From Octopus vulgaris (lineage: Eukaryota), in contig OX597821.1 in assembly GCA_951406725.2 (NCBI GenBank), positions 16,802,001 through 16,866,000 of the forward strand: a DNA stretch of 64,000 nt, given 5' to 3'. The position numbers and the translations under genes are program-made. How positions within the stretch are numbered: position 1 is the stretch's first letter; every line of letters begins with the position of its first letter. The notes beneath the pieces are model-generated. The model was not told the origin of the DNA, did not search any database, and worked only from the letters and a program-made list of their open reading frames with translations. Below, one piece after another: positions 1 to 64,000 of this stretch.

Positions 1-370
1 GAGATGACAGCGAAACTACCGAGATAAAACGGCTGACAGTTTCTTCAAATAATTGGTAAAATAATCGAGTCATTGATTAAATGATACGTCAGGCAATTGA
101 TTTTTAAAATGTTTAACTGGTCGGAGTTAGTCAATTAAATTTCAATAATTTGTTGTTTTTTTTTATCGCCCCGAAAAGATAAATGGCGAAGTTGACCATA
201 GCGCGATTCGAACATTCGAGATAAACACCTGGTAACCATTTTGTCTGACTCCTTAATAATGCTGCCAAACCACTATTCTTAACTGACCTGTAATTAAAAG
301 TGAAATATGAACACCGTGCTGCTGTATTGGCAAAATGACCTTCTTTCAATACATCACATATTATTGGAAG

Positions 371-745
371 CACTCCGTCGGTTACGACGACGAGGGTTCC
401 AGTTGACCCAAATCAACGGAACAGCCTGCTCGTGAAATTAACGTGTAAGTGGCTGAGCACTCCACAGACACGTGTACCCTTAACGTAGTTCTCGGGGATA
501 TTCAGCGTGACACAGAGTGACAAGGCCGGCCCCTTGAAATACAGGTACAACAGAAACAGGAAGTAAGAGTGAGAGAAAGTTGTGGTGAAAGAGTACAGCA
601 GGGATCACCACCATCCCCTGCCGGAGCCTCGTGGGGCTTTAGGTGTTTTCGCTCAATAAACACTCACAATGCCCAGTCTGGGAATCGAAACCGCGATCCT
701 ATGACCGCGAGTCCGCTGCCCTAACCACTGGGCCATTGCGCCTCC
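371..745 (-). mobile_element. tRNA-derived SINE, family B, full length
   Basis: Minus strand starts GGAGGCGCAATGGCCCAGTGGTTAGGGC (A box) with GGTTTCGATTCCC (B box); near-identical copy at 28007-28369; flanked by a 28-bp direct repeat 338-365/746-773 (1 mismatch). Confidence 0.9.
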
Positions 746-1039
746 ACCTTCTTTCAATACATCACATACTATTAACCTTTTTTCAAAATTGTCCAACGCA
801 TCAGCATTGAACGAATTCTATGAATGCAAGTTGTATTTTGTCCTAAAGAGTGTCAGTGGTGACAATATGTCTTTAATATAGAGGACGCTATTATTTACTG
901 TTTTAAAACCCGCTGAATTAAATGACATAAGGGTCATCATGTTCAAAACCTAAGACTAAGCAGCAACAGTGGTTATATTTAGTCCAAATTTAAAGTAAAA
1001 ATGAATTATGGAAGAGTACCGTTTTCAAGAATTTTAGTC

Positions 1040-1385
1040 TAGCTTATCGACCCCAGTACTTAATATTTTTTTATAAAACCCGGTGCTCATTCTAGCGGAC
1101 ACTTCTGCCACGCCGCTAAGTTACGAGGTTTTAAACATATCGACACCGGTTTTTAACACATACACAAAGACACACACACGCATAAAACATACAAATATGG
1201 ATACACACACATATATCTATATACCACGAGCTTCTTTCAGTTTCCATCTGCGAAATCTATTTAGACGGATTTGGTCGGCCCAAGGCTACAATATGAGACA
1301 CTTGCCTAAAGTATCACGCATGGGACTGAATCCATAAACATTTAATTGGGAAGCAAGCTTCTTCTCACACACCCACTCCTGTGGC
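1040..1385 (-). mobile_element. degenerate SINE family A copy
   Basis: Diverged match to family A blocks (cttctttcagtttcc, ggtcggccc, gggactgaa). Confidence 0.7.
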
Positions 1386-1819
1386 TATTATTAAGCATTC
1401 ATAAGAATATCTTCATACTTTTCAAATGAATGTATTGTTTAAAATGATAGATCCGTCCTCTCTTCGAGACACATATATTATTGATATCACCTTCATTAAG
1501 CAATGTGAAATACTACTTCTGATGTTCAGTTACATTGAAAACAATCGCCTTAACATCTTCGAGAATGGTGCTGAACCATTGCTGTTAAAGCAATTAAAAT
1601 ATTTCGACACTAACTGTCCGACATTTATTGCATTTAATATTCACCCTATGTCGACATTCGTATATGACACATTTTTTTGTGGTTTTTGTTTTTTTCTAAT
1701 TTTCTGTTTTAGCAGATCTTTGATGAATAACGTTCAAACTATAACACTCAGGTGTACTTTTATACGTCTGACTAAATGCATCCAGAACTATATTATGTAT
1801 TATCTTCTTTTCATGAATA

Positions 1820-2205
1820 TAGGCGCAGGAGTGTCTGTGTGGTAAGTAGCTAGCTTACCAGCCACATGGTTCCGGGTTCAGTCCCACTGCGTGGCACTTT
1901 GGGCAAGTGTCTTCTACTATAGCCTCGGGTTGACTAAAGCTTTGTGAATGGATTTGGTAGACGGAAACTGAAAGAAGCCCGTTGTATATATGTATATATA
2001 TATATGTGTGTGTGTGTATGTTTATGTGTTTGTGTTTGTCCCCACAACGTCCCCGTAACTTACCAGTTCAGCAACAGAAGCCGATAGAATAAAATACTTG
2101 GCTTACAGAGAATAAGTCCTGGGGTCGATTTGCTCGACTAAAGTCGGTGCTCCAGCATGGCCGCAGCCAAATGACTAAAACAAGTAAAAGAGTAAAAGGG
2201 AGAGT
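1820..2205 (+). mobile_element. tRNA-derived SINE, family A
   Basis: Head AGGCGCAGGAGTG..GTGTGGTAAG with B box GGTTCAGTCCC, internal TA/TG microsatellite, tail AAGTAAAAGAGTAAAAG; many copies in the window. Confidence 0.9.
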
Positions 2206-3164
2206 ATAAGAAACTGATGATTTGAGAGATATCTGTCGCCATTTTACAAGTCATACGGATATTACTTGTAACGCTTGTCTTTAGCAAATTCTATTTTCCT
2301 CTCCAAAACACTTTCGACCAAAGCGGTCATCAAATATTTATAGAGAAAAAACGAATTTCGTTGAAAATAGCAAAAACATTCTCATACGAAACTGATTCTA
2401 AAAGTTTACTCAAACAAAGAAAATATTTGACGCATCAGCAGAACCATGGTTAACTAGTTTTATTTGTTTATCTTCACGGGAGCAATTATATTTTAGGTGT
2501 GCAGATTTCATGCATAGTTTCTTTAAACCAGAGTAATATATTTTTAAAGATGCTTTCAGAAACCACACTTGCTCTTGAAGCTTTGTAATTGTGTAATTAT
2601 TTGGAGATCTGAAACCTTGGACAGCTACTATTAATTTTGGAGCATCAAGACAATAGCGATCCATACTATTATGAGTGTAAATGATGAATTAGTATAACTG
2701 GTAGAAATCCGAGCAAAAATATGTGTATGTCTTCTGGTATTTAATTATGTCTCTCCTGCATTTTCAATTCAAATTTTCTCGCCGCTAACTGCCTAATTCA
2801 TAATTCATGTTTTTCAGAGTTTATGAAGTAATTACTGGGCAAGTAATCACCTACACTTCCTCGCAAAATGCATTTTAGGAGATATTGACAATTCTCAATT
2901 CCGCCTGTCTTTTTTTTTATGGTAAGCATAGTGTATGTGACACTTAAGGTTAAGCAAACATCTACGCAACCACATGACCCAAATTAGATGTTATTGAGCA
3001 TCATATTGATGAATTATATTCGTGACTAAGGGTAGGCCATCGATTCCTCCTATGTTAAATGAGCAAGAAGTCGTGTATGTGTGTGTGTATGTGCGCGCGC
3101 GTATCTGTATGTGCGTGTCTATGGCTGTGCTTATACGTATGTGTAAATATATATATATATACAT

Positions 3165-3399
3165 ATATACTCTTTTACTTGTTTCAATCATTCGACTGTG
3201 GCCATGCTGGAGCACCGCCTTTAGTCGAGCAAATTGACCCCAGGACTTATTCTTTGTAAGCCTAGTACTTATTCTATCGGTGCCTTTTGCCGAACCGTTA
3301 GGTTACGGGGATGTAAGCACACCGGCATCGGTTGTCAAGCGATGTTGGGGGCACAAACACAGACACACAAACATATACACACACATACATGTATACATA

Positions 3400-3439
<40 letters not shown>

Positions 3440-3555
3440 ACAGGCTTCTTTCGGTTTCCATCTACCAAATCCACTCTCAAGGCTTTGGTCGGCCCGAGGC
3501 TTTAGTAGAAGACAACAAGGTGCTACGCAGTGGGACTGAACCTGGAACCATGTCA
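3165..3555 (-). mobile_element. SINE family A, 5'-truncated
   Basis: Reverse complement of family A body and tail (tactcttttacttgtttc ... gggactgaacctggaaccatgt). Confidence 0.85.
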
Positions 3556-3645
3556 AAGCAAGATCATAATATAAATACATAAACGCATATATGTATATGT
3601 ATGCCTGTGAGTGTGTATGTATATGTGTGTGTGTGTGTGTGTGTG

Positions 3646-3880
3646 CAGGCGCGTGGCTTAGTGGTTAGGGTGTCAGCCTCATGATCTTAAGATTGTGATT
3701 TCGATTCTTGGACCGGGCGACGCTTTGAGCAAAACACTTCATTTCACGTTGCATCAGTCCACTCAGCTGGCGAAAATGAGTAACACCTCGATGGACTGGC
3801 GTCCCGTCCAGCAGGGGAACACATGCGCCATGAAACCCGGAAACCGGGGTCATGATCCTGGCTAGGCTTTAAAAGGGCAC

Positions 3881-3885
<5 letters not shown>
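3646..3885 (+). mobile_element. tRNA-derived SINE, family C (V-domain-like 3' part)
   Basis: Head GGCGCGTGGCTTAGTGGTTAGGG with B-box-like TTCGATTC; 3' part GATGGACTGGCGTCCCGTCCAG shared with the element at 29475-29780. Confidence 0.75.
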
Positions 3886-3936
<51 letters not shown>

Positions 3937-3939
<3 letters not shown>

Positions 3940-4388
3940 CAAAAAGGGTAATAACATAAGTTATTAATACCAGTGGCCTAGCACAAAAGACGAATTAGTC
4001 ATTAGACAATATACTATTCATATAGAAATATAATAAAGGCTCCCAAATAAAGAAGCAACTGCTAAAACGCAAAGAGGGATAAATTCATCAAAGGAATGAA
4101 AATCAAAAACATTTACCATTATAGATGTATCCCAGACTGATCAGTTTCTACAAACCGTTAGAGCTACACGTGCTCTAACGCTCTGTGTATCTAGGATTTA
4201 GAAGGCTACCCACTGACAAACCTTGCCTTAGCAAACATATTCTGTAAGTTTTGCTAGAAAGAGGTAGAAACTGATCAGTCTGGGATACATCTGTAATGGT
4301 AAATGTGTTTGATTTTCATTCCATTGATGAATTTATCTCTCTTTGTATTTCTAGCACTTGCTTTCTTATTTGGGAGCCTTTATTATAT
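3937..4388. mobile_element. PLE-type non-coding fold-back insertion in (TA)n
   Basis: Imperfect inverted arms ~4027-4151 and ~4264-4388, extra tail 3937-4026 on the left arm, TA-rich tracts on both sides. Confidence 0.75.
4209..4284 (+). ncRNA. degenerate type I hammerhead ribozyme
   Basis: CCCA-CTGACAA-ACCT...(TAGCAAA/TTTGCTA)...AGGT-A-GAAA-CTGATCAG-TC-TGGG: stem I 4 bp, palindromic stem III, GUC triplet; core has G8>A. Confidence 0.6.
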
Positions 4389-4987
4389 ATATATATATAT
4401 TATATATATATATTATATTATATATTATTATATATATTATATTATATATTATTATATATATTATTATATATATATATTATATATATATTATATATATATA
4501 TATGCACATTTATTCGCTCATAAATGCAGCAGCATCGGCTTTGAAAGTAATAAACTAATTATAGGCTGTGTATTCAGTGTAGATAATGATTTGTCGTATG
4601 TCAGATATCAATCGATCCCATTATACAGAGAGAGAATGCGTTGCATCACTGGTTTTATTTTGGTTAAAGGTTTATTTCTTCTGATAACATTTCTTCCTGA
4701 AAAATAAATACAGTTCACCAAAGGCCTCCAGTTCTCTATGTCCAGCAAAACCTATGTTACGGATAGCTATCTCTGCACAAGAGAATATATTCAATTATAA
4801 GTATACAAAGACATTAGCAACCAACCACAGAGTGACCATAACCGAGATGAAGTTGTCGAATGATATCTGTTAATTACGCTACCTATTTGGAAAATAAACA
4901 AAATATATGTTTATTATAGATGGGATATATTTACTACACATTCATATATGTTTATTGAAAGTACATAACTAAATCAGATTCAAATAA

Positions 4988-5435
4988 TCTATACATATAC
5001 AGTTGAAGTTTTCTGTGTGTGTGTGTGTGTGGCTGGTTTAATAGCCTTCAACTAACACTATCTCCTCCGAGACCCTGTGGCGCAAGTTGATCAAAATTGA
5101 GAGTATGATAGAAGCAGGCTTGCTCTTCATTCCGTAGTAGAAAAAATTCAAATCGAACCATGTTAAGACCAAAAATTATTTACATCAAAAAGGTGCTTTT
5201 TATCTATGAAAACCCCTATTTTTTACAATTTTTTGACTGCTGTGTCGCCATTTTTCGGTGTATTTCAACCGGGAAAATGTTTTCCTTAAAGAGAATAACA
5301 AGCTACATAATGCAAAATTTTTACTTTTCAAAATAGAGTGGAACTATGTCAAAGTTTTGTTAACGTGACATCAAAGTCTGCCGCTTTAAGCGCGACTAAA
5401 AAACAAACCCAAGCAACGCCGGGCTATACTGCTAG
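4988..5435 (+). mobile_element. non-autonomous Helitron
   Basis: 3' end CCCAAGCAACGCCGGG hairpin then CTAG followed by T; same terminus as 15520 and 36225; 5' TC start is approximate. Confidence 0.7.
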
Positions 5436-5895
5436 TAATGTATATGTGAGTATATGCGTGCGACTCTGTGTCTCCGTCGAGAATTTAACTGGGACCATAA
5501 ACACCACCAGGCTTATCTGGTCAGGAGTGATGCTAGCAACGCCGAAGAATAGAAAGTAAATATTTCATCAAAAGGACGAAGGAATTCAACTTTTAGATTC
5601 AACGACTATCAATTAATTCTAAGCGACATTGAATTTTCGGGTTAGTGACCATTTTCTTGTAAATCCACTTGTAGTGGAAACATCTTATGAGCTATGCAAA
5701 GCTGTGTCTACATGTGTACCGCGGTTATAAATCATGAGTTGTTCCCTCGTCAGTAACCTTAATAGACAGCTACACTACGAGAAGTACAACTCAAAAGGAC
5801 TGACATTATGGTACCTGAAAACAACTCGAAGAATCCACGATTGGATTGCAAGATCGGTCATAAATATAGAAATGTTTATGTACGTATGTTTGAAG

Positions 5896-6125
<230 letters not shown>

Positions 6126-6544
6126 TAGTGTAATGTTAATAAACCTAGGTGTCAAGCTATTTTGAATAATGTACCTATTGAATATTCAATGACTTTATAT
6201 GGGATATTCATTGTGATAATATAGTATTTATACTGACATATTCATACGATGGTTCGGTATTTATTGCTGTTTACCATTATTTAATGCCATTTACCTTTAT
6301 TCATTTGTATATTTTCACTTTCAGTCATCCATTTATTCACATCACGCAACTATCAGTAAAAAAGAGAAGAAAAAAATCATATACTAAAAATAATCACAAT
6401 TTTAACATAGCACAAAACAGAAATTGATAAAAATCCTAAAAATTATTAATCGCCCGAAATATCTAACTCAATCTACATCTCTCTTTCTCTTTCTTTCTCT
6501 CTTTCTCTCTCTCTCTCTCTTGCAGTCTCTTTTTCTGTATGTAA

Positions 6545-6586
<42 letters not shown>

Positions 6587-8537
6587 GCATAGTTGGAAGT
6601 GCAAGTCTATTTCACATGCGTGTATGGGTTTGTGTGTGATTTCATGCATGCGTACGTGCTCTTGCATTATATTTTTTGTAATTGATGGCCCTGTTTATTT
6701 CAAATGCAGTTCAGACATGAATGAAATAACAAATCACTCGATAAACACACACATAAATAATATTCATATCTTATGCGAATTATTCATTGAAAATTTTTAT
6801 GTGCGTATATATATATATGTATGCATACATACACACACGCACACACACACACACACGCACACACACATATATATATATATAAATATATATATATACATAC
6901 ATATGTATATACACACATTTGTAAATATAAATTAATATGCTGATGTATATAGAAATATGTTAAAGCAGATAAACACACAAAAATAGCATTCGTGTCTATA
7001 TAAGCCTTTCTGATATATAAATTGCAGCAGGTATTGTCTGATTGCAAATTACCGACTTCTGGTGATGCTACCTTCCAATTTTCTTCAATAGAAACGCAAG
7101 TCAAATAATATTCCTCACGTTTTACCAACATTCTGTTGATCGGTCCTCACTCGGGCGCATTTTTCTCATGTTCTAAATTCATCTTAATATTTTCTGACCA
7201 AATATTATCATGAAGTTTGTCTCCAATTGCCTAAATATTTCAATCGCCCCAACACATTTCGACAGGCAAATACGCACACCGAGCACCAAAGTGGACACAT
7301 TTATCTTCTCATGACTATCCAGCCGAAAGCTTATGCACAACTGTGGTTGCTGATGGTACCTTTAACTGTATGAACGGTGACCCAATTAGAGTTGCATGCA
7401 TGCCTCTTTTATTGATTCTCCTGGTAAGCAAAAAAGACTCTGCCTTCAATATCTTCATGCCCCACCCATATCTAAGACTGGTAAGATCATCTGCTTATAT
7501 CGCTGTTATTAACTCAAAGAGATAGGATGTTGTCTCTACTCAGAGATACCTTTGAATGTTATTTTAAATGATTAATTGAACCTTTAGACAGACCCTGGTT
7601 AATGTCTTAGATGACTTAACAGAATTGAAGCGACATATATCTAAACATCTTAGTAGACCCATGTTTAGTAGTTTTGTATTACTGTCGTTGATTCGGTGAA
7701 TTCTCTCCAACTTTTTTCTTTAATAATTTAAAGTACCAACAATGTATTGTGTACGCTTACTATACATACAGTAGATTAGAAGCACTCTAATACAAGCATC
7801 ACCTGGTATAGTGAATCAGCTGACCATTTACATAGCCTCACTTCTTAAGCTTTACAAACGTGACAGGGTACTCAGAGATTGGGCGCTTTGTAAATACATT
7901 CCCTATTGACTTATGTTCCTTTGGTGTTGAACTTCAGTATTTGAACGAAATATTCACTGTATCAGTCTCAATGGTCATGAAAGGCCCTCAGAGAATATAA
8001 GAATTGTCGTTTACCTCTGACCCATGAAATAAACAGATGTACATATTTATGTACACATATAAGCGCGTATGTGTGTGCATGTGTGTGTATATGTGTGTAT
8101 GTGAGAGAGAGAGATCGTGGGTTATGTATATTATTATTGTTATCTTTTTTTCTTCTTCTTTCAAATTTGCTTCCATTTCTTGCCGAGTGTCTTCTCGAAT
8201 CCTAGGGCAAAGAAACTCATAGTATACGTAGTATATTATTATTATTATTATTATTATTATTATCATTATTATTATTATTATTATTATTATTGAGAAGATG
8301 AAGATGGTTGTGACAGGGTCATCAGCACCTACACTTTGAAGGACTTCCATGAATCCAGTTTCAACTGACTGGACTGCTACAAGTGTGTTAACGTCCGAGG
8401 ATACTACAATGAAAGTGATTAGAGTTTTGGATTTCTCTGAAATTAATAAATGTCTCTCAACAAGTCTCAAAACTTCTGGAATAAACACACACAGAAACAA
8501 ACATGCGTGTGTATGTATATGTATATATGCGTGCGTA

Positions 8538-8591
<54 letters not shown>

Positions 8592-8690
8592 GAGTATGTA
8601 TATATATATATATATATGTATGTATATATGTATATGTGTGCATATATAAATGGATATGTATATATGTATATGTCTGCATATATAAATAAA

Positions 8691-8789
<99 letters not shown>

Positions 8790-10112
8790 GTATGTATGAA
8801 TATATATGTGTATATATGTATGTATATACATATATATATCTATGAATATATATATATGTATGTATTATTTACATTATTAATAAAATGTAGACAGAGGCCA
8901 ACGTCACCACATCATATCAACACCTCCCGTATGAATCTATACGAAATTGATATCAACATAAAATCTATAATCAACATCACAGCATGGTTTCAAGAGAACA
9001 ATTAATACATACTGACCTCTAAATGAGGTGTCGAAATAATAGACAAAATTTTATTGAGGTTATAAACATTCAAAACCGACATCAAATATATAGCACATTT
9101 GTGTACACACACATATATATAAGACTATATATGTATGTGTATGAAATAGAGAGTGTAGTGGGGTGACTTATATATCATTATATCTTACGTAAGTGAAAAG
9201 CAATAGGACACAACGAGTCATAAAGTCGATGATATTTGGTCATTGAAAACAATAAACATTAGACGCCAAAAAAAATAAATAATATTCGCTACGCAAATAA
9301 TTAACTTCAACGAACAAAACTAAAATCGTTTTTTTACGTGAAATGGAATGGAATCTATAACAAATTATATTTCCTGAATATTCTTTAGAAAATCTACTCA
9401 TTGAAATCTTGAAAAGACAGAAACGATAAAAATAAAAGAACAGTTATTAAATTTAGAGATTTAGATACAAAAATGATATCATCTAATATTATTATACAGA
9501 TAAACATGTTTATTTTTTGTTGTTGTTATTGATGTTGTTATTTTCGTAAATGTTCTCTTGTTTTCGTACATCTCTGCTTATAAATAATGCATCTACAACA
9601 GAGTCTGGTATGACTTTGTCTTAGGAACGAAGATTCTTTCTGCTTTCTTTTTCTATTCGAAGATGTCAAGTAGAGTTGAAGATGAATGTCTACAAAGTAG
9701 CTTCTTCATTATTTACCACGAATAATACGTCAGTATATTTTGAACGTATCCATGCAACATCTGTGACCATGTCTTTAAAAGGTTCGCTTCGCAACCTAAT
9801 GGTTTTAACTTCAATGCCATTCTTATCACAACCATGCGTGGACCAAATTCATGTGACTATTTTTTCTTTCTTTCTTTTCTGTAATATCTCTGCTGGTCTG
9901 TACTTTGTTGCAAGATTATATCGATAATATCACTTTTATAAAAGGAATACTGGAGTACACATACGGAAGAAGCTTGTGGTACTTATTTTCGCACATAGAT
10001 TCTTAGTATTTTGTGAATTACACATAACAGGATCTCCCGATCGATAAAGAGAAATTAATGAACTAAATATATTTATTCCATATATGTCTTATACATACAT
10101 ACACACACACAG

Positions 10113-10156
<44 letters not shown>

Positions 10157-10159
<3 letters not shown>

Positions 10160-10499
10160 AAAAAAGGAGATGTCGAACACGAGTGGTGATATATAAAAAA
10201 GGAAATGAAGAAAATGCTGACAAATAGTTGAAGTAATTTAAGTAATTTAATTAGGTGAAAGTTCTTTTTACCGGTTGCGCATTTGTTATGCTTATCAAAA
10301 TATAAAAGAGAGATTAGAGTTCCTTTCTTATAGAATTTTTCCTCTTATCTGGATAAGAGGAAAAATTCTATAAGAAAGGAACTCTAATCTCTCTTTTATA
10401 TTTTGATAAGCATAACAAATGCGCAACCGGTAAAAAGAACTTTCACCTAATTAAATTACTTAAATTACTTCAATTATTTGTCAGCATTTTCTTCATTTC

Positions 10500-10504
<5 letters not shown>
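10157..10504. mobile_element. PLE-type near-perfect palindrome in (TA)n with hammerhead-like motif in each arm
   Basis: Arms 10197-10349 and 10352-10504 (153 bp, one mismatch seen, 2-nt spacer); ~40-nt tail on the left only; motif TTGATAA-GCAT-aacaa-ATGC-GCAA-CCGG-TA at 10403-10432. Confidence 0.8.
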
Positions 10505-10552
<48 letters not shown>

Positions 10553-10568
10553 ATGTATATATGTATAT

Positions 10569-10599
<31 letters not shown>

Positions 10600-10719
10600 T
10601 ATATGTATATATATATATATGTTTTATACATACATACCCACATGTATGTATGTATGTATGTATGTATGTATGTATGTATGTATGTATGTATGTATGTGTG
10701 TATATGCATGCTCGGTTTG

Positions 10720-10912
10720 GTGGTAAGAAGTATGTTTCTGAACCACATCGTTTTGTGGTGACTAAAGCCTTGTAGATTTGGGCAACGGAAACTGAAAAAA
10801 AGTCCGTCATGCATGCATATATGTACCCATGTATATGTGATTGTGTGTGTCTCTGTTTGTCCTCCGTCACCGCTTGACAACTCGCGTTGGTTTGTTTGCA
10901 TCCCCGTAACTA
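10720..10912 (+). mobile_element. partial SINE family A
   Basis: aaagccttgt..gatttgg..acggaaactgaaaaaa and gcttgacaac blocks. Confidence 0.7.
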
Positions 10913-10914
10913 CC

Positions 10915-11600
10915 CCGCCTTAAAATTATTCTCCAGTTGAAGCAATGCATCGGTCCATGTGCGTTTTCCACTATTCGAAATAGTGCTGGAACGCTTGTTA
11001 AGTGATGCTTTTTAATACCTCCGTCGATTTCTTTTCACCTCTTCCACATCTGCAAATTCCGTCGCACAGCTTTCATCATCAATGATGACCTTCGAAACAT
11101 GGTCACGATCAACTTCTCACTGTTATTTCAGTTCAGGAGACGCGTACAGTCATGACTACTCTTGATCTTCCATGAGCAAGCTAGGCACAAATTTTGCTAC
11201 AAATCTTTTCATTCGCAATTCCTTGCTCAAAACTGATTGCCAGAGGCTCCAAGACACACCAGTCATATCAACAACTTCATCAATGTTCTGTAATGGTGCT
11301 CCAAAATCAGTTCATGAATTTTTATATTGTTTTCATTGGTTCGGGAGGTAGACAGATGCCATGATCGAGGATGGTCTTCAAGCGACAAGTGACCATTTCT
11401 TAAGTGTAGAAACCACTCGTAAAACTGTGTTTTGCTCATAGCAGCGCCTTTGTAAGCTGTTCAAAGCATGCCAACTGTTTCGACCGCCGTTCTCCCCAGC
11501 AGAAAACAGAATTTCTCGGATCACGCTATTCCTTCGTTTCCGCCATCGTTTCCCAAATCGACGAACAGATGAGAAGCACTGCAAAACAAAGGCGCACGAC
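10915..11600 (-). mobile_element. mariner transposase relic
   Basis: Minus strand reads IDEVVDMTGVSWSLWQSVLSKELRMKRFVAKFVPSLLMEDQ, resembling the mariner HTH2/WVPxxL linker; internally deleted. Confidence 0.65.
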
Positions 11601-12271
11601 GTGGCAGTACGAGTCTGCAGGATGACGCCAGTGGGCAGACTAATGCCTGAGGGTCGCATCAAGGGGTTCCTAGCTGCATAAGCCCGAACTACAAAGGATT
11701 TGTCCCACAGAGAAGGTTTCCTGTTATTTTTGGGTGACTCCTTGTATATATATATTTGAACATACAAATATGCGTGTGTAGAATTATTTCAATGATTAAC
11801 AGTTCTGATATAAATTCATGTAATAGATACATGTCAATACCCTGTCTTCATAAACAATAGAATGCTGATTACAACCAAACGCTATGTTCTCTCTTACAGT
11901 AGGCCCTCATGTTAAATCTACACATGGGTCTACTACTAACCACATAATTCAACGGATAGATAGCTCAGTTAATGAAACAAATACAAAAATCAATGCCGAA
12001 ACCAACGTTAATCCATTTTTTTCCTTACTAGACACATGCAACACCTATTCATAACCAGAATATAAAATTATACATGCATATATATGTGTATGTTTGTGTG
12101 TGTGTGTACATGCGTGTGTGTAGACATATGCATTTACATAGACGCATACATTTACATACATATATATATGTATATATATGTTTATATATATATGTATGTC
12201 TATATAGATATGTATATTTACACATATATGTATCAATATATATATACATGTGATTGTATACATATATATAT

Positions 12272-12328
<57 letters not shown>

Positions 12329-12716
12329 TACATACATATACTTATATATATATATATATACATTTTTATATACATATACATACATACATATACTTATATA
12401 TATATATATATACATTTTTATATACATATGTGTGTATGATACACCTACAAATCATGTTTAAAAATAAAAACTGTAGAGAATGATGTAAAAAAAATAGCTT
12501 CACATATGCGCAGTATATTCCTACGTACAAGACAGAAAATAAATGTTTTAAAGCTATTATCTAGATGTACGACCATTTTTTCTAAGAATACATTATACAA
12601 AATAATCTATTCCCATATTTATATGTATACATAACTGTTCATTTTTATGAATGTGTTCCCATGAACGTCTTCGTATAGGTGTCGGTGCACATAGATTTAT
12701 ATATATATATATATAT

Positions 12717-12806
<90 letters not shown>

Positions 12807-12922
12807 GGATGTATTTTAAATCGTACAATTTATTTATTGGTGCATTACATATCAGTGTTTGTACATGTTCTTTTGAGTAATTTATGTTTCGGGCGAATTT
12901 ATATGTGCGTATACATGTATAG

Positions 12923-13018
<96 letters not shown>

Positions 13019-15029
13019 GTATGTATATTTATATATTTATATATATATATGTATGTATATTTATATATTTATATATATATATTCATATATTGATATATAT
13101 GTATATATATATATATAATCATATATGTTATATTATATTACATATACATATCATATATACAGAATGTTTATATTATATCATATACATTATCTGTTAAGAC
13201 ATATAATATAAATATATATGTAATTATATATATATATATATATATATTACATTGTATATTTAATATATGTGTGTGTATGTATATATGTATGTATGTATGC
13301 ATGCATGCATGCATGTATGTAGGCAGGTATGTACATGAATAAGCTTATGTGCATGATGTGTTTGTGTGTGCATCTAAATACCCTTGATGGTGAATGATAG
13401 GAAGAAAACAAGTGTGCAATTTAATAAGCATAACACATTTTTGCTGCATTACGTTGCATCTCTAATTTGTGAGTTTTTCTGCGATTGGCAATCAATTATT
13501 GCACTTGTTGCTTGTTGCAAACTATTTGACACGGACTGCGTAAAAGAAATCTTCACAGGTTTTTCCCACAAAGAAAATAGTACACACATTAAACTAATCA
13601 ATACATTGATCATTATAGTCTAGATGTTTTACAGACAACTTGGCTTCTCTACTCTTTCATTATTGTACTTTGATAAATTATATCGATGTACATAGAAATA
13701 CGTGAGTAATTACCATACGTAATATATTTATTTCCAATGTATACCTAAGATTAACAAAGCCCAGCTCAGAACGATAATGTGCGACATTCATGCCTTTCTC
13801 AATAGCATGCATTTATATAACTGATATGAAATATCAGCTATGTGCTGTTGAACTGTAAAACCGTAAACTGAAGTCATGGTTCTGTTGATTCTACAGCGAC
13901 CACATAGCTATAAATTTTGATTTCTGCCCTTTATAAATGATCGACATATATTACTGAAGAATATCGCCCAATAAATTGACATCATTATATTTCAGTGACT
14001 GCCTCTAATAAACGAGGAAATGTCTACAGGTTCGAGGAGTAATCAGCATGACGAGATGAACATGGAATTGGCTAATGTACATTGACTACCACAGCAGTCC
14101 AAAATAAGAATCAGTGTGTTAATCCAACGGACAACAGACCGAGGAGAATGTTAAACCTACATAGAGATTTTTACGTTCGTATCTCTTAACCGTCGTAATC
14201 TCGGTCAACAAGTACCAAATATAAGGTTAGTGCTATTATATAACACCTCTATATAGGAAACGATGAATAGTTTCTACTCTGCGGTGGAGACCTCTGGCGT
14301 CCTTGGTCCTTGGAACATATTCCTGCTCACCACTATCAGGACAGAGATAGCTATCTGCAAGTGCAAGCTCCGTGAGTCAGAGTGGCTGGTTCCCGTGCTT
14401 CGCCCTCGCCATCCTCCGGAGCAACACATTTTTTTATTTGGATTTCTGGATCTATGAGCCAGTTTGACTTACTCGAAATTGTACGTTCCACTTCCCAAAT
14501 ACTTAGATCCATGCAACAATTTTTTTATTCTAATTCTTTGAAAACTTGTAAAGATAGTGTACAAGTAACTGATAATATAACCAGTTCCACCTTTATTGCT
14601 GATGTTGTTTGCGTTCTTATAACTTAACGCCTGATCAGCTCTGCTTGAACATATCTATGATGAAAATATGTTCCATACACCTTTACTTTATCTTAATCTC
14701 AGATGTTTTGCATTTTACACTTTATCACCTATTTAACATTCCTCTTTTCAGATGTAATTCTTAAAGATGGTAAGTAGTTTTCCCGGTAAACTTGCTACAA
14801 TTAGCAAGTTGAGAACCCACTTAGTGGTTCCTTCATTAGTTACACATTAACATGTTTTGTACTGTTTAAAATCTATGAACTACCAAACTGTCGTCTGGTT
14901 CACAGGTAACCAACTAATTCAACCATCAATGTTCTTCAACAATGCAACAGGTATATTACAGTCAAAAAGGATTGTGGCTATAAAACTCTTAAAAATTTAG
15001 TGACGAAAAAGAAAATATTTTATTACTTC

Positions 15030-15195
15030 TAGGCTTAGAGTGGCTGTGTGGCAAGTAGCTTGTTTAGCAACAACATGGTTCCGGGTTCAGTCCCACTGCG
15101 TGGCAACTTGTGCAAGTGCCTTGTACCATAACCTCGGGCCGACCAAAGCCTTGTGAGTGGATTTGGTAGGCGGAAACTGAAGGAAGCTCTTCCTA

Positions 15196-15235
<40 letters not shown>

Positions 15236-15485
15236 TGTATGTTTGTATGTATATATGTGTGTGTGTATGTTTGCGTGTGTGTTTGCCCTCCCCCAACCAA
15301 ACATCGCTTGACAACTGATGCTGGTGTGTTTAAGTCCCAGTAACTTAGCGGTTCGGCAAAACAGGACGATAAAATAAATACTAGGCTTACAAATAATAAG
15401 TCCTGGGGCCGATTTGCTCGACTAAAGGCGGTGCTCCAGCATGGCAGCAATCACATGACTGATACAAGTAAAAGAGTAAAGAGTA
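15030..15485 (+). mobile_element. SINE family A, full length
   Basis: Head AGGCTTAGAGTGGCTGTGTGG, B box, internal (TA)n, tail AAGTAAAAGAGTAAAGAG. Confidence 0.9.
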
Positions 15486-15519
15486 TACAGACAGCAGACT
15501 TTTAAAATTTTATATTTAA

Positions 15520-15914
15520 CTAGCAGTATCGCCCGGCGTTGCTCGGGTTGTAAGGGAAATAACTATATAAGCATTTTTAGAGATGTAAAGTATAATAGCC
15601 ATCTCAATATGGCTAACCACAAAGGTGGGGTGTTACTGTAGCTTTTTACGTTCTGAGATTTAATAATACATCTTTAGAGAGTTACTTCCCTTATATATGC
15701 CAAAAATGCATTAAAAAATGGGAAAAATTGATGGTAATTTTTTTTTTAATCGTAGACTCATCGTAGACGCGCGCTAATACCCAGAAGGGCTCGATATGAA
15801 TTACGACTATAAGATACCCGGTTTTGGTTAAACTGCACCGCAAAATGTGGGAGTAGTTAGGAATCTAAATCGTTGAAGACAGACAGCACACAACCTCTCT
15901 TTTATATATAAAGA
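15520..15914 (-). mobile_element. non-autonomous Helitron
   Basis: Minus strand starts TCTTTATATATAAAAG and ends CCCGAGCAACGCCGGG-CGATACTG-CTAG, between host A and T, no TSD; second copy at 36225-36616. Confidence 0.85.
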
Positions 15915-16211
15915 TGTTCGTTTATTTATCGGTTTATTTATTTTTTAGTTTATGTTTTTCACTTCGCCACTAAAATATGAAATTTTTATCTAATGAGGAG
16001 TGGCAGACATTTACCCAAATAATTTCAGACATACACACTCTCTCTCTCTCACACACACACAAACACACACTCACTCACTCACTCACAAATACACACACAC
16101 AGGCACACATGCAGACACACACATATACAGACACGCATGCAGGCACATACATAAATACACACACACAGAGCACAAAATGCATGACCGCACATATACGTTT
16201 CATACATAGAC

Positions 16212-16264
<53 letters not shown>

Positions 16265-16624
16265 TAAATATGCGTGTATATGTGTGTGAATGCCTGTGTG
16301 TGTATGTGTGTGTATGCGTGTTTGACAGCGATTCAATATTTGGCTAGGTCGCTTTCGTTAGAGTGACTGGGAAGGGGAACCAGCATTTCGAAGTTACTAT
16401 CAATCATTTCCTTGTCAAAATAAAGAATATTTACGATACTCTAAATTAAGGCGTTACGTGATGTTTGAATTATTGTTTGACAGGGTAACATATAAATACA
16501 CACAAAACCAGATAAAATGAAACAGTAAGTCAGGTAAATATAAGCGTATATACGTAGACGGACCGATGGAGGGACTGGCAGGTAGACAAACAGAATGTCA
16601 GACAGATGGGCAGAAACATAGAAG

Positions 16625-16703
<79 letters not shown>

Positions 16704-16707
16704 TATA

Positions 16708-17472
16708 AATATTTAAATAATGAGGGAGATAAATTAATATTAATTTTAATATCAATTTAAAACCAGTAGTCTAGCATACAAAAAATCTGAGAAGTCAGAG
16801 AAAATTCTAATATATGTGTATATTGGCAGGGCAGGACTGCTAGGTAGTCGGCCGTATGCTAGAAATAGATCATCAACGATCAAAACTACAAAGAAATTCA
16901 GCGAACACCAGAACCAAATTTGGCGGGCAGGACAGATGAAAATTTATATAAAAAACAGAATTAAAGCATACCTCGGTTTCGGCCTTTAACAAAGGAATTA
17001 CTTACATAATTCAAATGTCCGTGGCTTCATCAGTGCATTCGTTCAGTGTCAATGCAATTTACAAAACTAACCCCAGCTTTCTGTGCCAAGACAGACACGT
17101 GCTTAGTTTTACCGATTACATTAGGGATAAAATTTCAAATGTCTTGGTTCCGGCGCACTAAGAAATTCCTGAAGCGAAGAACTGCAGTAAATAATTCACT
17201 GCGGTTAGTGCTTGCTACTAGAGAACGTATTTATTTCAATATTTAAATAATGAGGGAGATAAATTAATATTAATTTTAATATCAATTTAAAACCAGTAGT
17301 CTAGCATACAAAAAATCTGAGAAGTCAGAGAAAATTCTAATATATGTGTATATTGGCAGGGCAGGACTGCTAGGTAGTCGGCCGTATGCTAGAAATAGAT
17401 CGTTTTGTAGTTTTGATCGTTGATGATCTATTTCTAGCATACAGCCGACTACCTAGCAGTCCTGCCCTGTCA

Positions 17473-17485
<13 letters not shown>
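16708..17485 (-). mobile_element. hammerhead-bearing non-autonomous PLE/retrozyme-like element, 530-nt monomer
   Basis: Direct repeat 16708-16871 = 17238-17401 (period 530), then an inverted copy of ~16810-16892 at ~17403-17485; (TA)n on both flanks; no credible ORF. Confidence 0.8.
16963..17039 (-). ncRNA. type I hammerhead ribozyme
   Basis: Minus strand: AATGCA-CTGATGA-AGCC..(GAATTA/TAATTC)..GGCC-GAAA-CCGAGG-TA-TGCTTT; intact CUGAUGA/GAAA/GUA core; predicted cut between 16969 and 16968; first pair of stem II is an A-C mismatch. Confidence 0.8.
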
Positions 17486-17525
<40 letters not shown>

Positions 17526-17530
<5 letters not shown>

Positions 17531-17724
17531 AGAATTCACGAAAAAACAAAAGACGAAGACAGAGGGTGTAGAAAATAAACAGATGTATTAGTATAACGCT
17601 CGGGAATTGAAAGTCTTTTACGTTTCGAGCCTACGCTCTTCCACAGAAAGGAACATAGAAAGAATCAAGGAGAAAAACAAGGAGAGAAAAAATGTGTTTC
17701 GTGGCTACCGATCTATCATGGCGG
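17526..17724 (-). mobile_element. PLE-type pLTR fragment in (TA)n with minimal hammerhead variant (17615-17650)
   Basis: Minus strand CTTT-CTGTGGAA-GAGC-gtag-GCTC-GAAA-CG-TA-AAAG; related layout to the 48.2-kb element. Confidence 0.65.
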
Positions 17725-17744
17725 TATATATATATATATATATA

Positions 17745-17965
17745 TTGATAAAAACGGTAAGATAACAAAAGAAAAAAGAGACCTCGATATTATGTAAATA
17801 GAGTAATTTATCTGTAAATGTAATATGTGAAAATTATTCGGTAGCCATGATAAAACTCCGCCACCATCTGTTCAGTTATCGGGATAACTGAAGAGATGGT
17901 GGCGTGGATTTCCACCTCGGAGTTTTATCTTGGCTACCGAATAATTGTCACATATTACATTTACA

Positions 17966-17969
<4 letters not shown>
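17745..17969. mobile_element. PLE-type nested fold-back insertion in (TA)n with broken hammerhead
   Basis: Outer arms 17809-17860/17918-17969, inner arms 17859-17880/17883-17904; GATAA-CTGAAGA...CTCGGAG-TT-TTATC retains stem I but lacks GAAA. Confidence 0.65.
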
Positions 17970-17996
<27 letters not shown>

Positions 17997-18025
17997 GTGT
18001 GTGTGTGTAGAGAGAGAGGGGGGGG

Positions 18026-18059
<34 letters not shown>

Positions 18060-19282
18060 TAGAATTAGGCATATTATCCATATTATGAACCATACAATTT
18101 CTTGGTAAGCTGAAAGACAATAGAACCATTAGACAATGTTTCTGTGGCATATTAGCGTCGAAGAGTGCTATACTCCTCACCAGATGCAGGTTAAACAAAT
18201 TCACACTACCCGATGCCGTTGCTAGTGTCCAATTTTGCTGCATCCACTGGAGGAAAGACAAATGAAATGCGACCTTTCTAAGAATCGATCTCATGATCTT
18301 AGGATTGTGATTCCAACAATTTAACTGCTAGGCTATGCAGCTTCACATCAACAGAATTAGTAAATAAAAGCAATTCGAATTAGGGTTCAATGGCCACCAA
18401 GACTGGAGAAAGCCCTAATATTATCAGCCAATCAAAATTGGTAAACTAGCTTAAGCATTCTTCATTTATAAAACGAAAGAAAGTGACTGGAGAAAAGGTT
18501 TAGCTGTCTTTTCTAGTACGAAAAGTCACTGATTAGAGAATTTCACGTAGGATCGGAAAAGTCCGTACGTTTATGCGTTCATTGCTTCATGCAGAATAGA
18601 GAGGGAAGCAATCACAGACAAGTCAACGATCATCTACATGTCCAACCTGCATAAGGTGACTATTTCTTCGGAGAAGAATACATATGTTCTGTAATGTAGA
18701 CTTGATTAAGTACTATCAGATTTAGAATTAATGCTCTTCGTAGTATTTTAAACCTAATTTGAAGATTATGATTATTGTATATCTATTTGTTTGGGAAGGA
18801 TTGTGTACGTTGTCTTTTATCGTTTTGGACGACAGACACTTTTGTTGTAATTTAGCAATTCCAATGACACTTATCGCGTATTTTAGACAAAAGGATTTGA
18901 TTTGAGGGTGATTTGGCTACTATTATACGTTAGACAATCGTTAGTATAAAGTTAGTCTCCATTTGCACGTATGACTTTTCTCTTATGTATCGTGACACTT
19001 ATTTCATATATGACAGATAGACGCAACCATTGACAGACAATTATAAACTTTGTAAAAACGCTGGTTACTAATAAGCGGCATCGGATGATGCAGAGTTGTT
19101 AATGAGACAACTGCCAAAAGTGTCTGTCTGAGAAATGAAGTTAACAAATCACATAGAATTTGTATCTGCTAACTGGTTTTGGTGTGTAGCATATATAGAG
19201 AAGAAAAGGAAATTTTGTAGAAATTTCCCAATTAGGAAATTTACTTACATGTGCATACATAGATAAATGTACGCATTTATGC

Positions 19283-19313
<31 letters not shown>

Positions 19314-19342
19314 TGTATGTATGTATGTATGTATGTATAGAC

Positions 19343-19400
<58 letters not shown>

Positions 19401-19678
19401 ACAGACAGACAAACAGACAGATGGACTGACAGATAGATTTATAGATGGATAGATTGATAGACAAACAGGCAGAAGACAGACAGATAGGTAGGTAGGTACG
19501 TGCGTAGGCTGGTAGGTAGGTAGGTACGTACGTACGTAGGCTGGTAGTTAGGTAGATCGGTGGGTTGGTATGTAGGTAGGTAGGTAGGTAGGTAGTTAGG
19601 TAGGTAGGTATGTAGGTAGGTAGGTAGGTAGGTAGGCTGGTAGGTAGGTAGAGAAACAGAGAGAAGACAGACAGACAA

Positions 19679-19712
<34 letters not shown>

Positions 19713-19743
19713 TGACTGATTGATAGACAGACAGTTAAGTAGG

Positions 19744-19814
<71 letters not shown>

Positions 19815-20438
19815 TTAGAATAAGAGAGAGAGAAAGAGTGAGAGAGAAAGAAGAGTACAATGGTCAAAAGTAATAGCATTCTATACATGTTGTGGATGCT
19901 AGGTATTTTCATTAACAATATTTAGTAAACACAAGTAAAGTGTTACACATACAAAAGCAAGAATGACTGAGTGTGACAATGCACCGAATTTTTACCTCTG
20001 AACAATCGGTCGTCCCTTTTGCGACCATGAAATTATTAGCAAGCAATTTATGAATATTATATATATGTACATGGGGAAGTGTTGGTGCATATTTATATAT
20101 TTCTCTATCTGTCTACGTAAATTTAAGCATGACGTCTTGACAACATCATGAATAATGTAATGTCCTTCTGCCAGAGTGATCAATCTTAGAAACTAAACTT
20201 ACACGGGGAGTGTTTAGCTGAGTATATGGAATTTTGATATTATGGTAAACTAAGGTTGTGGGCTGACAGAATTAGCATTTAAAAACGGTCCTATAATTTT
20301 AATATGTTCTTTCCATTAAGTGCTCGATTCAAGAACAGCAAGGGTGCAAGCGATTCACCAGAGGTTTCAGATTATATAGAAATATATATTACTTTACAAA
20401 TCAAAGGGCACGTTCCTACAACTGGAAAGAGAGTTATG

Positions 20439-20659
20439 CAGTATCCCTCGTTGTATCGTGGTTCACCTGTCACAGTTTATTACTTAAGTTTATGTCGATT
20501 CCTCTGTGGTGCTGTTTTGCGTTTATAATAAAATAAATATATACAAATTATAAACATAATCAAAAAATATATAATCTAGTATTGTTTCTACTTCGCGGAT
20601 TTTCATCTATCGTGGGGTGTATTAGAACGTAACACCCGCCATAGTCGAGTGATTACTAT
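20439..20659. mobile_element. degenerate MITE (Tigger/pogo-like termini)
   Basis: Imperfect terminal inverted repeats cagtatccctcgttgtatcgtgg / ccgccatagtcgagtgattact. Confidence 0.45.
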
Positions 20660-21184
20660 CCTGCGTTTATGAGCTGGTTCCCCATACTAACTATAAAGTT
20701 AGTGACACTCATCGAATATGAAAGATGTTCCACTACTTTTTCAAATCTTCGATAACCTATTGATTAAAACCAGAGCCACGTTCAGCTTAATTGCTAGAAC
20801 TTCTCCGATGTTAACAGGTACGTTTACAATATCCTCTTCTAATCTTGCCGCAAACAGATCGAGGCCTCACAGCGAACCTACAGACATTCCAAATTCACGC
20901 GACCTATAACCAATAATTTGTTCAAAATCTCGCTCAATGATATCGCGAACACAGCTGAATGTTTGAATTAAAATGATATTTTGTAAAAGAGCGGATTTCA
21001 TGAAAAAGTTTCTTCATCTCCTTCCCTGCAACCCTCGATCTCTATGATGCAATCAATGAAACGTTTCCAATAGAATCACTTGGTAAATCCCTAGCCTTAC
21101 ATCTCAGAAGACACGAATCCCATCGTCGCTAGAATCGTTCTGTTATACAACAGCACTCCCTCCTCGCGGTATCACTCAATTCGG

Positions 21185-21515
21185 GACCCCCTTCGGTCAC
21201 AACACTGACCATGGGATTGCAACTAGTAAGTTACCCTCCTAGTCACAAGTCTGGGCAAGGTGGTTTATGGAAGACCAGCAGTCGCCCATGCATACCTGCC
21301 TCCCCTCTCCACGCCACCAGTGTTATCCAAGGGAAAGCCAAATGCCGATACAGCTTGGCACCCGTGACGTCGCAACTCATTTCTACAGCTGAATTAACTG
21401 GAGCAACGTGAAATAAAGTGTCTTGCTCAAGAACACAACACGCAGCCCGGTCCGAGATTCGAGCTCACAACCTCACGATCGTAAGCTTGACGGTCTAACC
21501 ACTGAGCATACGCTT
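21185..21515 (-). mobile_element. tRNA-derived SINE with family-C-like head/core and a different tail
   Basis: Minus strand GCTCAGTGGTTAGA..TCGAATCTCGGACCGGGC..TTGAGCAAGACACTTTATTTCACGTTGC matches 3646-3780; tail differs. Confidence 0.7.
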
Positions 21516-21669
21516 TCATATTTTGTCACACACCGATCTAGTGCAGAAAATTACTTCTTCTTATATAACCAAAACGACGCAGCAGCTTCCCGCTGGACTG
21601 AAAATCCTTCGAAAATATATCACGCATAAAACTGCAAAATTAAGTCGAACATTTTGTAGCAAAATATAC

Positions 21670-21709
21670 AGGCGCAGGAGTGGCTGTGTGGTAAGTAGCT
21701 TTGCTAACC
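21670..21709 (+). mobile_element. 5' piece of SINE family A interrupted by the LINE
   Basis: AGGCGCAGGAGTGGCTGTGTGGTAAGTAGCTTTGCTAACC; the remainder resumes at 27193. Confidence 0.85.
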
Positions 21710-21917
21710 TCACTGACTGAAGAGTGACTTTACTCACCGTACTACGGTTTGGACGCGTTTTCTTCCCGGTAAGAATTTTGCTGTGTTGTTAATTGTTGAA
21801 TTTCTACTACTGAAAATTTGTCTTTAAACGTTGCTGAACTGTCTTGTTCTCCGGTTTTACCGGGGAATAATTGGATAATTTCTTACCGTTGAACTGTTAG
21901 CCATTGTGGCTTTTTAT

Positions 21918-21977
21918 TTACGTGACTATATATTACGTGACTATATATTACGTGACTATATATTACGTGACTATATA
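21918..21977 (+). repeat. 4 x 15-bp tandem repeat TTACGTGACTATATA in the LINE 5' UTR
   Basis: Four exact copies read directly. Confidence 0.9.
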
Positions 21978-22143
21978 TAGTCCTGCCAGACTATTTTCGT
22001 GCCCCTCCCCCGAATGGGGGTGGGAATTGGAATTTTTGAACTGCTTTTTTGAACTACTTTAGAAGAAAAACTTTCTATAGGTTTCCCAGTTTTGTGGGAA
22101 ACCAATATTCGTAATTTTTGTGTTGTCTAATTTCAACAGAATA

Positions 22144-23546
22144 ATGTCTGTTGAAATTATTCACGAAAGTAGTGCTTTTGAGGAGAGCAATGTTAAAAGA
22201 TTTTCTACGGTAGCCGCAGTGGCTACCGAGAACATTGACTGCGATGTCAATCAGCTCGTCGAGCTATTTAAAAGAATGCAAGAGGAGGGTGGTGATGTTA
22301 AAATATCACCCTCCGCCAGTATCGTGGAGACCGAGAAGCGGACCGTAGTGTTTAAAAATTTCTGTCCACAAAGCAGAAGGTTCAAACACTTTGAAAAAAG
22401 CACCATCGAGAAATGCCTGTCCCCGATTTGGAAGGACATCGTGTACGTCGCCAGGGGACGGGCATATGGCACTGTGGATGTCCGCTTCTCGGGGGAAGAA
22501 ATGGCCCGCGGGCATTCTGTGAACCCCCTAAAAACCAAGGAGGTGGTACTTTTCCCAAGCTATAGGGGACGCAGGACGTCCCGGGTCAGGATTGTAGAAG
22601 CCCCGCCGGTAGTAGATCCGGTAGAGGTAGTGGCCGCCCTGTTATAAAAAATGGCGGACAAAATAAAAATACTTCAAGTAACATCCTCTACCCCTCTATT
22701 TTGGCTCGGGCGTAACATTAACATATTAATTCAATGAACAGCGGAGGACCTGCAGTTCCTTCCTGAGAGGGTGCTCGTGGGCGAGAACGTAGCCCTCAGG
22801 GTACAGGTCGAAGGCCGAAAACCCACCTGTTACGCCTGCGGCAAAAAGGGCCACATTCGTGTAGACTGTCCAGACAAGCAAAAGAAACCGCAGACACCAG
22901 GCCCCTCAGATAATAAAAAAGTCCCTACCCTTGCAAACACACCTACCCCTACAAAAACAAAAAATCCCACTCCTGCTGTTACGGTGCCAACCCCAAAACA
23001 AACTGAAGAAAAACTCAGCCCTCGCACTCACAAACCCCTACACTATTAAAACCTCCCACCCCCCTAAAAACTGCGGCGCCTACCGAACAAACTATTGCTA
23101 CCCCAGACGATACCATGGAGGTATCAGAGGGGGGATTTACACCAGTTCGTAAAAGAATTCGTGCAGCATCCCCGTCCACATCCCCTACAAAAAATAAGAA
23201 AAACAAAGACATACCACAGACACGGAAAAAAAAATCCCGCTCAACTGGCCCAGAAAAAGAAGACAAAAAAGAAAATGAACTCATATTAATTGAATTCGAC
23301 ACACAAGACAATTACATAAACGATATTGTGGTTCAGCATCAGTCAGCAAGACTGTACAACAAATACAAAGATCGAAATAGACACGCGTGGATTGCGGAAA
23401 CAACGTTCAAACAATTAAAAGACAGACACCCAAACGCCATCCGGCATATCGCGAACTTGCCGGACTATCTGAAGAAAGAGGAGAAAGAAGAGGCCCACAA
23501 ACGTGTGGTGAGGTCGGCCCCCACCTCTCCAACGAAATGTAAGTAG
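22144..23546 (+). pseudogene. LINE ORF1 (RNA-binding, CCHC zinc knuckle), disrupted
   Basis: Fragments 22120-22647, 22771-23049 (CYACGKKGHIRVDC = CX2CX4HX4C) and 23115-23546; in-frame stops at 22645 and 22735 plus frameshift. Confidence 0.8.
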
Positions 23547-23563
23547 AACTTTTACTTTTTGTA

Positions 23564-26500
23564 ATGGCTTCGCTTAACCTTGGTTGTTTAAATGTGCGTG
23601 GTCTGAGTTCGAAGTGGAAGCAGGCTTGTTTCCTCGACGACCTTAGATCTCATGATATACATGTGATGGTCGCTACAGAGACCAAGCTGGACAGCCTATA
23701 AACCTTCTCGCCTCTCCTGAATGGCTACGAGAAAATCATGTCTCCTGGCCAGACCGGAGGGCGAGGGGGCGTAGTGGTACTGATCCGTAAAGACTTGGCT
23801 CTACAGACAAGTACAGTCTATGTAGACCCAGAAGGTGGGCTGGTCGTCCTTGATGTGACATACAGCAGTAAGGCCTTCAGGTTGATCGGACTCTATGCAC
23901 CTTGTGCTAGAGGTTTCCAAACTGATTTTTATCGGCGCCTAGAGGGCTTTCTCGTGACGTCGAAGACTTTAGTGATATTAGGGGACTTTAATGCTATCGT
24001 TGACGTACACATCGATAGCGTTGGCTCGATCTATAGGAAAGTGAACTCACGTCTCGTGGATCTGCTTAAGCGGTTTCAGCTGGCAGATCGTTACAGACTT
24101 GACCATCCGAATGTCCCAGAGTGGACCTGGATGAGTGGCGACGGAAGGTTCAAGTCTTATCTAGACAGGATAGTGATAAGAACTAGAGATAAGTCTAGTT
24201 TTAGTTGTCCACAGCTCGTCCAGGTGCCCTATACTGACCATAGAATGGTCACGTGTAGACTGGACATAGATAGCACACTTAAGCTAGGAACCGGCTACTG
24301 GAAGCTGAACAAGTCTACTTTGACACCCGAGGCATACCGTAGCCGGATTAAGGTGTTAGTGCAGAGGGCGTTAACCGGAGCCGTGGTTAATAACCGGTGG
24401 TGGTTCGCCCTCAAAAGAGCCATTCGATTCGAGTCCATTAGATTTAGTAAACAACTAAGACTAGATAGGGCTAGAATAGAAGGGCAACTAGTTAAGAACT
24501 TAGAGGAGGCGTTGAGGTTGGGCTCTGCATCTCACATTTTAGCGGCGAGAACGGCATTAGACCGTCACCTCAAAACCAAACATGAGGGATGTAGAGTCCG
24601 GGCTAAAGTACGAGCATTGGGCCGTGAGGGAATTAATGTTGCCGGATGGGCCCGTACGATAGAAACACAGCGTGGAAACGATGCCACAATTGGGTCTCTT
24701 GTTGATGAAAACGGATGCACGATCAAGAAGCGGAACGAGATGTGTGAGGCACTTCACAAGCACTTCGCCGAGTTGTTCGGGAGGTGCGGGACGCTGGATC
24801 ATGGTGAGGCCCTTAGGGACTTCCTGTCTGTTGGCCCGCGCCTCTCGACACGAGAGGCTGAGTGCTGTGAAGGGCCAATCACAGCCGAGGAAGTAATCGA
24901 GGTGTTGGGCAAGTGCCCCGGGGAGAAGTCGCCGGGTCTCGATGATCTGCCCTATGAATTTTATAGAAGTATGCCAGACTTGTTCGGGCACCTGCTGGCT
25001 AGCGTCTACGCCAACTGGCAGCAGAATGGGAGAATTCCCAAGTCTGCGAGCCGGGGGGCGGTGACGTTGATCAGGAAGGACCCGAACAAGGAGGACGAGA
25101 TAGGGAACTTCAGGCCCATAACTCTGTTAAACACAGAGTTAAAGATTCTGGCCAAGGTGCTAGCAAAAAGGTTGGCGCGGGTCGTGGACAAACTTGTCGG
25201 GGAAGCGCAAACGTGCGCTATCCCCGGCAGAAAGATCCATGACAATCTCCACCTTATACGCTACTCCTTAGAGAGGGTGGGGAAGCTTTCTGGCACAGGG
25301 GGAGCACTGGTACATTTAGACCAGTCCAAAGCGTTTGATAGGGTCGACCATCGGTACCTGGCGGCGGTCCTCGGAGAGGCTGGCCTAGGCCCGACCTTTC
25401 GAGGTTGGATCGCTCCTTTGTATAGCGACATCGAGTCTGTAGTCAAGGTGAACGGTTCCTTTTCGAAGCCGTTCAGGATCGAGCGTTCAGTTCGTCAAGG
25501 GTGTCCCCTGTCCTCGCTCCTATACGTATTGGCTCTTGAGCCTTTGCTGCGGAAGTTGGAGGCACTAGGGGGCGCGCCGCATGATCTATGGTGTGGAAGA
25601 GGAGCTACGGCGTATGCGGATGACACCTCCATCATCGTGGCAGACGAAGGCCAGCTCCCAGTGGTGGAAGAGGCCATCAAAATCTACGAGGCGGTGGCAG
25701 GAGCAAAGCTTAACAAGGACAAGTCGGTCGGTTTGCAACTCGGCACCTGGAGGGGCAAGCCGATGCCGTCCAATAACGTCGTAGGGCGTTGAACGGAAGG
25801 TCCTGTTAAGCTGCTCGGAGTCTGGTTCGGGTCAGACCTCCAGATTGAGAAAAATTGGAGTGAGGTGGCCAACAAGGTGACCGCTCTAACCCAGACCTGG
25901 TCTGGGCGGGCGTTATCCCTGCTAGGGAAGGCGGAGGTGGTGCAGATGTTTATAGCATCAGTAATCACCTACCGTCTGACCGTGGTGCCTTGCCCCGATT
26001 TGTGGCTGAACAAGTTGGAGAGAATCCTTTTCCGATTTTTGTGGAAAGGAGGAAAGCCACTTGTAAAGCGCTCTGTCTGCTGCCAGAAACCGCTAAAGGG
26101 TGGGCTAGGGATGCCTTGGCTGAGGATGCGAAAACTCGCGTTAAGGTTGAGGCATCTCTGGCTTTACCTGGATGGAGAGCAGGTGTGGTCACCGCACGTC
26201 CGGTTCTACCTTCCCCAGTTAACATCCCTAACGGACATCGGTGCATGGATCAAGCGGAGACCTAAACTGAGTGAATGGCATTTGGAGTGCCGTCAGGCGC
26301 TCCAGCTACTATCTCGGGTGGGCAACGCCGGCAACAGGAGTTCCACCACGGATTTCTATAGCGGGTTAGTGGAGATTAAGTCCGAAGACGCCTTGGGGAG
26401 ACCCTGGGCTACGATGAAAATCAGTTGATCAACCTGTTCCGGAGGACGTTCGGGCCGGGGTTTCTGGATAATTACCAGAAATCCCTGGCCTGGCAGTGTT

Positions 26501-26964
26501 TCCGTGCGGCTTTACCTGTTCGCGACAAGCTGTCAAGGCACGGTAGTGCCGTCTCGCCGACATGCCCGCGATGTGAGCAGGATATGGAGACCGTCTTGCA
26601 CGCATTCGTGGTGTGTCCGGAGTTATCGGGACTGATAGCTTTTGTTGAACAACTGTTATCAGTGATGGGAAGAGTACAGCTATCAGCTGAGTCTATCATC
26701 GAGATTGTGCCGCCCCCTTTCCTTAACAGGGAAAGAAAGGCTTGTTTTTTCTGTGTAGTAGCCATACTGAAAGAAACAGTATGGAAGACGCGTACGAAAG
26801 GTATAGTGACAGGCACCTTTGTCTCCGGCCAGGGGTTGATTAACTTTTTTAGTTACCACCTCAGTAGCAAAATCAGGCTGGAGAAGAGGTGTCTGTCACG
26901 AGATATGTTTGTGAAAAGATGGAAGCCTGTGGCATGGAAGATGGGTATGTTTGGCACCAGGTAA
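23564..26964 (+). pseudogene. LINE ORF2: APE endonuclease, reverse transcriptase, C-terminal zinc finger; disrupted
   Basis: Starts MASLNLGCLNVRGL; motifs LGDFN, LDRI, TDH, GYWKLN, KSPGLD, NFRPITLLN, KAFDRV, VRQGCPLS, YADD, CPRC..H..C; stops at 23699 and 25790, frameshift near 26400-26425. Confidence 0.93.
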
Positions 26965-27192
26965 GTGTGACCGGATCAGAAAGTAAAGGTTCTACCCGGA
27001 TGGCTGGGTGTCCGTCCTTCGACATGATCATTAATATTTTTAAACATTGCCTTCGTAAAATTCATAGTTTATAATCTTATCCGTAATTTCATTCGAAAAT
27101 TGTAACTGTGTTAAGCTACTTCACCCTTTATATTTGTCTGTCCTTGTTAGTCCCCTCTTTGTAAATGCCTAAATGGCAAATTATATGAAATA

Positions 27193-27510
27193 AAGTAGCT
27201 TGTTTACCAACCACATGGTCCTGGGTTCAGTCCCACTGCGTGGCACCTTGGGCAAGTGTCTTCTACTATAGCCTCGGGCCGACCAAAGCCTTGTGAGTGG
27301 ATTTGGTAGACGGAAACTGAAAGAAGCCCGTCGTATATGTATGTATGTGTGTTTGTGTGTCTGTGTTTGTCCCCCTAAAAAGAGACCGATAGAATAAGTA
27401 CTGGGCTTACAAAGAATAAGTCCCGCGGTCGAGTTGCTCGGTTAAAGGCGGTGCTCCAGCATGGCCGCAGTCAAATGACTGAAACAAGTAAAAGAGAAAA
27501 GAGAAAGAGA
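27193..27510 (+). mobile_element. 3' remainder of the interrupted SINE family A
   Basis: Resumes AAGTAGCTTGTTTACCAACCACATGG, B box, to the tail AAGTAAAAGAGAAAAGAG. Confidence 0.9.
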
Positions 27511-28006
27511 AATTGGCCGAAAGACCAATATATATTTCGCTAGGTCGGAGGAAATTTCAATAAGCACCTACACATATTGTAAACCCCGACAGTTTAACAA
27601 CTATATCATTATCCAGATACACATGGAACATTCACTAACGTATTAGCCCGCATGAGCTATACTGGAATATTATTAGGAAAGCCATACGTTATTTTGATTG
27701 CAACAATCTCTGTAACTCTTACACAGAAGAAAACCATTTATAGTTTATTTGCCTCTGAACTGCTGCTCAACAAATATCCAACTCGTTTTCTCTTCCCGAA
27801 TATTATGACAATCTATTTTCAATAAACAGTTGATTTTACTCCGTAAGTCCCGATCAAAGAGAATAAGCATAAGTAGAAGCGAGAGCATACTATATAGTTA
27901 TCTTGAAGCTAAATTTTCACAGAATATATTGAAACATGGAGAGATAAAATAATTTAGATCCCAATAAACAAGATAAATTCGAAGATGCATTTTGGATACT
28001 TCTTTT

Positions 28007-28369
28007 CACTCCGTCGGTTACGACGACGAGGGTTCCGGTTGATCCGATCAACGGAACAGCCTGCTCGTGAAATTAACGTGTAAGTGGCTGAGCACTCCAC
28101 AGACACGCAGTTCTCGGGGATATTCAGCGTGACACAGAGAGTGATAAGGCCGGCCCTTTGAAATACAGGTACAACAGAAACAGGAAGTAAGAGTGAGAGA
28201 AAGTTGTGCTAAAAGAGTACAGCAGGGATCACCATCATCCCCTGCCGGAGCATCGTGGAGCTTTAGGTGTTTTCGCTCAATAAACACACACAACGCCCGG
28301 TCTGGGAATCGAAACCACGATCCTACGACCGCGAGTCCGCTGCCCTAACCACTGGGCCATTGCGCCTCC
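28007..28369 (-). mobile_element. SINE family B
   Basis: Near-identical to 371-745 with a small deletion; possible TSD attttgga(t/c)ac. Confidence 0.9.
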
Positions 28370-28971
28370 CCTATTTTGGACACCAAAATCATTGAAATAG
28401 AAGATAGAAAATTAAAAAGATATGCAGCAGGCATGTCACAGAAAACCAACAAAAAATACACATTAACAAACTAACGTTAGTAACATATAACATATAGCAG
28501 AATAAGAAAAAACAGATCAAACGTTAACAGACTCTTGAATCGGAAAATCAGAATGAAACAACGTATATGAAAATGTGGATGTAAGCGAAGAGGAGAAAGA
28601 TTCACGATTGCAACATTCAGAATATACAAGTACTGACTATGACAATAACTTGAAGGTGGAAGTAAGAAATAAGGTCAACGAATTTTATCCCAAAAATATA
28701 TGACTAACGATAAAACTGTAGCAACAAAAGAATGTGAAAAACAGGTGCAAACATCAACAATCTGTGGGTAAACCGAGTAACATCCAGAATAATCACATAG
28801 GAGAGTGGAGACTTCCTCGAAACTACTTAGAATATAAGATTATTTAAAGAAAATCACAGCGGAACAAAAGTCCCAATGAGAAAGAAAACCCACAAATTCA
28901 GTTAAATGTTGAATACAAGATCTATCTTTTTTCTCTGAACCTTTAATGAAATGAGGAAAATGATACAAATG

Positions 28972-29010
<39 letters not shown>

Positions 29011-29474
29011 GGAGTCGCAAATACTAGAGAAGTACAAGAGATGAAATATAATATCCGAAATCAAAGGACGCCGAAAGGAAGAGACACCCTCTAAGTCGCA
29101 AATAATAAACCGTTATAGAAAGCGACAGTGACTCCTTAAACAAAGCAAACACTTCAACTCGCGAACAAACTGATTTTACTGAATACCAGGTAAAAACTAA
29201 AGAGATGTCAATACTGCGCCAAAAACAATTGAAGCTTAAGGAGGAGGCAATAACACCATAAGCATTAGCTCAGACGATATGAAAAATATTAACGACTTGA
29301 AAGCGCTTGGAAGTAACAAAGATCTAAATTGTTGATTTAAATATTTAACAGAAACATAAAACCGTTTGTAAAACGTTTTATTACTACACTTATAAATTTA
29401 GAACAACACCATCATAATTCTCAGCTAACTCCAAAGCTTAGAAACCTATAACTTCGTTCCCCCGTGGAATTTTT

Positions 29475-29780
29475 ATTTATGTACCCTTTTCAAGCCTAGA
29501 CAGGTTCATGGGCCCGGTTTCCCAGTTTCTATGGCGTATGGGTTCCCGCCAGCTGGACGGGACGCCAGTCCATCACAGCGTTTCTCAAGAAACTGAAAGA
29601 AAGAATGAGAGAAAGTTGGGGCGAAAGAGTACAACAGGGGTCGCCACCACCCCTGCCAGCGTGTCGTGGAGCTTTATGCGTTTTCGCTCAATAAACACAA
29701 AACGCCCGGTCTGGGAATCGAAACAGCGAGCCTCCGACCGCGAGTCCACTGCCCTAACCACTGGGCCATTGCGCCTCCAC
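29475..29780 (-). mobile_element. chimeric SINE: family B head plus family C tail
   Basis: 29600-29780 matches the B head; 29475-29580 matches the reverse complement of 3785-3885. Confidence 0.8.
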
Positions 29781-29829
29781 TCCCCCCTCCACCGTAGAAT
29801 ATAAAGATTTAATTATAATTATGTTAGTT

Positions 29830-30035
29830 ATAAATGTTGGCACAAGCCCAGTAATTCCGCGGGAAGGGTAAGTCGAATACATCAAACTCAGTTTTCAAGT
29901 GGCACATATTTTATCAACCCGAAAGAATGAAAAGCAATGTCTACCTCGGTGGCATTTTAACTCAAAACGTAAAGATGGACGAAATGCTGTTAAGCACTTT
30001 GCCCGGTCTATTAATGACTACCAGCTCGCCGTCTT
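29830..30035 (-). mobile_element. SINE family D, degenerate
   Basis: Minus strand GGCGAGCTGG..TGCTTAAC..GAGTTAAAATGCCACCGAGGTAGAC matches family D. Confidence 0.7.
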
Positions 30036-30075
30036 TTAACTATAATAATATTAGTTTCAAATTTTCGCATAAGGC

Positions 30076-30482
30076 CATCATCATCATCATTGTTCGACCG
30101 TGGTCGAGACAATGGAATTTACCAGGCTACGCCAGACTTCACGGTCCATCATGGCATTACGGAGGTCCTGTTGCTGGATGCCTGTATCCCTGGAGATTAC
30201 ATCAGGGTAGGAGAGTTTGCGCCCTCTGGTACTGCGAGTAGATGGCTTCCAGAGGATAAGAGTAGAAATTACTTCTTTTTCAGCTCTACAACAATGTCCA
30301 GCAAACTGGACTCTCCTACCTTTCACAAGAGATGACACAGGTGGTAGTTTCCCATATATTTGCATTTTGGTTGGATGACGCTTCCACGAGAGATTTTGAG
30401 CTCTCATAAGGAGGCGGGTGTAGGTTCCATCCAACCGCCTCTCAATCTTCTTTGATAACGTCCAGGTTTCTGAGCATAAGGC
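30076..30482 (-). mobile_element. RTE-type LINE 3' fragment
   Basis: ORF SETWTLSKKIERRLDGTYTRLLM..RRVQFAGHCCR..AMMDREVWR typical of RTE C-termini, ending directly in a (TGA)n tail. Confidence 0.85.
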
Positions 30483-30648
30483 CAACAAATTCAGGAGAAG
30501 TAGTAAGTCGATTACATCGAACCCCAGTGCTCAAATAGTACATGTTTTATCGACTTCGGCTGAGACTGAACTCAGAACATGAAGATGGATGAAATACCGC
30601 TAAATATTTTGTCTGGCGTGCTAACTATTTAGCCGGTTAGCCGCCTTT
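30483..30648 (-). mobile_element. SINE family D, degenerate
   Basis: aagtcgattacatcgaaccccagtgc ... gaaataccgctaa ... ccgcctt. Confidence 0.7.
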
Positions 30649-31250
30649 TGATTATAGTAATATTGTTGGTGATAGTTTCTTGCTAGCAGCAAAATCGATA
30701 TTGCAAACGTCAATGTTATTTCTTCATTCGAGAGGAAAAAGCTGAGCCACTGTTCTTTAGAAGTTACATGAAACCTCAAAAGTAGATGAGGTTAATATAC
30801 CTTTTGGACTATACCGGCAAAATGTAAGACAGAGTAGAAACTCAAGAAATCAACGTTCTTAGGCTGAGGATCAGAGTTTTAGTGTGGTGTATGTGATGAA
30901 AAACGCCACTAGATAATCGAGACTTCTATGTAGATGTAAAATAAGACAAAGGAACTACAGAGTGTACAGACTACTGTAAAAGCAGTAAAAACAAATCAGA
31001 GGTTTGAGGTGGATCGACGGCGTAGTGTGGTTCAAGCTAATAGGTTATGTGACTTCGTAAATATTATGATAGTTTGTGGAACATCAGAGACATCTCAAAT
31101 GTATATAGAATACTTTTATGTAGGTGTCATCAAAGTTATTAAGTACGTTAGCGATAGTGGTGGCAGCTGGTCAGTATTGTCTGGATTTCGGGAAAAGGTC
31201 GTTTAGGTTGTGTGGAGAATGTGTGTTTGCACAGAAATATCGTTACTAAT

Positions 31251-31319
<69 letters not shown>

Positions 31320-31324
31320 TCTAC

Positions 31325-31355
<31 letters not shown>

Positions 31356-31458
31356 ATCTTTTATTAAACTTTTAATACTTTTGATATTTTTATAATAATA
31401 AAAAAAATAATAATAAATAAATAAATTAATAAATAAAATAATATATAAATATAAAAAT

Positions 31459-31514
<56 letters not shown>

Positions 31515-31810
31515 TGTATATATATATTTAAAATTTATAAGTTTAAATTATTTAAATAATTTGTTTAAAATTTTAACTTTTATATTTTTAAATTAATTTT
31601 ATGTATTGGGTTATGTTTTTCACTGTTTGATTTGCCTAATTGTGGTTTTATCTCTAATTTAATATAATATAATATAATATAATATATTTATACTATAAAA
31701 TTGGATTTCATCTTAAATCTAATTTTTCCCTGTAAGTTTGGATTTATTCCCTAATATTACTATTATTAATTTATATATACATATATATAACTGACACTCC
31801 TTTACTTTTT

Positions 31811-31845
<35 letters not shown>

Positions 31846-33722
31846 TCCATGCCTTCTATCTTTTTACACTCTAATACCTTTCTCTCTCTATCACCCTCAT
31901 CTCCCCATTCCTACTTTCAAATTATCTTGATTGACCACTAACTGGTACACTTTCCCTTACTTCTATCTCCTTGTTCTTTTTTCTTTCTTTTCTTTATTCA
32001 TCTCTTCCTGTTTTTTCTTCTCTTTTCCCCCATATTTTGCTCTTTTTTCTCTTTTCTTTATTCCTCTCTTCCTGCTTTCGATTTGACCTTACAAATCCAT
32101 TCACTACTTTTAGGTCACTTTAAATAAAACCCTTGATTCAATAGCACTGTGTACAAACTCTATACTTGGAATGACCAATTTTAGATACTATTGGAATTTA
32201 CTCACAAGTTATTGGAATCTTATATGTATACCAAACACTGCTAACTGAAAATGAAATAATATCATGAGAAACAACTGCCTAGCCGTGAAGGAAACCACTA
32301 ATTGCAAAATTATTGATTGATTGCGATGAAGTGTAAACCCGGAATACTGACTAATTTTGCAAAAATTTTTCGTTAAAAATTTGAATGAACTGACTGAAAT
32401 GACGAATGCCATATCTTAGTGTTTTTTTTTTTTTTACCTTTATTTATTCTGAGCAATACTCATCTCTACGCATAGGTTCAGAGGTGGAATTTCATTAATT
32501 CATGTATATCCATTATTTGTTGAAAGCACAAAAACTAATTCAAACCACCACTCAGATTTAACTGGTATTTTGTTAAAAGAATTACAAAAAAAATGTACTT
32601 CTATCATGGCTGACCAACCGAGATCTCTTCCGGCATCACAAGGCTGTAATAATCGTCTTCCACTAACTTCTAATTAACACTATATCACAATACACGAGCG
32701 AGCGTCCTTGAGGAATAATTACCCACTCCAAATATTAAGTGTAATATTTTATGTAATGTTGTTTCTGATCAATGCTATACTTCAGCAAGAGTAATTAGCG
32801 ATGGAAATGTTTAGAAATTATACTTCTGGGTAGAGGAGTAAGGGCTTGATATCATTTATCTTAAATATTGATTCATCAGGGTGGGTTGTGTAAGTTACGT
32901 ATTGTTCCTGATTTGTATCTAAAATCTAAGCATTGTTATCATGGCAGAAATTTAAAAACTTAAAAAATAAATTGTACGTACATCAGGAGAAAACAAGAAA
33001 CAAAATGTAATGTGATCGAAAGCAAACAGAGAGAGAGAAAAATGCAATAAATCATTAAGAATGAAATAACGGAAAAGAAAAAAAAAACAAAATTATTTTC
33101 AACATTGATGCACAAACAGCACTTACAAAATTTCAACGATACACACAAGCAAGTATAACAATGGCTTATCCGTTTATTAATGAAGAAGTGCTCTTGAATG
33201 TTTTTAAGATGTGACCAACAGTGCAAAGAAATATCATGCACAGAACAAATATATTATGCGTGATTCTTCTTTATTGATCGTGGCAGGTTTTACAAACTGT
33301 AATATGGAAGGATTTGAGAATAATGTGAAAATAGGAGAAAACTTTGTAACTTTAAAGAAACAACTACCGGTCGGAAGATAGTAAAAAGCTAACGACTCTG
33401 ACCGATTTTACAAATCGGGTTGCTTAATGTTAGTGGTTGTTGTAGAGATATCTGGAGTTTCAATTGACACTGGTATAGTGATGTAAGATGGCGATGTTTG
33501 TAGTGTTTTTCGTGTAACTGTATACTGCTGGATGTTCATTTAATAGAGGTAATATTTAAACAGTTTCTTCGTGCATCTTTCGAATTATCTTTCCCTCTAA
33601 TTATCTATTTACCAATGTTCGTCTTCTTTCTGTCGTATATATATGTACACATCTAATGATCGTTCAATCTTTCTACTTTTCTCTCTCTCTCATTCTCTCT
33701 CTCTCTCTCTCATAGATAGATT

Positions 33723-33797
<75 letters not shown>

Positions 33798-34062
33798 TGG
33801 TAGATAGATAGATACATACATACATACATACATACAAAGAGAGGTCGATATATATATATATATATATATTATATAATTAGGGCTTAGTAAAATAAAATAA
33901 ATTACTTTGCCACATACTGAACTTAATAGAAATAGCAGCCAAAAAAATTTTTTCTTAGCATTTCTACTACTTAAAGAAAATTTCTCTCAGATAATATTTA
34001 CTCCAGAAAGCTCACGAAGGTTTGGGGGTAAATACAGAAAAATATCACAAGTACATAGATCG

Positions 34063-34125
34063 TTTGAGTACGTCAACGTTTCAAGATTAGCCAAATAAAA
34101 TCAGCATTTCTTTCGTCAGCTCAAA
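34063..34125 (-). ncRNA. type I hammerhead ribozyme
   Basis: Reverse complement of the motif at 34975-35037; intact core. Confidence 0.88.
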
Positions 34126-34974
34126 ATTTCTTAATTTGGATTTGGAAACACTAAAAAGAAGGAACTTTACCTATCATCGAACTTGTCGCTTCAGATAAAC
34201 CACTCCAACTAAACTGTGTCAACAAATTCAAAATGCGCAGGCGTAAAATTCTGCACTCCCCATTCCACCCACGTGGTCTATCTAGCAAACACTATATTTT
34301 AACCGCGAGAACCAAGGCAGTATGACCGAGAGAAATGAATTATAATATCAACAATTGAGGGTAAAATTAATTAATTAATCAATTTCACCAAGTGTTCAGT
34401 ATGTAAAATAAAAATAAATTAGTAAAATAAAATAAATTACTTTGCCACATACTGAACTTAATAGAAATAGCAGCCAAAAAAAATTTTTCTTAGTATTTCT
34501 ACTACTTAAAGAAAATTTCTCTCAGATAATGTTTACTCCAGACAGCTCACGAAGGTTTGGGGGTAAATACAGAAAAATATCACAAGTACATAGATCGTTT
34601 GAGTACGTCAACGTTTCAAGATTAGCCAAATAAAATCAGCACTAAGCCCTAATTATATAATGTAATATTTTGAATTCGCCTTAAATGGTCCTTTTGAATA
34701 CTGAACACTTGGTGAAATTGATTAATTAATTAATTTTACCCTCAATTGTTGATATTATAATTCATTTCTCTCGGTCATACTGCCTTGGTTCTCGCGGTTA
34801 AAATATAGTGTTTGCTAGATAGACCACGTGGGTGGAATGGGGAGTGCAGAATTTTACGCCTGCGCATTTTGAATTTGTTGACACTGTTTAGTTGGAGTGG
34901 TTTATCTGAAGCGACAAGTTCGATGATAGGTAAAGTTCCTTCTTTTTAGTGTTTCCAAATCCAAATTAAGAAAT

Positions 34975-35037
34975 TTTGAGCTGACGAAAGAAATGCTGAT
35001 TTTATTTGGCTAATCTTGAAACGTTGACGTACTCAAA
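34975..35037 (+). ncRNA. type I hammerhead ribozyme
   Basis: TTTGAG-CTGACGA-AAGA..TCTT-GAAA-CGTTGACG-TA-CTCAAA: stem I 6 bp, stem II 4+ bp, stem III ACGT/ACGT, GUA triplet, predicted cut after 35031. Confidence 0.9.
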
Positions 35038-35320
35038 CGATCTATGTACTTGTGATATTTTTCTGTATTTACCCCCAAACCTTCGTGAGCTGTCTGGAGT
35101 AAACATTATCTGAGAGAAATTTTCTTTAAGTAGTAGAAATGCTAAGAAAAATTTTTTTTGGCTGCTATTTCTATTAAGTTCAGTATGTGACAAAGTAATT
35201 TATTTTATTTTACTAAGCCCTAATTATATAATGTAATATTTTGAATTCGCCTTAAATGGTCCTTTTACATACTGAACACTTGGTGAAATTGATTAATTAA
35301 TTAATTTTACCCTCAATTGT

Positions 35321-35367
<47 letters not shown>

Positions 35368-36224
35368 CAAATCCCTCTCTGTCAGCATATGTATGTATGT
35401 ATGTATCTATCTATCTACCTATCTATCTATATATTTACCTAAATAACTAGCCAGAAATTTATCCATCAATGTCAGTATATATAGACAGCCAAAACACCCT
35501 GAAAACCAGCAAATGAATATATGATGTTATTTCCTAAGTATAGGTAAATTATGATGAGTATGTTTCCGAATAAAGAGGACGGAATTAGGAATACTTTAAT
35601 AGAATGTACGGCCATTTTCCCTGTTTGAATTGCCGAATGGAGAGGAGATTATTAGAGTTGGCGGATGTGATTGAATTCAAACATACTCCATGCCTATTTA
35701 TTGATTTCTTGCTTGGACGAGGTGTAAATGTAATATTCACGTTGCCTTATATTAATGTGTTTATAGAAATTCTGAGAGTAGATAAATGTATGATGCACAC
35801 GAAACATGGGTCTTGTTGTAGAGTTTCATAAATCATGCTATTCTGCATAATGGCAGCTGTTTATATATACTGCTATCTTCATCGGCGTCGTTTTAAAATC
35901 CTCCATATCTAAACACTAACATCCATCTGGTTGCGGGTTGGTAAATTGCCTACCACTTATGACACGTAGTCAGTAATCAGAACTGAGACCAGCAGATATA
36001 ATGATATATCTGATGGACCTGAAAAGGATAGGGGTTTGCCTGATCTGTAACTGAAAATTTTCAGTTGAAATTTTATTGCTTTCTAGAAGCTAGCTGAGAA
36101 ATTTGATTTCACATCTAGTGAATTATTGGTAACATACACTACACACACACCGAAATAACCACTTAAGAATATATATGTATGCGTATGTACGTTCTTCTTT
36201 TTCTCTTTTTAATTTAGAATAAAA

Positions 36225-36616
36225 CTAGCAGTATCGCCCGGCGTTGCTCGGGTTTGTAAGGGAAATAACTATAAAGCATTTTTAGAGAGTTATAGCCAAA
36301 AAATAGCCAAAAATGCATTAAAAATGGAAAAAAAAATTATTGTAATTTTTTTTAAATCGTTGACTCATCGTAGACATTTTAAGTGAGTTACTTCCCTTAT
36401 ATTAAAAAAAAATGCATTAAAATGGAAAAAAATGATGGTAAATTATTTTTAAAATCGTAGACCCATCGTAGACACGCGCTAATACCTAGAAGGGCTTGAT
36501 ATGAATCACGACTATAAGATACCCGGTTTTGGTTAAACTGCACCGCAAAATGTGGGAGTAGTTAGGAATCTAAATCGGAGTAGACAGACACACAACCTTT
36601 CTTTTATATATAAAGA
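36225..36616 (-). mobile_element. non-autonomous Helitron
   Basis: Same 5' TC and 3' hairpin-CTAG termini as 15520-15914, with an internal duplication. Confidence 0.85.
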
Positions 36617-36873
36617 TTTGTCCTTATGAAGAAAAGTATCCTGTTTTAACATTCATCCTTTAAACCTTATGAAGGTCTTGCAGATTTTTCTATGCCAGAT
36701 ATCGTGATCATTTTAGCATAAATATTAAGGATTTTTCTTCTTTTTCCAGGATCCTGAGTTCAATCATAATTTGCTCCTGACGGGTTGGTATGTATTTTGT
36801 TCCTCCAATGTATCTATGTGTGTATGCATGTGTGTTTATGTGTGTGTGTATGTGTGTGTGTGTGGTGTGTGTG

Positions 36874-36906
<33 letters not shown>

Positions 36907-38122
36907 TATGTGTGTGTGTGTGTGTGTGTCTGTTTAGCGTCGTCATGAACTATTTACAATGTCCGGGAAATTCAATATGCCAAGTTTGTGTGAGGTTATA
37001 GGGAGTGGATATCAATTTACGAAGTAATTCTGGTTCCACGACTATCCTCTGCAACACGCAACGAATGAAACAGGCCGAATCACATGCTGAAATTGTAACT
37101 GACTGCCGCTAACTCTTACCCCCTGAAGATTCACTTTATTTAGTATCCCCTGCTTTTTCCAGTCCAATGATATTAAGAGCAGCTATTGCACGTGTCTATG
37201 TCCGCTACATGCATTGCTTCTTAAAATGGGACAGATCGTATTGACACAGTGTTGACTCTGTCAAGAATATGGAGACTCCCGATGGCATCCCTTTATTGAG
37301 AGTCATTGGATTATGCTAGATTTCCACCATAGAACGAACAAACTTAATATGTATGAAGTTAAGTACGTATGTATACATGCACCTAGGTATGTATGCATGT
37401 AAGTATGCATAACCATACGTTTGAGACCCATAAATTTGAGAAAGAAATACCCGTTTGATAACTTATTTTTGATTATAAAACTACAAAATATACAATGCTC
37501 TGTGTGTGTGTATGTGTGTGTGTGCGTGTGCGCGCGTTATTAACCGAAGATCCATATATTGTTTCTCATTTACTGTATTTATTTAAAGTTCTTGCATTTT
37601 ATTCGTTGTATAGTGAACTACAAATCTGCTACAAAGGCTCTTCTGTCGGTCATTTCGACCAATCATTCATTCCAATCTGATTCTTACTTAAGATTCGGAA
37701 AATTAAAGTATAGATCAGAAACAACAGCAGTTGTGCTTGTGTTTATGTTTATATGTTCTTCCGGTCTCCTTATTACATAAGGACTTATGTAATATAAAAA
37801 CAAGCACAGACACATACACTTGCACGCGTAAACGCATGAGAAAAGTGCATGTGTATTTGCTTATGAGTGTGAGAGAGAGAGAGAGAGAGAGAGTGAGAGA
37901 GAGAGAGTTTGAGTAACTGCTTTTATGTGTATGTGAAATGTGCTACGATACTCGGTTGAATCCATTGATGTCGTGGTGCCTTTAAAACATACGAATTCTA
38001 TGAATGTCTTACAGCATTAATTCTGATTATCTGCTGGATAGACCCATTTCGCTATTTCTCCTCTCGAAGCCGGTGTGGTAACAGTCCCGCACTTTTCCTC
38101 TATCAATTCTATTTCTCTCTCT

Positions 38123-38183
<61 letters not shown>

Positions 38184-38833
38184 TGGATTGCATCTGTAAA
38201 TGTATATTCTACTGTTGTCATTTTGTGAGACGGTGAATCGTTTTGAAACTCGCGTTAAATGTATTGGGTATTCGTGTACATGTAAAACTCTGTCACCTAG
38301 TCGCTTCCATAACAATTTCAACGGCAGGCATCTGTCGGACGATCAACCGAGTGCTCCTCGCCAAGATATAAGGACTCTCCACCGTGATTGCCCTTGGTTG
38401 AAGATATTCGAAGGATTAGTAACTACATTGAAAAATTTGTGAGATTATTCAATGCAGTGGGTGACTAGTGCATATAAACGTCACTCCTTTCAGCACGTTT
38501 TTGTAACATGGCTGTTTTGTATCAACCATACAAGATCGACTGCTACATCTATCGGCTATAAGGGAGATTCTCTTACTCCACAAGTATCATGATCAACTAA
38601 CAATAATTTGAAAAACCTGTGCGCCAGCAGAGTTTTATATTATTTATATAATATGCCATGTTGAATGTTGCTTTCAGATTTGTTTCTTCACTTGAGAATT
38701 TGGTCGATACGCAAGCGATTCAGAAATGCTGGTACATATTTGTCGAAATTTTCTGTGAATTATATATTCAAGATTAGAGTACAATCAACATGTATCCTAT
38801 CCTATTCAAATGATCGCACATCTGATATGTATG

Positions 38834-38877
<44 letters not shown>

Positions 38878-40142
38878 CGTGTGTGTGCATGTATGTATAT
38901 ATATATATATATAAAAATATATTATATATGTGTGCGTATGTGTGTGTATAGATGGAAAGATGGGAGAGGGAGTTCATTAGACAAAGTTTTGTGATAATTT
39001 AATATACGCAGCATATCTGTTTTTAAGAGATAAACATCCTTAGTATAACTAATAAAAATAATTATCATATTTATTGTAGCAGGTTTTGTCTGAGATTGGG
39101 GAGAAAAGGTTAATCAGATAAGATTCCAGTCAGATTATAACACAATCACACACATAGGCCGGTATGCATACACTCAGATACCAAAGTGTATGATTGTATG
39201 TATATATGTAATTATATACATGCATATATGCAACTATGTAAGTATACTAATTATCGAGGAAATTAATTTATAGAGAGCAAATGTAACAGACAGAATGTCG
39301 CAGAATTCAACAAGATATGGAAGCTGACGGCATACAAGAAAAAATCTTTTAATGTAGAAACTCCGAGATTATGCCAATTCTTATCATAAGACGTACATTT
39401 GAACTTTTTTTTTTCTTGAAGTGCATACTGAAGCACATTATTATGGTAAATGTGCACACTTTGAAGGTTTTTCAATGGCAAAATACTTTGCCACCGAAAC
39501 GTCAAATGATTGATATTGGAAGAAATTTTGGGACGAATGTCAGCTTATATATAAGGCAAAACATTTCCTCCTTTCTTAAGACGTTACGTGACTGATCCTC
39601 AAAATCTATGTGGTTAAAAAACATAAAAGAAGGAACATAAGATCGTACAATTCAGCTTTTTGAATCAACGGGAATTGAAGTTCTATAGCTCCTAAGAGTG
39701 TGTAGGATCGGTTAAAAAATTGAGAACTTATATATCCTCTCCATGGATAACATAGACAGGTTGCTCAATGGTATTCAGTTTCATCATCTGAAGGGATTGA
39801 TATAAGTGATCCTGCTTTAGGATGGTGTATTCCAAATATAATTCACTTAAGATTTTATCTTTGTTATTTGTTTCACTGCAACATAGCAGCACCGCGCACA
39901 CTTGAAGAGTTTGGTCAAAGAAATTCACCCCAGTACTTATATTTTTTTCGTTTAATCTGATACTTATTATAACGCTTGCTTTCGCCAAATTGGTAATTTG
40001 CGGGAGCGTAAACGAACCAGACATGTCTAAAACCAGACATGATTTCTTATATATATATATATATCACGTGACCGACCAGTCCATCAGATGTAGTTACACA
40101 TCGCTGGTCACAATGCCTTCGCATTGTTTAAGCCTTGTTTTA

Positions 40143-40184
<42 letters not shown>

Positions 40185-40189
40185 TTATA

Positions 40190-40315
40190 TTTTCACTCTT
40201 TCAGTTAATAGACTGGGGTCATGCAGGGGCACACTCCTGAATGTGTATTCTAAAGAATCGATCCCAGTACTTAATTTTTAAGTCTGGTACTTAAAGTTAC
40301 GCTCAGTTACGGGGA

Positions 40316-40348
<33 letters not shown>

Positions 40349-40530
40349 TTGTCAAGTTGTCATGGGGTGACAAACACAGACACACACACGATGGGTTTCG
40401 TTTAGTTTCCGTCTACCAAATCCTCTCTCAAGGCATTGGTCGACCCAAAGCTATAGAAGGCACTCGCACAAGGTGTCACACAGTGATACTGAACCCGGAA
40501 CAATGTGGTTAGGAAGCAAGCTTCTTACCA
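40190..40530 (-). mobile_element. degenerate SINE family A
   Basis: gtttccgtctaccaaatcc and actgaacccggaacaatgtggtt blocks. Confidence 0.75.
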
Positions 40531-40536
40531 TTCACT

Positions 40537-40577
<41 letters not shown>

Positions 40578-40594
40578 ATGTGTGTGCAAACTTT

Positions 40595-40631
<37 letters not shown>

Positions 40632-41189
40632 ATGTGTGTGCAAACTTATATATATATATATATACACGCGGATAGGAAAGCCTTCTTTTTTCTGTCGAGG
40701 GCTTTTCCTTACTCATTGCACAGTGATCGCCATAAGCTTTAGGTTTATATAAGCGATAATTTAGAAACGGTGCAGTTGGTTGGTGCTATGTAGATGTTGT
40801 TGACGACGTTGGTGAGAGACATGATGGTGGCGACGAAGATGGAGGTCACTGTAATGTGGTTAATGGATAGGCCTTAGAAGGTCTGGAACCAATAGACCTC
40901 GCAACTAGTAGGAGGTGAGGTTTTATAGCTGACGGTAGGCTCAAATGTTGTTTAAAACAGACTGTCTCACGTGATTTATTTGGAGACTGCGGTTAGGCGG
41001 ATTGCATATTAGCGCGCGATAGAGTAATAGACAAATTGGGCCAATACCAACCAATCAGAAGTGTAGACACAACGGGTTCCAAAACAGCGGCCAAAGGTTA
41101 GCTTTACTGGCAACGTTCGTATGTATTTTATATAATAGAGAGAGGAAGTTCACAAGAGTTCACTACACACACACACACAGATATATATA

Positions 41190-41390
41190 TTGAAGTATTG
41201 GAGTAAGACAATGTTTAGGTATGAGCAGAATTTAGATTAGTTGTCACATATTTCAACAACAAAACGGCAAATACACCGCAGTTTTCGTGGAGAAAAATCT
41301 CTCTTATCATAAGAAACTCCAGTGTGTTTGCCTTGTAGATGTTGAAATATGTAACAAACATATTTCAGCTAACCTAAATTATGCTCACAC
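41190..41390. mobile_element. older fold-back insertion in (TA)n
   Basis: Diverged inverted arms ~41220-41285 / ~41314-41389 (tgagcagaatttagattag vs ctaacctaaattatgctca; catatttcaaca vs tgttgaaatatg). Confidence 0.55.
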
Positions 41391-41410
41391 ATATATATAT
41401 ATATATATAT

Positions 41411-41697
41411 GTATTTGTCTAGAATTGTCCGTTTTTTCCGTCCTTGTTTTTGTATACATTTTCTGCTTCCTTCCAAGGAGTCTAATGCTCTTAGCTTAGT
41501 TTTTTCTCAGGGGCTAGCCAGATTGGCGCAATTTCAACTATAATCAGCCGAAATCGCGAGGATAATCTGGTACTCAACTGAGGAAAAAAAACCTGACCCG
41601 TCCTTGTTTTCTTTGTATCGTCTATCTGGATGTGTGGTTGTCCCATTTTTTGTATTACCTAACAGTCCGGATGTTTTACGTTTTTGTCCCATTTTGT

Positions 41698-41701
<4 letters not shown>
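41411..41701. mobile_element. non-coding insertion in (TA)n with a long internal hairpin
   Basis: (TA)n on both sides; CCAGATT/AATCTGG stem enclosing a 13-bp hairpin; short internal direct repeats. Confidence 0.5.
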
Positions 41702-41728
<27 letters not shown>

Positions 41729-42463
41729 ACGACTAGCTTCTAGATAATATCCCTTTACCAATTTCACTTGCAAGAGATTTTTTTTCACTCGGGTATATAG
41801 TTGAACACGTTTGCCCAAGTTTACAGGCATTGGAATTGAACTTAAAAGGAGGTGGTATACAGTTAAGAATCTTAACAACACATCCATGGCAGTACCCTAT
41901 CGCCATTATAGACGGCATTCGTGTGCGCGCGCGTGTGTGTGTGCGTAGTCTTATTTTTCACCTTCCTTTTCCGTATTTTCATATTAATGGATAAAGAAAC
42001 GCTATCTTGCCTAGAAACCAGACACTTTCATTGGAATTTCGATAACATCAAAGATTAGACTTGTATATATGCTTGTATGAATTCATACATGTAAACATAC
42101 ATGCACACAGACACTCATATATGTGTAAGTATGTGTATGTATACTTGTATATATATATATGTATATATATATATACATGTATGTGTGTGTGTGTGCGCGT
42201 GTTTATATTTGCTAGTGTAAATACCGTGAAAGCTACAATATGGACGCAGAGAATGTGACCAGCTACCACCCATATTACAAATATAATCTGGAAGATGAGC
42301 CGTAAAAATTTGCAAGACTTTTGTAAACTTCAACTTGTACAAATTATCGTTGTTGTTAACCTCATTCAAGCGATGCAGCTTTTTCCTATGCTAGAAACTA
42401 GCTCCTTCCTTGTGAGACGAATTCAGATAATTAAAATAGAAAGTACACTGTGTATGTATGTGC

Positions 42464-42497
<34 letters not shown>

Positions 42498-42542
42498 TAT
42501 ATATGTGTGTGTGTCTGTGTATATATATACACATATATACAT

Positions 42543-42578
<36 letters not shown>

Positions 42579-43636
42579 GTATAAACGTATCTATGAATAC
42601 ACGCCCACGCATGCATATACCGCCACGTACTCATACTTATATATATATGTGTATGTGTGTATGTATATATATATATATATGTGTGTGTGTGTATGCATGT
42701 ATGTTTTATATATGTACGTATATATATGCATGTTTATATTTGACGATCTAGCAGACAGGTTATAAAGAGTGAGAATAAACATTATATATTTATATGCATG
42801 GACTGATTAAGATACTAAAATACGCAGGCAAACATTATATATATGCATAGATACATATATGCGTATACATATATGCGCACATATTTCTCTCTCTCTCTCT
42901 CTCTCTCCCCATATTTCAATGCATACACACTCACGCATATATGTACATATATATATATATGTATGTATGCATGTATGTATATATAAATATATGTACACCC
43001 AGACATACATACATGCATACATTCATGCATGCATGCGTATATACACATAGAGGTATATATTACATAGATAGAAGAAAAGATAAAAGATACACGTTTGTTG
43101 AGTATGAGAGTTAGATCAAAGTTAACTAGAAAAATGGCTTCCGTGATAGGTGGCGTGGCCTACTTGGAGATGTGCAATAAGCGAAAAACTTAGTTTGTTT
43201 TACATGCGAGAAATGCAAGATTTTCAAAGGAAAGAATGAAAAAGGGGGGAAAATAAAATGAATATCTTTATAAATGTGCTGTTTGCCCATACTTTTAATT
43301 GTGAAGATATTTCTGTTATTTTTGTTGCTGTCGTGTTCATTTTCCTGTGATCTTTGCCATTAACATTTCATGGACTTATGCTCCGAAAGATATAAAAGTT
43401 TATCACTAACTAACTAACTCAATCAATCAATCAATCTTTCGATCAATAAAGGAATGAATAAATAAATAAATAAATAAATTGTAACGTGTAAATATTGAAA
43501 TAACTAAAATAAAAGAACTATAAAAACCCTTTAACGTATGAACGGCATGTAATGTATTCCGGTTTGATTGCGGCATATCAAAGCTTAAATTACATTTCGG
43601 TTTAGTGTGGAAGTTTAGAAGCCATATTAATTTCAT

Positions 43637-43640
43637 CATG

Positions 43641-43713
<73 letters not shown>

Positions 43714-44974
43714 CCATCGTCATCGTCATAGTCGTCGTAGTTTGTCGTTATTATCAACTCCGTTGACATCATCAACTGAATCATAGCCATCGTCTTCATC
43801 ATCATTCGTCGTCCGCGTCGGCGTCATCGTCTTCGTCATCATTATCCCCCACTTTGTCACCATTCTCCTCCGCCTACTCCTCCTCCCCTTCATCATCATC
43901 ATCACCATCGCAATCATCACTGTCATCATCATTACTGCTATTATCATGAGCAACATCCCAGTCGTCGTTGTTCCCGTTATCATCCTGTGATAATCTTTAG
44001 ATGCTGCCGCAGCATCACCATTAGGTCGCCATCATAATATTTTCATAAGTCAGCTTTATGGTTTTCTCTTCCATACAACATCACCCCTCTGTCCATCCAT
44101 CCATTACTAACTCTCTTCCGCATCTTTCTTTTTTTTTGTTTTGATCTTCTATATCTTACCATCATCATATTTGTTCACCTATCAGTATTGTCGTAGTCTT
44201 CAACATCGTCATCATCATCACCAAGACTATCATCATCATCATCGTCATCATCGTCATAATCATCATCATCATCATTGGTGCTATCGTTGTCGTCGTCATC
44301 GCTGTCGTCGCCCTCGGCATCGCAGCTATCGTCATCGTAATATTTATTGTCATTGCCATCATTGTTTTCACCGTCGACGTCCACTTCCCCATCATCATCA
44401 TCATTATCATCAACATCATTACCACCACCTCCACCACCACTACCATCACCACCACGATGGTAGTTCACAGAAAGTCGCAAAATTTATAGAGATTCCTGGT
44501 ATTTCTGACGACAATGAGTTCATGTTCACATCCTTTCGCACACTGAGCTGTTGTTGGACGAAAAATGATGAAAAAATCGATAAATCGATCACTTCTGAAT
44601 CATTTCATAAATTCTAACACCACCTTCGCCTCTATCACCAGTACTACCACCGCCATCGTCATCACTATCACCCACAACCCCAGCACAACCACCGGCACCG
44701 TCACCAGTGATGTGATCTGTCTAGATAACTATCACCACAACCTTCACTATAGAGATCCTTATCAGCAACATCATCACCTCGGTGATGATGAGGATGACGA
44801 TGCTGCTGCTACTGCTGCTGCTAATGATGATGATGATGATGATGACGATGATAGTAGGGAATTGGTGTGATCATCACCATCGTCATCAACATCCTCAACA
44901 TCATCATCGTCATCATCATCATCATCGTCTTCATCATCATCATCATCATCACCACCATCATTATCATCATCATC

Positions 44975-45047
<73 letters not shown>

Positions 45048-45058
45048 CCACCACGACC

Positions 45059-45111
<53 letters not shown>

Positions 45112-45413
45112 TATCACCATCAGGAATGAAATCAATTCTTATCGTCATCTCCCCCGACGGTGTTGCTACTGGAATTTTACCACTACCACCACAATCACTA
45201 ACATCACCTCCCACATCAGTATTACTTCTACTAACACCCAAACCACCACCACCTCCAACACCATGACCACTACCACCAACACCACGATCACCACTACCTT
45301 TAACTCGGTAATTATTGTTCTTGATCTCATCTCACAATCAAACAATTACCACTGTGACCGCCATTGCAATTGAAACATTGCCCCTCCTTCCCCTCCTGCT
45401 CTTCCTGCTGCAC

Positions 45414-45452
<39 letters not shown>

Positions 45453-45520
45453 ACACCACTGCTAACACTATTACTACTACTACTAGCAGTACCACTACTA
45501 CTGTTTCTATTGATTGCTAT
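43637..45520. repeat. long degenerate (CAT)n/(CAC)n/(CTA)n trinucleotide region
   Basis: Directly visible; explains the poly-H/D/M/I ORFs. Confidence 0.95.
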
Positions 45521-45764
45521 AACTTAATATATTTATCTTTAATATCAGTACAACTGTCCTTTAAAGTAATCCTCGCATCCATATCGCAGAAAGCCAACTT
45601 TAGGATTCTTCTTTTTTCTCCATGAAAATGATTGGACTGATTAATAAAACAGTGGCTTATGGCATAGGGGCACAAACAACAACAACAACAAGAGCAACAG
45701 CAACAGGAACAACAAGAACAACAGCAACAATAACGAACAGAAATGGAGGCAGCAACTGCAACAG

Positions 45765-45996
45765 TACCTATTTCTTTATTACCCACAAGGGGCTAAACAC
45801 AGAGAGGACAAACAAGGACAGACATAGGTGTTAAGTCGATTATATCGACCCCAGTGCGTAACTGGTACTTAATTTATCGACCCCGAAAGGATGAAAGGCA
45901 AAGTCGACCTCGGCGAAATTTGAACTCACAACGTAACGGCAGACGAAATACCGCTAAGCATTTCGCCCGGCGTGCTAACGTTTCTGCCAGCTCGCC
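45765..45996 (-). mobile_element. SINE family D
   Basis: Minus strand GGCGAGCTGGCAGAAACGTTAGCACGCCGGGCGAAATGCTTAGCGG..GAGTTCAAATT..GGGTAATAAAGAAATAGGT. Confidence 0.85.
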
Positions 45997-46304
45997 AATC
46001 ACGACAAGAGCGAGATCAACGAGAACATCAAGAGCACCGACAGCAGTAGCGACATGAGAAACGACAGAAAAGGCAGCCGGAGCGACTCTGCAAAAAGACC
46101 AGCTTTAGAGGATCAACATCAACAACAACAATGCCAAATATTAGCAACATTGATGCAAACGCGGATGTGCTGTAAGAACCTTACCACATGATTCCAGGCT
46201 CAGTCCAACTGAGCGTGGACCCCTAAGCAGGTATCTTCTGCTAAAGCCTTGGGGCGCTCAAAAGCTTGTGACTGGATTTGCTGAGCGGTATCTAAAGGGG
46301 TGCT

Positions 46305-46719
46305 CTTTTACTCTTTTACTCTTTTACTTGTTTCAGTCATTTGACTGCGGCCATGCTGGAGTACCACCTTTAATCGAGCAACTCGACCCCGGGACTTATT
46401 CTTTTGTAAGCCCAGTACTTATTCTATCGGTCTCTTTTGCCGGACCGCTAAGTAACGGGGACATAAACACACCAGCATCGGTTGTCAAGCAATGCTAGGG
46501 GACAAACACAGACACACAAACACAGACACGCATATTTATATATATATATATACATATATACGACGGGCTTCTTTCAGTTTCCGTCTACCACATCCACTCA
46601 CAATGCTTTGGTCGGCCCGAAACTATAGTAGAAGACACTTGCCCAAGGTGCCACGCAGTGGGACTGAACCCGGAACCATGTGGATGGTAGACAAGCTACT
46701 TACCACACAGCCACTCCTG
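46305..46719 (-). mobile_element. SINE family A, full length
   Basis: Reverse complement of family A from tail (ctcttttactcttttac) to head (cacacagccactcctg). Confidence 0.9.
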
Positions 46720-46732
46720 TATGTAATATATA

Positions 46733-47110
46733 TATTACATACATATAAGAGTGATGGCCACTAGGTGAACATCCATTATGCTAGTGGACATCCATTATCC
46801 ATTATGGTCTGACCACTAAGTAAAGAAATCGGGTTTGTGATTAATCTTTATATTTTGTATCTTTTCATTTGCCTTGCTTGCTTACGTTCTGGCGTTTGCT
46901 GACTTTTCTTGAGAACAATCTTTTCTTAGTGGTCAGACCATATGGGGTCTACCTCTAGCATAATGGATGTCCACTTATTGGTCATCCCTCTCATATGTAT
47001 GTAATATAATTTTTCTGAATCTTCAGATTTTTCAATATGCTAGGCCACTGGTTTTAAATTGATACTAATCAAATTAATATTCAATTTTTCACCCTTATTA
47101 TTTAAATTTA
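46733..47110. mobile_element. PLE-type 3'-end fragment with inverted duplication
   Basis: 46733-46810 is a rearranged inverted copy of ~46925-47007; 3' terminus TGCTAGGCCACTGGTTTTAAATTGATA..CCCTTATTATTTAAAT matches the 16.7-kb element end. Confidence 0.75.
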
Positions 47111-47147
47111 GATATATAGATATTGATATATACACACATATATCGCT

Positions 47148-47330
47148 GGCACTCTGCCGGTTACGGCGACGATGGCTCCAAGTAATCCGATCAACGGAAC
47201 AGCTTGGTCGTAAAATTAACCTGCATGTGATTCAGCACTCCACAGATACGAATACCCTTAACATAGCTCTCAGGGAGATTCAGCGTAACAAAGTATGTCC
47301 CAAGTTTATCCCTTTGAATTACAAGTACAC
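47148..47330 (-). mobile_element. partial SINE family B (3' half)
   Basis: ggttacggcgacga..gatcaacggaacagc..agcactccacaga. Confidence 0.75.
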
Positions 47331-47689
47331 CTTATCAAATATGTGTGTGTGAGTGTGCGTGCGTGCGTATATATGTGTGTGTGTGTGTTAATTAGAGGAT
47401 ATATCAACTTCCTAAAGGGACGATTATATCCAAGAATACACCTTATATCAACACCTTATATCTTTGGGAAATAAATTTCCCTAAATGAATAAGTACGTAT
47501 TAAGCATATCATCCAGTTATTTATTAATAAATGGAAAATTATTCATTCCTACGTTTCTTTCAATTTGTACGCCTTCTTACTTTCCCCTTACATTTCCACG
47601 TGTAGTTTCTATTTTCTTTTTGTAACATATTTCTATCCTATATATATATAATAATGAAGCTAAAGCACGCAGAGTTAGCCACTTGGCAC

Positions 47690-48040
47690 AAATTGATTTT
47701 GAACTCTGTTGTACATGCGCATTACGTTTTAACGTTCTAGCTCACTTTCGCTATTTACAGTAGTGCTTGGAAGGTAGGTGTGCAGCACGTGATCGTCGCA
47801 ATGACTATGACAGAGAAGCTTGAGCAGAGAATCTGCATCAAATTTTGCCAAGAGTTTGGCGATACCTGCTCAGAAGATTTCAAAATTTTCTCAGCGTTCT
47901 CGACACAATCAAGGAGATCTTGTGCAACGGAAACCCGAGTATAGTTTTGATCAGCCGGAAGCTGATTTGGCACAAACTTGGCAGACACGTGTCTCATACC
48001 TAAATCTTCAGTGATAATGGACTAAACTGAACCGTAATTA
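47690..48040. mobile_element. rearranged mariner relic
   Basis: Plus strand MTEKLEQRICIKFCQEFG (N-terminus) and minus strand MRHVSAKFVP..VAQDLLDCVE (linker) fragments. Confidence 0.65.
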
Positions 48041-48054
48041 ATCAGAATGAATGT

Positions 48055-48363
48055 TAAAACTTAGCGCGCATGCTCAGCAGAGCGCAAGGTTATTCTGTGC
48101 CAAGCAGCTTTACCGTATGTGTTTTAGATTCGTTACTATAGTAACAGTTTGGACACTTATGTGGCCTCGTCTGTATCACTAGCGATTTTTTTCCCCTGTC
48201 TTCCCTTCTCGGGATCTTTCCTTCTCTTATATTTCCGACGAAGAGCTCCGCTCGAAACGTCAAACCCTCCTTCTTCCCTTCTTTTCTGAGCGTCCAATAA
48301 TACTTTATTTGTTCCACGTCCTTGCGTTGTTGTTTTTTTGTTTTTGTTTTCTTGTTTGGATTA

Positions 48364-48368
<5 letters not shown>
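48055..48368 (+). mobile_element. PLE-type pLTR fragment with minimal hammerhead variant (48232-48264) running into (TA)n
   Basis: TTT-CCGACGAA-GAGC-tcc-GCTC-GAAA-CG-TC-AAA; U4>C core variant, palindromic ACGT stem III; 5' boundary approximate. Confidence 0.65.
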
Positions 48369-48411
<43 letters not shown>

Positions 48412-48415
<4 letters not shown>

Positions 48416-48635
48416 AACAATCTTACTTAGAAATGGATGCGTGCGTTCAGTATATAATAAATTAATAAATAAAATAAAACATATGCATATATACATACAT
48501 ATATGTACGTACCTACCTCTACATGTATATATACATACATATATGAGTTGGTGTTCTGTACCCATATATACATGTATATATACATGTAGAGGTAGGTACG
48601 TACATATATGTATGTATATATGCATATGTTTTATT
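48412..48635. repeat. fold-back insertion in TA tract, 64-bp arms
   Basis: Arms 48473-48536 / 48572-48635; the right part resembles 54136-54207. Confidence 0.7.
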
Positions 48636-49142
48636 GTATGTTTTTATGTATGTATATATATATATATATATATAATACACATATACACACATACACACAC
48701 ATATTTAAATGTATGTATGTATGAATGTATACTGGTCTTCCACAAACATTACCAGGACTTGTGCTTCGGTGTTGGAGGACTTCTATAGCCATTCATGACG
48801 GAAGGAGATCTTTTGTTAGCCTAAACATTTAGAAATTACAACGAAATGTCTCTGAAATTTCTCCTTTCCGTTTTACAAAAAGTCACAAGTAAGCAATTAT
48901 GCTACTGCTACAGCATTAGAACGGCACAACTTTAGAATCGTCTGAGCTTCGGAAAAATGCCTTGCGTTATTGATTTCGGTTCTTAAGTAAGGAGTTAAAA
49001 ATCTACTTGAGGTCAACTATTGTCAGAAATGCCTCCGATGTCGATAAAATAACTGCGGAGCACAGGGGTCGAAGCTATCAGCTATCTTCTTTTCAATAAT
49101 GTGAGGCTTTGTAATAAAATAATTAATATCATATACAGTTCT

Positions 49143-49590
49143 AGGGTAGCGAGCTGGCAAAATCATTAGGACGCCAAACGACAGCGCTTAGCGGTATTTC
49201 GTCCGTCTGCATGCTGATATCAAATTCTACCGAGACCGACTTTGTCTTTCGTCATTTCAGGCTCCATAAAATAAGTTCCAGTGAAACACTAGGGTCGATG
49301 TAATCGACTACCCCCTCCCTTAAAATTTCAGACCCTGTACCTATAGTAGCAAGGATTACACACAATTCTAAGGCGGCGAGGTGCCAGGATTGTTAGCACG
49401 CCGTTTAAGATGCTTAGCGGCATTTCATCTGTCTTCACGCACTGAATTCAAATTCTGCCGGGGTCGACTTTGCCTTTCATTCTTTCAAGGCTGATAAAAT
49501 AAATACCAGTTAAGCACTGGGTTCGATATAATCGACTTAACTCCTCCCTCCGAACTTTCTAGCCATTTGCCAAAATTTGAAACTAATATT
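49143..49590 (+). mobile_element. two tandem SINE family D copies
   Basis: Heads at ~49143 (agggtagcgagctggc) and ~49370 (aaggcggcgaggtgcc), both with gacttt..cttt..ataaaataa..gtcgat blocks. Confidence 0.8.
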
Positions 49591-49805
49591 ATACACGATT
49601 CTATCGACCACAGTATATAGGAAGACCTTCATCGCTATAAATGCAATAAGCGCATCAGTAACTATTACGGGTACAGATGTTTTGATTGGCAAACGGCTTC
49701 ATGGTTCTAGAGTTCTGCTGTTTAACATCACTGCGGGGCTCTTTAGTTATAAATCATGTTTAGCCATATCTCGTAATTTGGTAGGCGGAACTGTGCACAG
49801 ACCAC

Positions 49806-49845
<40 letters not shown>

Positions 49846-51136
49846 TGTGTGCGCATGAGTGTGTGTGTGTGTGTCTGTGTGTTGTTGTTGTGTGTATGTG
49901 TTGTTGTTGTTGTTGTGTGTATGTGTTGTTGTTGTTGTGTGTGTGTGCATGTGTGTGTATCAGTATATGACTCGTTCATCAATATATATTAGCGCCAAAC
50001 ATAAGCGAGATGAGGGTTTACAAAATTATTTATGCAAACCAGGACCTAATGAAAACATCTAAGGTGAAGTCAAAGCATGAAAACAAACAGAAAAAATATT
50101 TCTTAACCTGCCATAGGTTGTTTAATGATTTCATAATATTTCGGGGGAAATTCCCCTTTTCGAAAACAAAAAAAGAATCTACAAAGACCGATGTGTATTA
50201 TTATTGGATGTTCATTGTATTATGTTGCTACAAAAGATATTGCATGAATTAACTAATAAAACTATGGATCACCAATTGCATTATTGTGTTATGGTATAGT
50301 AACTGTTTGTAAGCCCATTTTATATTTATAAGTTTGTGTCTTGTGGCTTGTTTTTAAAACTGTATCATCGTAATATTCGGTTTTATCTGCTTTACGCTAC
50401 CGTAGCCGAGGAAACTGAGGTCGATAGAATAAATATGATAGTTTTAAATACTGACTCAATTTGATCGACTAACCCATTCAAAGCGGTGTCCAAGTATGGC
50501 CGCTGATGAGTGCCTTGAACAAGTACGAAGGTAACAATAACCACAGTTTAAAAGTTCACTTCCAAGTATTTATCTCGCTCATGTATTTACATTCGACATT
50601 TTAACTAGCTTTCTTTAATTACACAGTGGTTCTCTTTTCTTCACTGAATTGGCAATTTTACTATAAAATTTTACATCGTTTTGGTCAAAGGTAATGGAAA
50701 GTAAAGTAGAAATATTTAACATTCAAACTAACAAATGGAAATATATTTAAAGCAAATTAAAGAGAAGAAAATACGTTGCTGGAAAACATACTTTAAGCCT
50801 AAAAAATTAGACGAAGAAAAAGCAATTCTGCATTACAGAAGAAATTTTAATTACTGATGTTAGTTTAATAGATTCTCTACAGATTCCTTTAATTACAAAA
50901 GAAATTAATAAAATAACAAAAGCAAACGGACATCGGCAAATAAATATAAATAACCTGTGGTAACGGTTGCCATGCCAGCAAACCTTAGAACTAATATCAA
51001 ATATCTTTATTAGTACATTTATTTGAATTAACGGCGGCTTGCAACCAAATATCCATCAAAACTATAATAAAACTCTTTGCTTTTCTATCTTGATTTCCGT
51101 TATATCATATGAGAAAAATAAATAAACAACGACAGC

Positions 51137-51173
<37 letters not shown>

Positions 51174-51499
51174 TTAGTAATGATGAAATTACTGAGACTA
51201 TGAGAACAGATCAGTGAGCAGAAAAGAAGGTATTTAGTTTAACACAAAAAGTGTTTATATATCTCTGCTTCACAGCACAAGATCATTGTCCTTTCATCTA
51301 TATTAATATTTTCATTTATATTAATATTTCTCAGTTATTTTAATTATTCAGGTCTTTAGTTCCAGTTGTTATTTTGCCAGAAATAAAAAAAAACATAACT
51401 GAAATTAAATTGTGAATAAAATAAATTTTTCAAGAATAACCAAAGACCTCAAAACCCTAAAATTTCTAACTAAACATTATCTATCTATTTACCTGTCTA

Positions 51500-51551
<52 letters not shown>

Positions 51552-51584
51552 CCTGTCTATCTGTATGTATGTCTGTCTGTCTGC

Positions 51585-51635
<51 letters not shown>

Positions 51636-52825
51636 CCCATATATATGTACATATATAATACATGCATATATATGTGTGTGTGTGTGTGTGTGTGTATGTG
51701 TGTGCGTATGCGTGTATATTCATACATATATACATGCATATATATATAAGGCACTTCATATATTTTCGATACCGTTCCCATATCATAAACCTATAAATGT
51801 ATTTAATATCGGCAGCATAATTGAATACACAATAAATTATATGGATTATATTTACCGGTCAAAAGAAATGCCACAATTGTCTAAAATAAAATTGAACTAT
51901 TGAAAATTAACCTTGTTTCAGTTATTAACGAAAAGTGCTTTCCCCCATCTTATTTTCGTTTCTCTTTTTTCTTTTTGTTTTCTTTTGCTTTAAATACGAC
52001 TGAAAATGATATTTAATCAATATTCAGAAATTTCTGTCGATAAGGTTTGGTCATGTATCAAAGCATGTATATACAGGCCTGAGCAGGCTTCATTTCTTTG
52101 TATGTGTTAATGCATTTAGATTAGCATTTAGAGAAAATACGCCACTTAAGAGCTGCTACAGCCTCGCTCCAGTGTTATCGCTGTTGGCATAACACTGAAT
52201 AGAAAGGACTACCACAGACTCTACAAGGTACCTCATCTGACGCTCTTCCAGTTCAGCTAATCCATTGTTTTAGATGGGTACATTATTATTGATCTCAAAA
52301 CAATAAATTTCACATTTGATCACACTAACCTAGCATATTAAATATATAAAACTAATATATTATAATGATCCAATGCAATGGATACGGTATTTAGTTACGA
52401 CCTTCACCATAATCTTTGCTTTTATACAATTGTTCATCTGCTGAAAGATTATCCTGTCATGATCTATGGCCGGTTTATTCAGCACAAGTATCGCGACTCA
52501 GATTTCTGGCCTTCTCATAACATACTTTTTGAGGCATAGATTAGCGTGTTAACAGAGAAGCTCAGCTAAAAATTATCATTAACGTTAATGAATCACAGCT
52601 TATATGTGTGACCTGGTTCACATTAGACTAATTCGAAAACATTGAAAGGTAAAATAACTGCATTCCTTTATCTCCAATTTATTTCCAAATTCGGATAGTA
52701 ATCTCACGCTTTAACCTACCATCTTGTTTATCTCTAAGTAACGATTATCCTTTCTTTTCGTTTATCAATGATTATATTGCCCACTGTGTAGTTCTAACTT
52801 TAAGACGAAGAATAGAGGTAATATA

Positions 52826-53300
52826 TAAGGACATCCCACAAGTTCTGTCCTATTTTACCTTTTTTTTTTAAATTGAATGAAATTTAATAGTATTTTAGAA
52901 TGCTTAATAGAATTCAAAATTATTTTATGCATTTGTGTACAATTAAACTAATTAAATATTAAATAATAGAATCAAAATTTCTTCGACTAAAACCCTTTCT
53001 AACATGGAAGTATCCAAAGAGCATTTGAGGTACAGAATGCTTTGTGAGTACAAAGATGGAAACTCTGCAGCCGAAGCGACTCAAATCATACAGTTTATGG
53101 TAAAGAATGCAAAATTCAGAAGTGGAGATTTCAGACTTCAAGATGAAGATCGAATAGGACGTCCAGTTGAGTTTGGTGATAAGCTCCTAGAGTCATTACT
53201 TGAAGAAAATCCTGGATTATCAATTAATGAATTGGCAATAAATCTCACTTCAAACCATACAACTTTTCATCGACATTTTCAACAACTTGGCGCATAACCT
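52826..53300 (+). mobile_element. mariner 5' relic (N-terminal HTH region)
   Basis: ORF 53004-53297 MEVSKEHLRYRML..GNSAAEA..FRSGDFRLQDEDRIGRP..ELAINL; internally deleted. Confidence 0.8.
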
Positions 53301-53411
53301 GAAAACCTGAAGTAATCACATAGATTTAAATTAGAAAACTGAATAATTTCTAAAAAGAAACAAGACTACATTATTAAAAGCAAACTGTTGTAGAAATTTG
53401 CGCAATTCTCA

Positions 53412-53440
<29 letters not shown>

Positions 53441-53443
<3 letters not shown>

Positions 53444-53921
53444 CGTTATATTTCGGAATGGTCATATTGCCAGTTTAGCCAATAAAAACACACGCACTAT
53501 ATATTTGGTGTTATTTTGCTTCAGTGTTATTTATTTTTTACATTAATCTTAATATTATTTCTTTCGTCACACTCCTGTGACTGCATCAGGATCCTTTGTT
53601 TTCTTCTTTCTTATTTGTGTCTCTCCTTACTAACCGTCTGAGAAATACAAAATGGCTGACGGTTAGTAAGGAGAGACACAAATAAGAAAGAAGAAAACAA
53701 AGGACCCCTGATGCAGTCACAGGAGTGTGACGAAAGAACTCTGGCCGAAATAAGATTAAGATTAATGTAAAAAATAAATAACACTGAAGCAAAATAACAC
53801 CAAATATATAGTGCGTGTGTTTTTATTGGCTAAACTGGCAATATGACCATTCCGAAATATAACAATATCTGTTTCAACACACGACTTTACATAAAAAATC
53901 TTGCACAACAAATATTTAAAC
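53441..53921. mobile_element. PLE-type fold-back insertion in (TA)n with hammerhead-like motif (53708-53741)
   Basis: Arms 53441-53638 / 53658-53868, 19-nt spacer, ~50-nt tail on the right; CTGATGCA-GTCAC-aggagt-GTGAC-GAAA-GAAC-TC. Confidence 0.75.
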
Positions 53922-53963
<42 letters not shown>

Positions 53964-54221
53964 CGAAACGCGGATTAGATGAAACAGGGACAACTGAAGA
54001 AGGGGGATATTCTTTATGTTGTATGTCTCGTTTCTCTGGGTTTTTTTTATTTTTCGTTGTTTGAAAAAAAGCTCGATTCTATGTCTTTCTTTTTATGTTT
54101 TCGTTTCTCATTGTGTTCAACATTTTTTTTATATCCTGTACCCATATATGCATGTATATATACATATATATGCATGTATGTACATATATGTATGTGTATA
54201 TGCATATATTCATATATTATT

Positions 54222-54268
<47 letters not shown>

Positions 54269-54366
54269 GAAAAAGAGGGAGAGCTAGATAGAGGGATATA
54301 TGTGTGTGTATATATATATATATATACATATGTATGTATATAACTGCATGCATACATATATGTATG

Positions 54367-54408
<42 letters not shown>

Positions 54409-55292
54409 TGACATACATTCATGCGTACATACATACGTAGACATATGCACACATACAGAAACACACATAGCCACACACACACACACACACTCAAACATAT
54501 AAGCATCTATTTAATCAGCTATCTCGCTCTATGTATGTAGGAATGTATGTATGTATGTATGTATGTATGTATTTATGTATGTATGTATGCATGTGTGTTT
54601 GTCGTGAAAGTGTTCCTATTCGAGCTTTGAATACACATTGTCAACGATTGCTCATTAAGTCGAAGTTTATTGTCAGTCTCTATGGTTTTATGTAGTTGAG
54701 AAAATATTTTTAATAGTAATAAATCGCTTCCTATTGCATGCAGTTTGCCATAAAACTCGCACACATTCAGTGAATATCATAAACTAACAACATGTATAAA
54801 TAATGTCTTGCCTGGCTATTTAAGTGGTAATGGTCTCACGGTCCATATTTTACTGAATAAAACATTACGGTCTTACATCATGTAAATTGGCCTCCATCCA
54901 TCCCTCCTATCAATCCGTCGATCTTTCCTTTCATCAATCCGTTAATTCCATCCATCTGCCCGTCCATCTATATGTATTTGTTCGAGTATACACACATACA
55001 AAGTACATACCTCCATTCCTTCATATATATACATATATAGATAGATAGATACATGCAGAGTACTTATATGCTTTCATACTTACGTTTTCAATACATTTAC
55101 ACCTACCTCCATATATCTATCTATCTATATATATGATTTTTCCAGTTTCAGCTAATGAGCTGTGGCCATGCTGGGGCGGGGCACCGCCATATATATATAT
55201 ATATATATATAGGTCAGTAGTTCATATATCCGAGAAAGAACATCAGAGTAGTAATATATTTAGAAGGATGATTTTTTTATGTCCAGTCAGAG

Positions 55293-55925
55293 CAGTGCTT
55301 TTCAAACTTTTTGCTGGAGTGGAACCCCAAGGAAACATTCCATTGGCTCGAGGAACCCCTGTGCAATAATTTAATAGTCTTATGCACACATAGGCGCAGG
55401 AGTGGCTGTGTGGTAAGTAGCTTGCTAACCAACCACATGGTTTCGGGTTCAGTCCTACTGCGTGGCATCTTGGGCAAGTGTCTTCTGCTATAGCCCCGGG
55501 CCGACCAATGCCTTGTGAGTGGATTTGGTAGACGGAAACTGAAAGAAGCCTGTCGTATATATGTGTATATATATATATATGTATGTGTGTGTTTGTGTGT
55601 CTGTGTTTGTCCCCCTAGCATTGCTTGACAACCGATGCTGGTGTGTTTATGTCCCCGTTACTTAGCGGTTCGGCAAAAGAGACCGATAGAATAAGTACTG
55701 GGCTTACAAAAGAATAAGTCCCGGGGTCGAGTTACTCGATTAAAGGCGGTGCTCCAGCATGGCCGCAGTCAAATGACTGAAACAAGTAAAAGAGTAAAAG
55801 AGTATATCTGCACAGGAGAATTAAAAATTACTGCTGATTTTAGCAGTTTTGTAACTTGTTGCGGAACCCCTGGACTGTACTGGCGGAACCCTAAGGTTCC
55901 GCGGAACCCTGATTGAAAACCACTG
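55293..55925. mobile_element. hAT-family MITE with nested SINE
   Basis: TIRs CAGTGCTTTTCAA / TTGAAAACCACTG; exact 8-bp TSD AGTCAGAG at 55285-55292 and 55926-55933; subterminal GCGGAACCC repeats. Confidence 0.9.
55392..55803 (+). mobile_element. SINE family A, full length, inside the hAT MITE
   Basis: Complete head, body and AAGTAAAAGAGTAAAAGAG tail. Confidence 0.92.
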
Positions 55926-56153
55926 AGTCAGAGAGTAAAGGTTGGTTTCGCACCTATAGACCACTATTCTATATAGTCGACTGATTCAAGTCAAATAGCT
56001 GCAGGCTTATAGACTCTCTACAGGATCAGTAGAGAGGCAATGTGCCTCTGGCTATTCATGGCTGACTAGTTGCCTGTGCAGCTACGCGGTTTATATGTGC
56101 GAAAACGACGGTCTCTCTATGACCGGCCATAACAAACTGCCTTTTGTGTATAT

Positions 56154-56207
<54 letters not shown>

Positions 56208-56330
56208 GAAGGTTTGAAAATGCAATTTTAAAGATGTTTATTCATTTGAATAAACAACTTTACAATTGCATCTTCCAACCTTCTTTCATATATATTTCCA
56301 TGCGTACGGTATCTTACAACTTTAGTTCAT

Positions 56331-56393
<63 letters not shown>

Positions 56394-56594
56394 ATACATA
56401 CATACATACATACATACATACATACATACATACATACATACATACATACATACATACATACATACATAGAATTTCCCGACGGGAAACATTTTAAGTATGC
56501 AAAATAATGTTCCTACTCTGTTATGCCAGCCACTTTCTAATGATGCTGACTGGTGTACCAGTTTTTCAGGATTACATCGGCGATTATTGTTGTT

Positions 56595-56955
56595 ATTAGC
56601 AGCCGGGCGAAATGCTTAGAGGTATCAGTCTGCCGCTACGTTCTGAGTTCAAATTCCTCCGAGGTCGTCGACTTTGTCTTTCATCCTTTCGGGGTCGATA
56701 ATTTAATTACCAGTTACGCACTGGGGTCGATATAATCGACTTAATCCGTTTGTCCTCTCTGTGTTTAGCCCCTTGTGGGTAGTAAAGAAATAAGTATTTT
56801 GTGTGCCGCTACGTTCTGAGTTCAAATTCTGCCGAGGTTGACTTTGCCTTCTATCCTTTCGGGGGTCGATGAATTAAGCAGCAGTAAAACACTGCAGTCG
56901 ATGTAAGCGACAAGACCCAAAAAATTCAAGCCTTCTTACCATAGTAAAAAGGAAG
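56595..56955 (+). mobile_element. SINE family D with partial tandem duplication
   Basis: gccgctacgttctgagttcaaatt block occurs twice (~56632 and ~56805). Confidence 0.8.
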
Positions 56956-56967
56956 ATGATTACTAAT

Positions 56968-57023
<56 letters not shown>

Positions 57024-58013
57024 TACATATATATATAAGTAATGATAGAGAAGGAAAATAGAATCATTTGTTGTATGCAGTGAACGTGCTTCATCGGCTT
57101 ACTACTAGGAACATACCCTATATATACAAACATAGGTAAATACGTATGCACACAAAATGTTGCCCACACATACATGCATATAAATGACTATATAATATAT
57201 ATAGTTAGATATGTGACACGTAAATGTATGGGTTTATGGGGGGGGGTGTAAGAATTTGCGAATACGTTAATCTTTTATCCGTTATCTTGTACGTGTTTCA
57301 GTTACTGGACTGAAGCCATTCTGCGTCACCACACTAAGGGATTTTTTTATGGAAAGAATTGAGCCTAACACATATTTTCAGACGGCTAGATTACACAGGC
57401 TAAACAAACCAGAACAGGTTGACAAACATAAACACAAACACAGACACAAATACTTTTTGCATATGCGAGTATCTATAAGACGGGCTTCTTTCAGTTTCTG
57501 TCAAACAATTCATTAATAACACAAAACGTTTTCAACGGCACTTTCCCAGTGTACCACGGAATCATGTCTTTGAGAAGCAAACTTCTCATCGTCTCTACAC
57601 GTGTATGTTCTGACTGAATATCTCCAATGCCATTCATGTATATACAAATATATCAGAATCTATATCGCAGTATAAGAGATGATTATTATGACTGATCCAC
57701 CAATGAATTTTCCTCGTTAACTGAATAGCCTTCTAATTAATTTAGATTGGATGCCACTAAATGCACTTCCCCAAAATAGATAGCGTCAAGTAAAAGGATA
57801 ATTAATTAATATTAATTTATTACTGATTAATTGAATTAATTAACTTTTCAATCAATAACGTGAGCTACGAAGCGATGTCTCTGAAAAGTGCAATCTTTTC
57901 CGCTCTATAAGCAGTCCTTACTCTGTTAAAATGGATATATGCGTGTTGATGGCTAAGCACGCGTGATTGTGTCTCTATGTAATCAGTCACATCTGGGTCT
58001 GTGCGTTTGAGCC

Positions 58014-59810
58014 TGCATGTTAAAATCCATGTTAAACCTATACAAAGAAGGACACACCGACAAAGAATATGACTATATAACCAATTTCACAAGTAAAACC
58101 AGCCAATTCTACGGTATCCCAAAGATACACAAAAGTGAGAAAATAAGTAACGCATGCAAGATAGCCACAGACAAAATAATTAAAGTCCCTAATCCTAATG
58201 ACCTCAAATTGAGACCTATAATAGCAGGTCACGCATGTGAAACCCACCGCCTTAGTAACTTTTTAGATACCCTCTTAAAACCACTCCTTCAACATGTCAA
58301 AAGCTATATAAGGGACTACCTGGATATGCTCAATCACCTGCCTAAAACAATAAACAAAAACACCCTACTAGTATCCTTCGATGTAGTCAACCTCTATTCC
58401 AATATCCCCCAAAACCTAGGAATAGAGGCAATTCAATTCTGACTAGAGAATTACGCCAACGAACTTCCACATCGCATCAAAAAATAATTCCTAATAGAAG
58501 GGCTTAAATCCATCCTGGAAAATAGCTACTTCGACCTCAAAGACAACTTCTACCGACAAAAATCGGGGACTGCGATGGGTACACGAATGGCCCCCTCCTT
58601 TGCCAACCTAGTCATAGGATATCTAGAAATAAGTCTGTATCGTAAGATTCTAGAAAGATATGACAGCCCTTTCTCCCTCTACATAGAAAACAACTGGAAG
58701 AGATAACTAGATGAGTGTTTCATTCTTTGGCATGAAAATATAGAGAAACTTAAAGAATTCCAAGCACTTTTAAATGGACTGGACGAAGACATCCAATTCA
58801 CGATGGAATATAGCCAGCAACAACCCCCCTTCGACATCCTCATTAAGAAATCTAATAACGTAATAGAAACAGATATATAATATAAGCCTACGAATTCCAA
58901 GCAATATCTACCATTCAATTCATGCCACCCCAGACACACCAGAATGAATATCCCCTTCAATCTAGCAAAAAGGATATGTACTATAGTTTCTAATGCAAAC
59001 ACCAGAGACACACAACTACATGAACTAAAAGATACACTCATCACCAGGAACTACCTCCCTTCACTAATTGACATATGCATTCAACGTGCCCGTCAACTCA
59101 ATGTCCACGAACTCAGACATCCCAAATTAAAGAAAAATTTACAACCAAAAGCCCTACCATACATCTACACACACAACCCTCTCAACAATGAAGCCTTCGA
59201 CACCATCCTCCAAAACATACCCCTGCTAAAAATGGACCACATAATGAACTTAACCCTCCAAACACACACCATCATAAAAAGCAAGAGACAGCCCAAATCT
59301 ATGAAAAGTCTCCTAACACAAGCCCGAATACGCTCAACAACACAGAAGCCGACAGTAAAAAAATGTGGAAGACCCAATTGTGGAATATGCGATTTTCTAA
59401 TTGAGGGATCAGAGTTCTCCTTCAAACAGAGACGTTTCACAGTGAAAAGCAACTTCACATGTGCTTCAGAAAACCTGATATACACATTAACCTGCTTTGG
59501 GTGTCAAGAGTAATACATAGGCCAAACAAAAAATAGTCTACGTAAAAGAATGGTCCTGCACAGATCACAGATAAAAATTCCCCAAAACAGAAAAATAGCA
59601 TTCAGCCAACACATAGACATTAGCGCCAACAACAAAAATCCAAGCTTTAGGATTTTTCCCCTCTACCAATTCAGGGACGATGCAACCTGGAGCCAACGAA
59701 TTGGTAAGGAAACTCACTTCATTACAAAATACAGGCCCCTTCTGAACGCCTCTACGACAAACAACATACCTACCTCGGCCTTGGAATCGCACAAATACAC
59801 ACGCAAATAA
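58014..59810 (+). pseudogene. Penelope-like element ORF (RT plus GIY-YIG endonuclease, Neptune-like), 5'-truncated and disrupted
   Basis: FYGIPKIHK, LRPIIA, SFDVVNLYSNIP, GTAMGTRMAPSFANL, WKR*LDECF, NIPFNLAKRICTIVS, linker CGRPNCGIC, NLIYTLTCFGCQE*YIGQTKNSLRKRM..H..H; several stops and a frameshift. Confidence 0.92.
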
Positions 59811-60514
59811 GTATAAATAGACCGAAAGAAATGAGTTATAGCGATTTGTATTTTGTGGAAAATGATATTGTTAGCAGAGAATACCAAATTCCAGGATAAA
59901 ACAACGTTATAACTGGATGAGAAGGTGACAAGAGGCACATTTGTCCAATGAATCTTACGTTTGGATTGAAATAGATAATAGGGTTGCCAGAATTCACTAA
60001 CAATTACTAACACATCATTTGGCAATTGGAAACTTTTCCTCATTCATTATTTCACTTCTGACTGTCTTTTTAAGTTGTGAAATGATACGAAAATAACAAT
60101 AACAAGAACAGCAACACGAATAGTACTTAAATTTGCATATTGATTCTGAAAGTGAGAATAGTAGAGAATTAATTTGAGCAATGGTTGAAATAGAACAGTA
60201 GTTACGAAATGAAATATTAATGGTAGTTGGAATGGAAAGTTTGAGAGAAATTGAATTTCTTTGATCTTGAAATCTCTAGAATACAGACAATTTAAGGAGA
60301 TTATTCTCATATGTTATAAGACTGTTTGTATGAAGATGTGAATATGATATTCTTAACGAACACGTTCTCATGAACATTTTCCTCAAGAACGTCCTTGGCC
60401 TCCAAAAATGTTTGTGAGAACATCCTTGAACTCCGCTTCAAAGTTCATATAAAAAATTTCACGTACACTGCCAAAACTGCTCCGAATTTCAATTTACTCT
60501 TCTCAAAGTATATA

Positions 60515-60925
60515 TACTCTTTACTCTTTTTACTCTTTTACTTGTTTCAGTCATTTGACTGCGGCCTTGCTGGAGCACCGCCTTTAATCGAGCAACTCGA
60601 ACCCGGGACTTATTCTTTTGTTAGCCCAGTACTTATTTTATCGGTTTCTTTTGCCGAACCGCTAGGTAACGGGGACATAAACACACCAGCAGCGGTTGTC
60701 AAGCAATGCTAGGGGGACTAACACAGACACACAAATATACACACACACACACATATATAATACGACGGGCTTCTTTCAGTTTCCGTCTACCAAATCCACT
60801 CACAAGGCTTTGGTTGGCCCGAGGCTATAGTAGAAGACACTTGTCCAAGGTGCCACGCAGTGGGACTGAACCCAGAACCATGTGGTTGGTAAACAAGCTA
60901 CTTACCACACAGCCACTCCTGTGCC
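60515..60925 (-). mobile_element. SINE family A, full length
   Basis: Reverse complement of family A, head ccacacagccactcctgtgcct. Confidence 0.9.
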
Positions 60926-61269
60926 TATATATGAAAATAAAATTCTGAATGCCTTCAAAAATTCTATTGCGTGACCAATGATCATATTTTCAAGATAAAG
61001 TATCCGTACATTATAAATTGGTGTTGATAATGCTGCAGGAAATATTGTGTATGACCTTCAATGAAGATAAAAAAACTTAGACATCGGTTCCAGCGCTATT
61101 ATGTAATTCAAGAAGGTTAGTGATATCAAGTAACTTGGATCTTAAGGTATTGACACAAATCATGATTACTTTATTTGGAAAGGACAAGTATGTGTACTTG
61201 AAATATGCTTCATAAAAGCAACCAATAAAGTATTTCAGTCATGGCTTTCTTTGGGCTGTTGTTGTTGTT

Positions 61270-62202
61270 GTTGTACAACCTAGAAGATGATCCTCGTCCT
61301 AGAAGTTCTGTAGATCTTAATGAGGACATCCTGTAAACCCTGGTGGAACAAAATCCTATCGTAAGTGTTGAGAAACTAGCAGAAAAGCTTAGAGCTGCTC
61401 ATTCAATCATTCATTGAGACCTGCGTGCCATCGGAAAAGTCAGCAAATTGAGTCAATGGGTTCCTCGAATCGCGCGCAGAGAGTAAATGTGTGCTCTCTT
61501 TTGCTCTCACGTCGCAGTTACGAACCTCTTTGGAATCGAACAGTGACTAGTGATGAGAAATGGGTTCTCTATAAAAATGTCAAGCGCTGAAGACAGTGGG
61601 TAGGGCAAGGAGGAACACCGGCACCCCCGGCTAAAGAAGGTCTTCAGCCACGTAAGGTTTTGTAATATGTTTCTTGGGATATGGAACATTTAGTCCACTT
61701 TGAGCTTTTAAACCGAAATCAAATGATAACAAAGAAGATCTACAGCGAGCAGCTTGAGTGGCTTAAGTGAGCGCTAGAAGAAAAACGACCATCTTTGGTT
61801 TTAAGATGTATGTTGTCCTTCCATAAGGATAATGCTCGGCCACATACAGCGATGTTGATATTTCAAAGGCTGAAGCAGTTGGAATGGGAAACGATACCCC
61901 ACCCACCATATTCACCGAACATTGACCCATCTGATTGTCATATATTCTGCAGGCTTCAAAATCATTTGGACGGAAATAAATAGAATTCCGTAGATGAAGT
62001 CGGAACAGTACTGAGGGAATAGTTTTCCGTTACAGACAAGTAAATTGTGGAAGACGGGCTTTCAAGTCTACCAGACAGATGGAAGTGCATTGTAGAAAAT
62101 GAAGGAGAGTATATTTTAAATCTAAAAAGAACTTTGTTTATCATAATTTTGAAAAAAATAAAAGTAAAAAACAACGCATTATTATGGGCTGCCAAACAAA
62201 TA
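61270..62202 (+). mobile_element. mariner (DD34D) transposase relic with 3' end
   Basis: [53 protein letters not shown]; multiple stops. Confidence 0.88.
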
Positions 62203-62211
62203 TACATATAT

Positions 62212-62262
<51 letters not shown>

Positions 62263-62311
62263 TACATGCATATATATATATAATGTGTGCATCTATATAC
62301 ATGTACATATG

Positions 62312-62346
<35 letters not shown>

Positions 62347-62359
62347 ATACACATACATA

Positions 62360-63110
62360 CAGAGGGACAAAATAAAGGAAACACCTTAAAATGTCAAGCA
62401 AATATATTTTAATATGGAGTAGGACCGCGTTTAGCAACAATTACACCGTGAATTCTACGAGGTATGGACTCATACAAAGTTTGAATTGTTTCCAAAGAAA
62501 TTTTTATCCATTCTTCAGCTAAAACAGTCTCCAGTTCTTGTAGTGACTATGGTGGAGGATATCGATTCCTTACTTGTTATTCTAAAATGCACCATAAATG
62601 TTCAATAATATTGAGATCTAGGGACTGTGTTGGCCAGATAAAATCTTCAACTTCACTGGAATGTTTCTTGTGCCATTCAGTATCAACTTTAGCTGTGTGA
62701 ATTGGTGCATTATCATCCTGAAAGATTGCGTTTCCCTTTGGAAGCAGTTCCGCAACCATAAGATGAATTTGATCAGATATAATACTTAAATAGTCTTGAC
62801 TATTTATTCTGCCACGAAGGGAAATCATTGGGTCAGCGGATTTCCAAGATACAGTCCCACAAATCATCACAGATCCTCATCCATGGTAACAGTTAAAAGA
62901 AGGCAATCCTGGTTCAAATGCTTCGTTTTGCTGTCTCCACACGTATACTCGGCCAGTGGTCGGAAATAAGGTAAAAGGATGACTCGTCCGAGAAAGTAAC
63001 ATTCTTCCACAACTCTAGGGACCAATTTTGCAGGTTCTTACACCACTCGAAACGCTTTACTACGTTTGTTTTTGAAAGATGTGGAATATGGACCACGGCA
63101 CACAGATACA
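62360..63110 (-). mobile_element. Tc1-like (DD34E) transposase relic with one terminus
   Basis: VTFSDESSF, FQDDNAPIH, WPTQSLDLNIIEHLW; terminus TA-CAGAGGGACAAAATAAAGGAAACACC. Confidence 0.88.
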
Positions 63111-63894
63111 CAGGTAGTGAGCGAAATACGCTCAGGCAAATATAAAAATGGACGAAGAGACAGGAAAGTCGGAGGGAAAGAGAACTTGAAATAATCTATT
63201 GTTTTGTGAAAATGCGACACTTTAACCTCTGACTAGCCACGCCTCCTTATCTAAAAGTGGAACTAATTTTATTGTCTACAACTAACATTCTTGCAATGAC
63301 CCTGTCAAGAAAATTATTCAGCTGCATTCTCCATCACCACCTATGCATATCATATTAAACTGATTATGTAATCGTTGAAGAGTAAGTTTTCGATTTGATA
63401 TTAGATAAAACGTTGTGGTTAATATGAAGCCGTCTGAAATTATTATATCTAAAAACTCAATTAATCATTAAAAGTAAATCGGTTGTAGACTGAAATTTCA
63501 GATAAATCATGGCACTTCATTTCATTTTGACCAAAGCTGTATATTAGTAATGCCGATACGTGAAAGATGATCTCAGATAGTCCTATCAGTCATGGTATAA
63601 CTGAGAGAATTTATTAAATATGGTTCTTTATAATTACAACCTTCATCACTGGTTTATGAGAAAATTATTGTAATGTAAACACTTGCTTTCGTACTCACGA
63701 TGTTTCTAAAATGATCAGGGAAACTGGTAAAATTCCTTTCGTCTAATCTTAGAATGATGTTCATGTCTAAAGAAGTTGTCCGATTCCCTTGACAACACTT
63801 TGACCTTTTGTATCCAAAGCACATTTTGACTCAATATTTAGACACTAATATCTAGAGCTCTTCATCTCTCTCTCTCTCTCTCTCTCTTTCTCCG

Positions 63895-63956
<62 letters not shown>

Positions 63957-64000
63957 GCATGTGTGTATATATATATATGTATATACATATATATACACAT

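Follow-up and report, generated by a model that had tools for sequence, protein, structure and literature searches.

Penelope-like elements (PLEs) leave insertions with inverted arms and a tail on one side only, and how they do so is an open problem. In a 64,000-nucleotide stretch of the Octopus vulgaris genome (the window, numbered here from its first letter), four small non-coding families, A to D, carry such insertions together with a predicted RNA fold, and the question raised by the locus is what this fold contributes. The fold probably serves as a two-site internal priming platform, offering one site to each cut end of a (TA)n target and working with a reverse transcriptase (RT) borrowed from a Penelope-type element. 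Such a platform would provide a concrete twin-priming model for the inverted arms and would explain the known one-sided Penelope tail.

The four families lie at 16.7–17.5 kb (A), 33.9–35.3 kb (B), 46.7–47.1 kb (C), and 3.9–4.4 kb (D) of the window. The family A insertion occupies 16709..17486 on both strands, with inverted arms and (TA)n flanks at 16627-16712 and 17473-17527. Its long arm, a partial unit plus a full unit on the minus strand (17401 to 16709), terminates at a site designated S2, and its short inverted arm on the plus strand (17404-17486) terminates at a second site, S1. Family B spans 33860..35331 on both strands, with its S1 end at ~33868 and its S2 end at ~35322. The 5′-truncated family C insertion spans 46732..47115 (S1 end ~46733, S2 end ~47110), and the family D insertion spans 3933..4395 (S2 end ~3937, S1 end ~4388). 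At the S1 end of family D is a TT-interrupted TA array on the plus strand (4381..4503) whose unit resembles the D loop tract; either slippage while copying or later turnover could have produced it.

The insertions display the PLE signature of 5′ truncation, an inverted copy, a one-sided tail, and a (TA)n target. Units of families A–D measure 430–570 nt, are non-coding, often stand in tandem, and have no reported similarity to RT or endonuclease (EN) proteins; across the wider group of related families, referred to below as the clan, units measure ~430–640 nt and are tandem in many loci. A pattern scan places a putative type I hammerhead-like core (CUGAUGA … GAAA) at 16977..17033 on the minus strand of family A and two putative cores in family B (34981-35021, plus strand; 34079-34119, minus strand). 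The core pattern is present in the units of families A, B, C, D, I, J, and M and is doubtful in K, and an Rfam scan gives no hammerhead match at E ≤ 10 for the family A core and none for the other units scanned. Judged by their sequence, the elements are non-autonomous PLEs of the hammerhead retrozyme kind, where the hammerhead label denotes the core pattern together with stems assigned by eye.

This anatomy has published counterparts. PLEs have been described with partial tandems, an inverted 5′-truncated copy, often a tail at one end, and a preference for (TA)n (Craig et al. 2021, PMC8557442), although the accessible part of that paper gives the tail without RNA structure. Non-LTR retrozymes, proposed to be non-autonomous PLE derivatives, are likewise built from short non-coding units that are low in GC, stand in tandem, and carry type I hammerheads (PMC7229834; bioRxiv 10.64898/2026.07.22.740005). 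The clan differs from the published retrozymes in its larger units and in occurring mostly as dispersed inverted pairs in (TA)n. The retrozyme papers, as far as their accessible text extends, present minimum-energy circle folds and phylogeny, with no conserved priming domain or fixed ends.

Searches of the genome returned 700–2,300 first-look candidates for each of families A–D. Further families with the identical layout were found through inverted insertions between TA arrays and through profile searches, covering 1.26 Mb of unselected sequence as well as locus flanks. The unselected 1.26 Mb contain 29 clan insertions, and the number of clan copies genome-wide is put, very roughly, at 60,000. 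The predicted fold appears to span about twenty small non-coding families, a wider distribution than the four families of the original prediction, and it is also larger than first described.

Read 5′ to 3′, the predicted layout consists of an optional hairpin; an enclosing helix, P1, around hairpin P2, the AU-rich S1 tract, and the small hairpin P3; a short linker; hairpin P4; and the S2 tract. An outer helix, P0, encloses both S1 and S2 and is predicted in six of eight usable tandem copies. In family A, where all of these features are on the minus strand, P1 comprises 10 bp (16854-16863 with 16770-16779) identified by fold prediction and covariation. P2 (16830..16853) has an internal loop and is closed by a G-C pair followed by CU. 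The S1 tract (16807..16826), which joins short arms to (TA)n, and P3 (16786..16799) complete the loop. Outside P1, the AU-rich hairpin P4 (16725..16764) has a G-C base and is followed by S2 (16700..16724), the tract that joins long arms to (TA)n. S1 and S2 would be priming sites 1 and 2, respectively. Each lies a few bases 3′ of a hairpin base, which in most families ends in CC followed by U.

In the other window copies, P1 is predicted at 35178-35188/35267-35277 in family B (P4 at ~35282-35311), at 46955-46962/47036-47043 in family C, and at 3978-3984/4059-4065 in family D (P4 at ~3947-3971). These four helix pairs, their loop sizes of 74 (A), 78 (B), 73 (C), and 74 (D), and the termination of the short arms in the TA-rich tract agree with the original prediction. 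The value of 78 at 35 kb reflects a copy-specific duplication, with 73 being the family B value. The 4-kb copy had been noted to have a decayed P1 partner, and decay is present; the decayed strand is the 5′ one (4059-4065), and an intact strand is found in the copy's own inverted arm at ~4331. What had been described as an AT-rich tail ending near CCCT is hairpin P4, whose 3′ strand supplies the CCC, and the long arm terminates just past it, at the second fixed site. The domain had also been taken for a 3′-end fold; it is instead internal to the hammerhead-to-hammerhead unit, ~100–190 nt behind one core and ~100–200 nt before the next.

Three of the four window domains fold much better than shuffled sequences (z −6.2, −5.4, and −3.9). 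The decayed family D copy at 4 kb falls short of this (z −1.9), whereas an intact D-family copy reaches z −5.8. The sense strand folds better than its complement in 15 of 20 representatives, and G-U pairs are frequent. Of note, three related families have C-UUCG-G as the loop of P3 (L199:7340-7482, L264:7995-8136, and L249:6414-6554). UUCG is a stable RNA tetraloop.

Conservation was assessed with 20 divergent representatives (median pairwise identity 52%) drawn from outside the L066 and L053 families; for the second profile seed, truncated, chimeric, or decayed clusters (from L113, L066, L133, L031, L053, and L088) were excluded. RNAalifold applied to a MAFFT alignment of all 20 predicts zero pairs because the 3′ strand of P1 is out of register by two columns between subgroups. 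In sequence-only alignments of the subgroups (13 and 6 sequences), P1 is predicted in both and is the sole helix predicted. A permutation analysis compares the pairing of own-family strands with that of other-family strands, using windows from sequence-only columns and one representative for each of seven groups, with family M excluded. Own-family pairing is better for P1 (median p 5e-4), P2 (p 6e-4), and P4 (p 4e-4), and mismatched-helix controls show no own-family effect. P3, put forward originally as a second small hairpin, is predicted as such, but its own-family preference is not significant in this analysis (p 0.10). P0 pairs in a family-specific manner with p values of 0.001–0.005, for windows chosen after the pairing was seen. 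A 38-bp P0 in one M copy was rejected as an inversion artefact, and the P0 test for M used another copy.

Before fitting, the alignment of 13 sequences shows 94% pairing in P1, and 5 of the 10 P1 pairs carry double changes. A covariance model built from these sequences recovers copies of B, I, and K that had been held out (E 6e-5 to 0.05) and misses family M. The fitted alignment (29 rows, some of them half copies) has double changes at 27 of 30 pairs but is biased towards the model. Within families A–D, variants common to at least three copies occur at 7 of 334 paired and 22 of 253 unpaired positions (p 4e-4), and five of the seven preserve the pair. Families A and C, at 16.8 and 47 kb, are 71% identical across the domain, so that their shared helix alone is not independent evidence; family B at 35 kb is 46% identical, and both partners differ in 5 of its 10 P1 pairs. 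A degenerate P1 pattern has no match in metagenome contigs. The covariation called for as a check on the fold is borne out by the family-specific pairing of P1, P2, P4, and P0, and on these comparisons the RNA domain of the PLE-type retrozymes is genuine and conserved, with compensatory changes in P1.

The ends of the arms are similarly constrained. Outward 3′ ends fall into two ~30-nt windows in 243 of 268 cases (102 at S1 and 141 at S2, with 25 elsewhere), family B having been scored separately from seven other families. S2 counts are inflated because 60 of the first 180 loci were fetched by S2-containing queries; the 95 insertions obtained with upstream queries or from unselected DNA (without B) have these two sites as well. 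In families J, K, M, and N, the short-arm ends read from search tables are also located within the loop tract. Clustering of junctions in this tract had been anticipated and is observed, while the second site, S2, which is used at least as often, had been missed. The S1–S2 interval, i.e., the tail, measures ~70–130 nt and is present on one side only, and S1 arms run ~50 to more than 600 nt through P2 and P1.

The two sites are used in combination. Among 86 insertions with two outward ends, 64 join S1 with S2, two join S1 with S1, none joins S2 with S2, and 20 have one off-site end. When both ends are on site, the S1+S2 combination accounts for 64 of 66 insertions (p 6e-17), and both S1+S1 insertions carry a SINE at one junction. 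These counts bear on the alternative that the sites are set by AT-rich microhomology, or by an endonuclease acting on a DNA intermediate, and that the fold serves circular-RNA stability, hammerhead folding, or protein binding. Several of the 25 off-site ends do lie at short AT-rich spots, and the autonomous family E described below uses a different fold. The tail has been ascribed to EN-mediated resolution (Craig 2021, PMC8557442), and the accessible text of Frangieh 2024 (PMC11167929) cites the need of a tail for EN recognition in the Penelope element of D. virilis. However, the P4 stem between the sites, long and AT-rich, is almost never a junction, both sites are 3′ of a hairpin base across families, and 64 heterotypic pairs out of 66 are not expected from microhomology alone. 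In the Poseidon element PAc, moreover, the tail ends correspond to measured RT start sites (PMC11167929). The frequent G-U pairs and the better folding of the sense strand also weigh against this alternative, which we regard as distinctly improbable.

The S1+S2 combination could also arise if priming took place once, at S2, and a fold-back second strand, halting at S1, was then joined to the other target end. Such a route would accommodate the 30 of 40 insertions in which the S2 arm includes the entire S1 arm, as well as the single-arm copies of A and D, which mostly end at S2. In the remaining 10 of these 40 S1+S2 insertions, however, the S1 arm extends farther upstream than the S2 arm and contains sequence absent from it. 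The arms are thus separate copying events, and fold-back from one cDNA is excluded there. Single-arm copies with S1 only are also common (10 in B and 10 in C), and fold-back as a general route is highly improbable.

Twin priming on the fold remains the preferred reading. It builds on the two sites, their S1+S2 pairing, the family-specific pairing of P1, P2, P4, and P0, and the (TA)n flanks, all of which are shown here. In the proposed mechanism, a TA array would be cut on both strands by a PLE endonuclease. Priming would occur at S1, inside P1 and 3′ of hairpin P2, for one 3′ end and at S2, 3′ of hairpin P4 and inside P0, for the other, with short pairing of the target end to the AU tracts probably aiding priming. 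The two cDNAs would copy the same sequence in the upstream direction, passing around tandem or circular units, and joining of their truncated ends would produce an inverted repeat that retains the S1–S2 tail at just one side. The strict pairing would be explained most simply by a single RNA that has both sites and is acted on by two RT active sites. We infer RNA binding, priming by base pairing, the use of one RNA rather than two, and the identity of the RT. The internal priming role first assigned to the domain fits the clustering of junctions in its loop.

Several loci show related arrangements. Copies at L144, L092, L073, L080, and L089 start just after S2, stop at S1 in the unit that follows, and are flanked by TA at either end; this is the arrangement expected if the S1 cDNA halts where the second target end is held. 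At L004, L137, and L149, family A arms stand head to head with arms from other repeat families whose ends likewise lie in (TA)n; either mixed twin priming or sequential insertion would give this arrangement. Some single-arm copies stand head to head with other repeat families and raise the prospect that two RNAs may serve one insertion.

The closest published system is a Poseidon PLE, whose protein cuts and extends both strands in vitro and for which a dimer model and two internal start sites flanking the tail have been reported (Frangieh 2024, PMC11167929). In PAc the start site shares no homology with the cut DNA (PMC11167929), which makes pairing a presumed rather than an established basis of priming. 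Like the clan, Poseidon-Ac has two internal starts downstream of the hammerhead, an interval between them that equals the tail, AT-rich targets, and cutting and extension of both strands. It is one element with a single AC-rich stem loop inside the ORF and a tail of 30–40 nt, and the accessible text of its report is without covariation or end-pairing analysis. In contrast, the clan is non-coding and combines a tail of ~70–130 nt with a multi-helix fold in ~20 families and a near-strict S1+S2 rule. Two internal start sites are, then, already known for one Poseidon element, as is internal initiation in a stem-loop (PMC11167929), and the original statement that the fold is undescribed holds in a narrower sense: neither the covarying fold nor strict S1+S2 pairing was found in the literature covered, with subscription papers and the PAc supplement figures outside that coverage.

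S1 lies inside P1, and the topology of a tract in a helix-enclosed loop, 3′ of a hairpin, is the one feature held in common with telomerase RNA. PLE RTs are close relatives of telomerase, and the fold had been called telomerase-RNA-like at the outset. The likeness is superficial, and the fold is probably not a telomerase-like repeat maker. Rfam returns no telomerase match, with sub-threshold miRNA and snoRNA matches only (for one earlier scan, among the matches listed, the best 150 of 255). A candidate pseudoknot or switch between the 3′ strand of P2 and the CCAC linker, the sole candidate noticed, was rejected, its covariation score on 13 sequences being equalled in 205 of 500 shuffles. P2 is read through in every copy, with cDNAs continuing for hundreds of bases beyond, so that this hairpin is not a template-boundary stop, and a second site lies outside the loop. 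The telomerase RNA core and the DRT10 ncRNA (PMC12632851) also present a short tract in a helix-closed loop 3′ of a stem-loop, and some loops contain A-B-A′-like repeats. In those systems the hairpin is a hard boundary and the product consists of iterated repeats (PMC12632851), whereas in the clan copying proceeds through the hairpin, there is another, equivalent site, and a pseudoknot is unsupported.

Tract length lends no support to reiterative (TA)n synthesis, a further part of the original prediction. The two sites have perfect TA tracts of equal length (median 15.5 at S1 and 15 at S2, p 0.52), without correlation between ends, and unprimed 5′ ends that have a tract show a similar TA length (13 versus 17, p 0.50). 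A broader form of the idea has the RT stall at P2, realign on the S1 loop, make (TA)n or loop-unit repeats, and then read through, such that the arrays are partly element-made. The junction repeats do correspond to the loop of the respective family. Of 25 A-S1 ends, 4 carry (CA)≥4, compared with 0 of 54 A-S2 ends and 0 of 77 S1 ends of other families, and the opposite ends are pure TA. One of 21 junctions in family C carries ~2.5 tandem loop units, D-loop-like repeats are found at 2 of 10 D-S1 ends, and the loop is faithfully copied at only 4 of 22 A-S1 junctions, with 56 internal loops showing no length change. Summed flanks have a median of 34 units against 16–24 simulated, and the tract is missing at 23 of 243 primed ends compared with 26 of 62 5′-truncated ends. 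The few repeats at S1 that match the loop would be in keeping with occasional slippage.

Slippage at initiation is reported for the UnaL2 LINE/SINE system (PMC1636434), where, as in the clan, a stem-loop precedes a short start tract and is shared by non-autonomous partners. According to the accessible text, UnaL2 differs in that its one site is terminal, its RT is that of a LINE, and inverted arms are absent. Within the clan, however, reiteration is found at 0 of 35 B-S1 ends, and family A shows no full loop repeat. In TA arrays of random DNA, (CA)≥4 (42) is commoner than (CA)2 (17), and post-insertion slippage can thus explain the A cases. Short CA interruptions evidently grow into longer runs in TA arrays throughout this genome; primer choice by pairing would yield a similar repeat pattern, and target loss at 5′ joints would yield the tract asymmetry. 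The read-through of P2 in every copy and the failed pseudoknot test also weigh against stalling and realignment, which appear quite unlikely.

A related reading treats the S1 loop as a primitive telomerase-style template, on which an RT held behind P2 adds several loop-derived repeats before read-through, and is considered unlikely. If true, tens of thousands of insertions would build the (TA)n, (CA)n, and (TG)n arrays of the genome, and the clan would represent a living link from the priming of retrotransposons to the addition of repeats by telomerase. Owing to the closeness of PLE RTs to telomerase, the origin of repeat addition is directly testable in the S1 loop, the evidence for reiteration being weak. 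The domain is a small (~250 nt) substrate with natural compensatory variants, in a genome that contains many intact 784-aa RT-endonuclease frames.

These frames belong to family E, a candidate driver of apparent Neptune/Nematis type. The intact 784-aa frame has a Pfam RVT_1 match (E 3.5e-8) and a GIY-YIG match at E 4e-4, narrowly below the cut-off, in the order RT, a CX2-5CxxC linker visible in the translation, and GIY-YIG at the C terminus. Family E looks recently active, with many near-identical genomic copies that have the intact frame, an upstream ORF, and a 4.4-kb tandem unit. In the window, 58011-59760 on the plus strand is a broken family E copy (RT plus GIY-YIG), whose best genomic relatives match it at 94% identity across 99 aa. 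The ends of family E fall at two points separated by 34 nt (14 ends at one and 11 at the other), which are paired in 7 of 7 scorable inverted copies, and its sites are predicted in helix-closed loops of a fold unlike that of the clan. The occurrence of the same pairing on another fold suggests that the pairing rule may be general to PLEs and this fold specific to the clan.

Comparison of one full autonomous family E unit with the clan for pLTR homology gives no significant match, and the covariance model matches 0 of 9 PLE-ORF loci as candidates for an autonomous element with this fold (~2 of 2,800 Mb covered). In two of seven 5′-truncated E copies, the element runs directly into clan sequence in sense orientation, without intervening TA (L199:7332 and L195:7011), one of them exactly at S2. 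These fusions hint weakly that the family E RT may switch templates; sequential insertion fits too.

The window contains additional small inverted insertions between TA arrays, with one-sided tails of 42–57 nt, at 10155-10503, 48413-48652, 53434-53922, and 56202-56330. Some of these, like several ORF-bearing PLE 3′ ends, carry a short common motif just past the first site, which suggests a second, different fold class. Other mobile sequences, labelled from their motifs, include a frame at 22081-26964 (plus strand) that we take to resemble an L1/Tx1-type LINE with endonuclease and RT, a presumably RTE-like fragment at 30087-30530 (minus strand), and a presumably mariner-like fragment at 52956-53297 (minus strand).

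Follow-up and report, generated by a model that had tools for sequence, protein, structure and literature searches.

Metazoan non-LTR retrozymes are ORF-less, AT-rich, dispersed tandem units with one type I hammerhead each, and the family described here from Octopus vulgaris resembles them in all these respects. Published unit lengths are 170-400 nt (Cervera and de la Pena 2020, PMC7229834) and 51-972 nt (Li, Clavereau, Pollet, bioRxiv 10.64898/2026.07.22.740005), compared with 566 nt here. It has been proposed that non-LTR retrozymes are copied from circles by PLEs (PMC7229834; bioRxiv 10.64898/2026.07.22.740005), and eight of nine Xenopus retrozyme dimers did not cleave in vitro (bioRxiv 10.64898/2026.07.22.740005). 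The present family has head-to-head arms, two fixed ends and (TA)n targeting, none of which is described for non-LTR retrozymes in the accessible text of these sources; the word "inverted" has no occurrence in PMC7229834.

In its insertion anatomy the family recalls EN+ PLEs (Penelope/Poseidon, Neptune and Naiad), which show 5′ truncation, partial tandems, an inverted 5′-truncated copy, a one-ended tail and a microsatellite target (PMC8557442, PMC3846280). The PLE tail is often at one end only (PMC8557442), and a hammerhead with a palindromic stem III is also a PLE feature (PMC4209133). Unlike EN+ PLEs, the family has no ORF, and its tail measures 94 nt instead of 30-40 nt. The complementarity of two end types, A and B, that we counted (52 of 53 pairs), and the alleles shared by the two arms, go beyond the EN+ PLE descriptions in the accessible sources.

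For Poseidon of Anolis carolinensis, two internal RT start sites were found in vitro to bound the tail, both target strands were cut and extended, and a dimer was predicted (Frangieh et al. 2024, PMC11167929). Its start sites were alike on both strands, whereas the genomic products seen here are almost strictly A+B (PMC11167929). Two sites bounding the tail, an AT-rich target and use of both strands are common to that element and our family.

L1 twin priming also gives a head-to-head inversion from two primers, with microhomology at the junction; there the annealing site of the second primer varies within the element, and the two arms meet end to end on the RNA. In the present family, by contrast, both sites are fixed, the arms overlap in sequence, and the 5′ ends of the B arms are not clustered at site A.

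Earlier publications already cover retrozymes and the PLE connection proposed for them, as well as the inverted ends, one-sided tail and two RT start sites of PLEs. In the literature searched, for the most part open-access main texts, we found no count of the A/B rule, no account of allele sharing or of such features on a retrozyme, and no paper on a cephalopod retrozyme.

Architecture of the locus

The window is the whole stretch of 64,000 nt that was analysed. At 33868-35326 it contains two arms that diverge from a junction at 34641 and are set inside (TA)n (Table 1).

Table 1. Features of the hammerhead locus in the window, and loci of the sister families in the genome
Feature	Position	Strand	Remarks
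(TA)n target, left side	33848..33867	strandless	
Left-arm 3′ end, site A	33868 side	-	unit position 21; merges into (TA)n
Left arm (A arm)	33868..34641	-	about 1.4 units; 5′ truncation at monomer position 354
Type I hammerhead	34063..34125	-	sequence identical to plus copy; predicted cut at 34069
Replaced segment	34409..34418	-	10 nt in place of 46 nt of unit; internal site A lost
Half hammerhead	34598..34641	-	3′ strand only, without CUGANGA core; begins inside stem II, monomer position 354
Head-to-head (5′-to-5′) junction	34641..34641	strandless	1-nt overlap
Right arm (B arm)	34641..35326	+	one 571-nt unit plus 115 nt; period 571
Type I hammerhead	34975..35037	+	predicted cut after 35031 (GUA)
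Conserved cis-element	35158..35326	+	about 170 nt; predicted fold
Predicted long stem enclosing site A (35232)	35179-35189 with 35267-35276	+	
"Tail" between sites A and B	35233..35326	+	94 nt; right end only
Predicted hairpin before site B (35326)	35282-35311	+	
Right-arm 3′ end, site B	35326 side	+	unit position 115; merges into (TA)n
(TA)n target, right side	35327..35361	strandless	
Sister retrozyme family, 546/560 nt	L117-L141, L200, L201		
Sister retrozyme family, 562 nt	L223-L241		
Sister retrozyme family, about 516 nt	L242-L266		

Part of what a sequence-only reading had described here was borne out. The plus block has a period of 571 with terminal redundancy (115 nt), both outer ends merge into (TA)n, and there is no credible ORF at the locus, the longest stop-free stretch being 65 aa and the longest ATG-started one 34 aa. 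The minus block does hold about 1.4 units, but it is not a plain repeat: its spacing is 535 because of the 46-to-10 nt replacement (a net 36-nt deletion), which is unique to this locus among the loci inspected by eye. The figure of 571 nt stands as a local period and not as the family unit. That unit is about 566 nt, and the difference is due to a 5-nt duplication present in all three copies in the window and, family-wide, in 4 of 114 loci.

The arms of the window locus differ by 1.02%, against a median of 0.64% in 29 pairs, which makes the locus older than the family median. With this divergence, the deletion across site A in the minus unit and no pair of complete hammerheads on one strand, the locus is probably an ordinary copy and a dead-end product, and the earlier suggestion that it is the best exemplar, or the source of a 571-nt circle, is not supported. 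It lacks the two consecutive complete hammerheads by which an "active" retrozyme is recognised in the preprint (bioRxiv 10.64898/2026.07.22.740005). Both flanks of the insertion are (TA)n, where public contigs break, and none of the listed public contigs bridges the insertion site as an empty allele; no target-site duplication could be read from these flanks.

Inverted repeats in microsatellites are hard to assemble, a sister array of 13 identical units adjoins a gap of Ns, and no listed public contig bridges the junction of the window locus. These points would fit an assembly artefact from fold-back chimeric reads, or satellite DNA reshaped by recombination after insertion. Such an origin is extremely unlikely, given arms that differ by 0.6-1% private changes, two distinct fixed ends and unique junctions. 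In addition, contigs of two public runs that differ in organism label (X15, 14 rows; X16, 3 rows) contain joints from left to right arm at other positions, with short sides of 20-29 nt.

Predicted hammerhead ribozymes

Both hammerheads and the third half copy noted earlier at this locus were confirmed. A strict type I scan found hammerheads at these two loci only in the window, and 30 shuffles of the window gave one match in all. The plus hammerhead has a stem I of 6 bp, a stem II of 4+5 bp and a palindromic stem III. The description of these hammerheads as canonical was correct for the core bases, all of which are present, but not for the first pair of stem II (10.1-11.1), which is A-U instead of the G-C that is highly conserved according to PMC4209133. 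The Rfam search that had been proposed as a check returned no hammerhead family, neither at gathering score nor at E<=10; low-score matches to miRNA and snoRNA families were rejected as simple repeats or chance.

Over six families, covariation was seen in five of six stem I pairs and stem III is self-complementary in all six, while RNAalifold recovered stem I only. For the window hammerhead, stem III is predicted at -10.8 kcal/mol as a dimer duplex versus +0.4 kcal/mol as a hairpin, and the active and blocked folds are predicted to be nearly equal (-9.2 versus -9.6 kcal/mol). In the predicted fold of the circular unit, stem III has a probability of 0.1, compared with about 0.5 for the blocked pairing. 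This predicted folding agrees with PMC4209133, where cleavage is described for dimers only. In the family, 21 of 190 arms carry two or three complete hammerheads on one strand, which the window locus does not, and the source copies are likely among these arms.

The retrozyme family in the genome

The assembly comprises 2.8 Gb in 227 contigs. A 30-nt hammerhead-core pattern has 290 exact matches in it and the reversed control none; a search with the unit gave 1,743 candidates, the best 40 of which were scored and show mostly 96-98% identity. We analysed 114 loci, 56 obtained by DNA searches and 58 around listed hammerhead-pattern matches on contigs 1-5. Two of the 58 (L145 and L146, both single-arm) resemble one duplicated locus.

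The family unit of about 566 nt is tandem, low in GC and without an ORF, and units carry the type I hammerhead core with three stems. Median divergence from the majority base is 1.2% over the 114 loci, which include 68 head-to-head pairs with junctions that mostly overlap by 0-5 nt. The family is a young, ORF-less non-LTR retrozyme with PLE-like insertion anatomy, a kind already known, and the earlier proposal of a young, non-autonomous, (TA)n-targeted hammerhead retroelement of PLE/retrozyme type is supported. The unit was also present in public runs X10, X15, X16 and X19, whose four organism labels make it probable that related species have the family too. None of the runs listed with the unit is marked as RNA; contigs presumed to be RNA cover parts of the unit, though contigs cannot show transcription, circles or ends.

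Other elements in the window

About ten insertions in 64 kb had been claimed for this system; this number was not confirmed, as we found two hammerhead-bearing insertions in the window, besides two other (TA)-bounded inverted repeats that lack a core match. The second hammerhead element, at 16686-17490, is unrelated to the first; its core lies at 17033 on the minus strand and its stem III is palindromic. A direct repeat (170 nt) is accompanied there by an inverted arm (83 nt); (TA)n bounds the element, and its two ends differ.

Of the two inverted repeats, one, at 3884-4503, is (TA)-bounded, has 81% identity over 258 nt including TA runs and no hammerhead-core match, and shows an identical 10-base sequence on each outer flank, which may be a target-site duplication. 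The other (46731-47008; 97 nt, 82%) starts in TA-rich DNA directly after a SINE-like copy and contains no hammerhead core. Nine SINE-like copies of about 400 nt (at 1033, 1819, 3168, 15038, 27193, 40370, 46309, 55390 and 60520) also have no hammerhead core, and the internal (CA)n/(TA)n tract of this repeat could supply targets for (TA)n-directed elements. A broken LINE with APE endonuclease and RT, which we take to be L1/Tx1-like, lies at 22081-26964.

Two fixed 3′ ends

The most informative feature, and one that the sequence-only reading did not mention, is that the two outer ends are fixed and differ. Site A is at about position 21 of the unit and site B at position 115, 94 nt away. The 3′ end falls at A in 85 of the 190 arms from the 114 loci, at B in 86 and elsewhere in 19. 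Alternating AT directly follows 77 of the 85 A ends and 81 of the 86 B ends, and 70 of the B ends stop at one single base.

The ends are combined in a regular way. The 68 head-to-head pairs include 52 A+B, one B+B and no A+A; the other 15 have one end elsewhere and were excluded from the A/B test, which on the 53 classifiable pairs gave an excess of A+B at p 6e-15. When only loci picked by the hammerhead motif alone are counted, 22 of 23 pairs are A+B (p 3e-6), and the two orientations are equally common, A being the left end in 11 and B in 11. Even among the 54 apparently single arms, five are A arms with a tiny inverted B end and one is a B arm with a tiny A end. The window locus follows the same rule, with A on the left and B on the right.

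All 20 pairs in the sister families are A+B; their loci were mostly fetched with queries containing site B, which does not exclude B+B. An autonomous Neptune-like PLE family, with its own 40-nt tail, has A+B-type ends in both of two loci. As a genomic pattern, the rule of one A and one B nearly always holds across the family (52/53). The sole B+B locus, L143, is among the most diverged, with 92-95% identity and arms 2.2% apart.

Origin of the two arms and their template

Arms of the same locus differ at 237 of 25,454 comparisons (0.93%), versus 2.2% between loci in permuted pairs. At 54 shared polymorphic sites the difference is 3.0% within and 13.0% between loci, below all 200 permutations. 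With homopolymer tracts masked, the differences between arms within a locus are 148 private and 6 shared, and those within arms are 111 private and 9 shared. This preponderance of private differences is what changes arising after insertion would produce. Private differences outnumber private shared changes (111 versus 14 within arms and 148 versus 10 between arms), which makes strong gene conversion unlikely.

In 21 of the 52 A+B pairs each arm has sequence that is absent from the other, and arm lengths within pairs are uncorrelated (rho 0.13, p 0.35). Based on these results, both arms likely derive from RNA by separate priming events. Allele sharing could also be explained by one dominant source gene at a time, so a single RNA molecule for both arms is not proven.

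Another route to two arms is a single priming event, after which the second arm is made by fold-back or self-priming of the cDNA and an endonuclease trims the tail from one end, as suggested in PMC3846280 and PMC8557442. Allele sharing between arms is expected under such copying, the geometry of 31 of 52 pairs would allow one arm to be a copy of its partner, and 5 of 52 start within 10 nt of each other, compared with 1.9 expected. In the 21 pairs noted above, however, neither arm is a copy of the other, the arm lengths are independent, and both ends correspond to the pair of RT start sites that another PLE used in vitro; we thus regard fold-back as improbable. The B arm in the window begins 21 nt before site A, which prompted the idea of L1-style twin priming with abutting arms. 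That idea was rejected, as only 3 of 52 B-arm 5′ ends lie near site A versus 3.8 expected. B arms hence show no stalling at A, and copying of both arms from one RNA needs efficient strand displacement, which we assume.

Under separate priming at two sites, the nature of the template can be addressed from the 5′ ends. Only 2 of 171 lie within 5 nt of the ribozyme cut versus 3.3 expected, and in the absence of a pile-up a linear cut monomer was rejected as the template. The cut site was read through in 143 of 171 arms, in 30 of them twice or more (a count enriched by the choice of loci). Arms longer than 600 nt (77 of 190; longest 2,026 nt) align to unit repeats only, and at one sister locus an A arm of 12 units is accompanied by a short inverted B arm. 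Lineage alleles were found in both units in 92 cases, with 9 shared-allele mismatches in 17,496 comparisons. That the units of a locus nearly always have the lineage alleles in common indicates a bottleneck of one unit in each round. Together with the long arms and the lack of stops at the cut site, this bottleneck favours a circle, and given two-site priming we consider that the template was probably circular RNA.

Alternatively, a PLE priming at two sites might have copied an uncut linear multimer, the transcript of a tandem array in the genome, with a hammerhead that acts late or stays idle. In vitro, the anole PLE mainly copied uncut linear RNA (PMC11167929), such a template predicts that the cut site is read through, and one sister family does have long arrays. 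Shared alleles form a mosaic in some arms (L175 at three sites and L082 at one), and the 12-unit sister array has a variant in every third unit; both patterns fit a multimer template or later duplication. Yet units of a locus hardly ever mismatch at shared alleles, against a 13% difference between loci at polymorphic sites; being in register does not make arms more similar (0.63% in register versus 0.82% out of register, p 0.14); and the hammerhead fold is conserved across families. On balance we judge an uncut multimer to be unlikely as the template.

A conserved cis-element and sister families

Sites A and B lie in a segment of about 170 nt that is roughly 70% conserved in other families. 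At least four tandem hammerhead families share this cis-element; it is common to all sister families, whose hammerheads differ, and a multi-family system, as had been proposed from the window, is thus supported genome-wide. Eight sequences yield a consensus fold of four helices; 91% of its cells are paired and two-sided changes occur in 6 of its 30 pairs, above shuffled and slid controls. As the eight sequences are related, we take the covariation as support and not as proof. In the predicted fold, an AU-rich loop within a long stem contains site A, and a hairpin immediately precedes site B. The two sites resemble the target, and in this model they could possibly anneal to it.

A 27-nt sister-family pattern has 655 exact matches in the genome. 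The sister locus L200 contains 13 identical 546-nt units adjoining a run of Ns and may be an assembly product. At L068:5082-5440, L106, L251 and L254, elements have inserted into (TA)n ends, either those of a PLE or one another's, so that insertions stack at microsatellites.

Autonomous PLEs in the genome

At least three young PLE families have two ORFs and encode RT and GIY-YIG, the nuclease being preceded by a cysteine motif. Families at L051-L062 and L297-L315 retain many intact RT/GIY-YIG frames of 781, 784 and 784 aa, preceded by a separate frame of about 440-480 aa. PLEs are usually described with a single ORF. Judged by the description in PMC8557442, the young two-ORF families are Neptune-like. 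Those whose ends were read are inserted in (TA)n. No canonical hammerhead was found in the three young families; in one of them the 3′ region contains a degenerate hammerhead-like motif, and the tail end weakly resembles site B.

The cis-element was not joined to an autonomous PLE in any of the PLE loci examined (three young Neptune-like and several older families). These searches recovered only Neptune-like families, both from a Pfam GIY-YIG search (6,136 candidates, best 150 scored) and from a PLE RT query (12,892 candidates, best 112 scored). Matches to the cis-element profile in L038, L068, L217 and L279 were rejected as separate insertions or as resembling them; none is continuous with an ORF 3′ end, L279 being assessed without inspection by eye. 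A pattern from one contig loose end had no match, and a second such pattern led to a sister retrozyme family and not to a PLE.

The loci could also be viewed as 5′-truncated tail-end copies (pseudo-LTRs) of an autonomous PLE and not as a separate non-autonomous element, since their anatomy is that of a textbook PLE. Against this, every arm above 600 nt wraps into the same unit, and across the 114 loci we found no common upstream sequence or ORF and no RT/GIY-YIG ORF joined to the unit. As no examined PLE ORF is joined to the cis-element either, we consider such an origin very unlikely.

Proposed mechanism and significance

We lean towards a protein-free hammerhead retroelement that is inserted in trans by a PLE RT/GIY-YIG protein priming on both (TA)n strands, probably on circular RNA. 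A locus with two tandem hammerheads would be transcribed and would cut itself as a double hammerhead, because the palindromic stem III is stable only between two copies. The cut unit would be ligated into a circle, as published work on retrozymes suggests, and the single hammerhead of the circle is predicted to fold mostly into the blocked form. A PLE dimer may then bind the 170-nt structure and nick both strands of (TA)n. Priming from one nick would start at the AU-rich site A and priming from the second at site B, downstream by 94 nt, in keeping with the observed ends. Each cDNA would extend for a random length, often past the cut site and one full unit, which is the pattern observed for the arms. 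The two cDNA ends would finally be joined via microhomology of 0-5 nt, leaving head-to-head arms and a one-sided tail. More tentatively, the dimer may sit on the 170-nt element with its active sites at A and B, rolling on two tracks round the ribozyme-made circle.

The origin of PLE inverted ends with a one-sided tail has been called unresolved (PMC8557442, PMC3846280, PMC11167929), and the view that PLEs copy retrozyme circles is grounded in co-occurrence and similarity (PMC7229834; bioRxiv 10.64898/2026.07.22.740005). Counts that long elements do not give can be had from a family that is short, young and high in copy number. The A/B rule, the alleles shared by the arms and the lack of stops at the cut site sharpen both questions into bench tests, for which the conserved cis-element is a ready substrate. 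If true, such docking of a dimer and two-track copying of a circle would explain the PLE tail, head-to-head pseudo-LTRs and the tandem arrays of retrozymes in one step, and the cis-element would be a portable signal for double-strand-primed, microsatellite-targeted insertion of circular RNA cargo.
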